A stretch of DNA of 64,000 nt from an uncultured Nitrospiraceae bacterium (GTDB lineage Bacteria; Nitrospirota; Thermodesulfovibrionia; Thermodesulfovibrionales; Dissulfurispiraceae): NCBI GenBank assembly GCA_963705105.1, contig CAVPIW010000012.1:320001-384000 (forward strand), in the 5' to 3' direction. The notes beneath the pieces were generated by a model. The model was not told where the DNA came from. It did not search any database and worked only from the letters and a program-made list of their open reading frames with translations. The number at the start of each line of letters is the position of its first letter. Position 1 is the first letter of the stretch. A program made the position numbers and the translations under genes. Shown piece after piece: positions 1 through 64,000 of this stretch.

Positions 1-149
1 AGGAGGTTCTCAGGATCGTCCTTAACAAGAAAGAGGGCTCGCTGACGAGGCAAATGATCGTGGGAGGGACCGGCAGGTTGTTCATCTGTCCCGTGTTCCG
101 CGACGGTGAGTACCTTGGATCAATCGGCTCGGTTTTTCTGATCGACTGA
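1..149 (+). CDS. 3' end of a hypothetical protein (partial)
   Basis: Open frame EVLRIVLNKKEGSLTRQ...SVFLID* ending at TGA 147-149. Confidence 0.55.
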   Translation, partial: EVLRIVLNKKEGSLTRQMIVGGTGRLFICPVFRDGEYLGSIGSVFLID

Positions 150-166
150 ACAGACCGTTCCCCTTC

Positions 167-964
167 TCAGTCTTCCTTTCTCAGGAGGACCATGAAAATC
201 GCAAGGAACATTCTGATCATGTAAAAAAAAGGCTTCACTCCGCTGTGCATCGACTTGCCCACGGCCCGCTCCAGCATGCGCACGGGCGCCTCCACGACCC
301 TGAACCGCATCTTGTGCAGGGCCATGATGATATTCACGTCGGGGTAATCGAGGGGGTAGTTGTCCCCCTTTGCGAGATAGGAATAAACCCTCCTGCTGAG
401 CAACTGAAAGCCCGACGTGGGGTCCGTGAAAGCCGTTCCCGTATAGACGCGTGCAATGCGCGAGAAGATGTGGACGCCAAACCGCCGCATGATGCCCATC
501 CTGTAATTTCCTTGGAGAAAACGTGACCCGATGACGACATCGGCTTCTTCCCTGCGCATCGCCTCGACAAGGGAAGCGATGGAATAGGGATCATGCTGTC
601 CGTCTCCGTCAAGGGTGACGACGAAATCATACCCGTAGTCTTCGGCAAACCGGAACCCGGCCTGGATGGCGCCGCCATATCCGATATTGAAGGGAATGTC
701 CAGGACCATGGCCTCCTGTTCACGGGCGACTTTAGAAGTACCGTCCGAGGACCCGTCGTTGACGACGAGGATGTCGGCATCAGGGCTGCTCCTTCTTGCG
801 TCGGTGAGCACCTGACCGAGCGAAATTTCTTCGTTGAAGGCCGGGATGATGATCAGGCAGGGGTTCATGCCCGAATCCCGCGGAAAAGACGGCATGGGGA
901 AAAGAGGAAAGACCGGCGCCGGAAGACGGCTGCTGATGGAAGGATGAGGATCATTAGTACTCAT
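167..964 (-). CDS. Glycosyltransferase family 2 (DPM1-like)
   Basis: IIIPAFNEE, VVNDGSSDGT, TLDGDGQHDP, DVVIGSRF, FTDPTSGF motifs; GGAGAG RBS before ATG 964 (alternative start 868). Confidence 0.9.
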   Translation of the reverse strand: MSTNDPHPSISSRLPAPVFPLFPMPSFPRDSGMNPCLIIIPAFNEEISLGQVLTDARRSSPDADILVVNDGSSDGTSKVAREQEAMVLDIPFNIGYGGAIQAGFRFAEDYGYDFVVTLDGDGQHDPYSIASLVEAMRREEADVVIGSRFLQGNYRMGIMRRFGVHIFSRIARVYTGTAFTDPTSGFQLLSRRVYSYLAKGDNYPLDYPDVNIIMALHKMRFRVVEAPVRMLERAVGKSMHSGVKPFFYMIRMFLAIFMVLLRKED

Positions 965-999
965 TATAGTCTCTCTCCCTGCCCGAGGTAAAGAAATTA

Positions 1000-1210
1000 C
1001 CTTACAGTTGCGTACAAAAGGCGGGACGAAGCGCCTCAAAGCCTTGCTGAAGGCGACGATGAGCCTCGTCAGGTTCGTCATTCAGGATTCCCTCTTCGTG
1101 TCATCGATCATTGGTGTATAGACCGTCTTTCGTTCTGATACAGGAGTCGCCGCAGCAAGGTTTTCGGCGCATACGCCCCGCCTTTCCAAAAAACGTATGC
1201 AACGATAAGG
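1000..1210. mobile_element. ~212-bp MITE-like element, full copy, ATTA target duplication
   Basis: Imperfect ~55-bp terminal inverted repeats (ccttacagttgc...gcaacgataagg); ATTA at 996-999 and 1211-1214. Confidence 0.85.
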
Positions 1211-1295
1211 ATTATGCTAAGCTATGGAATAAAGGGCGGCTCCGGCGGCGATCCGGAGAGGATGAAGGACGTTTTGTCCCCAAGGTGAAAGACGC

Positions 1296-1709
1296 ATGGC
1301 CTACGAGGTGCTCGACATATCCGGCGATGCGGGAATACGCTCCTGCGGTGCAGGCTTCGAAGAGGCCCTGGCGGAAGCCGCCGTCGGCATGTTCAGCCTC
1401 ATCACGGATATCGGTCAGGTCCGGGAGGTGCGCTCCATCGACGTGCACGCGTCGGCCGATACGCCTGAGGCCCTCGTCGTCGGTCTCCTGAACGATATGG
1501 TCTTTCACTTCGACACCTACGGTTTCATCGGCAGGAGAGTCGAGATCATCGACCGGGACCGGTCATCCATCAGGGCGAGGGTTTACGGAGAGGAATTCGA
1601 TGCCGAGAGGCATGAGAGCCGCCTCCTCGTCAAGGCTGCGACATTCCATGACATAAGGGTCGCAGATGCCGGTGACCACTGGGAGATTGAAGTCGTCTTC
1701 GACATTTAG
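1296..1709 (+). CDS. Archease (RtcB activator)
   Basis: [13 protein letters not shown]-terminus, VKAATFH, C-terminal VFDI; directly upstream of rtcB. Confidence 0.92.
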
Positions 1710-1720
1710 GAGGTGCTGAG

Positions 1721-3166
1721 ATGGCAACGGAGAAATTGAAGAGAATAGACGCCAGCAGACTGGAGGTCCCGAAGGATTACAAGCCCGGCATGAGAACAAG
1801 GGGCATCATCTATGTCGACAGGAAACTGGAAGAGCTGCTCGAAGCCGGGTCGATCGAACAGGTCGCCAATGTGGCGACCCTGCCGGGCATCGTCGGGCCC
1901 TCTCTCGCAATGCCGGACATACACACCGGGTACGGGTTCCCCATCGGCGGCGTTGCCGCCTTCGACCTCGACGAGGGGATCATATCGCCGGGAGGCGTGG
2001 GATACGACATCAATTGAGGAGTGCGGCTCCTCAGGAGCAACCTCACCCGCGACGAGGTTGTTCCGGGATTGAAGGGCCTCGTGGAGGTCCTCTACAACAC
2101 CATTCCGGCGGGAGTCGGATCAAAGGGAAAAATCCGGATCGACAGGGACGTGCAGAGGCGCCTGCTTGTGCGGGGCGCCCGCTGGGCTGTCGAGGAGGGG
2201 TACGGGTCGCCGGCGGACCTTGACCATACGGAATCGGGCGGCTGTATCGACGGCGCCGACCCGGACGTTGTGAGCGAAAAGGCCTATGAAAGGGGAAGGG
2301 CGCAACAGGGCACTCTCGGGTCGGGGAACCACTTCCTCGAAGTCCAGTATGTCGATGAGATATACGATGAGAAGGCCGCCGATGCCCTCGGGCTGTTTAT
2401 CAACGGTGTGACGGTCATGATCCACTCCGGTTCCCGCGGTTTCGGCCACCAGGTCTGCACCGATTTCCTGGAGGTCATGGAAAGGTCTGTCAGCAAATAC
2501 GGATTCGACCTTCCCGACCGTGAGCTCGCCTGCGCTCCATTCCGGAGCAAAGAGGCTCAGAGCTATCTTGCCGCAATGAGGGCGGCGGCCAATTATGCCT
2601 GGGCGAACAGGCAGTGCCTCATGCACTGGACGAGGGAAGCCCTCATGACCTTCTATAGCCGGTCCCCACGGGATCTCGGCATGCACCTCGTCTATGATGT
2701 GGCGCACAATATCGCGAAAGTTGAGGACCACATCGTCGAAGGGAAAAAGCGCAGTCTGATCGTCCATCGAAAGGGCAGCACCCGTGCATTTCCGCCCGGT
2801 CACCCGGAGCTGCCCGATGCTTACCGGAACACGGGACAGCCGGTCCTTATCCCCGGTGACATGGGCAGGGCTTCTTTCGTCCTCCTCGGCACAGGCCGGG
2901 CGATGGAGGAAACGTTCGGCTCCACCTGCCACGGCGCAGGCAGGGTGATGTCGCGCAACCAGGCGATCAGGCAGGCGAAGGGACGGGCCATCTGGCGTGA
3001 AATGGAGGACAGGGGCATCATCGTGAGGGCCGCGGGCCGGGGCATCCTGGCGGAAGAAATGTCCGAGGCATATAAGGACATCTCCGATGTCGTCGACGTC
3101 GTACACAATGCGGGCATATCGACGAAAGTGGCGAGACTGAGGCCGCTGGGTGTCGTCAAGGGATGA
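1721..3166 (+). CDS. rtcB: RNA ligase RtcB, 481 aa, with in-frame TGA (probable selenocysteine) at codon 99
   Basis: ORFs 1721-2017 and 2021-3166 are in the same frame; [52 protein letters not shown] motifs intact. Confidence 0.93.
2034..2064 (+). promoter_or_regulatory. Candidate bacterial SECIS hairpin
   Basis: GGAGCAACCTC / GAGGTTGTTCC 11-bp stem (one G-U) with 9-nt loop; loop begins 27 nt after the TGA. Confidence 0.55.
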
Positions 3167-3993
3167 GAGACAGGCTGCGGATCGGGAAAATTCCCTATCT
3201 CAATCTTTTCCCCGTCTTTCGCGTGCTTCAGCGGGACTGCGACTGCTCCGCCTACGATTTTATCGAGGGTGTGCCGTCGCAGGTCAACAGGATGCTGAGG
3301 TCGGGTGAGATCGACGTGAGTCCTTCGTCATCCATTGAGTACCTGCGCAACCCCTCCCTGTACGAGATCGTCGAAGGCCATTCGATCAGCTCGAAAGGCC
3401 CGATCGGCAGCATCCTCCTTTTCAGTCGGCGGGACATCGCCGATCTGGGAGGCGTGAACATCACCGTCACCGCTCAGTCGGAGACGTCGATCGGCCTGCT
3501 CGCCGTCGTGCTGACTCAATTTTTCGGAATTGAACCGCCTCTGGAGATTTCTCAAAGACCGGAACGGTCCGATGCCGATGCATTCCTCCTCATCGGAGAC
3601 GACGCCCTCAGACAGAGGCGCATGATTGCGGACACGGGGGAGACGGGGGAGCGGTCCTGCCGGGGGTTGAAGGTCTATGACCTGGGAGAGATATGGTTCG
3701 AACGGACGGGTCTGCCTTTTGTCTTTGCCCTCTGGATCGCCCGGAGGGATGTGACCCGGGAAACGGGACCTGTCCGTGACCTCTATGAAAGATTTCTGGC
3801 GGACATGGAAAGGGTGGGCAGAACAGCCCCCGGTGAATTCGGGTCCCTTGCCGCGGAAGCCCCGCTCAGGGAACATATGGAAGAGTCGGAGATCGTCTCG
3901 TACTGGCGGCAGATCGACTACGGGCTCACCGATGAAAGCAGAAAGGGCCTCAGGCTCTTCAAGGAGTTCCTGGACAGGATCGGGTACCTTTGA
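3163..3993 (+). CDS. mqnA: Chorismate dehydratase MqnA (futalosine menaquinone pathway)
   Basis: IGKIPYLNLFP, LLIGDDAL, YDLGEIW..TGLPFVFALW motifs; ATGA overlap with the rtcB stop. Confidence 0.88.
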   Translation: MRDRLRIGKIPYLNLFPVFRVLQRDCDCSAYDFIEGVPSQVNRMLRSGEIDVSPSSSIEYLRNPSLYEIVEGHSISSKGPIGSILLFSRRDIADLGGVNITVTAQSETSIGLLAVVLTQFFGIEPPLEISQRPERSDADAFLLIGDDALRQRRMIADTGETGERSCRGLKVYDLGEIWFERTGLPFVFALWIARRDVTRETGPVRDLYERFLADMERVGRTAPGEFGSLAAEAPLREHMEESEIVSYWRQIDYGLTDESRKGLRLFKEFLDRIGYL

Positions 3994-4029
3994 GTCAGTG
4001 TCAGTGACAGGAACACGTCTTTCTAACCT

Positions 4030-5107
4030 TTAATTTCTCCTTTCAGCGGTCTCCATGCCGGCGACAGCCTGGGCTGACTGTATGGGGTTGACGGCGATCG
4101 CATCGCGCGCTTTCTGCGCAATCAGGGCATGCATTTGCGTCGTGGGATGCTGGTCGTCCCAGAAGATGGAGCCGCCTGCGTCGAAACCACCGGGAAGAGC
4201 GCTGCAATCGGGGACTCCGAAAAAGACGAGGCAGCCCGACGCCGGGCCCGGCGTCGTGAGTGTGTTTGTAAAACCGAAGACCAGGGGATTCGCCGAGATC
4301 TGCTTCAGCAGAGAATAAATATCGGGATAGTAAATAAACATGTCGGTATTGGCCGACACGAGCTGATTGACAGCCTGGCCCAGCATGAAATTGTGTGCAA
4401 GGGTCAGCTCGGTCATGGCGGCGCCGATGCCGGGACTGGTTGAGTCTATCGCTGCGACGAGCGGTGTTTCGCCCAGATCGGGCAGGTTGATCACCACAAA
4501 ATGACGGGCTCCCATGGAGTAGAGACTCTGGATAGCGCTGACGATGTTTCCGACCGTCACGGCAGGGTTCGGAGGAACGGGAATGCCGGCGGAAATGCCG
4601 GACTGCACGTAGTCGTTTGCACCGGACCACACGACATACAGTGCCGCGGGGATCGGCCACACCATTTGTCATTGCGGCAAAGTCCGACACCTGTCCCAAG
4701 AGGCCCCGCACCGTAATCACGTTGTTCGGAGTCGAGTTGGCGACGCCGGTACCGGCTGAACCATAGGCGAATGAGACACCCTCCTTCTTCGCAGGATCGA
4801 GCGACGGATCGAGGGATGGGCGGATGACGGGAATTCCCATGTCGGCAGCGAGGTATTCCGTCCAGACGGAGCCGTTGCTGAAGCGTCCGGAAAAATAGCG
4901 TGTTTCCGGCGGCATGGGGTACCCTGTCTCATTCAGGCTCTTGGTCAGGTCGTTTCCGATATCGGAGAGGCTGTCGCCGAAAACGATGACCCTGCTGAAG
5001 CCCTGCTGCTGCGGTTTTTTTTCCGAATCTCCGCCGCCTCCGCCTCCGCATGCCGTGAGAAAAGGCAGCAGGAAAATAACAAACAGGATAACGACAGAGG
5101 AACGCAT
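4030..5107 (-). CDS. SGNH/GDSL hydrolase lipoprotein (+1 frameshift near 4648-4651)
   Basis: GGAGG RBS, lipobox FLTAC, FGDSLSD block I, GRFSNG, GAND, FWDDQHPT; removing one G from the 4648-4651 run joins the halves. Confidence 0.82.
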
Positions 5108-5175
5108 CAGTTGCCTCCCGTCGGACCGGGTGACACTCCTCCCGTCTCCCCCTTCATCAAACTCACGCAGTGTGT

Positions 5176-8100
5176 TCATTTTTTGTTTGCTCCCGCTTGA
5201 ATTTATTTCATTTTCCAGGTATGTGCAGACCCGGGCACGTTCATCTTCGATCGCTTCGACGAGTGCTGCCGCCGGATCCAGATTTCCCGCTCTTCCGGCA
5301 GACTCGAGTCTTGCGCAGAGGTCTGCCAGTATGATCGCGCCGAGGCTGGCACTGGCCGATTTCAGGCTGTGGGCGGTCCGGTGGAGCATTTCGGCATCTC
5401 CCTTTGAGAGACCCTCCTTCAATTTCCTCAGGAGGTCGTCGGAACTGCTGAGATACAACGAAATAATCCTGACAAGGACATCGGACGACCTCTTCGATGC
5501 CAGCGCAGCGATGCTGTCGAGCTTTTTCCGGTCCACAGGGGGCGGGGCGCCGGGTACTGCTTTCTTCCCGTTTTCGTTCCCGGTCACATCTGCAGAACAG
5601 AGACCGGATGCAGGACTTCCTCTCTCCTCGCCGGAAGCTTTCGTTGATCTTGCAGGAAGCCATTTTCTCAGCATGCCGCAGAGGTCCTGCTGGGTAAAGG
5701 GCTTGGTCAGGTAGTCATCCATGCCCGTCATGATGCATTTCTCCCTGTCTCCCTTCATCGCGTGGGCCGTGAGCGCGATGATGGGAAGGCGCCGGGCCGT
5801 GACGTTTTGACCGGGTCCGGCGATAGCGCGGGCGTGCTCCTTCTCCCGTATCTTCCTCGTCGCTTCGTAGCCGTCCATGCCCGGCATCTGGCAGTCCATG
5901 AGCACAAGATCGTAGGGGGAACTGAAAACGGCCTCCAGTGCATCCCCTCCGCCGGCCACGACATCGACGTGGCAGCCAAGATTGCCGAGCATGGCCCTGA
6001 CGACCTCCTGATTCACCTCATTATCCTCTGCAAGGAGGATATTTCCGTGCAGATGCGCGGTATGCCCGTTCCCCTCCCGCGTCCCGGTGATGGAGGTGCA
6101 CAGGATGGCACCGCTCTTCATTGACGACAGGAGATGCCCGGCAAGTGCCGAAAGACGCACCGGTTTGGCAATAGCAAGGAAGTGCCCTGTCTCTATGGCC
6201 TCCTGGATAGCGGCATCGGGGGCGAGTGGGGAGAGAAGGACGAGATTGACGCCGGCTATCCCGTTGTCCTTCCTGATTGTCTCGGCAATTCTCACCTTCT
6301 CGGCGAGCAACCGCCGGCTGTCGAAAATCACCGCATGATAGGGCTGGCCGTTCCGTTCGGCAGCCTTGAGCAGCGACACGGCCTGTGTTGCGTCATCGAC
6401 GGTGTCAGGCTGCACCCCCCATCCGTTGAGATAGTATCTGATGACGGAGCAGTTCACGCTCCCGTCGTCGACGATGATGAGACGAAGATCAGCTGTTGGT
6501 AACGGCGCTGACTTGTCGACGCGGTCCGAAGCCGTCCTGCCGAGGGACGACGTGAACCAGAAGGTCGATCCGGTTCCCCGCCCGCTCTCGACTCCTATCT
6601 GGCCGCCCATCATCTCGGCGAGCTGCTTTGCTATGGCGAGCCCGAGGCCGGTTCCCCCATAGCGGCGGCTGACGGAGCCGTCGACCTGGGAAAAGACTTC
6701 GAACACCCTTTCCCGAGCCTCGGGCCTGATGCCGATGCCTGTGTCGGAAACCTCGAAACGGAGGACAATGGAATCCTTGTCCTCCTTGATATTCAGGACC
6801 CGGATGTTCACCTCTCCCTGGTCGGTGAATTTCACGGCATTTCCCACAAGATTGAAGAGGATTTGGCGAATCCTCACGGGATCTCCGCTCATTGTCCGGG
6901 GCACTTCATGAGAAATGCGGCATGCCAGCTCGATTCCCTTGCTGTGGGCCTTCACGGCAAGGGTCTCCGCCACTTCTTCGACCATAGTGATGACGTCGAA
7001 ATCGACCGTCTCCAGTTCGAGCTTGCCTGCTTCGATCTTCGAGAAATCGAGAATGTCATTGATGAGATGAAGAAGGTTTTCTCCGCTCAGTCGCACGTTT
7101 TCGGCATACCTGAATTGGATGTCTGACAGTTGCGTGTTGATGAGCAGTTCCGTCATTCCCATGACGCCGTTGAGGGGGGTCCGGATTTCATGGCTCATGT
7201 TGGCGAGGAACTGGGACTTGGCCTGGTTGGCGGCCTCCGCGGCGTCCTTTGCCCGTTTCAGCTCCTCTTCCATGAATTTCCGCTCCGTGATGTCGACGAA
7301 ACTCTCCAGGAGGGCGGGGCGCCCGTGGAGAGTCAGAGGGACGACGCTCTTGATGACGGGGATTTTCTTGCCCGTCATGTCGAAGAGGATCTTCTCCGAA
7401 TTGTCGATCTCCTGGTCGAGGTCCGTAATCGGGCACCGTCCCCACTCGGCAGGACAGATGTATTCATGGCAGCCGGCGCCGATGATCTCCTCGGGCTTTG
7501 CGCCGATGAGTCCGCAGGCCACGTGGTTGGCGTAGAGTATCGTATGGGATTCGGCATCGATGACGACGATGCCTGTCTGGACTGACTGGAGGATCGTCTT
7601 CAGATAGACTTCGCTCTCTTTGAGCTCCTCGGCGGCCCTCTTGTGTTCCGTGACGCGCATGAAGACATGGAGGGCGCCCTCGACGATCTCCCTGTCCTTC
7701 TCCTCGAAGGGGTGGTGGAAGTGCCTGTCTTCCGTCCTGTTGCCGAAAAGAAGCCCGATCCGCATCTCCGGGTTGAAAGACCAGAGAAAGAAGGGCACAC
7801 CGCTGATCTGTTTCAACGTCTCGGTCAGCGGGTCCGGGGAGCTGCGGGAATTGGCGAAATGGAACTCTTTCAGCGACTGGGGATCGATGTGGAAGGACTT
7901 TTTGTCGCTGATGCCTCCCAGCAATTCACGAACGGTGAGTCTCTGCGACTGATATGAATAATCGAGGACCATGGCCGTATCGACATGAACGGTGTCGAGC
8001 GCTATTTTGAGGAATTTCCTGGTGATCTCGCCGAGAGGGATCTCCATGCTGCCGAGGGGATAGGCCTCACGGATAAGCCTCGCCACAACGGCGCTCCGCC

Positions 8101-8209
8101 GGGCCTCCCTTCGGGCTTTCGTCTGCTCCTCGAGGAGGTGCACCAGCCGTGCGCCCAGATCATTGCACTGCTGGCGATAGAAATCCCTCTCGCGTTCAAT
8201 ATCAGCCAT
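5176..8209 (-). CDS. Hybrid sensor histidine kinase (GAF-like, PAS/PAC, HisKA, HATPase, 2 REC, Hpt)
   Basis: FLANMSHEIRTPLNG, NLVGNAVKFT, DTGIGI, GGTGLGLAI, LMDCQMP, AHSLKSASA; stop inferred at 5176-5178 if the T6 run at 5179-5184 is T5. Confidence 0.88.
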
Positions 8210-8217
8210 TGTTCGTC

Positions 8218-9417
8218 TTACCCGGAAGTCGTCAGTATGCTTAACACACCCGTCCAGTCAAGGGGTCTGCTCATGCCGAGGAGCGGTGCGATTTCAACGC
8301 CGGAATAAAATCCGATCATCGGGATTTTGTCGCCCATGGCGGCCTGCACAAGGCTCGCCTCCTCGGTGTCGGCGCCGCTGAAGGCGCAGCTCCGCCCCGC
8401 GCAGTCAATGTAGAGGGCCATTAAGGGCTTGCGCGTCCCGAGGGAGGAAAGGAGGCCGGCGGTCCTTCTGCGCACGGACTCGAGCATGGTCATGTTGTCC
8501 CTGGACATGACCTGCACCTTGGCCCCAACCTCGAAATCGGCCTCGAAGAGGACGACGGAGCCGTCATTGGGGTTGCCGCTGATGATAAGGCGGTTGATAT
8601 AGGCGGACTCGTCATAGGGAGCAAAGGGATCGCCGTACTTCTGCCCCAGCGTGACGGTGAGTGACGGCTGATCGGCGCTGAGGCTGCTTCCTATTATGTT
8701 CCGGATGACATCGAGGGCTGGTTTTCCGTCCAGTTCATAGACGATCGGCCCTTCGATGCGGGTGATCTCGAGGAAGGAGCTGACGGGGATGCAGCCGTGC
8801 ATGATCGTCGTGTGACATTCCAGGGAAGAGGGCAGTATGGCTGCAACGGCGCTGTGTTTGGCCCGGCCTTTCCCCGTGAAGATATAACTGTCCATCATCT
8901 GGAAGTTGGCAACCGTCCCTGCCCCGACGAGTTCGACGTTTCTCCCGTCAAGCCCCCTGTAGATGCCGTCGATGAGCCTGCTGCCCACATGGAGGACGGG
9001 GGGAGGACTGGACTGGATGGAATCGTAGAAGATGATGGCCGTGGCCTTGCCGTCTCCGTTGACGCTCTCCCTCAGTCTGTTGCCGAGTTCCCGGCCGGCC
9101 TCGAGGGTTCCCCTGTCCAGGCCTTCCACGGTGATGAATTGGGGTTTTTCCATGGACGACGGCAACACCGCAACGGCGCATTCGAATCCCGTATAGCCGA
9201 GAATCTGGTTTGTCACCGTTCCGATGGCTGCGCCGCCCACGATTTCCACATCGCCAAGCTCGGAACGCAGCCCTTCGAGGACCTTATCGGGATCGTGGTG
9301 ACCTCCGCAGAACGCTATGGCCCACCCGGGAGCGGCGCCGCCCGATTTTTCGAGGGCCATCTGCGCCGCTGACCGGCCCGCCTCGACCGACTCGACATGT
9401 TGACTAACACCCACCAT
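8218..9417 (-). CDS. FIST N/C-domain sensor protein (NosP-like)
   Basis: HGCIP...ITRIEG..VYELDGKPAL, IDCAGR, IGFYSGVEIAP motifs; AGGAGG RBS; 8 nt before the kinase. Confidence 0.88.
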   Translation of the reverse strand: MVGVSQHVESVEAGRSAAQMALEKSGGAAPGWAIAFCGGHHDPDKVLEGLRSELGDVEIVGGAAIGTVTNQILGYTGFECAVAVLPSSMEKPQFITVEGLDRGTLEAGRELGNRLRESVNGDGKATAIIFYDSIQSSPPPVLHVGSRLIDGIYRGLDGRNVELVGAGTVANFQMMDSYIFTGKGRAKHSAVAAILPSSLECHTTIMHGCIPVSSFLEITRIEGPIVYELDGKPALDVIRNIIGSSLSADQPSLTVTLGQKYGDPFAPYDESAYINRLIISGNPNDGSVVLFEADFEVGAKVQVMSRDNMTMLESVRRRTAGLLSSLGTRKPLMALYIDCAGRSCAFSGADTEEASLVQAAMGDKIPMIGFYSGVEIAPLLGMSRPLDWTGVLSILTTSG

Positions 9418-9448
9418 AGTATGTCTCCTCCTTGTATTTCCGATCAGA

Positions 9449-11248
9449 TCATTGTTTGTTGGTTATCGATGCACAAGCCTCGGGGGCCTCAGAAAAGGGC
9501 GGCATTGGGTGCTGACCCTGGTTTCTTGAAATCTCCATGCTGCTCCTGTTGACCCTGTCAATGATGCCCCTCGTGTAGGTCACACTGCCTGAGAAAATAT
9601 CGATGAGTGAATTTCTCTTGAACTCCATGAGGTCCTTCTTCGAAACGACACCGATCGCATCGGCCATCATCAGGTACTCGTCGGCGATTTCAGTGGGAAT
9701 CCCCAGAGAGGCGATTTTCCGCCTGAGCCTTCCCGTCTCGGCGACGATCTTCTCCATCGGCTGCCCCTCAAGGGCGATGTCGAGTTTGGGCCAGAGTTCG
9801 GGAGGCTTGTACATGGCGTATTCATAGCGCATCAGGTTGCTGACGAAGTCATGACCGATGTTGAAATGGAAGTGCTGCGAGTCCTCAAACCACGCTGTTT
9901 CCGGAAAGGCGCCGGGCGGATTGACCACGACGGTGTCAGGCTGCGTCTGCACGACCATTGCAACGTTGGCCTCGAACACGTCCTCGAGGCTGACACCGTC
10001 AGGGAGAGGACAGGGATAGATCATCGCCAGTCCCACCTTGCACCGTTCGCCCACCGCCGCCGCCGCCCTCCTGATGGCGCCGATGGTATCGGCAATATCC
10101 TGTCTCGTGACTCCCTTGTTCATGACACTCCTGTTCACGAGGTCGTGCCCCGTCTCTCCCCCGATGAACACCGCCCGGAGTCCGGCCCGGATCATCGTCT
10201 GATAGGCCTCGAAGCGCGCCGCAGTGACCGCCGAGGCCCTGGTGAACATGGAGTACCGCACCGTCAGCCCCTGGTCGAGGATCGCCTGGGCGATCTTCCT
10301 CCCGTGGGCAAGGGGTGAATCGGAGCTGCTGAAACGGAAGAACGAGATGCCTTTTTCGACCATCTCCCTTATTTCCGCGATCACCTGCTCCACCGGCCGG
10401 GGCCTGTAATGGGAATAGAGACGGGAGCTCGTACAGAAATGACATTTATTCCACGTGCACCCGAAGCCGTCGACGATGGTGTGAAAGAGGATCTTGCCTT
10501 TCAGGTCTTCGTCCCTGTAACGCGGCGTCGTGACATTACCCTTCGGGGGGTCAAGCCGTGAACCCCTGACAAGGGGGCCGTCTTTCGAGAGCAGGGGAGA
10601 TCCGCTGTTGTCCGATACCACCCTGCCGAGAAATTCCGCTTTTCCCTTCGTCTGCCGTCTCAGCAACAGGAGCCGTTCGATCACCTCTTCTCCGGGGCCC
10701 ATCACCGCGATGTCGAAGGCGCCCTCTGCTGTGACCCTGTCACGGTACACGGTGACCTGCGGACCGCCCGCGATTACAACCGTTTCAGGACTTGCCTCCC
10801 TGATCCGTGACGCAAGGAGACTGCTCCATCGAAAAGAATCGCCGTACCACACCTTGATGCCCACGAAGGGGACAGCGTCCCTCCTGATCCGGCGAACGAT
10901 TTCATCGACCAGATTGTCCATGTATTTCTTTCTTTTCCCCATGGCATAGGACTGGAAAGGCCATGCGGCAAGCATACAGGAAAGGGCGGTCCCTTTGCTG
11001 TCCGCCGAATAGGCCGCCATCTGGCGGCTGACAAGGCTCCTGAGGATGGTGAAACACCATTGCGGCACGCCGTCTTCCAGCGAGTCGATGCGGAGGGGAT
11101 CGATGACATCGATGCCGAAGCCCCTGTCTTCGAGATAGGTCCGGAGGATGGCAAGGCTGTTTTCCAGGGCCGTATCCGACAGGGACCTCGCCCGTGGTGC
11201 GAGGCTGTTGACGAGGAGCAGGTCAGCGGGCTTGTTCTTTCTGTTCAT
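9449..11248 (-). CDS. B12-binding-domain radical SAM protein
   Basis: CTWNKCHFC (CxxxCxxC), VIAGGPQVT, GPGEE, FIGGETG. Confidence 0.88.
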   Translation of the reverse strand: MNRKNKPADLLLVNSLAPRARSLSDTALENSLAILRTYLEDRGFGIDVIDPLRIDSLEDGVPQWCFTILRSLVSRQMAAYSADSKGTALSCMLAAWPFQSYAMGKRKKYMDNLVDEIVRRIRRDAVPFVGIKVWYGDSFRWSSLLASRIREASPETVVIAGGPQVTVYRDRVTAEGAFDIAVMGPGEEVIERLLLLRRQTKGKAEFLGRVVSDNSGSPLLSKDGPLVRGSRLDPPKGNVTTPRYRDEDLKGKILFHTIVDGFGCTWNKCHFCTSSRLYSHYRPRPVEQVIAEIREMVEKGISFFRFSSSDSPLAHGRKIAQAILDQGLTVRYSMFTRASAVTAARFEAYQTMIRAGLRAVFIGGETGHDLVNRSVMNKGVTRQDIADTIGAIRRAAAAVGERCKVGLAMIYPCPLPDGVSLEDVFEANVAMVVQTQPDTVVVNPPGAFPETAWFEDSQHFHFNIGHDFVSNLMRYEYAMYKPPELWPKLDIALEGQPMEKIVAETGRLRRKIASLGIPTEIADEYLMMADAIGVVSKKDLMEFKRNSLIDIFSGSVTYTRGIIDRVNRSSMEISRNQGQHPMPPFSEAPEACASITNKQ

Positions 11249-11273
11249 GAATAAAGGATCTCCTGTGCTTCCG

Positions 11274-12920
11274 CTATCCGCCCTGACGGGAGTTCATGGA
11301 GAGTACCGTCCTGTACTCGACAATGCCCGGCCGGCTCATCATGACCCTGCCCGCCGAATGCCTGTGCTCGAGTCCCCTGAATTCGAGGGTCTTGACATCG
11401 GCGCGGCACTTGAAGACCACGTAAAAACGGTCCTTTTTGAATTTCCTGAAGAAAAGCCCTACATTCGGAAGGAGCGCCTTCAGTATGTCTCTCTTCGCAA
11501 CCGCCTCCGCTGAAAAATAGACCCTGCACATGTCGAGCAGATTGAAACAGTTCAGTCCGTCCGAGTAAGCCTCTGCGACCGCATAGGCGACGACTTTGGA
11601 CTTCTTCGTTATGGCCCAGAGCCTCCGTGAGACGTACAGATCGAGCACCTCGTAAACCTGGGAAATCTCCCTGAGGTTGAAGTGTTTTTCATCGTAGGCA
11701 TAGCAGCCGACCTCGATAGGGTCGAGGTTCCAGTGACAGAAGCGCCGGAACTGCTCGGAGCCTTCAAGGACGTCCACGGCAAATTCTGATCCCTCGTTCA
11801 CGGTCTCGGTCTGGACAGTATGGCATTCGAAAAACTCCAGTTCGTCGAAAACGAACTTGTTCTTGTCGTCGATGTAGCTGCCGATCCTCCTGAATATCTC
11901 CTGGTGCCAGGGCAGTGAAATGTCGAAATAGGACAGATAATTTTCGCAGTAGAGGTGATCGATGAGGAAGTCGGCCAGCACGAGATAGACATCGGTTTTC
12001 GATTTCAGGTTCATTCTCGCCTCAGGCAATGAGGCGAGCTGATGGCCGAGGAATGTGCGGTCATATATCCTGAGAACGGAGCAGACGGTGAGCATCTTGT
12101 CGTCGCTGAAGTACACGGGGCTGGCCGAGATCTGCTTCTTGTCCCGTATTTTCTCGTAGGCGTCAAGCATGTTGGTAAAGGAATGCTCCATTTCCTCCCG
12201 TGATTTGAGACTCAGGTAGCCGGATTTATCATAGAGGGCGTGGACTTCTTCATCGGTGAATTCCTCGATCCAGCGGATATTCGAATAGGTCTTCCGTGCG
12301 ATGTATTTGAAAAGCTCGTAGCGGGGAAACCACTGCTGCTCGGAAATGCGCAACCCGTAGAGATAGCGGCCGTCCTTTTCCTTGCGGTAATAGCGCACGC
12401 GCCCGTCGATGCGGATCTCGGCGCCCGAATCAAGATGGAGGGTGATGTTGCGGACGATCTCCCGGCCGCTCCAGAGCTTCTCGTCACAAAGAAAAGAGAA
12501 TCCCTCGGTGCTGATATCGACGAGAGGACATTCGCAGGGATGGTCATAAAACGTCACCATCCCGCCTTTGCCTTCGCCGAACCGGTATCGCGGGAGCATT
12601 CTCCTGAAGGAGGAGTAAATGACCTGGGGCTTGTCGACGCTGTAGGTGTCATCACCGACATGCCGGAGGCGCGTTTCGAAGAGGAAAAACATCGCTTTGT
12701 TCAGGAAGGCGATCTTCACGGGATCGCCGTTGACTGACGCTGATGTCTCCGGGTTCAGCCTCACCCTGGGCTCACGGCCCTGGGAGCCGCCGAAGTAAAG
12801 CTCCGTCGGCATCTTCTTCCCGTTCAGGTGCACCGTCACGGGCACCTTTTTCTGACGGGCGAGATTGCGAAAGAGAGCCGACATGAACCGTTCGTCATGA
12901 ATTTCATGAAGTCTGCCCAT
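11274..12920 (-). CDS. PilZ-domain protein with C-terminal acyltransferase-like region
   Basis: RRMLPR (RxxxR) and DISTEG (DxSxxG) c-di-GMP motifs; ~340-aa C-terminal region, GNAT-like by inference only. Confidence 0.72.
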   Translation of the reverse strand: MGRLHEIHDERFMSALFRNLARQKKVPVTVHLNGKKMPTELYFGGSQGREPRVRLNPETSASVNGDPVKIAFLNKAMFFLFETRLRHVGDDTYSVDKPQVIYSSFRRMLPRYRFGEGKGGMVTFYDHPCECPLVDISTEGFSFLCDEKLWSGREIVRNITLHLDSGAEIRIDGRVRYYRKEKDGRYLYGLRISEQQWFPRYELFKYIARKTYSNIRWIEEFTDEEVHALYDKSGYLSLKSREEMEHSFTNMLDAYEKIRDKKQISASPVYFSDDKMLTVCSVLRIYDRTFLGHQLASLPEARMNLKSKTDVYLVLADFLIDHLYCENYLSYFDISLPWHQEIFRRIGSYIDDKNKFVFDELEFFECHTVQTETVNEGSEFAVDVLEGSEQFRRFCHWNLDPIEVGCYAYDEKHFNLREISQVYEVLDLYVSRRLWAITKKSKVVAYAVAEAYSDGLNCFNLLDMCRVYFSAEAVAKRDILKALLPNVGLFFRKFKKDRFYVVFKCRADVKTLEFRGLEHRHSAGRVMMSRPGIVEYRTVLSMNSRQGG

Positions 12921-13034
12921 TCTGATTATCCCTCACTCTTGTCGTGTGGCATTCTACGTATCCCCCGGATCAGGGGTGCGCGGGTCCCGATCGACGCATA
13001 CCCGTCTCATGAGTTTTCCCTCAGCAATATATTG

Positions 13035-13062
13035 TTATCGTCCGCAAAAAAAGAATACTTGA
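13035..13062 (-). promoter_or_regulatory. Sigma28 (FliA)-like promoter
   Basis: Minus strand TCAA-N16-GACGATAA versus consensus TAAA-N15/16-GCCGATAA, about 115 nt upstream of the PilZ gene. Confidence 0.55.
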
Positions 13063-13177
13063 ACGTGCTGTTTTATGTGTCTGAGGAGAGAAGAGTCGCG
13101 ACTTTAATGCCGGGAAGGCCTGATTGTTCGTGACCTTTTTCGAATCTCGACTGACGACGAATGACTCAACGACTTTA

Positions 13178-13390
13178 CCCTGTAGTTGCATACAAAGGCG
13201 GGGTGAAGCGCCTCAAAGCCTTGCTGAAGGCGACGATAAGCCTCGCCAGGTTCGTGTTTTAAGATTCCACTGTCTGTTTGATCAACCATAGGCTTGAAAC
13301 CTTATCTTCTGTGACGTTTATGGTGTCGCCGCATCAAGGTTTTCGGCGCATACACCCCGCCTTTCCTGGGAGTGTGTTGTAACGATAAGG
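13178..13390. mobile_element. MITE-like element, full copy, TTTA target duplication
   Basis: Same terminal repeats as 1000-1210; TTTA on both sides. Confidence 0.85.
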
Positions 13391-13482
13391 TTTACAGTGG
13401 CATATTCCCGCTTTTGCCGGACGAAGCGAGGGGGTTACGGCCGTGCGCCCGGCAGGGACCGGGCGCACGGCGATCATGATGC

Positions 13483-15648
13483 TTATGCTTTCAGATCGTC
13501 AGGACGGATGGGGAGACGGCGTATGCGTTTGCCTGTGGCGGCGAACACCGCGTTCGCCACCGCCGGCGCCACGGGGGGGACACCGGGTTCTCCGATCCCC
13601 GTCGGCCTCTCTGCACTTGGCACGATGAAGACCTCGACCTGCGGCATCTCGTTCATCCTGAGCACCGGGTAGTCGTTGAAATTGCTCTCCACAATGCGGC
13701 CGTTGTCGACGGTGATCGCGCCGTGCAGCGTCGCCGACAGGCCGAAGACGACGGCCGATTCAAGCTGTGCTGCGACCGTATCGGGATTCACCACCATGCC
13801 GCAATCGACGGCGCAGACGACGCGGTGGACCCGGACATGTCTCTCTTTAGTCACAGACACCTCGGCCACCTCGGCGATGTAGCTGTCAAAGGACTTGTGA
13901 ACCGCCATGCCCCGGAACCGCCCCTTGGGCAGGGGCTTTCCCCACCCGGACTTCTGCGCGGCCAGCTTCAGCACGCCGAGATGGCGCGGGTGACCTGCGA
14001 GCAGGGTCCGGCGGAACGCATAGGGGTCTTTTCCCGCCGCATGGGCCAGTTCGTCGATGAAGGACTCGACGACGAAGGCCGTGTGGGAATGGCCGACGGA
14101 GCGCCACCAGAGCACGGGGATGCCGATCTTCGGGGTGTGGAGGTCGACGAGGGCGTTCTGGACACGGTATGGTATATCGGAAGCGCCTTCGACGGAGGTG
14201 CCGTCGATGCCGTCCTTGATGAAGGCATTCCCGAAGAGTGTCCCCTCCATGATCGACTGCCCGACAATGGTGTGGCGCCAGGCGACGATGTTGCCCCGGC
14301 CGTCCATTCCTGCCGCAATCCGGTCGAACCAGAAGGGGCGGTAGAAGCCTCCCTTCATGTCGTCCTCCCGAGACCAGACGACTTTGACTGGTTTCCCGAC
14401 GGCCTTCGAGACCTGCACGGCCGGGATGACGAAGTCCGAGTGCGGGTTTGCCCTGCGGCCGAAGCCTCCTCCCAGAAAAGTGGTGTGCACCTTCACCTGC
14501 TCCGGCTTGAGGCCCGCTGCGCGGGCTGCCGCATCCCTGTCGACGGTCTGCATCTGTGTGCCCGTCCAGATGTCGCACCCGTCGGGCCGCACATCGGCGA
14601 CGCAGTTCAGCGGCTCCATGGTCGCGTGGGCGAGATAGGGCACCTCGTAAAACGCCTCCAGTCTTGTAAGGGCCTTTCCCATTTCCCCCTCCGCGTCACC
14701 GCGCTTCAGGGCGACGATGCCCGGCTTCTTCGACAGGCCGGCATACTGCTCCCGCTGCTGTTTGGTGCTGAAGCCAGCAAGGGGTCCCTCGTCCCAGGCG
14801 ATCTCGAGGGCATCCCTTCCTTTCGAGGCCTGCCAGAACCCTTCGGCGACGACGGCGATGCCGGCGTCGATGGAGACGACGTCCTTCACTCCTGCAACGG
14901 ACTTTGCCTTGTCGGCATTGAAGCTCTTCACCGTTGCACCGAAGAGAGGTTTCCTCGCCACGACGGCGGTGAGCATGCCGGGCACTTTGACGTCGAGACC
15001 GAAAACGGCAGAGCCGTCGACCTTTGCAGGTGTGTCGAGGCGTTTCACGGGTTTTCCGATGAGCTTGAACTGTGATGGTTTCTTCAGCTTCACCTCTTTC
15101 GGCACGGGCAGGGCTGCCGCTTTTCCGGCCAGTTGACCGAAGTCGAGTTTCTTCCCGCTCTTATGGATCACCTTCCCTTTTTCCGCCCTGCAGGCTGACC
15201 TGTCGGCCTTCCATGTTTCAGCAGCCGCCGTGATCAGCATCTCCCTCGCCGTCGCTCCTGCCGTCCTGAAACGGTCCCACTCGCTCGTCACGCTCGTGCT
15301 GCCGCCTGTCCCCTGGATCGGTCCCCACTGGGTGTGGTTGTACGCGGGATCGACCGGTGCAGCCTCGACGCGGATCTTCGACCAGTCTGCATCGAGTTCT
15401 TCGGCGATGAGCATGGGAAGGGATGTATAGACTCCCTGGCCCATTTCGGACTTGTTGACGATGACGGTCACGGAACCGTCGGTGCCGACGCGTATGAAGG
15501 CGTTGGGCCTGAACAATGATGAGGGCGGGTCTGTCTGGCCGCCTGATGCAAAGTCGGCGGAAAGAGAAAAGCCCAGAACGAGGCCGCCGCCCAGAAGGGC
15601 GCCGGTTTTCAGAAAATCCCTGCGGCTCATATTCACAATGTCACTCAT
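13483..15648 (-). CDS. Xanthine dehydrogenase family molybdopterin subunit (IorB-like), Tat-exported
   Basis: SRRDFLK Tat motif, [23 protein letters not shown]. Confidence 0.92.
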
Positions 15649-16109
15649 GATTTCCCTCCTCTTTCCATCATAGCCGACGCCTTGTGAATCGCTTTGCGGA
15701 TGCGCTGGTAGGTCCCGCAGCGGCAGATCACCCCTGAAAGGAACTCGTCGATGTCGGCGTCGCTCGGCTTCGGCTTCCTGCCGAGAAGGGAGGCCGCCTC
15801 CATCATCTGTCCGGGCTGACAGTAACCGCACTGCGGGACGTCATCCGAAATCCATGCCCTCTTGACGGGATGATTTTCAGGGAGGCCCTCGATAGTGACG
15901 ATTTTCTTGCCCTGTGCTTCCCTGACGGGCGTCTGACAGGACCTCCGGGCCTCTCCGTCGATATGGACGGTGCAGGCGCCGCAGAGGGCGATGCCGCAGC
16001 CGTATTTCGTGCCCGTGAGACCTATCTGTTCCCGTATGACCCAGAGCAGGGGTGTGTCAGGACTTGCGTCAACGTCATACTTTTTCCCATTCACATCAAG
16101 TACGATCAT
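15645..16109 (-). CDS. (2Fe-2S)-binding subunit (IorA-like)
   Basis: [30 protein letters not shown]. Confidence 0.93.
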
Positions 16110-16482
16110 GCGACCCTCCTTATCAGGTGAGACGGTCAGAACGGCTCAGCATGTGCCGATCACAATCCTGTGCCCCGCATCATGCACTCTGTCCATTGTC
16201 TGTATACAACTATACCGCAAAAAGAAAGACGATACAACCGACATCGTGCGAGTGTCGGTATCAGTTTCAGTGTCAGTGAAATAGGGACTCTTAATGACTC
16301 AATAACTATTGGCTGTCACGGGGGCATCTCTCCCCGCATTTGCAGCGATAAGGACAAGTTTGTTTTATCTATGAACGCCGTCGTGAACTTGCGATTTTTT
16401 CCCCGTATTGTTAGTATAGACATTAACGTTTTTTCCCGCATGTGTAAGTTTCTCTGACAAAAAGTCTATCAGGAGGTGTTAT

Positions 16483-16830
16483 ATGCCTTTTTTCGATCTC
16501 GTCAGTGACGCCTTTGCCATGGCGCCGTCGCAGACAGGCGGTCAGTCAGGCGGTATCCAGGGTATGCTTTCGAGCCTGCTGCCCCTGGTCCTCATCTTCG
16601 TCATCTTCTATTTCCTCCTTATCAGGCCCCAGCAGAAGAAGGCCAAGGAGCACAAGCAGATGCTTGACAATATCAAGAAGGGAGATAAGGTGGTCACGGC
16701 GGGGGGTATATACGGCGTCGTCGACAGCGTCGGCACAAACACCATGACCATCAAGATCGGCGAGAATACGAAGGTCAAATTCGGCAAGGGATACATCGTG
16801 TCAGTCCGTCCCGACTCGGAAGAGGATTAG
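16483..16830 (+). CDS. yajC: Preprotein translocase subunit YajC
   Basis: FYFLLIRPQQKK, KGDKVVTAGGIYG; upstream of secD. Confidence 0.96.
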   Translation: MPFFDLVSDAFAMAPSQTGGQSGGIQGMLSSLLPLVLIFVIFYFLLIRPQQKKAKEHKQMLDNIKKGDKVVTAGGIYGVVDSVGTNTMTIKIGENTKVKFGKGYIVSVRPDSEED

Positions 16831-16850
16831 AGGGCTGAGGCGGGCCATCG

Positions 16851-18470
16851 ATGAAAAGGGGAATAATCTGGAGAGCACTCCTCATCGTCTTTACGGTTCT
16901 CTTGTCCGCCGTTTTTTTCCTCCCGAACCTGGGAATCTTCGGGAGTATGCCCGATTGGTGGAAAAAGACCATGCCGAACAAGGGGATCGTTCTGGGGCTC
17001 GACCTTCAGGGAGGGCTTCATCTCGTCTTCGAGGTCGAGGGAGACAAGGCCGTCGAGATCGCGACGGAACGGGCCGTGACGGTGTTAGGGGGGGTGTTTG
17101 AGCGGAAGAAGATGCAGGCCCAGGCGAAACGGCAGGGACTGGATATCGTCATCACACCTTCGACGCCCGAGGTAAGGAAGGTGATCGAGGAGACGTACCC
17201 TCAACTGACCCTTGCCGAATCGAGCCCCCTCACGTACCGCATGTCAGCGGCGGAGCAGCAGAGGATAAAGGATACGGCGACCGATCAGGTCGTCGAGATC
17301 ATCCGCAACAGGATCGACCAGTTCGGCGTCGCCGAGCCGACCATCCACCGTCAGTCGCAGAATGAGATCGTCGTCCAGTTGCCGGGCGTGAAGGACCCGA
17401 AACGGGCTGTGGATGTAATCGGCAAGACGGCGCTCCTCGAGTTCAAGATCGTCGATGATGTATCGCCCGTCGCAGCCGAGCTGCCGCCGACCGTTCTGCC
17501 CGGAGAGGAGGATGCCGTGCTCGGGAAGCTGAAAGGCCGGATCGCGGAAGACACGGAGGTCCTCTTCCAGAGGGATGTCAACAAGGAAACGGGTGTGGTG
17601 ACGAAACGGCCCATCCTGCTGAAGAAGCAGACCCTTCTCACCGGTGAAGCCCTCACGGAGGCGAAAGTCGCCATCGACCAGCGGTATAACGAATACTACG
17701 TATCGATTACGTTCAACGCCACGGGGGCAAAGATCTTCGAGGACATCACCGCCGAGAACGTGAAGAAGAGACTCGCCATCATCCTCGACGGGAACGTCTA
17801 CTCGGCTCCCGTCATCCAGGAGAGGATCGCCGGCGGAAATGCCCAGATTACGGGCAATTTCACGATGGACGACTCAAAGGACCTCGCCATCGTCCTCAGG
17901 GCGGGCGCCCTGCCGGCGCCTGTCAAGACCCTGCAGAACGTGACGGTCGGTCCGTCCCTCGGACGGGACTCCATCGAGGCTGGTACAATGGCAGGGATGA
18001 TCGGGACTATCCTTGTCGTCATCTTCATGATCATCTATTACAGGTTGTCAGGTGTGATCGCCGATTTCGCCCTCATGCTGAACATCCTCCTCCTCATCGG
18101 GGCGATGGCCGCCCTCAACGCGACGCTCACCATGCCGGGCATCGCGGGCATCATCCTCGCAATCGGCATGGCCGTCGATTCGAACGTCCTCATGTTCGAA
18201 CGGATGAGGGAAGAGCTGAGGACGGGAAAAACGCCTGTTGCGGCTGTCGAGGGGGGATACAAGAAGGCCTTCTGGACGATTTTCGATTCCCATGTCACGA
18301 CCCTCCTGACGGCCCTCGTCCTGTTCCAGTTCGGCACGGGCCCCATTAAGGGATTCGCCGTCACGCTGAGCCTGGGCGTGGCGATCAACCTTTTTACAGC
18401 CCTCATCGGGACAAAGACCGTTTTTGACATTATCCACTCAGGAAAGGAAGTCAAGAGTCTGAGCATATGA
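16851..18470 (+). CDS. secD: Protein translocase subunit SecD
   Basis: [35 protein letters not shown]. Confidence 0.97.
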
Positions 18471-19396
18471 TAGAACTGATAAAGAATACAAAAATCGACT
18501 TCATGGGGAAGAGGGTCTACGCCTTCATCGTCTCGGGGCTGTTGTCCCTTCTCGGTATTTTTGCCATGGTGCAGATCGGGCTCGGTAATGCCAATCTCGG
18601 AGTCGACTTCGCCGGGGGAACGGCGGTCCAGATCAAGTTCGAAAAGTCGCCGGTGCTTCATGACATCCGCCTGGCCCTCGAGGAAGGGGGGCTCAGGGAC
18701 TTCGACCTTCAGGACCTCCCGACGGAGAACAAAGTCCTCATCAGGGTCAAGAAGCATGAGGACAAACTGGGCGGTTTTTCCGAGCGGATCACGGCGATTC
18801 TGCAGCAGAAATTCGGTGACAGGAAGCCTGTTGTCGATTCGACGACGGAGATCGGGCCGAAGGTGGGATCGAAGCTCAGGCAGGACGCCCTCTGGGCGAT
18901 CCTCATCGGGACGGGCGGCATCCTCGTCTATATAGCCTTCCGGTTTCAGATCAGGTTCGGCATCGGCGCGACGGTGGCCACCTTTCATGATGTCCTTGCC
19001 GTCCTCGGCATCTTCTATCTGCTCAACAAGGAGATCAACCTGATCCTCCTGAGCGCCCTCCTGACGATCGCCGGTTACTCCCTCACCGACACGGTTGTCG
19101 TCTTCGACCGGATCAGGGAGAACCTCAAGAAGAACCTGAAGGACCCCGTCGATGCCGTCATCAACAGGAGCATCAACGAGGTCCTCTCGAGGACCATCGT
19201 CACGAGCCTCACCGTCTTTCTCGCCGATATCGCGCTCTACTTCTTCGGCGGCGAGGTCATCCATGATTTCGCACTCGCCATACTCATCGGTCTCTTCATC
19301 GGCACCTATTCGTCAATTTTTGTGGCAAGCCCCGTCGTCGTGCTCCTCGGCAAGAGCGGGCAGCCGTCGGCGATCATCACGAAGAAGCGATCCTGA
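18467..19396 (+). CDS. secF: Protein translocase subunit SecF
   Basis: [32 protein letters not shown]. Confidence 0.97.
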
Positions 19397-19461
19397 GTCC
19401 CTGTCATGGAGCGCCCGGGATCCGGAGATATGCCGTGTCATAGGGTTGTGCCGGACTGACC

Positions 19462-21198
19462 GTGATGAACGGAGCGGCCTGCCGATGGGTTGTCAACAGG
19501 ACCAATCCTGAATTCATTTCCTATTTTTCGCGGATCGCCGACCTGTCGCCGGTCCTTGCCCAGATCCTCGTGAACCGGGGGATCAATACGCCGGCGCTTC
19601 TCGCTCCCTTCCTCAGACCCGGTCTGGCACAGTTGTCCGATTCCTTCGACCTCCCGGGTCTGAACATCGCCCTCGGCAGGATCGCCGAGGCGAAACAGCG
19701 GGGTGAGCGGGTCCTCGTTCACGGCGATTACGACGCGGACGGCGTGACGGCGACGGCGATTATGGTCGAGGGGCTGCGCTCCTACGGCCTGGACGTCCAT
19801 TTTTTCATCCCCAACAGGATGCTTCACGGCTACGGCTTCAACCATGACGGTGTCAGGAGGGCGAGAGAGCTCGGCGCCTCCCTCATCGTAACCGTCGACT
19901 GCGGGATCACGTCCTTCGACGCGGTCTGTGACGCCGGCAATCACGGGATCGATGTGATCATCACCGATCACCACGAGCCCGCTGCCCCCGGGGAGCATGC
20001 CGGTGCAGACGGACAGCCCTTTGTTATCCCCCCGGCCTTGTCCGTCGTGAACCCGAGGCTCCTGGCCGGAGAGTCCCCTTTGCGGCTCCTCTCCGGAGCG
20101 GGCGTCGCCTTCCACCTCATCTACGCCCTGTTCAAAGGGGAGACGGATCGGATCTTCCACCTCCTCGACCTCGCCGCCCTCGGGACGATGGCCGATGTGG
20201 TCCCCGTTATCGCCGACAACAGGGTGCTCGTCCATGAAGGCATGAAGCTCATCGGGGAGGGCCGGCGGGCCGGGCTGAGGGCGCTCAAGGACGTCGCGGG
20301 ATTGAGGCGCGACAGGATGCGGTCGTCCGATCTCGCCTATGTGCTGGTGCCGAGGCTCAACGCGGCGGGACGGATGGACGACGCGACGGCCGTGGTGGAG
20401 CTGCTCCTCTCGGTGTCGGAGGAGAAGGCGGCGGAACTGGCTGCATGGCTCAATGCATTGAATGTAAGAAGGCAGGAGGTGGAGGAGAAGGTCTACAGGG
20501 AGGCGCAGGAGATGATGGAGCGGCTTGATGACCGCGCCGGTGCCATCGTGCTCGCTTCCGAAGGGTGGCACCAGGGAGTCGTGGGCATCGTGGCATCGAG
20601 GATCGCCGAGGAGTTTTACCGTCCGACCTTCATCCTCTCCGTTGACAACGGGGTGGCGAGGGGGTCCGGCCGGAGCATCCCGCCCTTTGATCTTCATGAC
20701 GCCTTGATCGCATGCAGGCATGTCCTCGCAAAATTCGGCGGACACCGCCAGGCGGCCGGCGTCAGCCTCGATCCCTGCCGGGTCGAGGAGTTCAGGCAGA
20801 TGCTTTCGGGGATCCTGGCCGAAAGGGTCGGACAGGACGATCTGTCGCCTGTTCTCCGTCTCGACTCGGTCGTGAAGATTTCCGATATCAGCCGAAACTT
20901 CATCCGGGAAATTTCTATGCTCGAACCCTTCGGCCACGGCAATGAAGAGCCCCTTTTCGGCGCACGGGGGCTCGATGTGCTGAACTGCCGGGTCGTGGGA
21001 AACAGGCATCTCAAGATGTACCTCAAACAGGACGGCTGGTCCATCGACGGCATCGCCTTCAACATGGGTGACCGCGCAGGGGACCTTGGGGGACGGGCTT
21101 GCATCGATGCGGCCTTCTGCCCGGCAATCCATACGTGGGATGGAACGGAATATCTCCAGCTCCAGGTGAAGGCGATCCGGCCTTCGGCGGAGAGGTGA
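19462..21198 (+). CDS. recJ: ssDNA exonuclease RecJ
   Basis: GDYDADG, VDCG, ITDHH, PRLNAAGR, GSGRS, FGGH. Confidence 0.96.
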   Translation: MMNGAACRWVVNRTNPEFISYFSRIADLSPVLAQILVNRGINTPALLAPFLRPGLAQLSDSFDLPGLNIALGRIAEAKQRGERVLVHGDYDADGVTATAIMVEGLRSYGLDVHFFIPNRMLHGYGFNHDGVRRARELGASLIVTVDCGITSFDAVCDAGNHGIDVIITDHHEPAAPGEHAGADGQPFVIPPALSVVNPRLLAGESPLRLLSGAGVAFHLIYALFKGETDRIFHLLDLAALGTMADVVPVIADNRVLVHEGMKLIGEGRRAGLRALKDVAGLRRDRMRSSDLAYVLVPRLNAAGRMDDATAVVELLLSVSEEKAAELAAWLNALNVRRQEVEEKVYREAQEMMERLDDRAGAIVLASEGWHQGVVGIVASRIAEEFYRPTFILSVDNGVARGSGRSIPPFDLHDALIACRHVLAKFGGHRQAAGVSLDPCRVEEFRQMLSGILAERVGQDDLSPVLRLDSVVKISDISRNFIREISMLEPFGHGNEEPLFGARGLDVLNCRVVGNRHLKMYLKQDGWSIDGIAFNMGDRAGDLGGRACIDAAFCPAIHTWDGTEYLQLQVKAIRPSAER

Positions 21199-21232
21199 GG
21201 AATTTGGATACAGAAATAGGGAGGCTTGCAGC

Positions 21233-22030
21233 ATGAAAATAACGATCCAGGACTTTCTTCGCAAAAAACAGGAGCAGCAGAAGATCACCATGCTCACCGC
21301 CTATGATTACCCCTTCGCGCGGATCCTCGACGAGGCGGGCATCGATGCGATCCTCGTCGGAGACTCCCTCGGCATGGTCGTACAGGGGCTGGAAAACACC
21401 CTGCCGGTGACGATGGATGAGATGATCTACCACACAAAGATGGTAATCCGGGCGACTCAGCGGGCCATGGTGATCGGCGATATGCCCTACCTGTCCTACC
21501 AAACGGGTGTCGGCGACGCTGTGAGAAACGGGGGCAGGTTTCTGAAGGAAGCAGGCGCCCAGGCGATAAAAATGGAAGGGGGACGGGAGGTGGCAGACCA
21601 GGTGTCGGCACTCACGAAATCTGAGGTGCCCGTCATGGCCCACATCGGTCTCACCCCGCAGGCGATCCACAGGATGGGAGGCTACAAGGTCCAGGGAAGG
21701 ACCGGGGAGGCGGCCGAAAAACTTTACGAGGACGCCCTGATCCTCCAGGATGCAGGAGCCTTCGCTCTCCTCCTCGAGGCGATCCCCGCCGACCTCGCCC
21801 GGCGGATCACGGAGGAGCTGACGATCCCGACGATCGGCATCGGCGCCGGTCCCCAGTGCGACGGCCAGGTGCTCGTCCTCCACGACGTCATTGGTCTCTT
21901 CGAGAGGTTCGTGCCGAAATTCATCAAGCAGTACGCGAACCTTAAGGTCGAGGCCGTCAGGGCCGTCAGACAATACAAAGAGGAGGTCGAGCAGGGGCTC
22001 TTCCCGACGAAGGAACAGTCTTTCTCGTGA
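21233..22030 (+). CDS. panB: 3-methyl-2-oxobutanoate hydroxymethyltransferase
   Basis: MLTAYD, LVGDSLG, HIGLTPQ, IGIGAG..CDGQVLV. Confidence 0.97.
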   Translation: MKITIQDFLRKKQEQQKITMLTAYDYPFARILDEAGIDAILVGDSLGMVVQGLENTLPVTMDEMIYHTKMVIRATQRAMVIGDMPYLSYQTGVGDAVRNGGRFLKEAGAQAIKMEGGREVADQVSALTKSEVPVMAHIGLTPQAIHRMGGYKVQGRTGEAAEKLYEDALILQDAGAFALLLEAIPADLARRITEELTIPTIGIGAGPQCDGQVLVLHDVIGLFERFVPKFIKQYANLKVEAVRAVRQYKEEVEQGLFPTKEQSFS

Positions 22031-22036
22031 GCACCG

Positions 22037-22648
22037 TCAGGCAGGGTCTGACCTTTTGGCGGATGCGCTTTTCCTGATCTTTTCGACGTCGCCCCAGACC
22101 TGCCTGATGAATGATTCACGGCCCGAGCCGATTTTGTACATCCGGTAGTGAAGGGGGCTCTTTTCGGAATACCGCTGGTGGTATTCCTCGGCGGGATAGA
22201 AAGTCGGGGCGGGCACGATTTCCGTTACGACCGGCGACGTGAACTTTCCGGACTTCGCAATCGCCTCCTTTGACGCCACGGCGAGCCGCCGCTGTTCCTC
22301 CGAATGGTAAAAGACCGCCGTGCGGTACTGGGTCCCCATATCGGCAAACTGGCGGTTCATGGCCGTCGGATCGATGTTCCTCCAGAAGACGTCGAGGAGC
22401 TCTTCGTAGCTGATCCGGCCCGGGTCATAGAGGATCTCGACGGCTTCGGCATGACCGGTCGACCCCGAACAGACTTCTTCATATGTGGGATTCAGCGTAT
22501 GCCCGCCCGTATAACCGACCCTCGTCGAGATGACGCCGGGAAGTTTTTCGTAGGGCGGCTGCATGCACCAGAAACAGCCGCCCGCGAACGTGGCCTTCTC
22601 GTAATCTTCAGGATTGTCATGGCCCATCTCAGTCCCTCTTTCCTTCAT
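22037..22648 (-). CDS. msrA: Peptide-methionine (S)-S-oxide reductase
   Basis: FAGGCFWC, GYTGG, GHAEAV, AEEYHQ. Confidence 0.96.
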   Translation of the reverse strand: MKERGTEMGHDNPEDYEKATFAGGCFWCMQPPYEKLPGVISTRVGYTGGHTLNPTYEEVCSGSTGHAEAVEILYDPGRISYEELLDVFWRNIDPTAMNRQFADMGTQYRTAVFYHSEEQRRLAVASKEAIAKSGKFTSPVVTEIVPAPTFYPAEEYHQRYSEKSPLHYRMYKIGSGRESFIRQVWGDVEKIRKSASAKRSDPA

Positions 22649-22680
22649 GGCCGCCCCCTCCTCACCATCTGATCTCTTTA

Positions 22681-22765
22681 CCTTAGCATTGCATGAGGAC
22701 CTCCGGCAAGGCGGGGCGAGGATGCCGAAAAGCCCTGGTGCTGCGAAACCTTTGCCTTCACATAT
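22681..22765. mobile_element. Partial inverted MITE end
   Basis: aaggcggggcgaggatgccgaaaagcc..gtgctgcgaaacctttgccttc, similar to 32890-32945. Confidence 0.7.
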
Positions 22766-22772
22766 AGATTAT

Positions 22773-22984
22773 CCCACTAGTTGCATTGAAAGGCGGGGCG
22801 AAACGCCTCAAAGCCTTGCTGAAGGCGACGATACGCCTCGTCATCTTCGTGTTTCAGGATTTCACTCTTTGTGTCATCGACCATTAGAGTATAGTTCATC
22901 TTTCGTTTTGATACAGGTGTCGCCGCAGCAAGGTTTTCGGCGCATACGCCCCGCCTTTCCCGGGCGTGCATTGCAACGATAAGG
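22773..22984. mobile_element. MITE-like element, full copy, TTAT target duplication
   Basis: Terminal repeats; TTAT on both sides; near-identical to 53988-54199. Confidence 0.88.
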
Positions 22985-22993
22985 TTATCAATC

Positions 22994-23157
22994 TTGACGG
23001 CCTCGTAAAAAGTCCTGTAAAGGGCTTATCCGTCATTCCCGTGCAGACGGGAATCCAGTCCTTTCAGGCAGTTATTTGCACTCTGGATACCCGCTCCCCG
23101 CTTACTATCCACGGGGACAAGCTTCGCGGGTATGACGACTTTTTACGAGATCGTCAA
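22994..23157. repeat. Nested palindromic element
   Basis: Outer inverted repeat ttgacggcctcgtaaaaagtc / gactttttacgagatcgtcaa enclosing gtcattcccg..cgggaatccag...ctggatacccgc..gcgggtatgac. Confidence 0.75.
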
Positions 23158-23182
23158 TCTTGGATCTCGCGAACAGGTATGC

Positions 23183-24064
23183 CTATTTCTGTCCCTCCAG
23201 GATGAGGGGGAGGCCGTTCTTCGGGTTGCCGATGATGACCACCTTGGTGTTCTGGCTCTGGGCGAGCTTTTCCGTCGCCTCGATGCCTTTCCATTCGAGG
23301 AGGCTCGTCGTGATGCCCTGTGTGACGATCTTCTGAAAGTCGGCGATGCCCTGGCCCTCGATCCTCTTGCGCTCGGCCTCCTGCCGCTCCTTGTCGAGGA
23401 CGAATTTCATCTGCTCGGCCTGCTGCTCGGCCTGGAGCTTTCTTTCGATCGCCTCGGCCACCATCTTCGGGAGTTTGACGGCCCTGAGAAGGACACGCTC
23501 GATGGCGATCCCCTTCTGGCTGGCCACAGGTTCGGCGAGACGTTGGATCTCGGCGACGATCGCCTCACGACCGGCCGTATAAAGGGCCTTTGCCTCGTAC
23601 TCTGCCGTCACGGTTCTCAGCACGCTCCTCAGGAGGGGTTGGAGGATCACCTCGTCGTATCGCTTGCCTATGGTCTTGTAGATTTCAGGCGCCCGATCGG
23701 GCATGACCCTGTACCAGACGGACACTTCGAGATGGGTGATGAGCCCCTCTTCGGACGGTGTGTCGACGTCTTCTTTTAACTCCTGCGTCTTGATTGAGAA
23801 GGGGTGGATATCGGCGAGAGGGTTTCTGACGTGGATTCCCGCAAGGAGCGGTGTCGGCGAGACCTTTCCCCAGAAATCGACGACGCCGACGGTGCCAGCC
23901 CCGATGATGACGAATATGCGAGTAGCCAGGGCGAGACAGAGACCACCGAGTATGAAGGCCGGCATGGTCTTCGAACCGACGGGTTTGCCCGCGCGCTCCC
24001 TGATGCGGGTGTACACGATGCCTGCGACGAATGACAGCAGCAGTATGGCGATCATGAGAATCAT
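23183..24064 (-). CDS. SPFH/prohibitin family membrane protein
   Basis: N-terminal TM helices, AIERKLQAEQQAE coiled coil, GLPLIL end. Confidence 0.9.
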   Translation of the reverse strand: MILMIAILLLSFVAGIVYTRIRERAGKPVGSKTMPAFILGGLCLALATRIFVIIGAGTVGVVDFWGKVSPTPLLAGIHVRNPLADIHPFSIKTQELKEDVDTPSEEGLITHLEVSVWYRVMPDRAPEIYKTIGKRYDEVILQPLLRSVLRTVTAEYEAKALYTAGREAIVAEIQRLAEPVASQKGIAIERVLLRAVKLPKMVAEAIERKLQAEQQAEQMKFVLDKERQEAERKRIEGQGIADFQKIVTQGITTSLLEWKGIEATEKLAQSQNTKVVIIGNPKNGLPLILEGQK

Positions 24065-24263
24065 CGAAACCTCCGGACGGTAAGAGTGATTGTCTATTCA
24101 TTGTCGGCCGTCCGGTGCAGAACTTCAACCATATAGCGTCAGTAATGATGGAAGAAAAATCTCAAGTCTGTCTCACGCAAAGCCGCAAAGAGCGCAAAGA
24201 AAGAAGGTAGACTCAATGAACTCAGTCAACTCATTAAACTTCCTCGGTTCCCTAAAATGTAAA

Positions 24264-24537
24264 CCCTGCAGTTGCATGAAAAGGCGGGGCGAAGAGCTCT
24301 GAAATACAGTGTCAGTGACAGTGTGAGTGTCAGCAAAAAGTTCACCTTTTTCAGCCGTCGGCCTGAAATAGCTTCATCGATGTCGGGCCGTTCGGGGAAC
24401 GGCCCCTACAGGATTCCACTCTTTGTGTCATCGACCATTTGCGTATAGTTTGTCTTTCGTCTTGATACAGGTGTCGCCGCAGCAAGGTTTTCGGCACATA
24501 CACCCCGCCTTTCCGGGAGTGTATTGCAACGATAAGG
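24264..24537. mobile_element. MITE variant carrying a GTGTCA tract and a REP-like hairpin
   Basis: Family terminal repeats; flanks TAAA/CAAA; internal gggccgttcggggaacggcccctaca. Confidence 0.8.
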
Positions 24538-24576
24538 CAAAAAAGGAGGAGTGACGGCTTTTCACTCCCCCTTTCT
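24538..24576 (-). terminator. Probable intrinsic terminator after the cytochrome c gene
   Basis: ggaggagtga/tcactccccc stem with an A-run on + (U-run on -). Confidence 0.5.
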
Positions 24577-24605
24577 TTGGCTCATGGTGATCCCTGATGA
24601 GTGAT

Positions 24606-24995
24606 CTATTTCTTCAGGGATTTCATGTAGGCGATGAGATTCAGCATCTGCTCAGACTGAGGATCGAGGGCCTTGCCTTTTTGTGCCGTCTCGATGAAGT
24701 AATTGGTCACGTCAGCTATCGTCTTGTAGGTCTTGCCCATGGCCTTGAACTCTTTCTTGTCCGTGACGCCTGCCAGTCCCTGCCCTTGCGGGTGGCATGA
24801 CGCACAGGACTTCCCTGACGTCCCTCCCCCGAGCTTCGGGTCTTCAAAGAGGGCTTTTCCCTTGGCGACATCGCCTGCAGCCTTCGGCTCTGCGGCGGGG
24901 ACATCTTTTTTGACCTCCTGGGATGTGCACCCCATGAGGAGGAGTCCCGAGAAAACAGCCACGACGACGATCAATACGATACAACGCAGTTTCAT
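24606..24995 (-). CDS. Monoheme cytochrome c lipoprotein
   Basis: Lipobox LMGC; CASCH motif. Confidence 0.85.
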   Translation of the reverse strand: MKLRCIVLIVVVAVFSGLLLMGCTSQEVKKDVPAAEPKAAGDVAKGKALFEDPKLGGGTSGKSCASCHPQGQGLAGVTDKKEFKAMGKTYKTIADVTNYFIETAQKGKALDPQSEQMLNLIAYMKSLKK

Positions 24996-25261
24996 CACCG
25001 TTACCTCCTTTCAAGGAAAGATTCTGACCATGAGACGGTGGGTGCCCGCGCACGGTATCCACAATCACATATGTCTTCCTGCAATTCTAATAGAATTTCA
25101 CCCCTTATGCAATACCCCCCTCATACTGAAAAGCATTTGTCCACATTTTCCCGGAAATCGTATACAATTGAAGAAAACCACCCCTGTCCTCGTGACACAT
25201 TATTTTGGGCACCAATGGACGGAAACGAAAACAACCGCGCATGCTTTGAAAGGAGGCCGTC

Positions 25262-26048
25262 ATGAGATACGCACTTGCACTGTTTCTTTTCTTCGTCTTT
25301 GCCGTGAATGCCGATGCGAAGCTGAGGACCGAAGTCATCGAGTACAAACACGGCGACATCGTTCTGGAGGGGTACCTCGCCTACGATGACGCCATAAAGG
25401 TCAAGCGACCCGGTGTCCTCGTCGTCCACGAGTGGTGGGGCCTGAACACATACGTCAAGAAGAGGACGGAGCAATTGGCGAAGCTGGGCTACGTCGCCTT
25501 TGCGGCGGACATCTACGGCAAGGGGGTCAGGACGACCCACCCCGAGGAGGCGGCGTCATTTTCCGCCAAGTACCGGGAGGACCGGAAGCTCCTCCGGTCC
25601 CGCGCCCTTGCGGGGCTCGATGTGCTCAGGAACCGGGCGATGACGGACCCGAGGCGGATCGCCGCAATCGGCTATTGTTTCGGCGGCACGACGGTCCTGG
25701 AGCTTGCACTGAGCGGCGCCGACATCGCCGGTGTCGCAAGCTTCCACGGCGGCCTCGGAGGTTTCGACTTCGGAGGCGCCAGGAGCAGTCAAGGCAAAGG
25801 TCCTCGTGCTTCACGGCGCGGATGATCCTTTCATACCGGCCGAGCAGATCGCCACATTCCAGGAGGGGATGAGAAAGACAGGCGCGGACTGGCAGATGGT
25901 GTATTACGGGGGGACCGTTCACAGCTTTACGAACCCCGACGTGGACAGCGCCGGGCTCAAGGGAGCGGCCTACAACGAGCGGTCCGACAGGCGTTCCTGG
26001 GAGGCGATGAAGGTCTTCTTCGCCGAGATCTTCGGCAAGAAAAAATAG
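25262..26048 (+). CDS. Dienelactone hydrolase family protein (+1 frameshift near 25755-25785)
   Basis: HEWWGL, GYCFGG in the first frame; VLHGADD, HSFTNP in the next frame; signal peptide. Confidence 0.88.
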
Positions 26049-26061
26049 GCGGGAGCGGGCC

Positions 26062-27624
26062 GTGAAAGTCGCGACGTCCGACCAGATGCGGGAGATCGAC
26101 AGGGTCACGATCGAGGAGTACGGCATCCCCGGTCTCGTCCTCATGGAACGGGCCGGCCTCGCCGTGGCGCGCCGTATCACGGAACTCCGGCAGGGCGGCA
26201 AGGTCCTCGTCCTCTGCGGCGGGGGCAACAACGGTGGTGACGGGATCGTCGTCGCGAGAATCCTCCACAACGGGGGCTATCACGTCAAGGTGCTCCTCTT
26301 CGCCGCCGAAGAGGTGCTGAGCGCCGACTGTCGGCATCAGTACGATATCGCCCGGAGGATGGACATCCCCGTCGAGTTCCGCGCGTCTCTCCACAGCTCC
26401 GACGTTCACGGGGCGCTCGTGGTGGACGCCCTGTTCGGCACGGGACTCAGCAGGCCCGTAACGGGTCAGCTCGCGGGCGTGCTGTCGTTCCTGAACGATC
26501 ACGATGCGACCGTCGTCGCCGTTGACATGCCTTCGGGCATCTCGTCCGATACGGGCGAGGTCCTCGGGGAAGCGGTCATGGCCGATGTGACGGTTACGTT
26601 CGGCCTGCCGAAGAGGGGCCACCTGCTCTACCCCGGAGCGGAATACACGGGCAAGCTCTTCGTCGAGGACATCGGGTTCCCCCGGGAGCTTCTCGAAAGC
26701 GACTCCCTCGGGGTCGAGACGTTCACGCCGGCATCCTTCGGAGTCATACCGGTCCGCAGGAAGAATGCGTACAAGGGAGATTACGGTCACGTCTTCGTCA
26801 TCGCGGGGTCCCGGGGCAAGACGGGCGCCGCCGTCATGACGGCGAAATCCTGCCTCCGGTCCGGCGCAGGCCTTGTGACCGTCGGTGTTCCGTCATCGCT
26901 CATCGATGCCTTTCAGGCCCGGGTGACGGAGGAGATGACTCTGCCCTTGCCCGATGACGGCACAGGGATGCTCTCGCCGGAGGCGCTTGATGTGATCCTG
27001 GATTTCATCACCAGGAAAATCGATGTCATCGCCATCGGTCCCGGCATCGGCGTCTCCGAAGCCACGAGAGAGATCATCACCGGACTCGTTCTGCGGTCAC
27101 CGGTCCCTCTCGTCATCGATGCGGACGGCCTCAATTCATTGCAGGGCAGGGTGCAGGACCTGGCGGACGCGAAATCCCCTCTCGTCCTCACCCCCCATCC
27201 CGGTGAGATGAGACGGCTTCTGGGGCAGGAGGACCTGAAAGTCACAGACATAGAGCGGGACAGGATCGGCATTTCCCTGCAGTTTGCAGCAGAAACGGGA
27301 ACGCATCTCGTGCTCAAAGGTGTGCCGACTGTCACGGCGACGCCGGAGGGCCGTGCCTTCCTCAACACGTCGGGCAATCCGGGAATGGCGTCGGCAGGAT
27401 CGGGCGATGTGCTGACGGGGGTCATCGCGTCTCTTCTCGGGCAGGGTTTTTCGCCCGAGCAGTCGGCGATCCTCGGTGTCTATCTCCACGGGCTTGCAGG
27501 GGATTTTGCCGCCGCCGACAAAGGGGAGGCCTCCCTCATCGCATCGGACATCATCGATCATCTGCCCCCGGCGATCAGGTCGGTCGTGGACGGGACAGCG
27601 GGAATGCCGTGGAAGACGAACTGA
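26062..27624 (+). CDS. nnr: Bifunctional NAD(P)H-hydrate epimerase/dehydratase
   Basis: LMERAG, GNNGGDG, DALFGTG, TPHPGE, AGSGDVL. Confidence 0.95.
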   Translation: MKVATSDQMREIDRVTIEEYGIPGLVLMERAGLAVARRITELRQGGKVLVLCGGGNNGGDGIVVARILHNGGYHVKVLLFAAEEVLSADCRHQYDIARRMDIPVEFRASLHSSDVHGALVVDALFGTGLSRPVTGQLAGVLSFLNDHDATVVAVDMPSGISSDTGEVLGEAVMADVTVTFGLPKRGHLLYPGAEYTGKLFVEDIGFPRELLESDSLGVETFTPASFGVIPVRRKNAYKGDYGHVFVIAGSRGKTGAAVMTAKSCLRSGAGLVTVGVPSSLIDAFQARVTEEMTLPLPDDGTGMLSPEALDVILDFITRKIDVIAIGPGIGVSEATREIITGLVLRSPVPLVIDADGLNSLQGRVQDLADAKSPLVLTPHPGEMRRLLGQEDLKVTDIERDRIGISLQFAAETGTHLVLKGVPTVTATPEGRAFLNTSGNPGMASAGSGDVLTGVIASLLGQGFSPEQSAILGVYLHGLAGDFAAADKGEASLIASDIIDHLPPAIRSVVDGTAGMPWKTN

Positions 27625-28346
27625 TCAGCCCCGGCATATTCCACGAAGCGCCGGTGACGGCCTTCTTTACGACAAAGCGAAGTCACCGCGATTTCGGGGA
27701 CATCGTTCGCAGGACCGGCGTTCCGGGTCACATGATGTACCTGCCGATCCAGAAACACACGGACAAGATCGTCCTCGTCGGGTCGTCCCTGGAGCAGAAG
27801 ATCGGTGACTCCGTCGTCACGAAGAGAAACGATATCCTGATCGGCGTGCAGGTGGCGGACTGCGTTCCTGTGCTGATCCTCGACGGGAAAAGAGAGATCG
27901 CCGGCGCGGTCCATGCCGGGTGGAGGGGAACGGCTGCGGGAATCCTGAAGAAGACGATCGCCTTCATGGCTGAACGGTTCTTCTCCGATCCGTCGGACAT
28001 ATTGATCGCCCTCGGGCCGGGCATACGCGGATGCTGCTACAATGTCGGCCCGGAGGTGATCGATGCGGTCAGACGGGCTTCGGGAGAGGGGCGATACATC
28101 ACGGAAAGCGGCGGCATTCACCGCATTGATCTGTCCATGGCGAACACGCTTCAGGCGAGGTCGATGGGAATTCCGGAGGCGAACATCTGGATGTCGCCGG
28201 ACTGCACCCATTGCCTTCCTGAGAAATACCATTCCTACCGGTTCACCAGGACCCATGCGGGACGGCAGTTCGGGTTCATCGGACTGACACGGCACGATGT
28301 ATCAAAGAGGCAGTCAACAGTCGGCAGTCGGCAGTCGACAGCCTGA
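27609..28346 (+). CDS. pgeF: Peptidoglycan editing factor PgeF/YfiH
   Basis: QKHT, VADCVP, HAGWRG, GPGI..CCY. Confidence 0.9.
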   Translation: MEDELISPGIFHEAPVTAFFTTKRSHRDFGDIVRRTGVPGHMMYLPIQKHTDKIVLVGSSLEQKIGDSVVTKRNDILIGVQVADCVPVLILDGKREIAGAVHAGWRGTAAGILKKTIAFMAERFFSDPSDILIALGPGIRGCCYNVGPEVIDAVRRASGEGRYITESGGIHRIDLSMANTLQARSMGIPEANIWMSPDCTHCLPEKYHSYRFTRTHAGRQFGFIGLTRHDVSKRQSTVGSRQSTA

Positions 28347-28350
28347 AAGC
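28309..28350 (+). repeat. Heptamer tandem repeat (RRCAGTC)n
   Basis: ggcagtc aacagtc ggcagtc ggcagtc gacagcc in the pgeF 3' tail. Confidence 0.8.
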
Positions 28351-28374
28351 GGAATAGAGAAGGGAGGCAGGGGA

Positions 28375-30967
28375 ATGCGCAAATTCTTTGACATGTTCAG
28401 GAGCAACAGGCAGATTCAGCGCAGTGAAGCGGCACGACAGGCCTTTCAGGACAAATACAGGCATTTTCAGAGTCTGCTGGCCGGCAACAACAGGGCCCTC
28501 GAGATCATCACGGACCTTGAACAGATGTGCTACGGGACAAAGCCCTTTTCACGTGAAGATATCCTGGATCTGGTGGATCTGCTTCTTTTGCATGTACGCG
28601 AGATCGTCTCTCACCTGGACACCCTTGCGGGGGGCAGGTACGGACAGCTTGCCGATACCACCCAGGCCATCGAAGCCGGCATTCATGACGCTTTGCTGTC
28701 GAAAAGATCCGTCCAGAAGAGCAGTCTCACCATGTCCCTGCAGTACCTGAGCCTGGACCATGTGTCGGAGGTTGGGGGCAAGGCGGCGAACATCGGTGAG
28801 ATCGCCAACCGCGTCCATCTGCCCGTTCCCCAGGGATTCGCCGTGACAGCGTACGCCTGCCATTCCTTTCTGCACCACAACAACCTTTACGAGGACTGCG
28901 AAAAAATACTGCGGGGCCTGGACACCGAAAACACGGAGAAGCTCCTGGAATGCACCGGACAGGTCCAGTCGCTTATACTGCAGGCGTCTCTTCCCCCGGA
29001 CCTGGAGTCTGCTATCCTGTCGGAAGTGGATGCGCTGACGAAGGAGTTCGGGCCGGGCATGCTGCTGGCCGTCCGGAGCAGCGCGACGAGCGAAGATTCC
29101 GAGGCGAGCTTTGCGGGCCAGCATTCGTCGGTGCTGGGCGTCGGGAGGGACAGGGTCCTGCAGGCATACAAGGAAGTCGTCGCCAGTACGTTCAACCCCC
29201 GTGCCGTCTATTACCGGCGCAGCAAGGGGTACCCCGACGAGTACGTCGTCATGAGCGTCCTGTGCCTGGCCATGGTGCGGGCCGGGGCGAGCGGGGTCAT
29301 GTACACGAGGGACCCGAACGACCACAGACGGGATGTGATCATGATCAATGCCGTCTGGGGGCTCGCCGGCGCAGTGGACGGCTCCGCGGCGACGGACTTC
29401 TATGAAGTGGACAAGACAAGCCGGGAGGTGCTCGAATACAAGGTTGCCCTTAAGCCGACCATGCTGGCCCTGGCGGAAGATGGCGGCATTGAGGTGAGGG
29501 AGGTGGAGCAGGACCTGCAGGCGCAGCCCTGCCTGGACCGCGAACAGGTCATGGCCCTCGTGGATTACGGCCTTGCCCTCGAGGAGCACTACGGCGTGCC
29601 CCTTGACATCGAATGGGCCATGAGACGGCAGGGCAGAATCGTCCTGCTCCAGGCCCGGCCCCTGAACCTCACCCTGACGGCGACCCAGGCCGAGACAGCG
29701 GGGCAGGAACTTGACATCGGGGCGATACAGGAGAAATATCCCGGGAACCCCGTTCTGCTCCAGGGCGGTGTGACGGCCTCACGGGGGAAGGCCTCCGGGC
29801 TGGCCTATGTGCTCACGTCGGACCATAACCTGCTGAATATCCCCGAGGGGGCGATCCTCGTCACCCCGGAGACGTCTCCGCGGTATGTGGCGATCCTGGG
29901 GCGTGTCCAGGCTATTATTACCGACGTCGGCAGCGTGACGGGACACATGGCGTCGGTGGCAAGGGAATTCAACATACCCACCCTCGTCGGGACGGGGAAG
30001 CGGGACGAAGATCATCCCGCACGGCGAAGAGATCACGGTGGATGCGACGAACCGCGTCATCTTCTCCGGCCGTGTCGAAAGCATCCTGGAGCGGAAGAGG
30101 CCCGTGAATCCCATGAAAGGCAGCCCGACCTACAAGGCCGCTCACAGTGCCCTGAAAAAGATATCAGTCCTGAATCTCATCGATCCCCAGAGCGACAATT
30201 TCTCTCCTCAGGGCTGCCAGACCATCCACGACATCATTCGTTTCGCCCATGAGATGTCGATGCGTGAAATGTTCCGGATCGCCGATGACATTGAGGTGGA
30301 TGAGCGGTTTGCCGTCATCATCAAGTCGCCCGTGCCGATGCAGATGTATGCCGTGGACCTCGGGGGAGGACTGAAGACGGGGCGTGATGTGCCTATTGCT
30401 TATATGGATGACGTCGTCTCCGTGCCCTTCCGGGCGCTCCTTCGCGGCATGACCCACCCGTCGGTGCGGTGGGCCGGGTCGGTGGGGCTTGATGTGAAGG
30501 GGTTTACAGAGATCCTTTCGAGGTCCATGCTCACCAGCCCCGCCGAGGCGGAACGCCTGGGAGGCCCCAACTACGTCGTCATCTCAGGCGAGTACCTGAA
30601 CTTCAACTCGCGGCTGGGCTACCATTTCGCGGTCGTCGACGCCTATTGCGGTCCCCAGGTGAACGACAACTACATTACCTTCTCCTTCAAGGGAGGCGCC
30701 GCCGATATCGGCAGACGATCGAGAAGGGCGAACCTCATCGCCGGCATCCTCAAGCGGCTCGGCCTCAAGACGGAAATCAAGGGTGACATGGTGCGGGGCG
30801 AGATAAAGAAATACGAATGTGAGCTGCTGCAGGAGAAGCTGGACATCATCGGCCGTCTTCTCGGCGCCGTGCGGCTGCTGGACATGGTCCTCTCCGATGA
30901 CGGACAGATCGACTGGTATGTGGATGAGTTTTTCAGGGAGAACTACACCTTCCAGCGGACTTCATAA
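28375..30967 (+). CDS. PEP/pyruvate-binding-domain (PEP synthase-like) protein (+1 frameshift at G run 29994-29997)
   Basis: VGGKAAN, AVRSSA..ED..SFAGQ, DIEWA, LQARPL, TGHMASVARE phospho-His domain. Confidence 0.88.
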
Positions 30968-30986
30968 TAAAGCGAGGAAAATACAA

Positions 30987-32075
30987 ATGCAAACAAATGC
31001 CCCTGTCCCCTATGACATCACCCGCACGACCCTTGCCGTACTGTTTATCTGCATGCTCATTGCGGCAAGCTTCTGGATTCTCCTTGCTTTTCTCACATCG
31101 ATGCTCTGGGCGACCATGATCGTCATCGCGACGTGGCCCCTCCTTCTGGGCATACAGAGACGTCTTTTCGGAAAGCGTGGGCTCGCCGTGGCGGTGATGA
31201 CGGTGGTGCTCCTGCTGGTCCTCATCGTCCCCCTGTCGCTTGCCGTCTCTTCAATACTCGAGAGATCAGACGACATTGCAAACGGGGTGAAATCCCTTGC
31301 CACCTTTACCGTCCCGCCGCCGCCCGATTGGCTCAAAAGCATTCCCCTGATCGGGAAGAAGCTTGTCAGTCTTTGGCAGAATGTCGCCGCCATGAGCGCC
31401 GAGGAAATCTCGGCCCAGGTGACGCCCTATGCGGGAAAGGCCGTGAAATGGTTCGTTGCCCAGGCCGGCAGTTTCGGGATGATGCTGGTCCAGTTTCTTC
31501 TGACAGTGATCATATCGGCGATCATGTATTCCAACGGCGAAACGGCGGCTGCGGGAATCCGCAAATTCGCCTTCCGCCTGGCAGGGAGGCAGGGGGAAGA
31601 GGCGGTCATACTCGCCGGAAAGGCCGTGCGGGGTGTGGCGCTGGGCGTCGTCGTCACCGCGATCATCCAGTCTGTCCTTGGCGCTATCGGTCTCGCCGTC
31701 AGCGGCATACCGGGCGCCGCCCTGCTGACGGGGGTGATGTTTATGCTCTGCGTTGCCCAGCTCGGACCGGCCCTTGTGCTGTTCCCTTCAGTGATATGGC
31801 TTTACTGGAGCGGAGACAACCTGTGGGGAACATTACTGCTCATCTGGTCTCTCTTCGTTGGCTTTATTGACAACTTCATCCGCCCCGTTCTGATCAAAAA
31901 GGGGGCGGACCTGCCTCTTCTTCTCATCTTTGCCGGTGTCATCGGGGGACTGATCGCCTTCGGCATCGTTGGTCTCTTCATCGGACCGGTGGTCCTGGCG
32001 GTCACGTATACGTTGCTGAAGACATGGGTGACGGGAGGTGATGCGGCGGAGCAGGAAGTGAGCGAGGGGAGTTGA
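30987..32075 (+). CDS. AI-2E family transporter (YdiK-like)
   Basis: Multiple TM helices; DNFIRP, GVIGG..FG..GLFIGP. Confidence 0.9.
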   Translation: MQTNAPVPYDITRTTLAVLFICMLIAASFWILLAFLTSMLWATMIVIATWPLLLGIQRRLFGKRGLAVAVMTVVLLLVLIVPLSLAVSSILERSDDIANGVKSLATFTVPPPPDWLKSIPLIGKKLVSLWQNVAAMSAEEISAQVTPYAGKAVKWFVAQAGSFGMMLVQFLLTVIISAIMYSNGETAAAGIRKFAFRLAGRQGEEAVILAGKAVRGVALGVVVTAIIQSVLGAIGLAVSGIPGAALLTGVMFMLCVAQLGPALVLFPSVIWLYWSGDNLWGTLLLIWSLFVGFIDNFIRPVLIKKGADLPLLLIFAGVIGGLIAFGIVGLFIGPVVLAVTYTLLKTWVTGGDAAEQEVSEGS

Positions 32076-32154
32076 ATCTTTTAACATCCCGTTCCGGGCC
32101 TGTGCGGGTCACGGGGCCGGGGATGAATACCATATCAGGAGGAGGTTGCTCACC

Positions 32155-32718
32155 ATGAAGATACGCGATGTCTGCAGGATTCTTGCACTGGTCGTCTGTT
32201 TCACTTTTGTCTTTTCTTTGTTTGCCGGTCTGTCCTATGCGAAGACCAAGGGAGAGATCAACGCGAGCGTGAAGGCGGCGATGGACCGCTTCAAGAGGGA
32301 TGTCAAGGGGAGCTCCGAATTCCTGAAGGCGGCCAAGGGCATCCTCGTGATTCCCAATGTGACGAAGGCAGGCTTCATCGTTGCCGGGCAGTACGGACAG
32401 GGCGCCCTGAAGATCGGCCAGAGGACTGTCGATTATTACAGTATTGCCGCAGGTTCGCTGGGCTTTCAGATCGGCGCCGAGAAGTTCGACCTCGTCATCC
32501 TCTTCGTCACCGATAAGGCTTTGAACAGTTTCCGGTCGAGCGAAGGGTGGGAGGCAGGCATGGACGCAGAGGTGACCATGATCGCCGCGGGAATCGACGT
32601 CCCTGTGAGCACTCTCGTGAGCCAGCACCCCGTCATCGGCTTTGTCCTCGACCAGAAAGGATTGATGGCCGGTGTGTCCGTTAAGGGGGCGAAGTTCACG
32701 AAGATCAAACCGGATTAG
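32155..32718 (+). CDS. Lipid-binding SYLF/Ysc84 domain protein
   Basis: Signal peptide; AKGILVIP..KAGF, SLGFQIGA, KGLMAGVS. Confidence 0.85.
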   Translation: MKIRDVCRILALVVCFTFVFSLFAGLSYAKTKGEINASVKAAMDRFKRDVKGSSEFLKAAKGILVIPNVTKAGFIVAGQYGQGALKIGQRTVDYYSIAAGSLGFQIGAEKFDLVILFVTDKALNSFRSSEGWEAGMDAEVTMIAAGIDVPVSTLVSQHPVIGFVLDQKGLMAGVSVKGAKFTKIKPD

Positions 32719-32745
32719 TGACTTTTCAGGAAAGAGGACTGACGA

Positions 32746-32779
32746 ACCGGCGGGGCTGTCTCAGCGCCCCGCCGGCTTT
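32746..32779 (+). terminator. Intrinsic terminator
   Basis: ccggcggggc...gccccgccgg followed by ctttc. Confidence 0.6.
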
Positions 32780-32864
32780 CCCGTCTCATCTGCAAAACAG
32801 CAATAGTTTCACAAAAGAAAGCAATTTTATCCCTTGCAAAAACCTGCCGAATTGCTATAGTTAT

Positions 32865-33076
32865 ATATTGTTGGTGCAACAGGACATCCGGAAAGGCGGG
32901 GTGAAGTGCCGAAAAGCCTTGGTGCTGCGAAACCTTTGCCTTCCCATACGGATCATGTCAGGCTCACGGTTTATGACACAAAGGGTGGAATTCCCAATGT
33001 CCCATTTCAAATGATCATGCTCTCTATCAGCAAGGCATTGAGGCACTTTGTCCCGCCTTTGCATGCAACAGGGAAG
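32865..33076. mobile_element. Diverged inverted MITE copy
   Basis: gaaaggcggggtgaagtgccgaaaagcc...gcaaggcattgaggcactttgtcccgcctttgcatgcaac; ends approximate. Confidence 0.75.
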
Positions 33077-33112
33077 CTAATAGACGACCGGTAGCACGGG
33101 ATTGAGGAAAAA

Positions 33113-33439
33113 ATGAATCACTTTCGTCATTTTTCTGTTCACCACACGGTCAGGGCGCTCCGAGGCGTCTTCAGCCTGTTTTTCTTATTGAGTTTAATTC
33201 TGACCTCACTTCATCCCGTCATCCTCTGCCTGCCCTGCCAGGGAGAAGCCGTCATCGTCACCCTCGACGTCTGTCACTCCGGCCCTTCGGCGATTTCGGG
33301 GGGTGTGGAGATGCCTTCCCTCCATGAGTTTCATTGTGAGCCGGGAAAACCGGGGTTTGCCGGCTTAGCCGCACCGGTGACCGGGACCGATAGAGAGTTT
33401 ATTGTCTCTTCGCTGATAGAACGCCCTCCGCGGTCGTAA
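33113..33439 (+). CDS. Small exported Cys/His protein ending ERPPRS (DUF2946-like leader)
   Basis: GAGG RBS, hydrophobic N-terminus, CLPC, DVCH, C-terminal RPP. Confidence 0.65.
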   Translation: MNHFRHFSVHHTVRALRGVFSLFFLLSLILTSLHPVILCLPCQGEAVIVTLDVCHSGPSAISGGVEMPSLHEFHCEPGKPGFAGLAAPVTGTDREFIVSSLIERPPRS

Positions 33440-33680
33440 TACTCCTGCCTGTCTTCACAGTCCGGTGACGAACAATCTCTGCCGGTGACGGAAACGTGCG
33501 CTTTCATGATGCAGCGCAATGTTTCTCCGCCGCATAATGATCGTTCAGAGGATGCACGGCATCTCAGGGGCTGCTTCCGCCGTGTAACGGCTGAGTCGGT
33601 TCTGCATCCTTTCATCGGGCGACAACTAACCGGTTGCAAACACTTCATGCGTTGCATGGACCTGTGAGAAAGGAGAAGAT

Positions 33681-35015
33681 ATGAGTATTCGAAACGTCAG
33701 AATAACGCTGGCAATAGTTGTGTTGCTCTTTGTTGCGGCCGTCTCATACCACACGCTCGCCACGGCGGACCCCCGTAAGGGAAACCCAGCCCCGTCGTTT
33801 CTGAGAGAGGAGTCCCTGCGCGGCAGCATGCAGGGCAAGTCCGCAATAGCCCTGGACTTGAACGGTGACGGAAATGACGATCTCGTTGTCGGCGCCCCGT
33901 ACGCGCAGCACAGGGGGGCCTCGGGCGCCCTGCTCGTGTACCTGGGAACTTCCCGAGGTTTTGCGAATCGACCGTCGGCAGTGATCAGCGGCGAGGGCAA
34001 TCTCGGCTGGAGCCTGGTATCACTGGGCGATATAGACGGCGACGGAAAGGACGATTTCGCTGCCGGGGCCGTCAACGGCAGCGGTGACAGCGCGTCCCTC
34101 GCAGGGACGGTCGTCATCTATAAGGGTGGTAAATCCCCACGGGCTGTTGCCGTGCTGGAGGGTGACACGGCACTGGACAGATTCGGCTATGCCCTTGCCT
34201 CGGGAGATGTCAACGGCGACGGGAGGAGCGATCTGATTGTCGGTGCCCCCCTGCATTCGCCGGATCCGTCTCTCTATCAGCAGGGCGCCGTCTATGTCTT
34301 TTTCGGACCCCGGTTCGACAGGGCGGACGCCGTCAAGATTGCCGCGACCACGGCGAACGGCGGCCTCGGCTTCACTGTTGCAGCGGGCGACATCAACAAT
34401 GACGGATTTGATGACGTCCTCCTCGGAGCGAGCGGTAAAGTCATCGTTTACTTGGGCGGTGCTTCATTCTCTCCGGTCACTCCTGACATCGTCTTCACCA
34501 GCAGGGACGCAGGCTTTGGACGTGCCATTGCGGTTCTCTGGGATGTGAACGGCGACGGCTTCAGGGACGTTGCTCTGGGGGCTTTCCAGGCAGTCATCAG
34601 CGGCATTGCCGACTGCGGCCGTCTCTTTGTTTTGAAGGGAGGCCCAGGACCGGGGACGGTCAATGCGGACGTCCCTTCGGACAACAGGCTGGCCGTCATA
34701 GACGGCGAGCTCAATTCCGGGCAGTTCGCCGCAACGGTCGTTTCTGCAAAAGACGCAAGCAGCAACAGCATCCTTGCGGTGAGCGCGACCCATGCAGACG
34801 GCAGCCATTGGCTCATGACGGGCAAGATCTTCCTCTTCGGGCCTGATCTCACCGCGGTGAAGACCATGTCCGGCGAGGGCCGTGACATGCACCTCGGCTC
34901 CTCTCTTGCCGTCGCTCAGGGGCGGTGGGGCGCCCTGCTGGCCGCAGGGGCGCCGACGGAGATGATCAATACCGGTGGTGTGCGGCTTTATGACCTGAAC
35001 GCACCGGCACGGTGA
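33681..35015 (+). CDS. Secreted FG-GAP/integrin-alpha repeat protein
   Basis: Signal peptide; repeated GDxNGDGxxDLxVGAP. Confidence 0.9.
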   Translation: MSIRNVRITLAIVVLLFVAAVSYHTLATADPRKGNPAPSFLREESLRGSMQGKSAIALDLNGDGNDDLVVGAPYAQHRGASGALLVYLGTSRGFANRPSAVISGEGNLGWSLVSLGDIDGDGKDDFAAGAVNGSGDSASLAGTVVIYKGGKSPRAVAVLEGDTALDRFGYALASGDVNGDGRSDLIVGAPLHSPDPSLYQQGAVYVFFGPRFDRADAVKIAATTANGGLGFTVAAGDINNDGFDDVLLGASGKVIVYLGGASFSPVTPDIVFTSRDAGFGRAIAVLWDVNGDGFRDVALGAFQAVISGIADCGRLFVLKGGPGPGTVNADVPSDNRLAVIDGELNSGQFAATVVSAKDASSNSILAVSATHADGSHWLMTGKIFLFGPDLTAVKTMSGEGRDMHLGSSLAVAQGRWGALLAAGAPTEMINTGGVRLYDLNAPAR

Positions 35016-35049
35016 CGGCACCGATCCAGGAAAAGAAAGGGGAAGATCC

Positions 35050-36128
35050 ATGAAAAAGATTGTCATCATCTGTTTGTGTATCGTCTTTCTCGGCGCTGCC
35101 GCTGTGGCTGCCGTGTACGACCAAAGCAATTTTTCCTCCTTCGGGCGGCTGTTCCAGCCTGCACCGGACGGACACATCGTCGGCAAGGACAACGGGCCGG
35201 GTCACGGCACCCATCATCCCGGCGAGGACTGCGGGAAGTGCCACCGCGTCGGCGGAAGGGCGGAGGCTTATCTCTTCACGATGGCGGGTACCCTGTACAA
35301 GGACCGTGCGGGCAGGGAGGTGCTCAAGGGCGGCGAGATCATCCTGGAGGACCGTGACGGCAACGTCATCAGCATGACCAGTAACGAAGCGGGAAACTTC
35401 TGGACCTACTCGCTCCGTCGCGAGCGATCCCTACACCGTATCGACATATCACGGTCACGAGCCCTTCATGCCGCTCTATGTGCTGGACGACAAGGGGAAC
35501 CTCGTCCAGCCGGCCGATCCCGACGATCCAAGGACATGGAAGTACAAGACCTGGGCACGCAAGGGAAGCTCGTCACGGCCTATGGTGAGCATCGCCGGCG
35601 TAGGCGGAGGAACGGCGACGACGACCCGCATGAGCTGCAACATGCACCACGGGGGTATTGCGGCCTCACGGGGGGCCCTTTTCGTCGGCAAGGGAGCCGA
35701 CACTTTCCCGTTATCCCGCCTCGGGCCTGAGTTACCGCAAGCACATCTACCCGATCCTGCGCACCAACTGTGCGCCCTGCCATATTCCCGGCAGCACCGT
35801 GACATCGAAAAACACCAAAACGGACCACGACACGCCTTCCACCGCTGTCGACTACAGTAGCGGTCTCGACCTCATGACCTACGAGGGATCGGCGGTGCAG
35901 TCGCCTGTTTATGACAGCGCCGGCAAGGTCATCGGATCCAAACTGATCTCCAAGGCAGGCGTCAAGAGCGTCGTGGACGTGGGCAGTCCTGAGCGGAGCC
36001 TCCTGTTGCTCAAGACCGTCTCCGGCTCGATGCACGGAGGAGGGGCATTCTGGAACGAACGCGCCCCTGATTATCTCGCCATCAGGCAGTGGATCGCCGA
36101 AGGCGCAAAGGGGCCATCGGACGATTAG
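35050..36128 (+). CDS. Exported c-type cytochrome-like protein (two +1 frameshifts, ~35412 and ~35700)
   Basis: Signal peptide; CGKCH, CNMHH, CAPCH; ends IRQWIAEGAK; spans three successive frames. Confidence 0.7.
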
Positions 36129-36142
36129 ATGACATCGTAGAA

Positions 36143-36193
36143 CAATAAACAAGTCTGACCCCTGAATCACAAAGGGGTCAGACTTGTTTATTG
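36143..36193. repeat. REP-like palindrome
   Basis: Perfect 20-bp inverted repeat caataaacaagtctgacccc / ggggtcagacttgtttattg. Confidence 0.85.
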
Positions 36194-36471
36194 CTTTTAA
36201 GCGCGATGCTCTGCGTGAGCGGGGAGAGTATTTGCCGCCCCTACATAGACTTTTTTCCTCACCGTTAAGAAAAAAGCAAAAAAGGTCAAAAAAAGAGAAA
36301 AAATGTCAAGACAACGCTGGGTTTTTCTGCTATAAAGAAATCAGAAAAGCATTGAGGGTGATTTGTTACAGGGAAAAGCCCATCCTGAAGGCTTGCAAGA
36401 TAAGCACGCTGGGAGTTCGCTATTGATAATTGCTGCTCATGCCTCCGGTGAGGCTAAAGGAGGGTTCAGAC

Positions 36472-38757
36472 ATGCCAATCCCGTTCTACGAAGAGGAGTT
36501 TGAGTTTGCGCAGCCCGACGGAAGTCGGATCAGGCTCATAGGCTGGGGGAACCAGAACAACGCGATCTTTGAAACTCCCGAAGGCTTCACGGTCGTGAAA
36601 GACCCTCTGAGCGGCTTTTACCATTACGCGAAGCCAGCAGACGGGCAGTACCTTGAATCTTCGGGGGTGAGGGTGGGGGCTGCAGACCCCGTAGCCCTGG
36701 GTTTGGCGAGGCACCTCCGGGCCACGAGGAACGTGGTGAGGGCGATGGCCCGGGCGGCGTTTCGTCCCGCTGAATCCAAGAGCCGATGGCAGGTGAGGCG
36801 GGAGAGGGTGAGGTTGGCCCGGCGGATGGCGATGCTGGCACCCGGCATTCTGCCGGCGCCGCCCAGCGAAGAGAGGAAGGGCGAATACGCCGGCCTCTGC
36901 ATTCTCGTCCAGTTTCCTGACGTTCCCGGCAGCATCGTCCAGGCTGACGTGTCGGACTTCTGCAACAAGAAGGGCTACAGCGGCTTCGGAAACAACGGGT
37001 CCGTCTATGACTACTTCTATGATGTCTCCCGGGGCAAGCTCGAGTACACAAACATCGTGACGCCTTACTGCACGGCGAAGAAGCCGAAGGACTATTACAC
37101 GAATAGTGCTATCCCGCAGCCGGTGCGGGCCGTTGAGCTTATCGAGGAAGCGCTTTCCGCCCTGAAATCGGGTGGCTTTGATTTCAGCGAGCTGAGCGTG
37201 GACGACGAGGGCTACGTATACGCGCTGAACGTCTTTTATGCCGGGCCCCGCACCAACGAATGGGCAAAGGGGCTGTGGCCGCACAGCTGGCACCTGGACG
37301 CGCCGTTCGATATCGGAAACGGCAGGAAATTCTACGATTACCAGATCACTGACATGGGCAGCGAACTGTCTCTGGCAACCTTCTGTCATGAAAACGGTCA
37401 TATGATCTGCGATTTCCCGGACCTCTACGACTACGGTCTGGACGATCCGCTCGGTCAGGCCGAGTCGAACGGGGTCGGCGTATACTGCCTCATGTGCGCA
37501 GGCGGGAGTAACAGGAAGAATCCGGCTCAGGTGTGCGGCTATCTCAGGTACAAGGCCGGATGGGCCGACCTGGTGACTCCGATCACGGAGGGCGTCTACA
37601 CGGCGAACGCCGACAGAAACGAGTTCTTCATCCGCGCCAAGAGCCGCACCGAATACTTTCTTGTGGAGGCCAGGCACAAGGAAGGCAGGGACATCTCATT
37701 GCCCGTTTCAGGTCTAGCCATATGGCATGTGGACGAGCTGGGCAGCAATGATTTCGAAGAAATGCAGCCCAACAAGCATTACGAATGCTCGCTCGAACAG
37801 GCAGACAACCTCTTCCAGCTCGAGAAAGGATTGAACATCGGCGACGCGGGGGATCTGTTTGCCGCGCCGGGCAAGGGCAGTTTCGGCGATGCCACGGCCC
37901 CGAGCAGCAGGTGGTGGGACGGCACGTCATCGTGGCTTGAGATAGCCGAGATAAGCCCTCCGGGCCGTCAGATGACCTTCAGATCGAAGGGGGGGGATAC
38001 CTTCAGCAAGACATCGTCTCCCGCCAAGGCCATACCTGACAATAACCAGGACGGGGTGCGCGACATTATTGTCTTTGACGACGGGGCTGTTGTAGGATCT
38101 CTGAAGGTGAGCGTCGACATTACTCACCCGTGGCGGGGAGACCTCAGCCTGACCCTGATATCCCCTTCCGCTAACACTGCCGTCCTCCTGAACAGAAACG
38201 GCGGAGGGAATCCGGACGTGAAAACTACCTTCGACATATCCTCCGCGCCCGATCTTCGCAATCTCGCTGACCGGCCCCTGAAAGGTCAATGGACCCTGTG
38301 GGTGCAGGATCTCGGAGCGTCCGACGAAGGCGTTCTCAACAGCTGGGGCCTTGATGTCGAGTCAAAGGAAGGCGGGCCGGGAGCCGTCATCGAGCTGGAG
38401 GAGCTGTCCGCCGCGAAGATACCGGACAATGACCCCGCGGGAATCACGCGCATCGTGAACACCGATGCCCCCGGTCATGTCAAACACGTTGAGGTGTCCG
38501 TCGACATAACGCACACGTACATCGGAGACCTGATAGTGAGCCTGATTTCACCCCAGGGCACGTCGACGGATCTGCACCACCGGATCGGCGGCTCGCAGGA
38601 CAACCTCATAAAGACCTATACCGTTTCCACGACGCCTGACCTGAACAAACTGACAGGGGAACCGATCAAGGGCGAGTGGCGGCTGAAGGTGGTCGATCAG
38701 GATGCGGCGGATGCGGGCAAACTCAACCGGTGGTCCCTGCGGATCATCCCGTCATAG
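36472..38757 (+). CDS. M6 family (immune inhibitor A-like) metalloprotease with two proprotein convertase P-domains
   Basis: GSVYDYF, HENGH zinc motif, PDLYD; two ITHxxxGDL...GxWxL repeats. Confidence 0.9.
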   Translation: MPIPFYEEEFEFAQPDGSRIRLIGWGNQNNAIFETPEGFTVVKDPLSGFYHYAKPADGQYLESSGVRVGAADPVALGLARHLRATRNVVRAMARAAFRPAESKSRWQVRRERVRLARRMAMLAPGILPAPPSEERKGEYAGLCILVQFPDVPGSIVQADVSDFCNKKGYSGFGNNGSVYDYFYDVSRGKLEYTNIVTPYCTAKKPKDYYTNSAIPQPVRAVELIEEALSALKSGGFDFSELSVDDEGYVYALNVFYAGPRTNEWAKGLWPHSWHLDAPFDIGNGRKFYDYQITDMGSELSLATFCHENGHMICDFPDLYDYGLDDPLGQAESNGVGVYCLMCAGGSNRKNPAQVCGYLRYKAGWADLVTPITEGVYTANADRNEFFIRAKSRTEYFLVEARHKEGRDISLPVSGLAIWHVDELGSNDFEEMQPNKHYECSLEQADNLFQLEKGLNIGDAGDLFAAPGKGSFGDATAPSSRWWDGTSSWLEIAEISPPGRQMTFRSKGGDTFSKTSSPAKAIPDNNQDGVRDIIVFDDGAVVGSLKVSVDITHPWRGDLSLTLISPSANTAVLLNRNGGGNPDVKTTFDISSAPDLRNLADRPLKGQWTLWVQDLGASDEGVLNSWGLDVESKEGGPGAVIELEELSAAKIPDNDPAGITRIVNTDAPGHVKHVEVSVDITHTYIGDLIVSLISPQGTSTDLHHRIGGSQDNLIKTYTVSTTPDLNKLTGEPIKGEWRLKVVDQDAADAGKLNRWSLRIIPS

Positions 38758-38776
38758 GGAGTGTGAGGCGCGAAGG

Positions 38777-38819
38777 CAATAAACAAGTCTGACCCCATTT
38801 GACATCGGGGTCAGACTTG
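38777..38819. repeat. REP-like palindrome, second copy
   Basis: Left arm identical to 36143-36162. Confidence 0.85.
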
Positions 38820-38829
38820 CGATTTGCGT

Positions 38830-39705
38830 TTAAGAGCCTAAATACCTGGTGAACCAGGCGACGCAACGGCGCCAGGCGTCTTTCGCGGCATCGGGCCGGT
38901 AGCTGGGGCGGTAGTCGGCGTGGAAGGCGTGCGGGGCATCGGGATAGATGACGAACTCCACAGTCTTCCCCGCTTTCATCAGCGCCGATTCCATCTCCCT
39001 GACATCCGCGACGGGAATGCCAAGGTCTTTTTCCCCGTACAGGCCGAGGACCGGCGCGTTGATTTGCGCGGCCACATCGATCGGTCCCACCGTACGGATG
39101 CTCGTGGTTTTCGCCGGTTTGAGTTGGCCGTACCAGGCGACGGCCGCCTTTACCTCGCTGTTGCGGGCTGCATAGAGGAATGTGTACAACCCGCCCCTGC
39201 AGAAACCGGTCACGCCGAGCCGGTCGGCCCGGGCCGACGGGTGCTTTTTTGCATATGCCACGAGGGAGTCCATGTCCGCCATCACCCTTTCGTCCGGTAC
39301 GGAGTCGGCCACCTTCCTGACTTCCGCGATGTCGCTCAGGTGCGCAACCCCGCCGTCCCGCGCATAGGGTTCGAAGGTGATTGAGAGAAACCCCGCCTTG
39401 GCGAAACGCCGTGTCACATCTTTGATATGCTCGTGCATTCCGAAGATCTCGGGAAGGACGAGCACGACCGGGTATTTCCCGGCTGCTGCAGGGCATGCCT
39501 CGTAGACCGGCACTGGGAATCCTCCCGAGCTGACCGTCACGTTTGCGGTGGTGAGACCTTCCGGTGAAGTCGTGATGATCTCTCCCCGGACGGGCTTGGC
39601 GGCTGCTGCGAAACCGGCAAGGGCGACCCCCGCCGAGCTCATCCATGCAAGGAACTGCCGGCGGGACATCCCCGCATATGCGTTTGCTATCCAATCTTCG
39701 ATCAT
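38830..39705 (-). CDS. Dienelactone hydrolase family protein with Tat-like signal
   Basis: SRRQFL; PEIFG, GFCRGG, HAFHADYRPSY. Confidence 0.92.
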   Translation of the reverse strand: MIEDWIANAYAGMSRRQFLAWMSSAGVALAGFAAAAKPVRGEIITTSPEGLTTANVTVSSGGFPVPVYEACPAAAGKYPVVLVLPEIFGMHEHIKDVTRRFAKAGFLSITFEPYARDGGVAHLSDIAEVRKVADSVPDERVMADMDSLVAYAKKHPSARADRLGVTGFCRGGLYTFLYAARNSEVKAAVAWYGQLKPAKTTSIRTVGPIDVAAQINAPVLGLYGEKDLGIPVADVREMESALMKAGKTVEFVIYPDAPHAFHADYRPSYRPDAAKDAWRRCVAWFTRYLGS

Positions 39706-39873
39706 AAATACCTCCCTTATCTCAAGTCGATCTCACACAAAGACGCAAAGAAAGACAAAAACGGCCACTCTGCCACAGAGATCACAGAGAGCACAGAGTA
39801 AAGACTTTCATGAAAAACATAATATAATGACAGTGTCGGTAAAAGGCTCTCGTTGCAACGCAAAACTCCGGTT

Positions 39874-40401
39874 TCACGAAACGAGGTCCGCCTCGGCGTC
39901 GAGGTGGATCGTGACGTCTGTACCGACCATCACTCCTCCACCTGGCAATGGATAGTTCCAGGTGATGCCGAAATCCTCCCTGTTCACTACCGTCACGGCC
40001 GAAAATCCGATGCAGGTGTCACCGTCATCGGTCGTTTTCGGTCCACTCCATTCAGCCTCGAAAGCTACCTCTTTTGTCGTGTCCCGGATCGACAGGTCGC
40101 CGTGCACGCGGAACCCGTTCCCGACCGACGGCTCGACTCGGGTGCTCGTGAATGTTATATGAGGATAAGTCGCAACGTCGAAGAAATCTGGGCTCCGGAG
40201 ATGCTCGTCACGCTTTGCTATGCCTGTCCAGATGCCTGCGACGCCGATGGTCACATCGACCTTTGACCGCGTTATATCTTCGGGATCGAAATCGATGGTT
40301 CCGTTTACCGTGTTGAACTGACCGCGCACGTTCGTTATCATCATATGGCGGATTGAAAAGGCTGCGACGGTATGGTCAGGATCGATCACCCAGCGTGCCA
40401 T
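39874..40401 (-). CDS. YceI family protein
   Basis: WVIDPDH, VRGQF, RDEHLRSPDFFD, REDFG. Confidence 0.92.
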   Translation of the reverse strand: MARWVIDPDHTVAAFSIRHMMITNVRGQFNTVNGTIDFDPEDITRSKVDVTIGVAGIWTGIAKRDEHLRSPDFFDVATYPHITFTSTRVEPSVGNGFRVHGDLSIRDTTKEVAFEAEWSGPKTTDDGDTCIGFSAVTVVNREDFGITWNYPLPGGGVMVGTDVTIHLDAEADLVS

Positions 40402-40458
40402 GGATACCTCCTGAGAGTGATATCGTTTCGGCAGAAATCTGCGCCCTCTCTCATTATA

Positions 40459-40700
40459 CCCTATAGCTGTATGCGCCCTCCGGAAAGGCGGGGTGAAGCA
40501 CTCTGGAAAATAGTGTGAGTGTGAGTGTCAGTGTCAGTTATGTCGGGCCGTTCGGGGAACGGCCCCTACAGGATTCCACTCTCCGCGTCATCAACCACCG
40601 GCTTCTATTTCGTCTTTCCTGTCGGCAAAGGTGTCGCCGCAGCAAGGATTTTTCGGCCATCTTCGCCCGGCCTTTCCGGATGGCTTGTGCGACGATGTGG
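40459..40700. mobile_element. MITE variant with GTGTSA tract and REP-like hairpin
   Basis: Family ends; internal tgtcgggccgttcggggaacggcccctacaggattccactct identical to the 24264 copy. Confidence 0.75.
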
Positions 40701-40752
40701 TTGAAAGAGCCGGCCAGTCATGAGACAGGCGTCCAGCACCGGAACGCCTGCG

Positions 40753-41679
40753 TTATTTCATACACCGGGGATCCGGGCCGGTGATGTCACCGCCGATGAG
40801 GAGTGCATGGGCGGGGCAGCCGCCGTGACACGCGGCATGAAACAGACACTCAGTATCAGGACAGCGGTTCCCTTCAAACGTCCGGAAGAAGAGAAGGACA
40901 GGATTGTTCCAGATCGCTTCAAAGGGGTCGGAGAAGATATTACCCAGCCTGTATTGCCTGTGGCGGACGAGGAGGTAGCAGGGGTAGACGGACCCGTCGG
41001 GCAGGACGGATATCTTTGTCGTTCCTGCCGGGCAACGAAGGGATGCGAGGTGCGGGTACTCCCCGGTATCGGGGATGAAGCCGGAGCAGGAGACGCCCCT
41101 GAGAGATGGATGGGATATCTGCATCTCCCTGAGGATTTCCCTGTATCGTGGGAACGACATGCTTTCTGCCAAGTCGCCCCGGAAGGGCGTATCCATGAAC
41201 AGGAGGTAACAGGCGATATGCGGGTCGTCCAGATAGGGCCGTGCAGCAGCCGGAATTGTGCCGGCGGCGGTGCAGACGCTTTTCAGCATCGGTTTGGCGG
41301 TGACGATGAAATCATGGAGGCGGGGAGGGACGGGTTCGTCGTTGAGCGAAATGCCGAGACGGAAACGTTTCTGCCCGAAGAGCCCCCACAGCATCTCCAG
41401 AGCCGGGACGTCCGTGCCGTTCGTGCTCATAGTGACGGTCAGACCTTTTTCGCAGGCGATGCTGATGATATCAGAGATATGGGGATGGAGGGTAGGCTCG
41501 CCCCCCAGGACGTCGATCTCCCCGATCCCGAGGCCGGCGATGATGTCGGCAAGCCTCCTGAAATCGGGGAGATCCATGTCGGCAGGGCTGTCCAGCCCCC
41601 GGTTGAAACAGAATGAGCAGGCCCTGTTACAGCGCAGGGTCGGAAAGAACTGAATATACCGGGGACGACGATATCTCAT
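40753..41679 (-). CDS. Radical SAM/SPASM protein
   Basis: CNRACSFC, GGEP, CPAG...DGSVYPC, C..C...C.GGC. Confidence 0.9.
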   Translation of the reverse strand: MRYRRPRYIQFFPTLRCNRACSFCFNRGLDSPADMDLPDFRRLADIIAGLGIGEIDVLGGEPTLHPHISDIISIACEKGLTVTMSTNGTDVPALEMLWGLFGQKRFRLGISLNDEPVPPRLHDFIVTAKPMLKSVCTAAGTIPAAARPYLDDPHIACYLLFMDTPFRGDLAESMSFPRYREILREMQISHPSLRGVSCSGFIPDTGEYPHLASLRCPAGTTKISVLPDGSVYPCYLLVRHRQYRLGNIFSDPFEAIWNNPVLLFFRTFEGNRCPDTECLFHAACHGGCPAHALLIGGDITGPDPRCMK

Positions 41680-41680
41680 G

Positions 41681-41797
41681 CTATTGCATCAAAAAGGCGG
41701 AGCAAAGCGCCTCAAGGTCTTTCTGACAGCGACAATGATTATGTGGGGTTCGCTCCCCGAGCAGACCGTCAGGCCGTTCGGGGAGCGAACCCTACAG
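41681..41797. repeat. MITE left-end remnant plus REP-like palindrome
   Basis: ttgcatcaaaaaggcgg..cgcctcaagg, then tgtggggttcgctccccga...tcggggagcgaaccctaca. Confidence 0.7.
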
Positions 41798-41841
41798 TTA
41801 TACAATCCGTCGGCGAAATACTTGCTGAACGGTGTTACGGC

Positions 41842-42162
41842 TCACTTCTCCTTTTTCAGGACGTCATCGGCCCAGCTCAGCGCCGCCGAGACCGTCGGAA
41901 AGCCGATGGTGCTCGTCAGGAGGATGATGGCGTGATAGACTTCTTCCCGCGTGGCACCCGCCTCGAGTGCCCTCCTCGTGTGGGAGTGAACGGAGCCCTC
42001 GGACCGGATGGCCGCCGCTGCAGCCAACTGGATGAGGTGAGTCGTCTTCGTGTCGAGGGGGCCTTCCGTCCGCGCCGCCTTCCCCAGGTTGTCGAGGGCC
42101 TTGAAGACGCCCTTGAACCGCTTCTTGATGCTCACATACTGGTCAGGATATTGCTCAGCCAT
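41842..42162 (-). CDS. Carboxymuconolactone decarboxylase family protein
   Basis: LDTKTTHLI, VHSHTRRALEAGATREE, GFP. Confidence 0.88.
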   Translation of the reverse strand: MAEQYPDQYVSIKKRFKGVFKALDNLGKAARTEGPLDTKTTHLIQLAAAAAIRSEGSVHSHTRRALEAGATREEVYHAIILLTSTIGFPTVSAALSWADDVLKKEK

Positions 42163-42182
42163 ACTTCCCTCCTTAGGCCTCA

Positions 42183-42758
42183 TTAGGAGACAGTTACGAA
42201 CGCCTTCGCCGCCTTGAACACCTCATCAAGGGCGGTGGGGTGATTCAGGATCTCCCCTTTGGCGTCGACGTCGAGATAACTCAGCGTCACATGTTCGGGA
42301 ACGCTGATGGTCCTGAAGAAGGCCTTCGCCGTCGCCTCGGAACACTTGACGCCGATGTCCTTCTTCATGCCGCCGACGAGGAGGAGGAGCCCCTTCCGTC
42401 CGAAGGGGCCCGCCGGTATCGTTTTGTTCATGAGATACTTCTCGCACCACAGGGCCTGGCAGCGGTCGATCATCGTCTTCGCCTGGGCGCTGAGGGAAAA
42501 GAAGAAGATGGGCGAAGCGAGAATGATCCGGTCCGCCGTCCTGATGGAATCATAGACCTCGGCCATGTCGTCATTGATGATGCATTTGCCGCCCTTGTCG
42601 CATCCGCCGCAGTTCTGGCAGGGCTTGATGTTCATGAAGTTCAGCTTATAGAGGACGATCTCGTGCCCCGCCTCCTCAATCGGCTTCAAGGCCTCGCTGA
42701 GGAGGTAATCCGAGTTCCCGTGAATCCTCGGGCTGCCGAGGAACGCAACGACTTTCAT
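42183..42758 (-). CDS. Iron-sulfur flavoprotein / flavodoxin family
   Basis: GSPR..GNS, C..C..C.....C, SPIFF, IDR. Confidence 0.9.
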   Translation of the reverse strand: MKVVAFLGSPRIHGNSDYLLSEALKPIEEAGHEIVLYKLNFMNIKPCQNCGGCDKGGKCIINDDMAEVYDSIRTADRIILASPIFFFSLSAQAKTMIDRCQALWCEKYLMNKTIPAGPFGRKGLLLLVGGMKKDIGVKCSEATAKAFFRTISVPEHVTLSYLDVDAKGEILNHPTALDEVFKAAKAFVTVS

Positions 42759-42761
42759 TCA

Positions 42762-44292
42762 CTACTCCTTTATCTTCGACATCTTGTATTTCAGATCCAC
42801 CATGTCACGCATGCTCATGAGGTTGTTCGAGAGGTCCCACCACCCCCAGTGGAAGGTGGCGTAATCGGGCGCTCCCGTCATGGCCGACGCGTATTTCGTG
42901 GAGTTTGCATAGAAGAGCCACTGCTTGATCCACATCTGCTCGATCTGCTCGTCAAATGGGTTATCCTTCTGGGGCAGGCCCTTCTCGACACCCTTCGTCC
43001 ATGCGTCGACGAGCGTGAGGGTTGTGGCGAGGGTCATGTTGTCGGCCTCCTTGATCGTCGTCTCGAGCTTGGCAAAGTGTCCGTCGATCCAGTCTGGTGC
43101 TGTGGCAGTTTCCGCAGACCTTCGTGAAGGATTTGAACCGCCTGTCCTGCTCGGCCTTGTCGATGAGGAAGTCCGACGCCGGCTCGTTGACGAAGGTCGT
43201 CGGCAGTGGCAGCCCGTCCTTGTTCTTGATGATCGTCGTGTCGCCCGACTTCGGCTGCGGATGGCTGTAGACGAGGCCGAAGAGCCTCACCCAGAGCCGG
43301 GCCCCGAAGTCATGGTTCCTCTCGGCGACGACTGTGCCGTCGGGGGTGACGAGGAGGCTGTTGTGGCAGGTGGCGCAGGTGGGCGCCGTGAAGTCCTTGC
43401 CGATCGTCCAGGGGACGGCGTTGAACTCCCACTCCTTCTCCTTGGAGAAGTAGATGTTCCCGTGCTTGCTCTCCTTGTAGACGTTCCAGCCAGGGACGTC
43501 CGGCTCAAGGTGGCACTGCGCGCAGGTGTATGGTTTCCGTGCGATCTCGATGGAGAAGGAATGGCGGGGATGGCAGATGGTGCAGGCGCCCATCGTGCCG
43601 TCGGGATTGAGCCGGCCCGTGCCCTGGTTCGGCCAGTTCGTCAGATCGGGGACTTTGACATCGCCCATCGTGGTGGCGACGGTCTTCGTACCGGCGACCT
43701 GGACATCCGTCCCATGGCAGGAGAGGCAGGTCTCGCGGAGGGTGTTGTCCGTCGGCTTTTCAACGACCACTTTGCCGTCCTTGATCTTCTTCAGCCCCGT
43801 CACCGTAGAGACGAGGGTGTGGTAGACGGGGTTCTTCATGATGTTCGCATAGGCGTTCGCCTTCTTGCTGCCGGCGTATTCCTTCACTTCCTGGGGATGG
43901 CAGGTGCTGCAGTCGTTGGGGCTCATGACGATGCTGATCTTGAAGCCCATGTGGTCGAAGCTGTCCTTGTGCTTGTCCGCATTGAGACTGTGGCACTCAT
44001 AGCACCCCACATTGACTCCCGCCAGTTCGCTTTTGACGCTGGCCGCGGAGACCCTCTTCTCGAGTGTCGCCTTCTTAAGCGCCTCGCCGGGGGTTGTCAT
44101 GGCATGCCTGCTCGTCATCCAGTCCTTGACGATGCCCGGCGTATAGATCTTGTGGCAGGCTATGCAGCTTTGCGTCTGGGAGCTGAGGTTTTCGCCCGCC
44201 TTCCCTTCGTGCTGCTTCGAAAGAACGATTGTTGAGGACAGAAGGAGCATCGCCAGCGCGATGACCACGGGTAGCCCGTACCTTCTCTTCAT
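42762..44292 (-). CDS. Octaheme c-type cytochrome, HAO-like (+1 frameshift ~43095)
   Basis: Signal peptide; eight CxxCH (CIACH, CYECH, CSTCH, CLSCH, CTICH, CAQCH, CATCH, CGNCH); helical C-terminus in the next frame. Confidence 0.88.
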
Positions 44293-44373
44293 TGTTGTCA
44301 CTCCTTTCTCGGGTATCGGTCCTCCGGAGAGGGCCGTGTTGTGTTCCCCGCTACCTTTTCCCCTTCTTAATAA

Positions 44374-44556
44374 ACCTTTCGGTTACATGCAAAGCAGGGC
44401 GAAGCACTCTGAAAACAGTGTCAGTGTCGGAAAAGATGTCCAGTTCTCCTGACATCGGCTTATGCCTCGTCTTCCGTAACGATACAGGTGTCGCCGCAGG
44501 AAGGTTTTCAGAGCATACACCCCGCCTTTCGGTCAGGCCTATGCAACGCGATAAAG
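44374..44556. mobile_element. Diverged MITE copy
   Basis: gatacaggtgtcgccgcaggaaggtttt..ccccgcctttc..atgcaac; GTGTCA tract; flanks TAAA/CAAA. Confidence 0.7.
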
Positions 44557-44630
44557 CAAACAATCAGTCCCGGCATAAGGCAGAGCGAAGCGCCTCATCT
44601 TCGCCCCGCCTTTCGCCGGGTTACCAATGA

Positions 44631-45125
44631 TTAATCGATCTTCTTGAATGCATGCTTCCTGGCGCCGCAGACCGGGCATGCATCGGGCGCCTCGTTTTCG
44701 ACTGTAAAACCGCAGATCGGGCAGACATAGATGTCCGTCTCCTTTACGCTGTCGAGGGTGTCGAGGTATTTCTGGTAGAGCGCCGCATGGATTTTTTCGA
44801 CCTCATTGGCATACGTGAAGGTCCTGACGGCGCCCTTGTTCCCCTCGGCCTCGGCTTCCTTGATCATGTCGGGGTACATGCTCTTGAACTCATGGGTCTC
44901 GCCCGCCACCGCTTCGGCGAGGTTCTCTTTCGTTTTCCTGATACCGCCCAGTTCGCGCAAATGATTGTGGGCGTGGATCGTTTCAGCCTCGGCAGCGGCC
45001 CTGAAGAGCTTCGCCACCTGTTTGTACCCTTCCTTGTCCGCCATGGCGGCGAAGGCGAGGTACTTCCTGTTCGCCTGAGATTCTCCTGCAAACGCCTCCT
45101 TGAGATTCTTTTCCGATTTCGTCAT
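44631..45125 (-). CDS. rbr: Rubrerythrin
   Basis: AFAGESQANRKY, EExH-type motifs, C-terminal CPIC/CPVC. Confidence 0.95.
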   Translation of the reverse strand: MTKSEKNLKEAFAGESQANRKYLAFAAMADKEGYKQVAKLFRAAAEAETIHAHNHLRELGGIRKTKENLAEAVAGETHEFKSMYPDMIKEAEAEGNKGAVRTFTYANEVEKIHAALYQKYLDTLDSVKETDIYVCPICGFTVENEAPDACPVCGARKHAFKKID

Positions 45126-45179
45126 AGGTTCTCCTCCTTGCTGTTCGGGATCTATCGGTGGGCGGACTGTCTGTCCGCA

Positions 45180-46394
45180 TTAAATTGTTTCGTCATAGGC
45201 TTTGACCTTCTGCGCGAAGGCCTTTCCGTACTCGTAACACGCCGTTTCGTCCTCGACAGAGGGTTTGTAGAGGATCTGGAGACCCGGCTCACAGAGCTCG
45301 AGACCCATTTTCCTGAACTCCTCGTATATATCCTTGACGGCGCCGCCGCTCCAGCCGTAACTTCCGAAAGCGCCGACAATCCTCTTCTTCGGCCGTAAGC
45401 CGCGGAGCTGCGACAGGAACTGGGCTATCGTCGGGTACATGATGTTGTTGAGTGTCGGCGATCCGATGAGGGTGCCCCGTGACCTCCAGAATTCCTTGAT
45501 GGCGACGCTCATCGGCGTCGATCTCAGCTTGATGACCTTGCATTCGACGCCCTCGTCCTTGATGCCCTGCATCAGCGGCGTCGTCATCTGCTCGGTGCTG
45601 TGCCACATGGTGTCGTAGATGATCGAGACGGCCAGCCTCGCTTTGTTGTCAGCCATATCGAGGTACATCTGGAGCACCTTCCCGGGATTCTGCCTCCATA
45701 TGATGCCGTGATCAGGGGCGATGATGTCGATCTCGAGGCCGAGCTTCTGGATCTCGGCGATCTTGTTCTTGATGAGCTGCCCGAAGGGCATGAGGATGTT
45801 TGCGTAATAATCGACGACGGAGTCTTCGAGCTCGGACATGGTTTCACAGGTCAGGAACTCGTCGTCGAACCTCATGGCCGACGCGATGTGCTGGCCGAAG
45901 GCGTCCTGGCTGATAAGGACCTTGTCCTCTTTGATGTATGTCACCATGGAGTCCGGCCAGTGCAGCATCGGCGTTTCGAGGAAGAGCAGGGTGCGCTTCC
46001 CGATCGAGAGCGTGTCGCCGCTCTTGACGGTCTTGACGGTCCACTTCGACATGTCGAAAAACCGTTCAAGGCCTTTCTTGCCCCTTTCTGTGATATAGAT
46101 CGTCGCCTGGGGTGTGTACTCCATGATCTTGTCGATGCTCGTGGCGTGGTCGTTTTCGATGTGGTTGATGATGATGTTCTTGATCTTCGCAGGATCGACG
46201 AGTCCCTTGATGTTCTTTATGGTAATGTCGGCGAAGTCATGTTTGACCGTGTCGATGAGTGTGATATCGTCGTCGAGGATGAGATAGTTGTTATAGGTCG
46301 ATCCCCGCGGCGTGATGTAGCCGTGAAAATCCCTGATGGCCCAGTCGATGGCACCGACCCAGTAGATGCCGTTCCTTACCTCAACTGCCTTCAT
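45180..46394 (-). CDS. fprA: Flavodiiron protein FprA
   Basis: HIENDH, HWPDS, DAFGQH, PDHG, FGSYGWSG. Confidence 0.95.
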   Translation of the reverse strand: MKAVEVRNGIYWVGAIDWAIRDFHGYITPRGSTYNNYLILDDDITLIDTVKHDFADITIKNIKGLVDPAKIKNIIINHIENDHATSIDKIMEYTPQATIYITERGKKGLERFFDMSKWTVKTVKSGDTLSIGKRTLLFLETPMLHWPDSMVTYIKEDKVLISQDAFGQHIASAMRFDDEFLTCETMSELEDSVVDYYANILMPFGQLIKNKIAEIQKLGLEIDIIAPDHGIIWRQNPGKVLQMYLDMADNKARLAVSIIYDTMWHSTEQMTTPLMQGIKDEGVECKVIKLRSTPMSVAIKEFWRSRGTLIGSPTLNNIMYPTIAQFLSQLRGLRPKKRIVGAFGSYGWSGGAVKDIYEEFRKMGLELCEPGLQILYKPSVEDETACYEYGKAFAQKVKAYDETI

Positions 46395-46456
46395 AGAGCC
46401 TCCTTTGCGTCTATATTATTAACGTGGCAACCAAACAGATGAATCATCCTAAGCTT

Positions 46457-46530
46457 TGTCATTCCGGCTTGTCCGGAATCCTTCTGATTTTCACAAGGAT
46501 TGCCGACGCGCTCCGCTTGCGGCAATGACG
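46457..46530. repeat. gtcatt...aatgac REP-like palindrome
   Basis: gtcattccggcttgtccggaatcc...ggattgccg...cggcaatgac. Confidence 0.7.
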
Positions 46531-46795
46531 GCTTTACAAATATTTATTTGCCGGGTTGTAGATTAACCTTTCAGTTTTTCCGATCGCTTATGCCATAGAT
46601 TCAGGTGCAGATGAATCTCAGTGAGCAACATAGTATGCCCGCTCACAGACGAAGGCCACAGGCCGGACGAAAGGGATCGTTGCGGCACACCCTCTATCCT
46701 CCCCCTGTGGCCTTGCGAACGGGTTATCCCGCGAAACGGAATCTATGAGTCGCCGTGCCGACGGATGTCGCGCACCGGCCGGGTTCTCCAGCCCT

Positions 46796-46930
46796 TTACG
46801 AGCAGGTGAATCCCTCTCCGACAAGCGCCATCGGCTGACCGCAGCAGACGAGCACACCGGCGGCGGCCGTTGACACGACAACCTCGTTCCCGCAAACATT
46901 GCATTTGTACTTCTGTCCCTTCTTTGTCAT
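46796..46930 (-). CDS. Desulforedoxin-like FeS4 protein, 44 aa (below the ORF-track cutoff)
   Basis: MTKKGQKYKCNVCGNEVVVSTAAGGVLVCCGQPM; AGGAGG RBS. Confidence 0.88.
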   Translation of the reverse strand: MTKKGQKYKCNVCGNEVVVSTAAAGVLVCCGQPMALVGEGFTCS

Positions 46931-46960
46931 GACTGATTCCTCCTTTTATTGTGTTTTGGT

Positions 46961-47440
46961 TTAGCCGACTTTTTCGAATGCGTCCTTCGTCGCCTTGCAG
47001 ACGGGGCATCGCCAGTCATCAGGAAGCGACTCAAAGGGCGTCTGTTCGATCTGTTCCTTGTACAGCCACTTGCAGGCGGAGCAGCGCCAGAGGCCGCCAT
47101 CCTCACGCGCGCCGGTTTTCGAGACGACCTCCCATCCGCGCTCGATCCATTCCTCGAGACGGGGAGGGTAGAATCCGGAGAAGATCGTCTTGTCGCGGGC
47201 GTCCTCCATCTGGACCTCGACTGTATAGTCGCCCTTCTTTACCGTATATCCCCAGGTGAATGCATCCTTCGTATCGGGGGCGGTCGTCTTGCCCGTATAT
47301 TGAATCGTCGTGCCCCTGCTCTTGACCTTCGACCAGCTGTGGCAGCAGGCGAGTATGGATGTGCAGCCGCATTTGGCCCCCTTCACCTCGAGCCCGTCGA
47401 CACTGAACCCTCCGGGCACCTTTTCAACAGTGATTTCCAT
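46961..47440 (-). CDS. Protein with Cys-rich N-domain and C-terminal rubredoxin
   Basis: CGC....CC N-terminus; WRCSAC...[10 protein letters not shown]. Confidence 0.85.
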
Positions 47441-47446
47441 GTTTTT

Positions 47447-47863
47447 CTATTCCTCCAGCAGTGTGGAGAATGAAGCGTGGTGCTCTTCCTCTTCTGCGAG
47501 AATGCCCTCGAAGAGCCTCTTCGTCACGATGTCCTTTTCCTTCTCCGCAAGGGCGATGATCTCGCGGTAAAGTATGATCGCGTCCTCCTCGGCCTTCTTG
47601 TCCGCCTCGATCATTTCCTTCATGCTGTTGCCGACAAAAATCGGCGTCGGCTTTGTCGTCGGGACGCCGCCCAGATAGTCGAGCCGCTCGGCGATCTCCT
47701 CGGCGTGCTTCATCTCGGTGATGGCGAATCTCTTGAAGATGCCGCCGACAGTCTCGGCGTGGAGTCCCTTGACCTGCACGTGCTGCCACATGTACTGAAC
47801 GCTCACCTGGATCTCCCTCGCGATGGCATCGTTCAGCTTGTCGAGTAATTTCTTGCTTGCCAT
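47447..47863 (-). CDS. Ferritin-like (bacterioferritin-like) protein
   Basis: E..QY, EMKHAE, EEDAI..Y, EEEHH diiron residues. Confidence 0.9.
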   Translation of the reverse strand: MASKKLLDKLNDAIAREIQVSVQYMWQHVQVKGLHAETVGGIFKRFAITEMKHAEEIAERLDYLGGVPTTKPTPIFVGNSMKEMIEADKKAEEDAIILYREIIALAEKEKDIVTKRLFEGILAEEEEHHASFSTLLEE

Positions 47864-47994
47864 GAATGCCTCCTCTGCATAAAAACCTGCGTCGGTCTCA
47901 AATCAAAATTTGCACGTACCATGATAATACACTGTGCAGACCCTGTCAACAATAACAATTCCCTGTCTGAAGGGTCTCGCATGTCGTCAATGTA

Positions 47995-48068
47995 CCCTTT
48001 CGGTTGCAAGAAAAGGCTGCGCATTCACCCCAGCCCCACCTTTTCGGAAGGCCTATGCGATGATAAGA
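47995..48068. mobile_element. Internally deleted MITE (ends only)
   Basis: ccctttcggttgcaagaaaagg...ccttttcggaaggcctatgcgatgataag. Confidence 0.55.
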
Positions 48069-48099
48069 CATACGTAGCGGGCGGCCTTGCAGACCGGGA

Positions 48100-48204
48100 T
48101 CAGGCCTTTGCCATCGTCCCCTTTTCACCGCAACTCGGACATTTCTGGGGCTTGCACCTGCCCTCTTTCGTCGCTCCGCATTTACTGCAGGTAAAAACCG
48201 CCAT
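48100..48204 (-). CDS. RCKP-type rubredoxin-like peptide, 34 aa (below the ORF-track cutoff)
   Basis: MAVFTCSKCGATKEGRCKPQKCPSCGEKGTMAKA; AGGAGGTGA RBS. Confidence 0.85.
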   Translation of the reverse strand: MAVFTCSKCGATKEGRCKPQKCPSCGEKGTMAKA

Positions 48205-48254
48205 CTCCGATCACCTCCTTGGCGTTGTGTGAATGATTCTTCCTGCGAAAGCAC

Positions 48255-48656
48255 TCACCCTTTATCCTTGCAGGAGGGGCAAATGCCGTAAAACTCTATA
48301 TGACTCCCAATTATATCAAAATCACCCCGCTCGGTGGGGGGAAGATGCACCTTGTATTCGACATTGACATCGACGATCTTCCGGCAGCGTGTGCAGATGA
48401 GATGCTGATGATCGGCCGTATCGGGATCGAACCTTTTTTTGCGGGGATCGATGTGCACTTCCCTCACCTGTCCCCGCTCCTTCAGGAGTTCGAGCGTGTT
48501 GTAGACCGTGGCGAGGGAGAGCGAAGGATAGGTGCGCACGATCGTCCTGTGGATGTCCTCCGCTGAGGGGTGGTCCTTGTTTCCTTCCAGATAGGCCAGG
48601 ATCGCCATCCTCTGGGGTGTAAGCTTCAGCTTTCTGTTCTTGAGTACCTGTTGCAT
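48255..48656 (-). CDS. Fur family regulator, PerR-like
   Basis: LTPQR, HPSAE, ATVYNTL, HQHLICTRC, GICPSC; heads an oxidative-stress cluster. Confidence 0.9.
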   Translation of the reverse strand: MQQVLKNRKLKLTPQRMAILAYLEGNKDHPSAEDIHRTIVRTYPSLSLATVYNTLELLKERGQVREVHIDPRKKRFDPDTADHQHLICTRCRKIVDVNVEYKVHLPPTERGDFDIIGSHIEFYGICPSCKDKG

Positions 48657-48677
48657 CTTATAAATTATAAATATTCC

Positions 48678-48717
48678 AATTTAAGAAACATTATCAAATT
48701 AGAATCTTTCTTGTCAA
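48678..48717 (-). promoter_or_regulatory. Sigma70 promoter overlapped by a Fur/PerR-like AT-rich box
   Basis: Minus strand TTGACA-N16-GATAAT; aatttGATAATGTTTCTTAaatt quasi-palindrome. Confidence 0.6.
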
Positions 48718-48930
48718 GTCCATTCCCCTCGTGTGTGAGTGCAAGTGATGATCGGGGAACCCTGTTGTTGCGATAGGACCTCGGGAAAGGCGGGGCACTT
48801 TGTCCCGCCTTTTTATTACGACTGAACGGAGAATTCATGTGTCTCAGATCGTGTCAGACTCGCATTCTCACATTCGCACTCACCTTCGCACTTACACTGA
48901 CACTATGCACGGTTCATGGTACACTAATAC

Positions 48931-50457
48931 ATGGCTCAAAGGGATGGGCATAAGGTCCTTATCCGGGGCGTCAACTGGATCGGCGATGCCGTGATGACCA
49001 TTCCCGCCCTCAGGGCGGTGAGGGCCAATTTCCCCGGATCATCGATATCACTTCTCGTGAGGCCCTCGGTGGCCCCGCTCTTTGATCGTGAACCTGCCGT
49101 CGACGAGATTATTCAGTACGGACACGAGTTCAGGGGAGTCAGCGGCAGGATGAAACTGGCGTCTACCTTGCGGGCGAAAGGGTTCACGACGGCTATTCTT
49201 TTTCAGAACGCCTTTGACGCCGCTCTTCTCGTTTCACTGGCCGGGGTCCCCGAGCGGATCGGATACAACAGGGACGGCAGGGGCATTCTGCTGACGAAGG
49301 CCGTTTCTTTCCGCGGCGAGGACCGGAAGCTGCACCACATCGATTACTATCTCAATCTGCTCGACAAGGCAGGCTATACATCCGAGAGGTCGAGACCATG
49401 GCTTCGCCTCACCCTTGAAGAGAGACTGGCCGCGCGGGAGACACTCAGCACGATGTCCAGGCCCATTCTCGGCATCAATCCCGGCGCCGCCTTCGGATCG
49501 GCCAAGCGGTGGGTTCTCGAGCGGTTTGCAGAGGTCGCCCGGTCGTTCACGGAAGAGACCGGGGGAAGCGTCGCGGTCTTTGGTGGAAAGGATGAAGCTG
49601 CCACGGCGCGGTATGTTCAGGCGCTCATTCCTCACCGGTCACGGAGCTTCGCGGGAAGGACGTCTCTCAGGGAGCTCGTCGCCCTAATTGCCGAATGCGA
49701 CGTCGTTGTATCGAACGACTCCGGCCCCATGCACATCGCCTATGCCGTCGGTACCCCCGTTGTCGCGATCTTCGGATCGACGGACCCGAAACTGACAGGC
49801 CCCGCCGGAGAAGGGAGCACCGTCGTTCAATCCGGGGTCCCCTGCAGCCCCTGCTTTGAGCGGACCTGCAGGGAGAAGCACCTGGCATGCATGGATGGCA
49901 TCTCGGCTGATGCCGTTTTTGAAGCTGTGCGGACCCTGACACCGCGCAGGAGGGCCGTCTTTTTCGACCGCGACGGCACGCTTTGCAGGGACGCTGACTA
50001 CCTGAACAGATGGGAGGATTTTTCGGTCTTCCCTGAAATCGAAGCACTCGATGCCCTGAAGACAGCCGGTTTTTCCCTCGTCGGCGTGTCGAACCAGTCC
50101 GGCATCGGGCGGGGCATCGTCGATGAGTCCTTTGCCAGGGACGTCAACAGGGTATTCATCGAGCGCTACGGGTTCGACGATTTCCTGTATTGTCCCCACA
50201 GGCCGGAGGAACTATGTTTTTGCAGAAAGCCCGAGCCGGCGATGCTGATCGAGGCGAAGGAGAGGTTGAGCATCGATCTCAGAAAATCCTACGTCGTCGG
50301 CGACAAGGATGACGACATGCTCCTCGCCAGGGCCGTCGGGGCCAGGGGGATTCTTGTCACCACGGGAAAGCTTCGCGAGTCCGTCCATGCCGATCACATC
50401 GCGCGGGACCTCAGGGAAGCAGTACGGATTATCCTCGGAGACAGCGATGAGCGCTGA
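48931..50457 (+). CDS. waaF: Heptosyltransferase II fused to D,D-heptose bisphosphate phosphatase (WaaF-GmhB)
   Basis: NWIGDAVM, NDSGPMH; then FFDRDGT, NQSGIG, YCPH, RKP. Confidence 0.9.
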   Translation: MAQRDGHKVLIRGVNWIGDAVMTIPALRAVRANFPGSSISLLVRPSVAPLFDREPAVDEIIQYGHEFRGVSGRMKLASTLRAKGFTTAILFQNAFDAALLVSLAGVPERIGYNRDGRGILLTKAVSFRGEDRKLHHIDYYLNLLDKAGYTSERSRPWLRLTLEERLAARETLSTMSRPILGINPGAAFGSAKRWVLERFAEVARSFTEETGGSVAVFGGKDEAATARYVQALIPHRSRSFAGRTSLRELVALIAECDVVVSNDSGPMHIAYAVGTPVVAIFGSTDPKLTGPAGEGSTVVQSGVPCSPCFERTCREKHLACMDGISADAVFEAVRTLTPRRRAVFFDRDGTLCRDADYLNRWEDFSVFPEIEALDALKTAGFSLVGVSNQSGIGRGIVDESFARDVNRVFIERYGFDDFLYCPHRPEELCFCRKPEPAMLIEAKERLSIDLRKSYVVGDKDDDMLLARAVGARGILVTTGKLRESVHADHIARDLREAVRIILGDSDER

Positions 50458-51487
50458 GTCACGGTACATAAGGATGCCGGTGCCCCAGAAGATCCTCATC
50501 ATCAAGCCGAGCTCCCTCGGAGACGTGGTCCACGGCCTGCCCTTTCTTGCGGCGATGAGAGATCTGTACCCGAAGGCCGAAATTCACTGGCTGATCGCCG
50601 CGGGGCTCGACGGCTTGCTCCTCAGTCATCCTATGGTGAACAGGCTCTGGGTCGTCAACAAGGACCGGTGGAAACGCGCGCGCAACGCCCCGGAAACGGT
50701 CGCCGAGATGGCCCAGTTGGCCCGGGACCTGCGGAACGAGGCTTTCGACATGGTCGTCGACCTCCAGGGACTTCTGAGGAGCGGGCTGATGACGTTCAGC
50801 ACCGGCGCGCCGATCAGGATCGGTTTCCGCGAGGCCCGGGAGGGGAGCGCCCTCTTCTATACCCATAAAATCGGGAGCGGCAGGGATGTGCACGCCGTGG
50901 ACCGCTTGATGACGATCGCGGCGGCCCTCGGATACTACGGTGACGAGATCACTTTTCCTCTGCCGCTCGTCAAGGAACCTGAAGAAATGCGTGCACTGAA
51001 GGATGACATGGGAGACTATGCCGTGATCATACCCGGCGCCCGCTGGAAAACGAAGCAATGGCCTGCCGACCGGTTCGGGAGACTGGCGGCGCTCCTGCCG
51101 GAACGGAGTATCGTCGTCGGGAGCAAGGCCGATGCAGACATCGCCGACACGGTTGTGGCGCACTCCGGCGGGAAAGCTGTCTCCATGGCCGGGAAGACGG
51201 ACCTCAGGGAGTTGATCTGCCTCATAAGGGGTGCACGGTACGCCGTGAGCAACGATTCGGGGCCCATGCACATCGCGGCGGCCGTCGGAAAACCGGTCGT
51301 TGCCGTCTTCGGTCCCACGAACCCTGTCAGGACCGGACCCTACGGCAGAGGACACCGCGTCGTCCAGGCGACCCTCTCCTGTGGTCCCTGTTACAAGAAG
51401 ACGTGCCGGGACCTGCGCTGCATGGAGGCTGTCTCTGTCGAGCAGGTCTATGAGGCGGTCAGGGATGTTACCCCTGCAATTGCATGA
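50447..51487 (+). CDS. GT9 LPS heptosyltransferase (WaaC-like)
   Basis: KPSSLGDVVH, DLQGLLRS, NDSGPMH, FGPT. Confidence 0.9.
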   Translation: MSAESRYIRMPVPQKILIIKPSSLGDVVHGLPFLAAMRDLYPKAEIHWLIAAGLDGLLLSHPMVNRLWVVNKDRWKRARNAPETVAEMAQLARDLRNEAFDMVVDLQGLLRSGLMTFSTGAPIRIGFREAREGSALFYTHKIGSGRDVHAVDRLMTIAAALGYYGDEITFPLPLVKEPEEMRALKDDMGDYAVIIPGARWKTKQWPADRFGRLAALLPERSIVVGSKADADIADTVVAHSGGKAVSMAGKTDLRELICLIRGARYAVSNDSGPMHIAAAVGKPVVAVFGPTNPVRTGPYGRGHRVVQATLSCGPCYKKTCRDLRCMEAVSVEQVYEAVRDVTPAIA

Positions 51488-51813
51488 AAAGGCGGGACAA
51501 AGTGCCTCAAGGCCTTGCTGACAGCGATCCTCCCTCTGGGAAGGCAGATATGGTTCAAAGCCTTTCCAATGCGATGATGAGACATTATAAAGTGTTCAGC
51601 GCCTGTCGCCTGACGGGCATTTGGGATCGATAGACACGGCAAAGGGTGGTCTGGGGACGAGTAAGGTATCTTAGCGGAAAGGCTTTTCACCACATCAGCC
51701 TTCCCGTCGGGGTATGTCTGGTTTCTGTCTGTTGGCTACTGTGTGCTGTCTACTGTATATTTTGCAGGGCATCTTCGCCCCGACTTTCAGGAAGCTCTAC
51801 CGTATAGATAAGG
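51471..51813. mobile_element. Expanded MITE copy overlapping the heptosyltransferase stop
   Basis: Left end cccctgcaattgcatgaaaaggcgggac..., right end catcttcgccccgactttc..gataagg. Confidence 0.65.
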
Positions 51814-51832
51814 CAAACGAGGAGGAGGAACG

Positions 51833-52267
51833 ATGAAATATCAGGTTGGAGAGACGGGACGAGTGGTCGTCTCGCGTTTTGAGGACGGGGAGAACGTGCT
51901 TCAGGGTCTCATCGACATCGCGAAGAAGGAAAACATACGGGCCGGCGTCGTCTACCTCGTCGGCGGGCTCAAGGGCGGGCGGTTCGTCGTCGGGCCCGAG
52001 AAGGAGCAGATGCCTCCCGTTCCGGTCTGGCGGGAGCTGAAGGAGAGCCACGAGATCCTCGGCTTCGGAACGATCTTCTGGCAGGGAGAAGAGCCGAAGG
52101 TCCACTTCCACGGGGCATACGGCAAACGTGACGAGGTGAGGGTGGGCTGCCTGCGGGAGGCGTCGGAGACCTTTCTCGTCCTCGAAGCCGTTATCGTCGA
52201 GATGAAGGGGATAACGGCCGTGCGGGAGCTCGATCCCGTCTCGGGACTCGTGCTGCTGAAGCTCTGA
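51833..52267 (+). CDS. PPC/DUF296 domain protein
   Basis: RFEDGE, EILGFG, HFHGAYG, GCL..LEAVI. Confidence 0.88.
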   Translation: MKYQVGETGRVVVSRFEDGENVLQGLIDIAKKENIRAGVVYLVGGLKGGRFVVGPEKEQMPPVPVWRELKESHEILGFGTIFWQGEEPKVHFHGAYGKRDEVRVGCLREASETFLVLEAVIVEMKGITAVRELDPVSGLVLLKL

Positions 52268-52500
52268 ATGGCCCAAAAAGTGTGAGTGTGAGTCATTGGT
52301 GTCCAAAATAACGTGACACGTGGATAGGGCATCCCTATCCACGCCTTCAAGGTCTCGCTGCGAGTTGTTTTAGTCACCTCTAAGTGTGAGTGGAAGGAAT
52401 CATTGTCACGGGTCTTTTGCAACATCCGGGGTTATTTGATAACATACATCGTTTCTGATTTGTCTGCCCGCTGTTGACTGCAAAGTCGACAGCTTTTCCT

Positions 52501-52587
52501 GGAGGGGTGGCCGAGCGGTTTAAGGCGACGGTCTTGAAAATCGTTGTAGGGGTAACTCTACCGTGGGTTCGAATCCCACCCCCTCCG
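52501..52587 (+). tRNA. tRNA-Ser (anticodon TGA)
   Basis: GGAGGGG/CCCCTCC acceptor stem, CT-TGA-AA loop, long variable arm, GGTTCGAATC, G discriminator, no encoded CCA. Confidence 0.97.
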
Positions 52588-52662
52588 CTCCTTTCCATCG
52601 TGAGGCCATCTATCTTCGTACAATCAGCCTTGCATGAAAAGGCATGTCAATGCCGGAAGGCT

Positions 52663-53922
52663 TTACCATCGGAGAGTCATTTCGATCCCCCTGTAAGAGC
52701 TGCGGCACGAGGTGCCGCTCATCATCATCTCATGTCCCCGCGCTTCGCCGTCGACAGGCCTGCAGCGCCGCCCGTCCGGCGCCGGGTTCGTGATCCTCAC
52801 GCTGCTCTGCACACCCAGGAGCCGGTCAGTGACCGTGCTCAGGGCACCGAGGGGATCGGTCAGCACGAGGGCCAGCCTGTCGTACCATTCCATCTGCGTG
52901 CCCTTGGCCTTGATCTTTTCCCGCAGGGGTTCGAATACATACATGCCGATCAACGAGCCTGCGACGGGCGTCACGATGAGGTCCTGATAGGAAGGCGGCT
53001 CGAAGAGGGCCTCGACGCCGAATTCGAAAAGAGCCGAAAGGAACGCGGAATAGACGAACGATTCAAGTTTGTCGAACCCCCTTTCCCGGGCCCGTATGTA
53101 ATACGTGGCGCCCCAGTATGGGTGCACGATATAGTTCAGATACCACTTGTCTTCGTCCCACACCGGGTTTCTTACGTTGTTGAACCATCGGTCAAAGTCG
53201 TATGACTGCTTCTCTTCCTTCGACCATTGCGTGACGCTCTCCGGCAGGACGTAGAGGATTCCGACGACGACAAACTGATACCCGAAGAAGTATGCCGTAT
53301 CTCTGCCGATTCCCGACCAATCCTTCATTGGGACGTCCCCGGGTATCCGATCCCCGTTGAGCGGATGATCGTGCATCTCGCAGGGCCTGTCGCTCAGGAG
53401 ATCGGGCGGGATTTCTGTGATCGTGGCAGCCTCGGAGAAGAGCGACCGGTCATACCTGATTTCACCTGAACCGCGAAGAGAGATCTTCCTTCCGCAGGTA
53501 TCATGGGCATTCCTTCCCGTGCGCCCCTCATCACCAACTATCTGCCGGGGAGTCCGCGAGAGCGAACTGCCGTACATGTCGAAGATATCGGAAGTAGATG
53601 GCAGGCTCTCTTCCGGGAGAGGTTGACCGCTTTGTCTCTGCACAACGGACACGCCTGCCTGAAGGCTGATTTCTTCCGGTTGCTCCTTCGGCACAGTGGC
53701 ACAGAAAAGGACGGAACCTGCAGGGTCCACAGGAGATGACGACGACTTCCGCCCTGCGTCCTTCACATCGGCGTTGTTTTCATCTGCGGCACTCCGCCCC
53801 TGTGAAGGCAACGTTTCCGTCTCCGCAATCTCTCCATGAGCCACATCCATGGCAGCCACCAGCAGTGACCACAGCACAAGCAGTGCTGCAGCGGCTGTCC
53901 TGTTAAGAAATAATCGTCGCAT
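52663..53922 (-). CDS. DUF3943-like exported/membrane protein
   Basis: WD.D....NY..HPY.GA.YY..AR, FE.PS.QD...TP. Confidence 0.8.
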   Translation of the reverse strand: MRRLFLNRTAAAALLVLWSLLVAAMDVAHGEIAETETLPSQGRSAADENNADVKDAGRKSSSSPVDPAGSVLFCATVPKEQPEEISLQAGVSVVQRQSGQPLPEESLPSTSDIFDMYGSSLSRTPRQIVGDEGRTGRNAHDTCGRKISLRGSGEIRYDRSLFSEAATITEIPPDLLSDRPCEMHDHPLNGDRIPGDVPMKDWSGIGRDTAYFFGYQFVVVGILYVLPESVTQWSKEEKQSYDFDRWFNNVRNPVWDEDKWYLNYIVHPYWGATYYIRARERGFDKLESFVYSAFLSALFEFGVEALFEPPSYQDLIVTPVAGSLIGMYVFEPLREKIKAKGTQMEWYDRLALVLTDPLGALSTVTDRLLGVQSSVRITNPAPDGRRCRPVDGEARGHEMMMSGTSCRSSYRGIEMTLRW

Positions 53923-53987
53923 TGTCACCTTGTGGCCGCAGCGGCCTGGGTTGTCAGGCTGACCGTTCTCCATGATCGGATAGTATA

Positions 53988-54199
53988 CCTTATCGTTGCA
54001 ATGCTCGCCCGGGAAAGGCGGGGCGTATGCGCCGAAAACCTTGCTGCGGCGACACCTGTATCAAAACGAAGGATGAACTATACGCTAATGGTCGATGACA
54101 CAAAGAGTGAAATCCTGAAACACGAAGATGACGAGGCGTATCGTCGCCTTCAGCAAGGCTTTGAGGCGTTTCGCCCCGCCTTTCAATGCAACTATAGGG
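53988..54199. mobile_element. MITE-like element, full inverted copy, TATA target duplication
   Basis: Reverse complement of 22773-22984; TATA on both sides. Confidence 0.88.
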
Positions 54200-54498
54200 T
54201 ATACTTGATACGACCGTCATGATTCAGACAGGGTTTCGGCTTTACAAGAACCCGCAGGGCGGAACGGAATAACCGGCTCATCCAAAGGGCATGAATATGC
54301 TACAGATCTGTAAGAAGGACAAGACACGGATATGTCGTATAATAAAATTATCCTGACCTGTCACTCCTGCGTGCCCGTTCTTTCGTGACAAGGTTCAGTA
54401 AATGAGAAGAGGGGCGGGCTGGCAGGTATGCCACGCTCCGAAACGCTGCGATGCAACGGGAGATGACTTGTGTCAGTCAATGTAAATGGGGGGGTGTC

Positions 54499-55017
54499 AT
54501 GCAAGAAGAAAACAACTCCGAAGAATCGGATAAAAGATTAGCGGCCGTGTGCGGCCTTTACTGCGGGGCCTGCTCCTTTTTCATCGCCACGACTGAGGAT
54601 CCCGAAAGGCTCACAAGGCTTGCCGAACAATTGAATCTTTCGGAGGAAGAGTGCAGGTGCTACGGGTGCCGGTCGGACAAGAGGGTGCTTCATTGTCAGA
54701 CCTGCAGGATCGCCGCCTGCGCAGCCGAACGGGGCGTCGGCTTTTGCAGCGAATGCGACGAGTATCCCTGCGAAGACCTGAGGGAGTTTCAGTGCGCAAG
54801 GCCCCATCGGGTCGAGCTGTGGATGAATCTTGAGCGTATTAGGTCCGCCGGCTATAAACAATGGATCGACGAAATGAGGGAGAACTATGCCTGCCCCCGG
54901 TGCCGGACCATCAACTCCGCGTATGACCTGGTCTGCCGGAAATGCGGCGGAGATCCCGCCTCCGATTTTATCGCCAGACACAGGCAGGTGATCGAAGAGC
55001 ATCTGAAGAACAGTTGA
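54499..55017 (+). CDS. DUF3795-like Cys-rich protein
   Basis: CGLYCGAC, CYGC, C..C, FCSECDEYPC. Confidence 0.82.
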   Translation: MQEENNSEESDKRLAAVCGLYCGACSFFIATTEDPERLTRLAEQLNLSEEECRCYGCRSDKRVLHCQTCRIAACAAERGVGFCSECDEYPCEDLREFQCARPHRVELWMNLERIRSAGYKQWIDEMRENYACPRCRTINSAYDLVCRKCGGDPASDFIARHRQVIEEHLKNS

Positions 55018-55033
55018 TGCATAGCACGGGCCC

Positions 55034-56065
55034 GTGAAGAAAACGATTCCAAAGCCGCTCTCAGGCGGTCTCATCCTCTCCTACAAATGCACGTCGTCCT
55101 GCAGGCACTGCATCTACGGGTGCTCTCCGCGCTGGAACGCCGACTGGATGTCGCAGGAGGACCTGGAACTCATCCTTTCACAGCTTGCCGGCAAGATCCT
55201 CTCTGCTCCTCACGGTCCCAGGACGATCACCTTCAACCACGGTCTCCATTTCACGGGCGGCGAGCCTTTCCTGAATTTCGATCTCCTGTGCAGGGCCGCT
55301 GAAATCGCCGGCAAGCTGAAGATCCCCTCCACCTTTGTCGAGACGAACGGGTTCTGGGCCGTCGATGACAGGACGGCGAAGGATAAGCTGAAGCTCCTCA
55401 AGAGCAAGGGACTCCGGGGCATCATGATATCCGTGAATCCCTACTATCTCGAGTCCGTTCCCTTCGAGCGGACGGAGCGCGCCGTGAAAGCCGGCATCGA
55501 CGTTTTCGGGGGGAATGTGCTCGTGTACCAGCTCGAATACTTCAGGCGGTTCAGAGACCTGGGCATTTCAGGCATTATGCCTTTTGAAAAATACCTGGAT
55601 CTTGAGGGCAGGGACAGCCTCGCCCGGAATGTGGAACTGCTCCTCATGGGAAGGGCGCCCTATGCGCTGCGGTCCGTGATGGAGGGTCTCTATCCCGCCC
55701 GGGAGGCGGCCAGTTATCTTGATGAACCATGCGCATCGGCCTTCGTGCGGGGACTGCACAATCATTTCGACAATTACGGCAATTACATACCGGGATTCTG
55801 CGGCGGCATATCATTCGGCGATTGCCGGAGGCTCGATGTCCTGCTGCGCGACGGGGTGGACACGGAGCAATTTCCGGTGCTCGCGTTCCTGATGGACAAT
55901 GATTTCAGGGGTCTCCATGCCTTCGCCCGGGAGCGGGGATTCCGGGAGCGGCCGGATGGTTATATTTCGAAATGTCACCTCTGCACCGATATGCGGAGGC
56001 ATCTTGCCCTGAACGGCGATTTCGCGGAGCTTGCGCCGAAGGAGTTTTACCGGCACCTGGAATGA
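55034..56065 (+). CDS. Radical SAM protein
   Basis: CTSSCRHC, FTGGEPF, ETNG, SKCHLC. Confidence 0.88.
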   Translation: MKKTIPKPLSGGLILSYKCTSSCRHCIYGCSPRWNADWMSQEDLELILSQLAGKILSAPHGPRTITFNHGLHFTGGEPFLNFDLLCRAAEIAGKLKIPSTFVETNGFWAVDDRTAKDKLKLLKSKGLRGIMISVNPYYLESVPFERTERAVKAGIDVFGGNVLVYQLEYFRRFRDLGISGIMPFEKYLDLEGRDSLARNVELLLMGRAPYALRSVMEGLYPAREAASYLDEPCASAFVRGLHNHFDNYGNYIPGFCGGISFGDCRRLDVLLRDGVDTEQFPVLAFLMDNDFRGLHAFARERGFRERPDGYISKCHLCTDMRRHLALNGDFAELAPKEFYRHLE

Positions 56066-56094
56066 ATGAAAATCCTTGGAGTGACTCCCGGATT

Positions 56095-56183
56095 ATGATG
56101 GACATCGCGACAAAGATGGTCTGTGATCCGGCCGGTCTTCAGGATGGCTTTCGTGTTCTCGTCGACCGGGTATGCCCACTGAC
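56095..56183 (+). pseudogene. Degenerate N-terminal fragment of a DUF488/YeaO-like gene
   Basis: MDIATKMVCDPAGLQDGFRVLVDRVCP resembles the family N-terminus DG.R.LVDR.WP; similarity stops at a MITE end. Confidence 0.5.
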
Positions 56184-56184
56184 T

Positions 56185-56261
56185 TGGGAAGGCAGATATC
56201 AGCACTCAGGCTTTTCGGCATCTTCGCCCCGCCTTTCCGGATGGCGTATGCTACGATAAGG
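56185..56261. mobile_element. MITE right-end remnant
   Basis: ttttcggcatcttcgccccgcctttccggatggcgtatgctacgataagg. Confidence 0.7.
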
Positions 56262-56282
56262 TTCACTCTTGCAGTGTCTGTG

Positions 56283-57425
56283 TCACTGAGAGGAGATTCG
56301 GGGCATCCATTCCCTCATGCGCCAGGAAATGAACTTCGCGTAATGACGCGGCAGCATGCGGCTCCGATTGTCACCGTAGAGGTCCTTGAGCTCTCCCGGC
56401 GAGGGAAAGAGAGCCGTCACGAAGGACAGCAGCATCTTCTTCCGTATGTCGAGGGCGAGTCGGGCCATGAACTTGTCTCTCCGGTCCTGGAACACATGGT
56501 CTTTCTCCGCGATGGAGCGAAAGTAACGGTTCAGCATGACAGGTTTCCCGTGCCCGGATTTTCCGACGGCTTCCCTGAAATTCCGCAGGGCCGTCTCACT
56601 TTCCGCGCGCTCCTTGCATAGCATCTTCATCTGACCCAGGGTGATCATCGCCGTTTTCAGCAGTCCTATGTGCGTCAGCCTTTGCGCGAAGGCGCCCCAG
56701 TCGATCGAGTCACCGTATTTGTGCAATGCCCAGATGATATCCGTCAGTATCCTGAGCTCCCTGAAGGAGTGCATATGATGATGCATCAGCAGGTGAATGA
56801 CCGTCATGGCCGGTGACAGCCTGAACTGCATCCTGTCGATGCGGACCGCATCGGCCCAGATATCCTCGGATGAAAGCCTGAAGAATGACGGGATGCCGAA
56901 ATTCCAGTGCACTTCGATGAGGTCGTCCGTTGCCGGGCGGTGATAGACGGCGTGGTGGATGCGCTTTGCCCAGAAGGTCAGGGGTAGCCGATCAAGCCTT
57001 CTGTATCCGTTCCCCGAGAGGACCGCATCGGCGCGCAACATATCGTCCTGCCTGATCAGCAGGTCGATGTCGGCGGAGGTCCGGCAGAAAGGGTCACCGT
57101 ACAAATCGCAGGCAATGGTCGATCCCCTCAGCAGGACGGAAGGGATGCCCTCTCCGGACAGCAGATCGATCGTGCAGCTTTCGGCGACTTCCCTCCTCGT
57201 CGTGCGTGCGACGTTCCCGTAATAAGCCGCCTTCATTTCATCCAGGAAGTCATCGACGGCGTCCCGGGGTTTGATGCGGTCTCTGTTCCTGCTTACCTGC
57301 GCGTAGAGGAGCATGAGAAGATTGTGCCGGCGGGCCTCACGCGCCATGTCCGACAGTCCCGCGGGCGTGACGGACACCGGCTGTCCGGCCCCGAAGGGCA
57401 GGACAAGGGTCATGAGAGATTCCAT
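56283..57425 (-). CDS. Nucleotidyltransferase family protein (NTP_transf_5-like)
   Basis: LLRGS...Y....R.S.DIDLL, IEVHW, LRILTDI. Confidence 0.82.
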   Translation of the reverse strand: MESLMTLVLPFGAGQPVSVTPAGLSDMAREARRHNLLMLLYAQVSRNRDRIKPRDAVDDFLDEMKAAYYGNVARTTRREVAESCTIDLLSGEGIPSVLLRGSTIACDLYGDPFCRTSADIDLLIRQDDMLRADAVLSGNGYRRLDRLPLTFWAKRIHHAVYHRPATDDLIEVHWNFGIPSFFRLSSEDIWADAVRIDRMQFRLSPAMTVIHLLMHHHMHSFRELRILTDIIWALHKYGDSIDWGAFAQRLTHIGLLKTAMITLGQMKMLCKERAESETALRNFREAVGKSGHGKPVMLNRYFRSIAEKDHVFQDRRDKFMARLALDIRKKMLLSFVTALFPSPGELKDLYGDNRSRMLPRHYAKFISWRMREWMPRISSQ

Positions 57426-57433
57426 TCCCTGAG

Positions 57434-58672
57434 TCACCGTGAAAAGGCCCTCCCTCTTACCGACAACCGCTCCTGTCTTCTTGACATCGCACAATCATAA
57501 ATGCGCATCAGGGCATCGTGGTTCACATCGCCGGCGCATGCCTTCCCGAATGCCATTCTCGCCGCATCGGCCATTTGTTCGAGCTTCTCTCTGTCACCCC
57601 ACAAGTCCTTCACTGCACGAAGGAGGTCGCCGGAGCTTCCGGGATTGAAGAGAACGCCTGTATTCCCGTCGGCGACGATGCAGGGCAACGAGCCGATGCG
57701 CGATGCGGCGACGGGCACGGCGAGGGAGAAGGCCTCCCTGATCACGAGGGGGAAGCCCTCATAGGACAGGGACGGGAGCGCCAGCAAGCGGGCGAGGGCC
57801 AGGCGGGCCTGAACCTCCGCGAAAGGGAGCGGCCCTGCAAATGTGATCTTGTCCTTCAGGGCCTGCCGGACAACCCTTGTTTCAAGGGCCTGTCTTTCCG
57901 GTCCCTCTCCGATGATCTCCAGGAAAGGAGCGTTTTCCCCCCATTTCATCCATGCATCGAGAAGCAGGTGCACCCCCTTCTCGGGGCCGATGCGGCCTAT
58001 GAAAACGACCTTATTCTCCCTTTGGCTCCACGGCACCGGGGACGGCGGGCAGGGATGACAGGGGCTTTTGACATGCACGAGGTCACCGGGAAGGCCCGCA
58101 TCGATAACCTTGCGGCGCTGAAAATCGGTAAGGGCAACAAAGGCATCGACCTTGTCCGTCCATGTTCCCGTCATCCGGTGAAGGGCGATCTTTGCCGCCA
58201 GCGGGGCCGTCGCAAGCCTGCTGCCCCGGTAACAGCCGTATGTCAGGGCCGGCAGGACCGTGTCCTTGTCGAGGCATTCGCTGCAGGCGAGGCCGCTCCG
58301 CATGGGTATCGCCGCGGCACAAAAGATCCGGTAATTGTGCAGGGTCATCACCGTGGCGGTGGGGAAATTTCGCATCGCGTAGAAGGCCGCCGGTGATATG
58401 AGGGGAAAGGTGTTGTGCACATGCATGACGTCCGGCCGTTCCCTTTCGATCGTTCTTCGCAGCTCCCGCATGGCAAAGGGGTTCCAGGGCGTGCTCAACG
58501 CTCCGAGAACCGTGCCCGAGGGGCCGAGATTTCTTATGTCGTCGCTGTGCCGCGTGAATTCGACGACGGCATGTCCGTGCCGCCTCAGGAGGTTTGCCTC
58601 GTCCAGAAATGCCCTGTTTTCACCGCTCGGCGACGATGAACCATAGAAGTTGTGGACGAGGAGGACCTTCAT
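57434..58672 (-). CDS. Glycosyltransferase family 4
   Basis: HVHNTFP, GRIGPEKG, EGFPLVIREA. Confidence 0.92.
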   Translation of the reverse strand: MKVLLVHNFYGSSSPSGENRAFLDEANLLRRHGHAVVEFTRHSDDIRNLGPSGTVLGALSTPWNPFAMRELRRTIERERPDVMHVHNTFPLISPAAFYAMRNFPTATVMTLHNYRIFCAAAIPMRSGLACSECLDKDTVLPALTYGCYRGSRLATAPLAAKIALHRMTGTWTDKVDAFVALTDFQRRKVIDAGLPGDLVHVKSPCHPCPPSPVPWSQRENKVVFIGRIGPEKGVHLLLDAWMKWGENAPFLEIIGEGPERQALETRVVRQALKDKITFAGPLPFAEVQARLALARLLALPSLSYEGFPLVIREAFSLAVPVAASRIGSLPCIVADGNTGVLFNPGSSGDLLRAVKDLWGDREKLEQMADAARMAFGKACAGDVNHDALMRIYDCAMSRRQERLSVRGRAFSR

Positions 58673-58699
58673 GTCGGGATTCCTCTGCGTACACCATAA

Positions 58700-59100
58700 C
58701 CTTGCTGTGAAAGGCGGGGAGAAGCGCTCTGACAAACAGTGTCAGTGTGAGTGTCAGTGTCAGCAAACCCAACAGGTGCACGAAAAGGCGGGGCAAAACG
58801 CCTCAAAGCCTCGCTGATTACGAGATTGATCATTCTAAGTTCGTTTTTCAGGATTCCATCCTTTGTGACATCGATCGTTTGCCTGAAATAGTCTGCATGG
58901 GAAGGCAAAGGTTTCGCAGCACCGATGCTTTTCGGCGCATTCGCCCCGCATTTTCTTGAGGGAGTATGCAACAATAACGTAAAAAGGCTCACTTTTTCGA
59001 TCGTTTGCTTGAAACGTTGACTTCTGTCACGGTTACGGTGTCGCCGCAGCAAGGTTTTCGGCGCATACGCCCCGCCTTTCAGTCGGGTATATACAACAGG
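58700..59100. mobile_element. Nested MITEs (inner copy 58768-58979 inside an outer copy)
   Basis: Two left ends followed by two right ends; inner 212-bp unit flanked by CAAA/TAAA. Confidence 0.78.
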
Positions 59101-59105
59101 TCGAT

Positions 59106-60347
59106 TCATGTGACGACAACGTGCCCTTTCCAGAATCGTGTAAAGACGTTGGACATGAAGCCCCCGGGAGGACGCCGGGGTATTCCTGTCGCTTCGATGA
59201 CCGCCCGGGAGAATCTATCCAGGGGCCATTCGGCCACAATCGCCTGTGAGTGATCTCCCATGGCATACAGCATGTCCGGTGTCAGGCTGCTCATGCGGAG
59301 CATCAAGCGGGCAAGGGCGGCTCTGTCACCCCGGTCAAAGGTCCACCCGTTGACTCCCTCGCACACAAGTGACGTCGCAGCGCCGCATCCCCTGCTCACG
59401 ATGACCGGCAGGCCCGATGCCATCCCCTCGTTGACGACGAGTCCCCACGGGTCGGACCGGCTCGGCACGACGAGAGCGCCCGCAAGGGCGTAATGAATGC
59501 ACAGGCTGTCACCGTATCTCGGGCCTGCAAGATGAACCGCCTCCATGCGGGCGGCACGGCTGCCGATGACTTTTCTTTCAGGACCGTCTCCGACAAGGAC
59601 CATGTCCCAGGGATCGTCAGCCATTATTCTATACCTGTCGTAGGCGTCAAGGAGATCGCCGACCCCCTTTCTTTGGAGAAACCTCCCCACAAAAAGAAAA
59701 TACCTGTCCGGCAGGGAAAGGGTTCTTCTCCATTCCCTTTCCCTGAGACGCGCCGCATCGGCGGCATGTGCGTAATAGTCATTATCGACGACATCGACCC
59801 CGCAGACGAGACGGTCTTCGGGAAAACCCATCATCCTGAAATAGTCCATGTGAAAAGGGGCGGGGATAAATGCCCCATCGATGTTCCTGTGGATCCGGCG
59901 CTTGATGAACCCTGTCAGTGCACCGCCACGGTCCGTCTGTTTCCATGCGTCGTCCATCATGATCACCCGGGCGGTGCTCCGGCAGCGGTAAGAGACGGCA
60001 GCCATCCCTTCCGGGAAGGGAGTGGCCGGGGCGAAGATGACATCCGGTTTGATTTCCCCCAGAACGGTCTCAACGGCCCGGAATATCCGGCCGCTTGTAT
60101 GATTGTGATAGGATGACCGGGGAAAACAGCACACATGAACAAAGTCCCTCTCCTTTTTGGCTGAGGCGGGAAACGGGTAGGCATTGTCCGATGACGCCAC
60201 TTCAACGCCTGTCAGGCGACTGCCTGCAGCTGCCAGCCCCCGCGCAAGATGGGACAGCCTTGCCGCGTGGTACGGCAGGAATCGCTGCCAGACGACGGCA
60301 ACATGCAGACCTGCTTCGCCGGTATCGCTTACAGTTGACGTTACCAC
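59106..60347 (-). CDS. Glycosyltransferase family 4
   Basis: FLFVGR...KG, DPWGLVVNEGMASGLPVI; start GTG overlaps the upstream stop. Confidence 0.9.
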   Translation of the reverse strand: MVTSTVSDTGEAGLHVAVVWQRFLPYHAARLSHLARGLAAAGSRLTGVEVASSDNAYPFPASAKKERDFVHVCCFPRSSYHNHTSGRIFRAVETVLGEIKPDVIFAPATPFPEGMAAVSYRCRSTARVIMMDDAWKQTDRGGALTGFIKRRIHRNIDGAFIPAPFHMDYFRMMGFPEDRLVCGVDVVDNDYYAHAADAARLREREWRRTLSLPDRYFLFVGRFLQRKGVGDLLDAYDRYRIMADDPWDMVLVGDGPERKVIGSRAARMEAVHLAGPRYGDSLCIHYALAGALVVPSRSDPWGLVVNEGMASGLPVIVSRGCGAATSLVCEGVNGWTFDRGDRAALARLMLRMSSLTPDMLYAMGDHSQAIVAEWPLDRFSRAVIEATGIPRRPPGGFMSNVFTRFWKGHVVVT

Positions 60348-61543
60348 TTTAACCTCGCCCAGAGGGCCCTGCGCGCCGAAGGCGCCTGTGTCGAGTTCGT
60401 CGCGTAGGCGAGCCCGATGATGGTGAATTGCAGGTTCCCGAAATAGGCTGCATAGAGAATGATGTTGTCGGTGGACATGAAAAGGCAGAAAGCGAGAAAA
60501 GAGGATGCGCCGGCATAAAACAGGATGCGTGTCACGCCTGCCGTCTTCATCCCCGTTCTCAATAGATGGACCATCTGCCAGAGCATGCAAAAAGAGAAGA
60601 TGACCGTTCCGACGTAACCGTAGTCGTAAAGCAGCCGCAGCCAGTCGTTATGGGGATGAGTCATCGCCCCCGTCAGCTTCAGGACGAAGGGCTCCGACGC
60701 ATTGGCGCCGTGGCCGAACCAGGGCCGTGAGTCGATCTGCCCCTGCATGTGGTCCCATATGTATCGCCTGCCGCTTGTCGCCAGGTTCGGATTGTCCCAT
60801 CTGATGTCCTGGAAAGAGCCGCTCCCCGAGTAAAAGGTCTTCTGCTGGACACGTTCGGTCAAGAAGAAGCTGTAGCCTGCGATCACGATCATCGCAGCCA
60901 GCACGAGTCTTTTCATAAGTTTCATGGGCGCAAAGGTGAGCGGCAGGGAAAGTCCCGCGGCGAATATACCCATTCTCGTCAAAGCGACAACGGGAATCAT
61001 GGCAAGCGCCGCCCACCAATAAAGGTCGGGCTTCGATCCGAACATATAGTTAGTGGCAAAAATGGTGCAGAGCAGTGCGCCGGTCATCACTTCCGGGGCA
61101 AGCCCGGATGTCTTCGGCAGCGTGCCCGTCAGGTGCATCCCGGTCTTGAAGACCGTGCTGACACACAAGACAACGGCCAGCCAGCAGCATGCCTTCCGGA
61201 ACGCCGCCAAGTCGCCGGCCGTGTATTTTCCTGCTGAGACGGCGATGCCGATGAGCAGGGGACAGAGGATCATGATGCTTCTCTGGGCGGCGTTCTCCGC
61301 ATCGGCGAAGGACAGGTAGATCAGAACGACCGTTATCCAGGGTATCCAGATATGGACGGGGAAGGTTATGCGTTCGCGCTTTACCAGGTAGTATACGAGC
61401 GCAGCAGCCAGCGGGACGGCCCAGGCATACCCGGATATGCTGTAACCCAGGAATGAGGAGCCTCCGATACACGCTATCATCGTTGATACGACGATAACCC
61501 AGAGGAGAGGGGGCTCACTCGTTTTCAACAAGTTCCGTATCAT
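60341..61543 (-). CDS. O-antigen ligase/polymerase family membrane protein
   Basis: Many TM helices; SGR..IW, PWFGHG, HPHNDWL. Confidence 0.88.
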   Translation of the reverse strand: MIRNLLKTSEPPLLWVIVVSTMIACIGGSSFLGYSISGYAWAVPLAAALVYYLVKRERITFPVHIWIPWITVVLIYLSFADAENAAQRSIMILCPLLIGIAVSAGKYTAGDLAAFRKACCWLAVVLCVSTVFKTGMHLTGTLPKTSGLAPEVMTGALLCTIFATNYMFGSKPDLYWWAALAMIPVVALTRMGIFAAGLSLPLTFAPMKLMKRLVLAAMIVIAGYSFFLTERVQQKTFYSGSGSFQDIRWDNPNLATSGRRYIWDHMQGQIDSRPWFGHGANASEPFVLKLTGAMTHPHNDWLRLLYDYGYVGTVIFSFCMLWQMVHLLRTGMKTAGVTRILFYAGASSFLAFCLFMSTDNIILYAAYFGNLQFTIIGLAYATNSTQAPSARRALWARLKW

Positions 61544-62550
61544 GATGCAGACCGCCCGTCAAAGGAAACGCACCGGATGGACTCTCTCTTGGCGTGCAGT
61601 GTCGTGAGGAATCTTGCAGAAAGCCCCAGGGGCATCATCGCGAGAATAAGGAGAAGACATAATTTCAGGCTCCGTCTGGCTCGCATCGCCTCTCTGACTT
61701 CACTGACAGCGTTCACGCGTTCACCGAGATGAATGAAGATGACGGCCCTCATCCTGTGCCAGAGGGCGACATAATCGCTCAGGCCTTTCATTCTTCTCGA
61801 AGGATGCTCCTCCGACAAGCGCTTGAGCTCATAGCCCACCCTGTCAGGCATTTGGGGAACCCTGCCGGGCCGGTCGGACATCTTCAGAGGAGCCCAGAAG
61901 GATGATTTTGGAACAGTACAATAGGCGATGTCATGCTGTGAAGCCAGTCTCGCCCACGTAAGCAGGTCCTCTCCCGAGGAGATACCCTCCGGGAACCCCC
62001 CCACCGCGGTCATCGCCTCCTTGGTAACCGCTATAGCCGATGATAACAGAGGCGGATCCGAATACGCCGCAATAAGGAAATAATCGGTGAGGATGCCGGA
62101 GGTGAGCGCCTTGGGTATCTTGTTCAGAACCGCCCTCCGCATGTGACCGGGGCGACGGATGAAATATGACGTCCCGTAGACGCCACAGTGCGGATACTCG
62201 CGCCTGAGGCTGAGAATGGTTTCGAGAAAATCGTTCTCCCATTCGTCATCTGCATCGAGGAAAGCAATTACGTCACCCTGTGCCTCGCTGACTCCCCGGT
62301 TTCTCGCTGAAGACACCCCGGAATTGGGCTGATCCAAAATCTTTATCCGCCGGTCCTTGAACGACCTCACCGCATCAGGTCCCCTGTCCGTCGAGCCGTC
62401 ATTTACGATACTCAACTCAAAATCCGTGACGGTCTGTGAAAGCACTGATTCCAGCGCCCGCCCGACCGTCTCTTCCTTGTTGTAGAGCGGCATGACAATG
62501 GAGACCGCCACCTCACTGGGGGAGCACTCCGGGCAGTTATATATGGTCAT
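61540..62550 (-). CDS. Glycosyltransferase family 2
   Basis: SIVMPLYN, NDGSTD, ARNRG, FLDADD, GED. Confidence 0.93.
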   Translation of the reverse strand: MTIYNCPECSPSEVAVSIVMPLYNKEETVGRALESVLSQTVTDFELSIVNDGSTDRGPDAVRSFKDRRIKILDQPNSGVSSARNRGVSEAQGDVIAFLDADDEWENDFLETILSLRREYPHCGVYGTSYFIRRPGHMRRAVLNKIPKALTSGILTDYFLIAAYSDPPLLSSAIAVTKEAMTAVGGFPEGISSGEDLLTWARLASQHDIAYCTVPKSSFWAPLKMSDRPGRVPQMPDRVGYELKRLSEEHPSRRMKGLSDYVALWHRMRAVIFIHLGERVNAVSEVREAMRARRSLKLCLLLILAMMPLGLSARFLTTLHAKRESIRCVSFDGRSAS

Positions 62551-62601
62551 GACACGTTCACCATATCCCGAAACCAGATCCGGGCGGAAAGCTCCGGGCG
62601 T

Positions 62602-63492
62602 TCACTCATTGGCGTACGGCCCCTTTCTTGCCGCAATGAAGCAGGTGCCTCCGTTCTCTCCCGGCCTCTCCCCGGCGTTGCTGAGAATGTACTCTGTCAC
62701 ATCATCCGCACCCAGGCGTTTCAGTTCCTCAATGCATTCGGCACGATCGACCATGTACACCGCGTCGTTGTCCGTGGCCCACCTTTCGTTCAGGCACGCA
62801 GGTGTCAGATTGATCAACCACGGATGCCGGTCGGAAGGGAATCTGCGACTCGTCATCTGCGGCCAGTACATGCGAAAAAAGATGTGCTGAAGGGCGCCGC
62901 CGAAATCCGCCCTGCGCAGCTTCTCCTTCAGTGAGCCGGGGCCTCCGTGCGGCAGGGACGGCATTCTTCCGGCACTTCGAAAAGAAGGGCATACGATGAC
63001 GATCATTCCTCCCGGCCGTGTGAGCCTGACCATCTCGCGGAGGAATTTCTGAGGCCATACGAGATGCTCAAGGACGTACAACGAGAAGACGACGTCAAAG
63101 GAGGCTTCGGGCAGATCCACGTCATACAGCGAGGACGCAAGAAAGGTTGCGTCCCGTGCACCTCGTGCGGTCACCTTCTCCGTCTGATTATTCTTGATTT
63201 GGGGTTCGCTGCAATCAACACCTGTGTACTTTACACCGCACTCCCTGAGGTTGTCATAGGCGTGACCGGAGCCACAGCCCAGATCGAGCACTGTCAACCC
63301 AGGAGACATCATCGAGCGGAGGACCCAGTGGTACGTACCCGGATTCCACACCTCGTTCAGGGTCTGAGCCTTCTCATAGTAATTCCGTCTCCCGCATTCT
63401 TCGTTATAGAAGCGCATCATCCTGTCATGCAACCCCGCAAGTAGTGCTTGAGCGGAAATATCCGTTGCCGAAACCAGCACAACCTTCTTCAT
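62602..63492 (-). CDS. Class I SAM-dependent methyltransferase
   Basis: VLDLGCGSG, FDVV, VLEHL, RPGG; start uncertain (63492 or 63528). Confidence 0.88.
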   Translation of the reverse strand: MKKVVLVSATDISAQALLAGLHDRMMRFYNEECGRRNYYEKAQTLNEVWNPGTYHWVLRSMMSPGLTVLDLGCGSGHAYDNLRECGVKYTGVDCSEPQIKNNQTEKVTARGARDATFLASSLYDVDLPEASFDVVFSLYVLEHLVWPQKFLREMVRLTRPGGMIVIVCPSFRSAGRMPSLPHGGPGSLKEKLRRADFGGALQHIFFRMYWPQMTSRRFPSDRHPWLINLTPACLNERWATDNDAVYMVDRAECIEELKRLGADDVTEYILSNAGERPGENGGTCFIAARKGPYANE

Positions 63493-63541
63493 TGCTGAAC
63501 GCATTCCAGGCATCGTCCCGCATGCCATCTTGCGACCAGCA

Positions 63542-64000
63542 CTAGAGACCGTCACGGAGTTCCTCACGATAAAGGTCCAACATTTCGACCTCATTGTCAC
63601 CGGCGTAATCGTCATGGATGAATCGAAAGGTGAACGCGTCCTCCCAAATAAATCCAAGCTCCGAGCGCTTTGGGTCGGCCTTCTCCTTGTCCAGCCACGG
63701 TAGCCCCCTCCCTCCGGGCCGGAACCCGAGACCGCGTTCAATTTTGCTCAGGAGTGGTGTGAATCCCAGGCCCCGAAACACGCTGTTTGATCGAGCGAAG
63801 TAGCAGGTCGCCGGCCACTTGGCGATTATCAGGAGACAGTCGTCGTCGCGCAGGGTAAAAATCCACCGGTGGTGACAATAACCGACGTAGAGATGGGATC
63901 GTATGCTGGATAACTCTGAATGCTTCGTTGGCACCGCGATGTACCCCGCCTTGGAGTGTTTCATCAGATTGCTCAGCACATGCTCAGGTCTTCTGATGTC
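63542..64000 (-). CDS. 3' part of a polysaccharide-cluster protein, possibly methyltransferase-like (partial)
   Basis: Frame open to the window edge; DIRRP....AGYIAVP, GYCHHRW. Confidence 0.6.
   Translation of the reverse strand, partial: DIRRPEHVLSNLMKHSKAGYIAVPTKHSELSSIRSHLYVGYCHHRWIFTLRDDDCLLIIAKWPATCYFARSNSVFRGLGFTPLLSKIERGLGFRPGGRGLPWLDKEKADPKRSELGFIWEDAFTFRFIHDDYAGDNEVEMLDLYREELRDGL

Follow-up and report, generated by a model that had tools for sequence, protein, structure and literature searches.

Does the in-frame TGA that divides the rtcB gene of this uncultured Nitrospiraceae bacterium interrupt a broken gene, or is it decoded as an amino acid? The gene lies at positions 1721-3166 on the forward strand of the window, by which we mean the whole 64,000-nucleotide stretch of DNA that was analysed, and it forms a single frame in which TGA 2015-2017 is the sole internal stop and TGA 3164-3166 the true stop. 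Under translation table 11 it appears as two ORFs, 1721-2017 (98 aa) and 2021-3166 (381 aa). Translation of 1721-3166 agrees with the original prediction that these are the two halves of one frame split by the TGA only, with the residues after it reading GVRLL. When read through, the 481-residue protein matches the RtcB profile PF01139 at 587.7 bits (cut-off 27) over residues 47-481, a match that spans the TGA. Four NCBIfam families, not one of which is Sec-specific, matched the read-through protein, each below its curated cut-off, including the top match NF038162 (767.6 versus 1150) and NF007153 (169 versus 407). No other rtcB match at E <= 1e-30 was present in the genome. Directly upstream, at 1296-1709 on the same strand, lies the gene for archease, the activator partner of RtcB; it is intact, as had been claimed, matching PF01951 at 114.1 bits and NF001617 at 103.5 bits, the latter under the curated cut-off of 126.

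We aligned the read-through protein with RtcB of P. horikoshii (E 1e-180, full-length). The codon TGA 2015-2017, which we propose encodes Sec at residue 99 (U99), aligned to Cys98, in agreement with the earlier assignment of the TGA to the metal-binding DxxC cysteine of Pyrococcus RtcB. The remaining catalytic motifs proved intact, as also predicted: D96, N203/H204, H235, H329 and H404 of the window protein correspond to Asp95, Asn202/His203, His234, His329 and His404, and the guanylylation nucleophile His404 lies at residue 404 in an identical GSTCHGAGR motif. Thus, of the five ligands of the binuclear metal site (Asp95, Cys98, His203, His234 and His329), four are identical and the fifth, Cys98, is replaced by UGA; judging from this alignment, the site would be complete only if the UGA were decoded as Sec or Cys. 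Excerpts from PMC9745838 describe Cys98 of P. horikoshii RtcB as bridging both metals, as over-oxidised to the sulfonic acid in a crystal structure, and as essential, in that the Ala mutant lost all ligation steps. According to PMC12263435, oxidation inactivates human RTCB, and the enzyme depends on PYROXD1 to stay active. When Sec was placed at this position by engineering (P. horikoshii RtcB U98), what was recovered was a cleaved fragment (PMC4150793), and Sec at the Cys98 site is therefore not automatically benign.

The TGA is shared among relatives, where it alternates with cysteine codons. One TGA was present in rtcB of 15 of the 41 nearest genomes, and in the loci of 30 relatives the corresponding codon was TGA in 10, TGC in 15 and TGT in 5; the TGA/Cys alternation that the original prediction had put forward as a check was thus found (10 versus 20). 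Within the class Thermodesulfovibrionia, rtcB was present in 352 of 390 genomes and the TGA motif in 95 of the 390, distributed over 56 of 164 genera, with a single match for the reversed-pattern control. The median dN/dS of rtcB was 0.085 upstream of the TGA and 0.062 downstream, showing purifying selection after the TGA as strong as before it, although these values are rough because dS is saturated (~2) and most pairs were dropped (146 of 1072 usable; 926 discarded for saturation or register). Furthermore, the TGA stands in two independent assemblies, examined as contigs: contigs from two public runs of different studies bridge 2015-2017 (X1 record 1, covering 1296-2084, and X2 record 12, covering 1820-2112), and none of the differences listed for them falls at these positions. 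Left out were contig 21 of run X3, with 14 differences that are not all listed, and a contig from metatranscriptome run X15 (1858-2125) that spans the TGA, for which two of four differences are listed and which, as a contig, provides no measure of expression. Public gene calls contain the product in pieces only: a collection of 5.8 billion proteins includes both the 98-aa piece and the 381-aa piece from the window (P0002 and P0187, respectively). This collection contains 7270 short RtcB N-terminal homologues; of the best 120 of these, 111 have ...GYDIN as their exact C-terminus, and among the best 120 near-length homologues the site was readable in 117 and was Cys in every one (117/117).

The genome also encodes the machinery for Sec insertion. 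Searches for selA, selB, selC and selD recovered all four, selB above its curated cut-off, selC as tRNA-Sec and selD with one in-frame TGA, and all lie on contigs other than the window's, consistent with the earlier remark that the window holds no sel genes. An fdhA-like and an mvhD-like gene in the genome each carry an in-frame TGA followed by a SECIS-type hairpin, which in the fdhA-like gene is GGCC-GGUCU-GGCC. Among the 41 nearest genomes, selA was present in 15/15 of those with TGA-rtcB and selD in 40, and all 43 selD matches (43/43) carried one in-frame TGA.

We next consider the RNA downstream of the UGA. The minimum-energy fold (-41.6 kcal/mol, z -3.84; 0/200 shuffles fold as well) contains the predicted 11-bp hairpin at 2034-2064 (loop ACCCGCGAC) together with a hairpin that includes the UGA itself at 2015-2033 (H0; UGAGGAGU/GCUCCUCA, -10.5 kcal/mol). 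H0, which had been proposed to sequester the UGA, is therefore part of the fold, but comparison among relatives gave it no support: none of its pairs covaried, its G8:N24 pair was broken in 8 of 51 sequences, and the change at column 24 was compensated by column 57 of the long hairpin, H1. The comparative data instead favour a basal extension of H1 (2029-2032/2065-2068) over the competing H0, which is probably a by-product or competing fold. H1 as a whole (2029-2068, forward strand, -20.6 kcal/mol) thus consists of this basal helix, a bulged A2033, an upper helix (2034-2044/2054-2064) and a 9-nt loop (2045-2053). The original prediction had seen H1 and had overlooked both its basal extension and an 8-bp hairpin further downstream, H2 (2073-2091, forward strand, -11.3 kcal/mol), which with its triloop GUG (2081-2083) is a candidate SelB-binding minihelix.

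Both hairpins are a property of the TGA forms. Pairing in H1 reached 82.8% of cells across 94 distinct TGA forms, with two-sided changes at 9 of 15 pairs (pair 24:57 was CG in 59, GC in 21 and UA in 6), but only 63.7% across 20 Cys forms; the median energy was -20.6 in TGA forms and -6.95 in Cys forms. H2 was better conserved than H1, with 97.6% of cells paired and two-sided changes at 3 pairs in the 94 TGA forms, compared to 54.4% of cells paired in the Cys forms. Its loop was GUN in 94/94 distinct TGA forms; a Val codon also fixes these G and U residues. For H1 and H2 together, 78 cells showed two-sided changes against 16.1 +/- 3.3 in shuffles (0/500 reach 78), and 87.9% of cells were paired against 40-61% with the partners slid. 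The compensatory changes sought in the downstream hairpin were therefore found, and both hairpins are kept, with compensating changes, in TGA forms only and are weak in Cys forms.

The two hairpins differ from the standard bacterial SECIS. [quoted passage not shown] H1, with a loop of 9 nt, a stem of 11 bp, a spacing of 27 nt and an energy of -20.6, fits on these four counts, but the loop opens with AC; the caveat that this loop does not carry the usual SECIS G holds for the window gene and for 56 of 94 distinct relatives, in which G is missing from the first two positions. H2 has the loop GUG, an 8-bp stem and an energy of -11.3 kcal/mol, but its loop starts 63 nt past the UGA, beyond the 16-37 nt range, and this spacing becomes 23 nt only with H1 looped out. 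Thus neither H1 nor H2 alone fits the bSECIS model, and SECIS-based predictors would miss such a signal. A search of Rfam over 1900-2250 on both strands with E up to 10 gave 0 matches and no bacterial SECIS family. In shape, H2 is similar to the SECIS of selD, which in this genome and in 30 relatives consists of a triloop on a short G+C stem. A covariance model built from these selD elements and run with filters off against 46 TGA-form rtcB stretches, a model too short and sequence-specific for this comparison, reached a best E of 0.22, with 15 weak matches over both strands that were unfocused on H1 or H2.

Altogether we consider it highly likely that UGA 2015-2017 is decoded as Sec, which would yield a full-length 481-residue RtcB with Sec at the metal-bridging position. 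The proposal of the original prediction that the UGA is read as Sec is supported by the Sec machinery, the TGA/Cys alternation, the selection, the hairpins and the assemblies. SelA, SelB, tRNA-Sec and SelD of the genome itself would decode the UGA, and the product, as predicted from sequence, would be a 3'-phosphate/5'-OH RNA ligase working with the archease encoded just upstream, in which a selenolate would replace the usual thiolate and bridge both catalytic metal ions. As for the signal, we lean slightly towards a bipartite one, on the basis of geometry and of a qualitative resemblance between H2 and the SECIS of selD: H1, beginning 11 nt past the UGA, would loop out 40 nt and bring H2, with its GUN triloop, to ~15 nt from the UGA, where SelB could bind it. 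That H1 alone acts as a non-canonical SECIS with H2 as an accessory is rather unlikely.

Three other explanations of the TGA were weighed against decoding as Sec. We regard it as quite improbable that the UGA is read through as Trp, Cys or Arg by a near-cognate tRNA, or as Cys via mischarged tRNA-Sec at low selenium. The misfit of each hairpin alone to the bSECIS model speaks for such a reading, and tRNA-Sec is able to deliver Cys in other systems, but RtcB would be inactive with Trp or Arg in place of an essential metal ligand, selA accompanies the TGA form in all 15 genomes checked, and the hairpins are maintained in TGA forms only, as a SelB-dependent signal predicts. Moreover, a Cys codon (TGC or TGT) is one mutation away, yet TGA persists in 56 genera. 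A split gene, with termination at the TGA, reinitiation at GTG 2021 and assembly of RtcB from two polypeptides, is more improbable still. This GTG lies two codons past the TGA and has GGAG just before it, but the GGAG abuts the GTG with no spacer, and the start codon is not conserved, the Val codon after Gly being GTC, GTA or GTT in most TGA-form relatives. A split gene would also leave the Sec-specific hairpins unexplained and would delete the equivalent of Cys98, without which every ligation step is lost (Ala mutant; excerpts of PMC9745838). Finally, the likelihood is negligible that rtcB is a pseudogene, with a TGA produced by faulty sequencing or assembly or by a recent nonsense mutation: table 11 splits rtcB, public gene calls carry pieces only and indel-type errors had been recorded elsewhere in the window, but two runs from different studies both have this TGA in their contigs, as do 95/390 genomes of the class, dN/dS is 0.062 past it in the sole rtcB of a genome whose archease is intact, and the hairpins specific to the TGA form are conserved with compensation.

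Decoding of this codon as Sec also appears to extend beyond the lineage. In Thermodesulfobacteriota, TGA was found at the same rtcB codon in 20/20 loci fetched, and in a third phylum, that of an Aminicenantes locus, 12 of 401 genomes carry TGA-rtcB, and all 12 loci inspected have the TGA at this very codon. About 18 nt past the UGA, the Sec-RtcB genes of these other phyla carry a single short hairpin, GCGCUCA-GGUC-UGAGC(G), which is an fdhF-like SECIS with a GGUC loop; the corresponding stretch of the window gene encodes RSNL, and this gene has two different hairpins instead. In RtcB trees built with FastTree, the Sec forms of other phyla and the window's group fell into separate clades with Cys forms between them. 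The separate clades and the ordinary GGUC-loop SECIS of the other phyla suggest that the origins of Sec-RtcB were independent, and the use of Sec at one codon by clades that are separate and differ in their signals points to a real selective advantage. Such a benefit may lie in making oxidation of the metal ligand reversible or in retuning metal binding, because the equivalent cysteine is oxidation-sensitive. Tentatively, the 40-nt clamp H1 and the selD-like GU-triloop minihelix H2 may constitute a new class of bacterial SECIS that arose apart from the GGUC-loop SECIS, Sec having entered the Mn-bridging position of this non-redox enzyme on at least two occasions.

Selenoprotein reviews and literature text searches yielded no natural Sec-RtcB in main texts; supplementary tables could list one. 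The texts of PMC13188914, PMC9312934 and the preprint 10.1101/2022.07.06.499078, supplements aside, contain no mention of ligase, RtcB, RNA repair or splicing, PF01139 is absent from the text of PMC13188914, supplements aside, and the text of PMC12013277, again apart from supplements, does not mention ligase, splicing or RNA repair. Sec-RtcB is almost certainly a widespread selenium enzyme missing from the published catalogues searched, and what is new in this lineage is the proposed, unusual two-hairpin recoding signal of rtcB. If the reading as Sec is true, selenium biology extends to RNA repair and tRNA-type ligation, with Sec as a ligand of two metals in a non-redox reaction, and the natural Sec forms offer a ready-made experiment on whether selenium cures the weak point of RtcB, the oxidation of the equivalent cysteine. 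It also matters for annotation, as gene callers split Sec-rtcB in two.

The closest known proteins are the Cys-type RtcB enzymes, namely those of P. horikoshii (PH1602; PDB 1uc2/4dwq/4dwr/7lfq), T. thermophilus (TTHA1785; 2epg) and human RTCB. Like them, the window RtcB has PF01139 throughout and a neighbouring archease gene; unlike them, it has its metal-bridging residue encoded by UGA, whereas 9/9 distinct solved RtcB sequences that were matched have an ordinary sense codon at the Cys98 position. The engineered P. horikoshii RtcB U98 has the same residue changed to Sec, but according to the relevant part of PMC4150793 it was made artificially via UAG and an engineered EF-Tu, whereas the window form is natural and under purifying selection. 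Intein-containing RtcB (NF038162) shares the same junction, one relative (G033) having an intein between ...GYDIN and Cys; the window RtcB, unlike these, is without an intein. Formate dehydrogenase H (Sec-Mo) and [NiFeSe] hydrogenase (Sec-Ni) are bacterial selenoproteins with Sec as a metal ligand, and in the proposed reading RtcB would share with them a UGA with an in-frame SECIS read by SelB and a metal-coordinating Sec. These two enzymes, however, are redox enzymes, whereas the ligase RtcB catalyses nucleotidyl transfer that depends on GTP and Mn and involves no redox chemistry.

The rtcB gene, read through, occupies positions 1721-3166 of the plus strand as one frame of 481 residues whose sole internal stop is the TGA at 2015-2017, confirming the single interrupted frame of the original prediction; it is the only rtcB match in the genome at E <= 1e-30. 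The read-through product matched the Pfam family RtcB (PF01139) with 587.7 bits over residues 47-481, spanning the TGA, and P. horikoshii RtcB chains with an E-value of 1e-180. Residue 99, encoded by the UGA, aligned with Cys98 of the P. horikoshii enzyme, while D96, N203/H204, H235, H329 and H404 aligned with Asp95, Asn202/His203, His234, His329 and His404. The UGA is therefore located at the catalytic metal-binding Cys, as had been proposed, with the other metal ligands and His404 in register. According to PMC9745838, Cys98 bridges the metals M1 and M2, its replacement by alanine abolishes all ligation steps, and one structure shows it as the oxidised sulfonic acid. An archease gene (1296-1709; PF01951, 114 bits) lies directly upstream of rtcB and a menaquinone-biosynthesis gene (3163-3993; PF02621) downstream. 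Further along, two minus-strand ORFs in different frames overlap: one encodes a GDSL-lipase C-terminus (4030-4665; PF00657), and the other, of 1388 residues (4043-8209), runs from a hybrid histidine kinase through a lipoprotein-type GDSL N-terminus into arginine-rich nonsense. This looks like either a frameshift within the lipase or an error of the indel type.

The TGA is real. The original prediction had called for confirmation in raw reads; the support comes from assembled contigs: those of two public sequencing runs from different studies, one of which may be the window's own source, bridge 2015-2017, and all listed differences lie elsewhere (at 1500 and 1523 in record 1 of run X1, covering 1296-2084; at 1824 in record 12 of run X2, covering 1820-2112).

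We analyzed the same codon in relatives. All 41 nearest genomes, this one included, contained rtcB, with one TGA inside the gene in 15. The 30 loci returned have the same residues around the site codon and comprise 10 with TGA, 15 with TGC and 5 with TGT, demonstrating the anticipated alternation between TGA and Cys. The named relatives belong to the Nitrospirota, class Thermodesulfovibrionia. The site was found in 70 of 80 named loci as TGA (3, all Nitrospirota), TGC (48) or TGT (19), a count biased to Cys forms by a search pattern that encoded Cys. Across the class, rtcB was present in 352/390 genomes, and a degenerate DNA pattern for GYDIN-TGA-G matched 95/390, compared to a single match for the reversed-pattern control; the matching genomes represent 56 of 164 genera and 15 of 22 families, and 73 of them are among the 264 of high quality. 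Furthermore, the median Nei-Gojobori dN/dS among TGA forms was 0.085 upstream of the TGA (88 codons) and 0.062 downstream of it (375 codons), figures that are rough since dS was about 2 and only 146 of 1072 pairs were retained, the others being dropped for saturation or register. Both sides are thus conserved, with no sign of relaxed constraint downstream in these pairs. In L162, a locus from a relative of the same order (G033), the rtcB frame spans 971 residues and is interrupted by an intein exactly where ...GYDIN meets the Cys (GYDIN/CLSPGC...VVVHN/CGVRLL), so that the codon that is TGA in the window is an intein junction there; similarly split rtcB matches occur in several genomes of G033's genus.

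The genome (99.4% complete) encodes the selenocysteine (Sec) machinery that the original prediction had proposed to search for, on four other contigs: selA (C14:125091-126200), selB (C7:103824-105683; 362.6 bits, above the cut-off of 242), tRNA-Sec (anticodon tca; C6) and selD (C11:79300-80208), the last with one in-frame TGA. The only tRNA in the window is a tRNA-Ser (anticodon tga, 52501-52588). An fdhA-like gene (C5:161701-162972), an mvhD-like gene (C5:133504-133872) and, outside the window, a second molybdopterin enzyme (C12:54632-55993) each carry one in-frame TGA followed by a SECIS-type hairpin; the in-frame stop codon in a fourth molybdopterin match is a TAG. The hairpins of these other genes are short with G-rich loops (GGCC-GGUCU-GGCC, CCCC-GGACU-GGGG), that of selD is GGUCC-GUC-GGACC, and their loops start 17-18 nt after the UGA. 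selD was present in 40/41 nearest genomes, and 43/43 selD matches had one in-frame TGA. In this genome and 30 relatives the selD SECIS begins 11 nt after the UGA and has a 6-bp G+C stem closed by a triloop that is GUC or GGC in most cases; loci L207-L236 share a conserved RGGUCC-triloop-GGACCU at that distance. selA was found in 39/41 genomes, including all 15 with a TGA in rtcB, and rtcB is a Cys form in the two genomes lacking selA (98% and 89% complete).

Three hairpins make up the predicted fold of the 86 nt from the UGA (-41.6 kcal/mol, z -3.84): H0 (2015-2033), which contains the UGA; H1 (2034-2064, 11 bp), with a basal extension pairing 2029-2032 with 2065-2068 and A2033 bulged; and H2 (2073-2091), absent from the original prediction. 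All 95 TGA forms of the class aligned without gaps, giving 94 distinct sequences. H1 with its extension was paired in 82.8% of cells, and 9 of its 15 pairs showed two-sided changes, most clearly pair 24:57 (CG 59, GC 21, UA 6); three middle pairs were unpaired in 42-57 of the 94 sequences, so H1 consists of a basal and an apical helix. H2 was paired in 97.6% of cells, with three pairs changed on both sides and a GUN loop in 94/94, its G and U also being fixed by a Val codon. H1 and H2 together had 78 doubly changed cells, compared to 16.1 +/- 3.3 in shuffles (none of 500 reached 78), and 87.9% paired cells, compared to 40-61% with slid partners. In the same columns, 20 Cys forms of the class were paired in only 63.7% (H1) and 54.4% (H2) of cells, and for H1 the median energy was -20.6 in TGA forms versus -6.95 in Cys forms, for H2 -11.0 versus -1.5. 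L024 and L040, Cys forms (TGT) from relatives G036 and G038, still carry nearly intact H1 and H2; they resemble genes that recently went from Sec to Cys, in which such retention is expected. The predicted 11-bp hairpin is borne out by compensatory changes. The UGA-sequestering hairpin H0 likewise appears in the fold, but showed no covariation, and column 24 changes break it and are compensated within H1.

Together, the Sec machinery, the TGA/Cys alternation, selection and the TGA-specific hairpins support the reading of UGA as Sec, and on this computational evidence rtcB very probably encodes a selenocysteine RtcB.

Neither H1 nor H2 fits the published bSECIS model, given in PMC13188914 as a loop of 3-9 nt with G within its initial two positions, a stem of 4-16 bp, a UGA-to-loop distance of 16-37 nt and MFE <= -7.5. 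H1 fails on its loop, which starts with AC here, in line with the original caveat that the usual initial G is missing, and has the G in just 38/94 sequences. H2 fails on distance (63 nt). The distance from the UGA to the base of H1 is also 11 nt, and 4 nt separate H1 from H2, so folding of H1 would place H2 about 15 nt, and its loop about 23 nt, from the UGA. Because the selD SECIS of this lineage, a short G+C stem with a triloop, resembles H2 and not H1, and H1 folding brings H2 near the UGA, we lean towards a bipartite signal, in which H1 would act as a clamp and SelB would bind H2, over the less likely case of H1 alone. A search with a covariance model of the selD hairpins singled out neither H1 nor H2.

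Full-text literature searches, covering main texts, returned no natural Sec-RtcB; the one found in print is an engineered P. horikoshii U98, recovered as a cleaved fragment according to PMC4150793. A 2026 review of the prokaryotic selenoproteome counts > 110 families (PMC13188914), and its text does not contain 'RtcB', 'ligase', 'splicing', 'RNA repair' or 'PF01139'. Nor do the texts of PMC9312934 and preprint 10.1101/2022.07.06.499078 contain the first four terms; that of PMC12013277 (deep-Sep) lacks 'ligase', 'splicing' and 'RNA repair', and the paper was absent from 'rtcb' searches. The product's NCBIfam matches included no Sec-specific RtcB model. In a protein collection, the N-terminal piece had 7270 short homologues (53-172 aa); of the 120 best, 111 stop at ...GYDIN. 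Among the top 120 near-length homologues, 117 had Cys at the site and none had U, which the collection may store in another form; the other three were two C-terminal halves and one in which the motif search gave no match.

TGA forms also occur in other phyla. One is the phylum of a Desulfobaccales genome (tree label Thermodesulfobacteriota), where 401 genomes were sampled and 327 had rtcB; a hand count gave one TGA in 40 of the first 150 matches listed, and 20/20 TGA forms fetched had it at the same codon. In that of an Aminicenantes genome, the pattern matched 12/401 genomes, all 12 inside rtcB, with 0 control matches. In a tree of 166 rows (both trees are FastTree only), 51 class TGA forms shared a clade with 23 class Cys forms, 20 Thermodesulfobacteriota TGA forms lay in another with 5 Cys forms, and the smallest clade holding both TGA groups also held 63 Cys forms. 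Within the class, a tree of 83 rows, hand-picked to enrich for TGA forms, needed at least 9 Sec/Cys changes, 6 of them forced by well-supported branches. The signals differ as well. Most of 32 other-phyla TGA genes (27, by hand reading) have a canonical GCGCUCA-GGUC-UGAGC-type hairpin about 18 nt after the TGA, the remainder having close variants (a GGGC, GGGU, GAGU or GGAU loop on an unchanged stem, or another G+C stem: ACC-GGUC-UGGU; GCUCGCC-AGUUC-GGCGAGC), whereas Thermodesulfovibrionia rtcB lacks such a hairpin and codes for RSNL there. Thus, trees and signals point to at least two origins of Sec-RtcB, followed by repeated reversion to Cys. The gene combines two known kinds, RtcB and bacterial selenoproteins, and what makes it of interest is a recoding signal that is non-canonical, may be bipartite and apparently arose independently.
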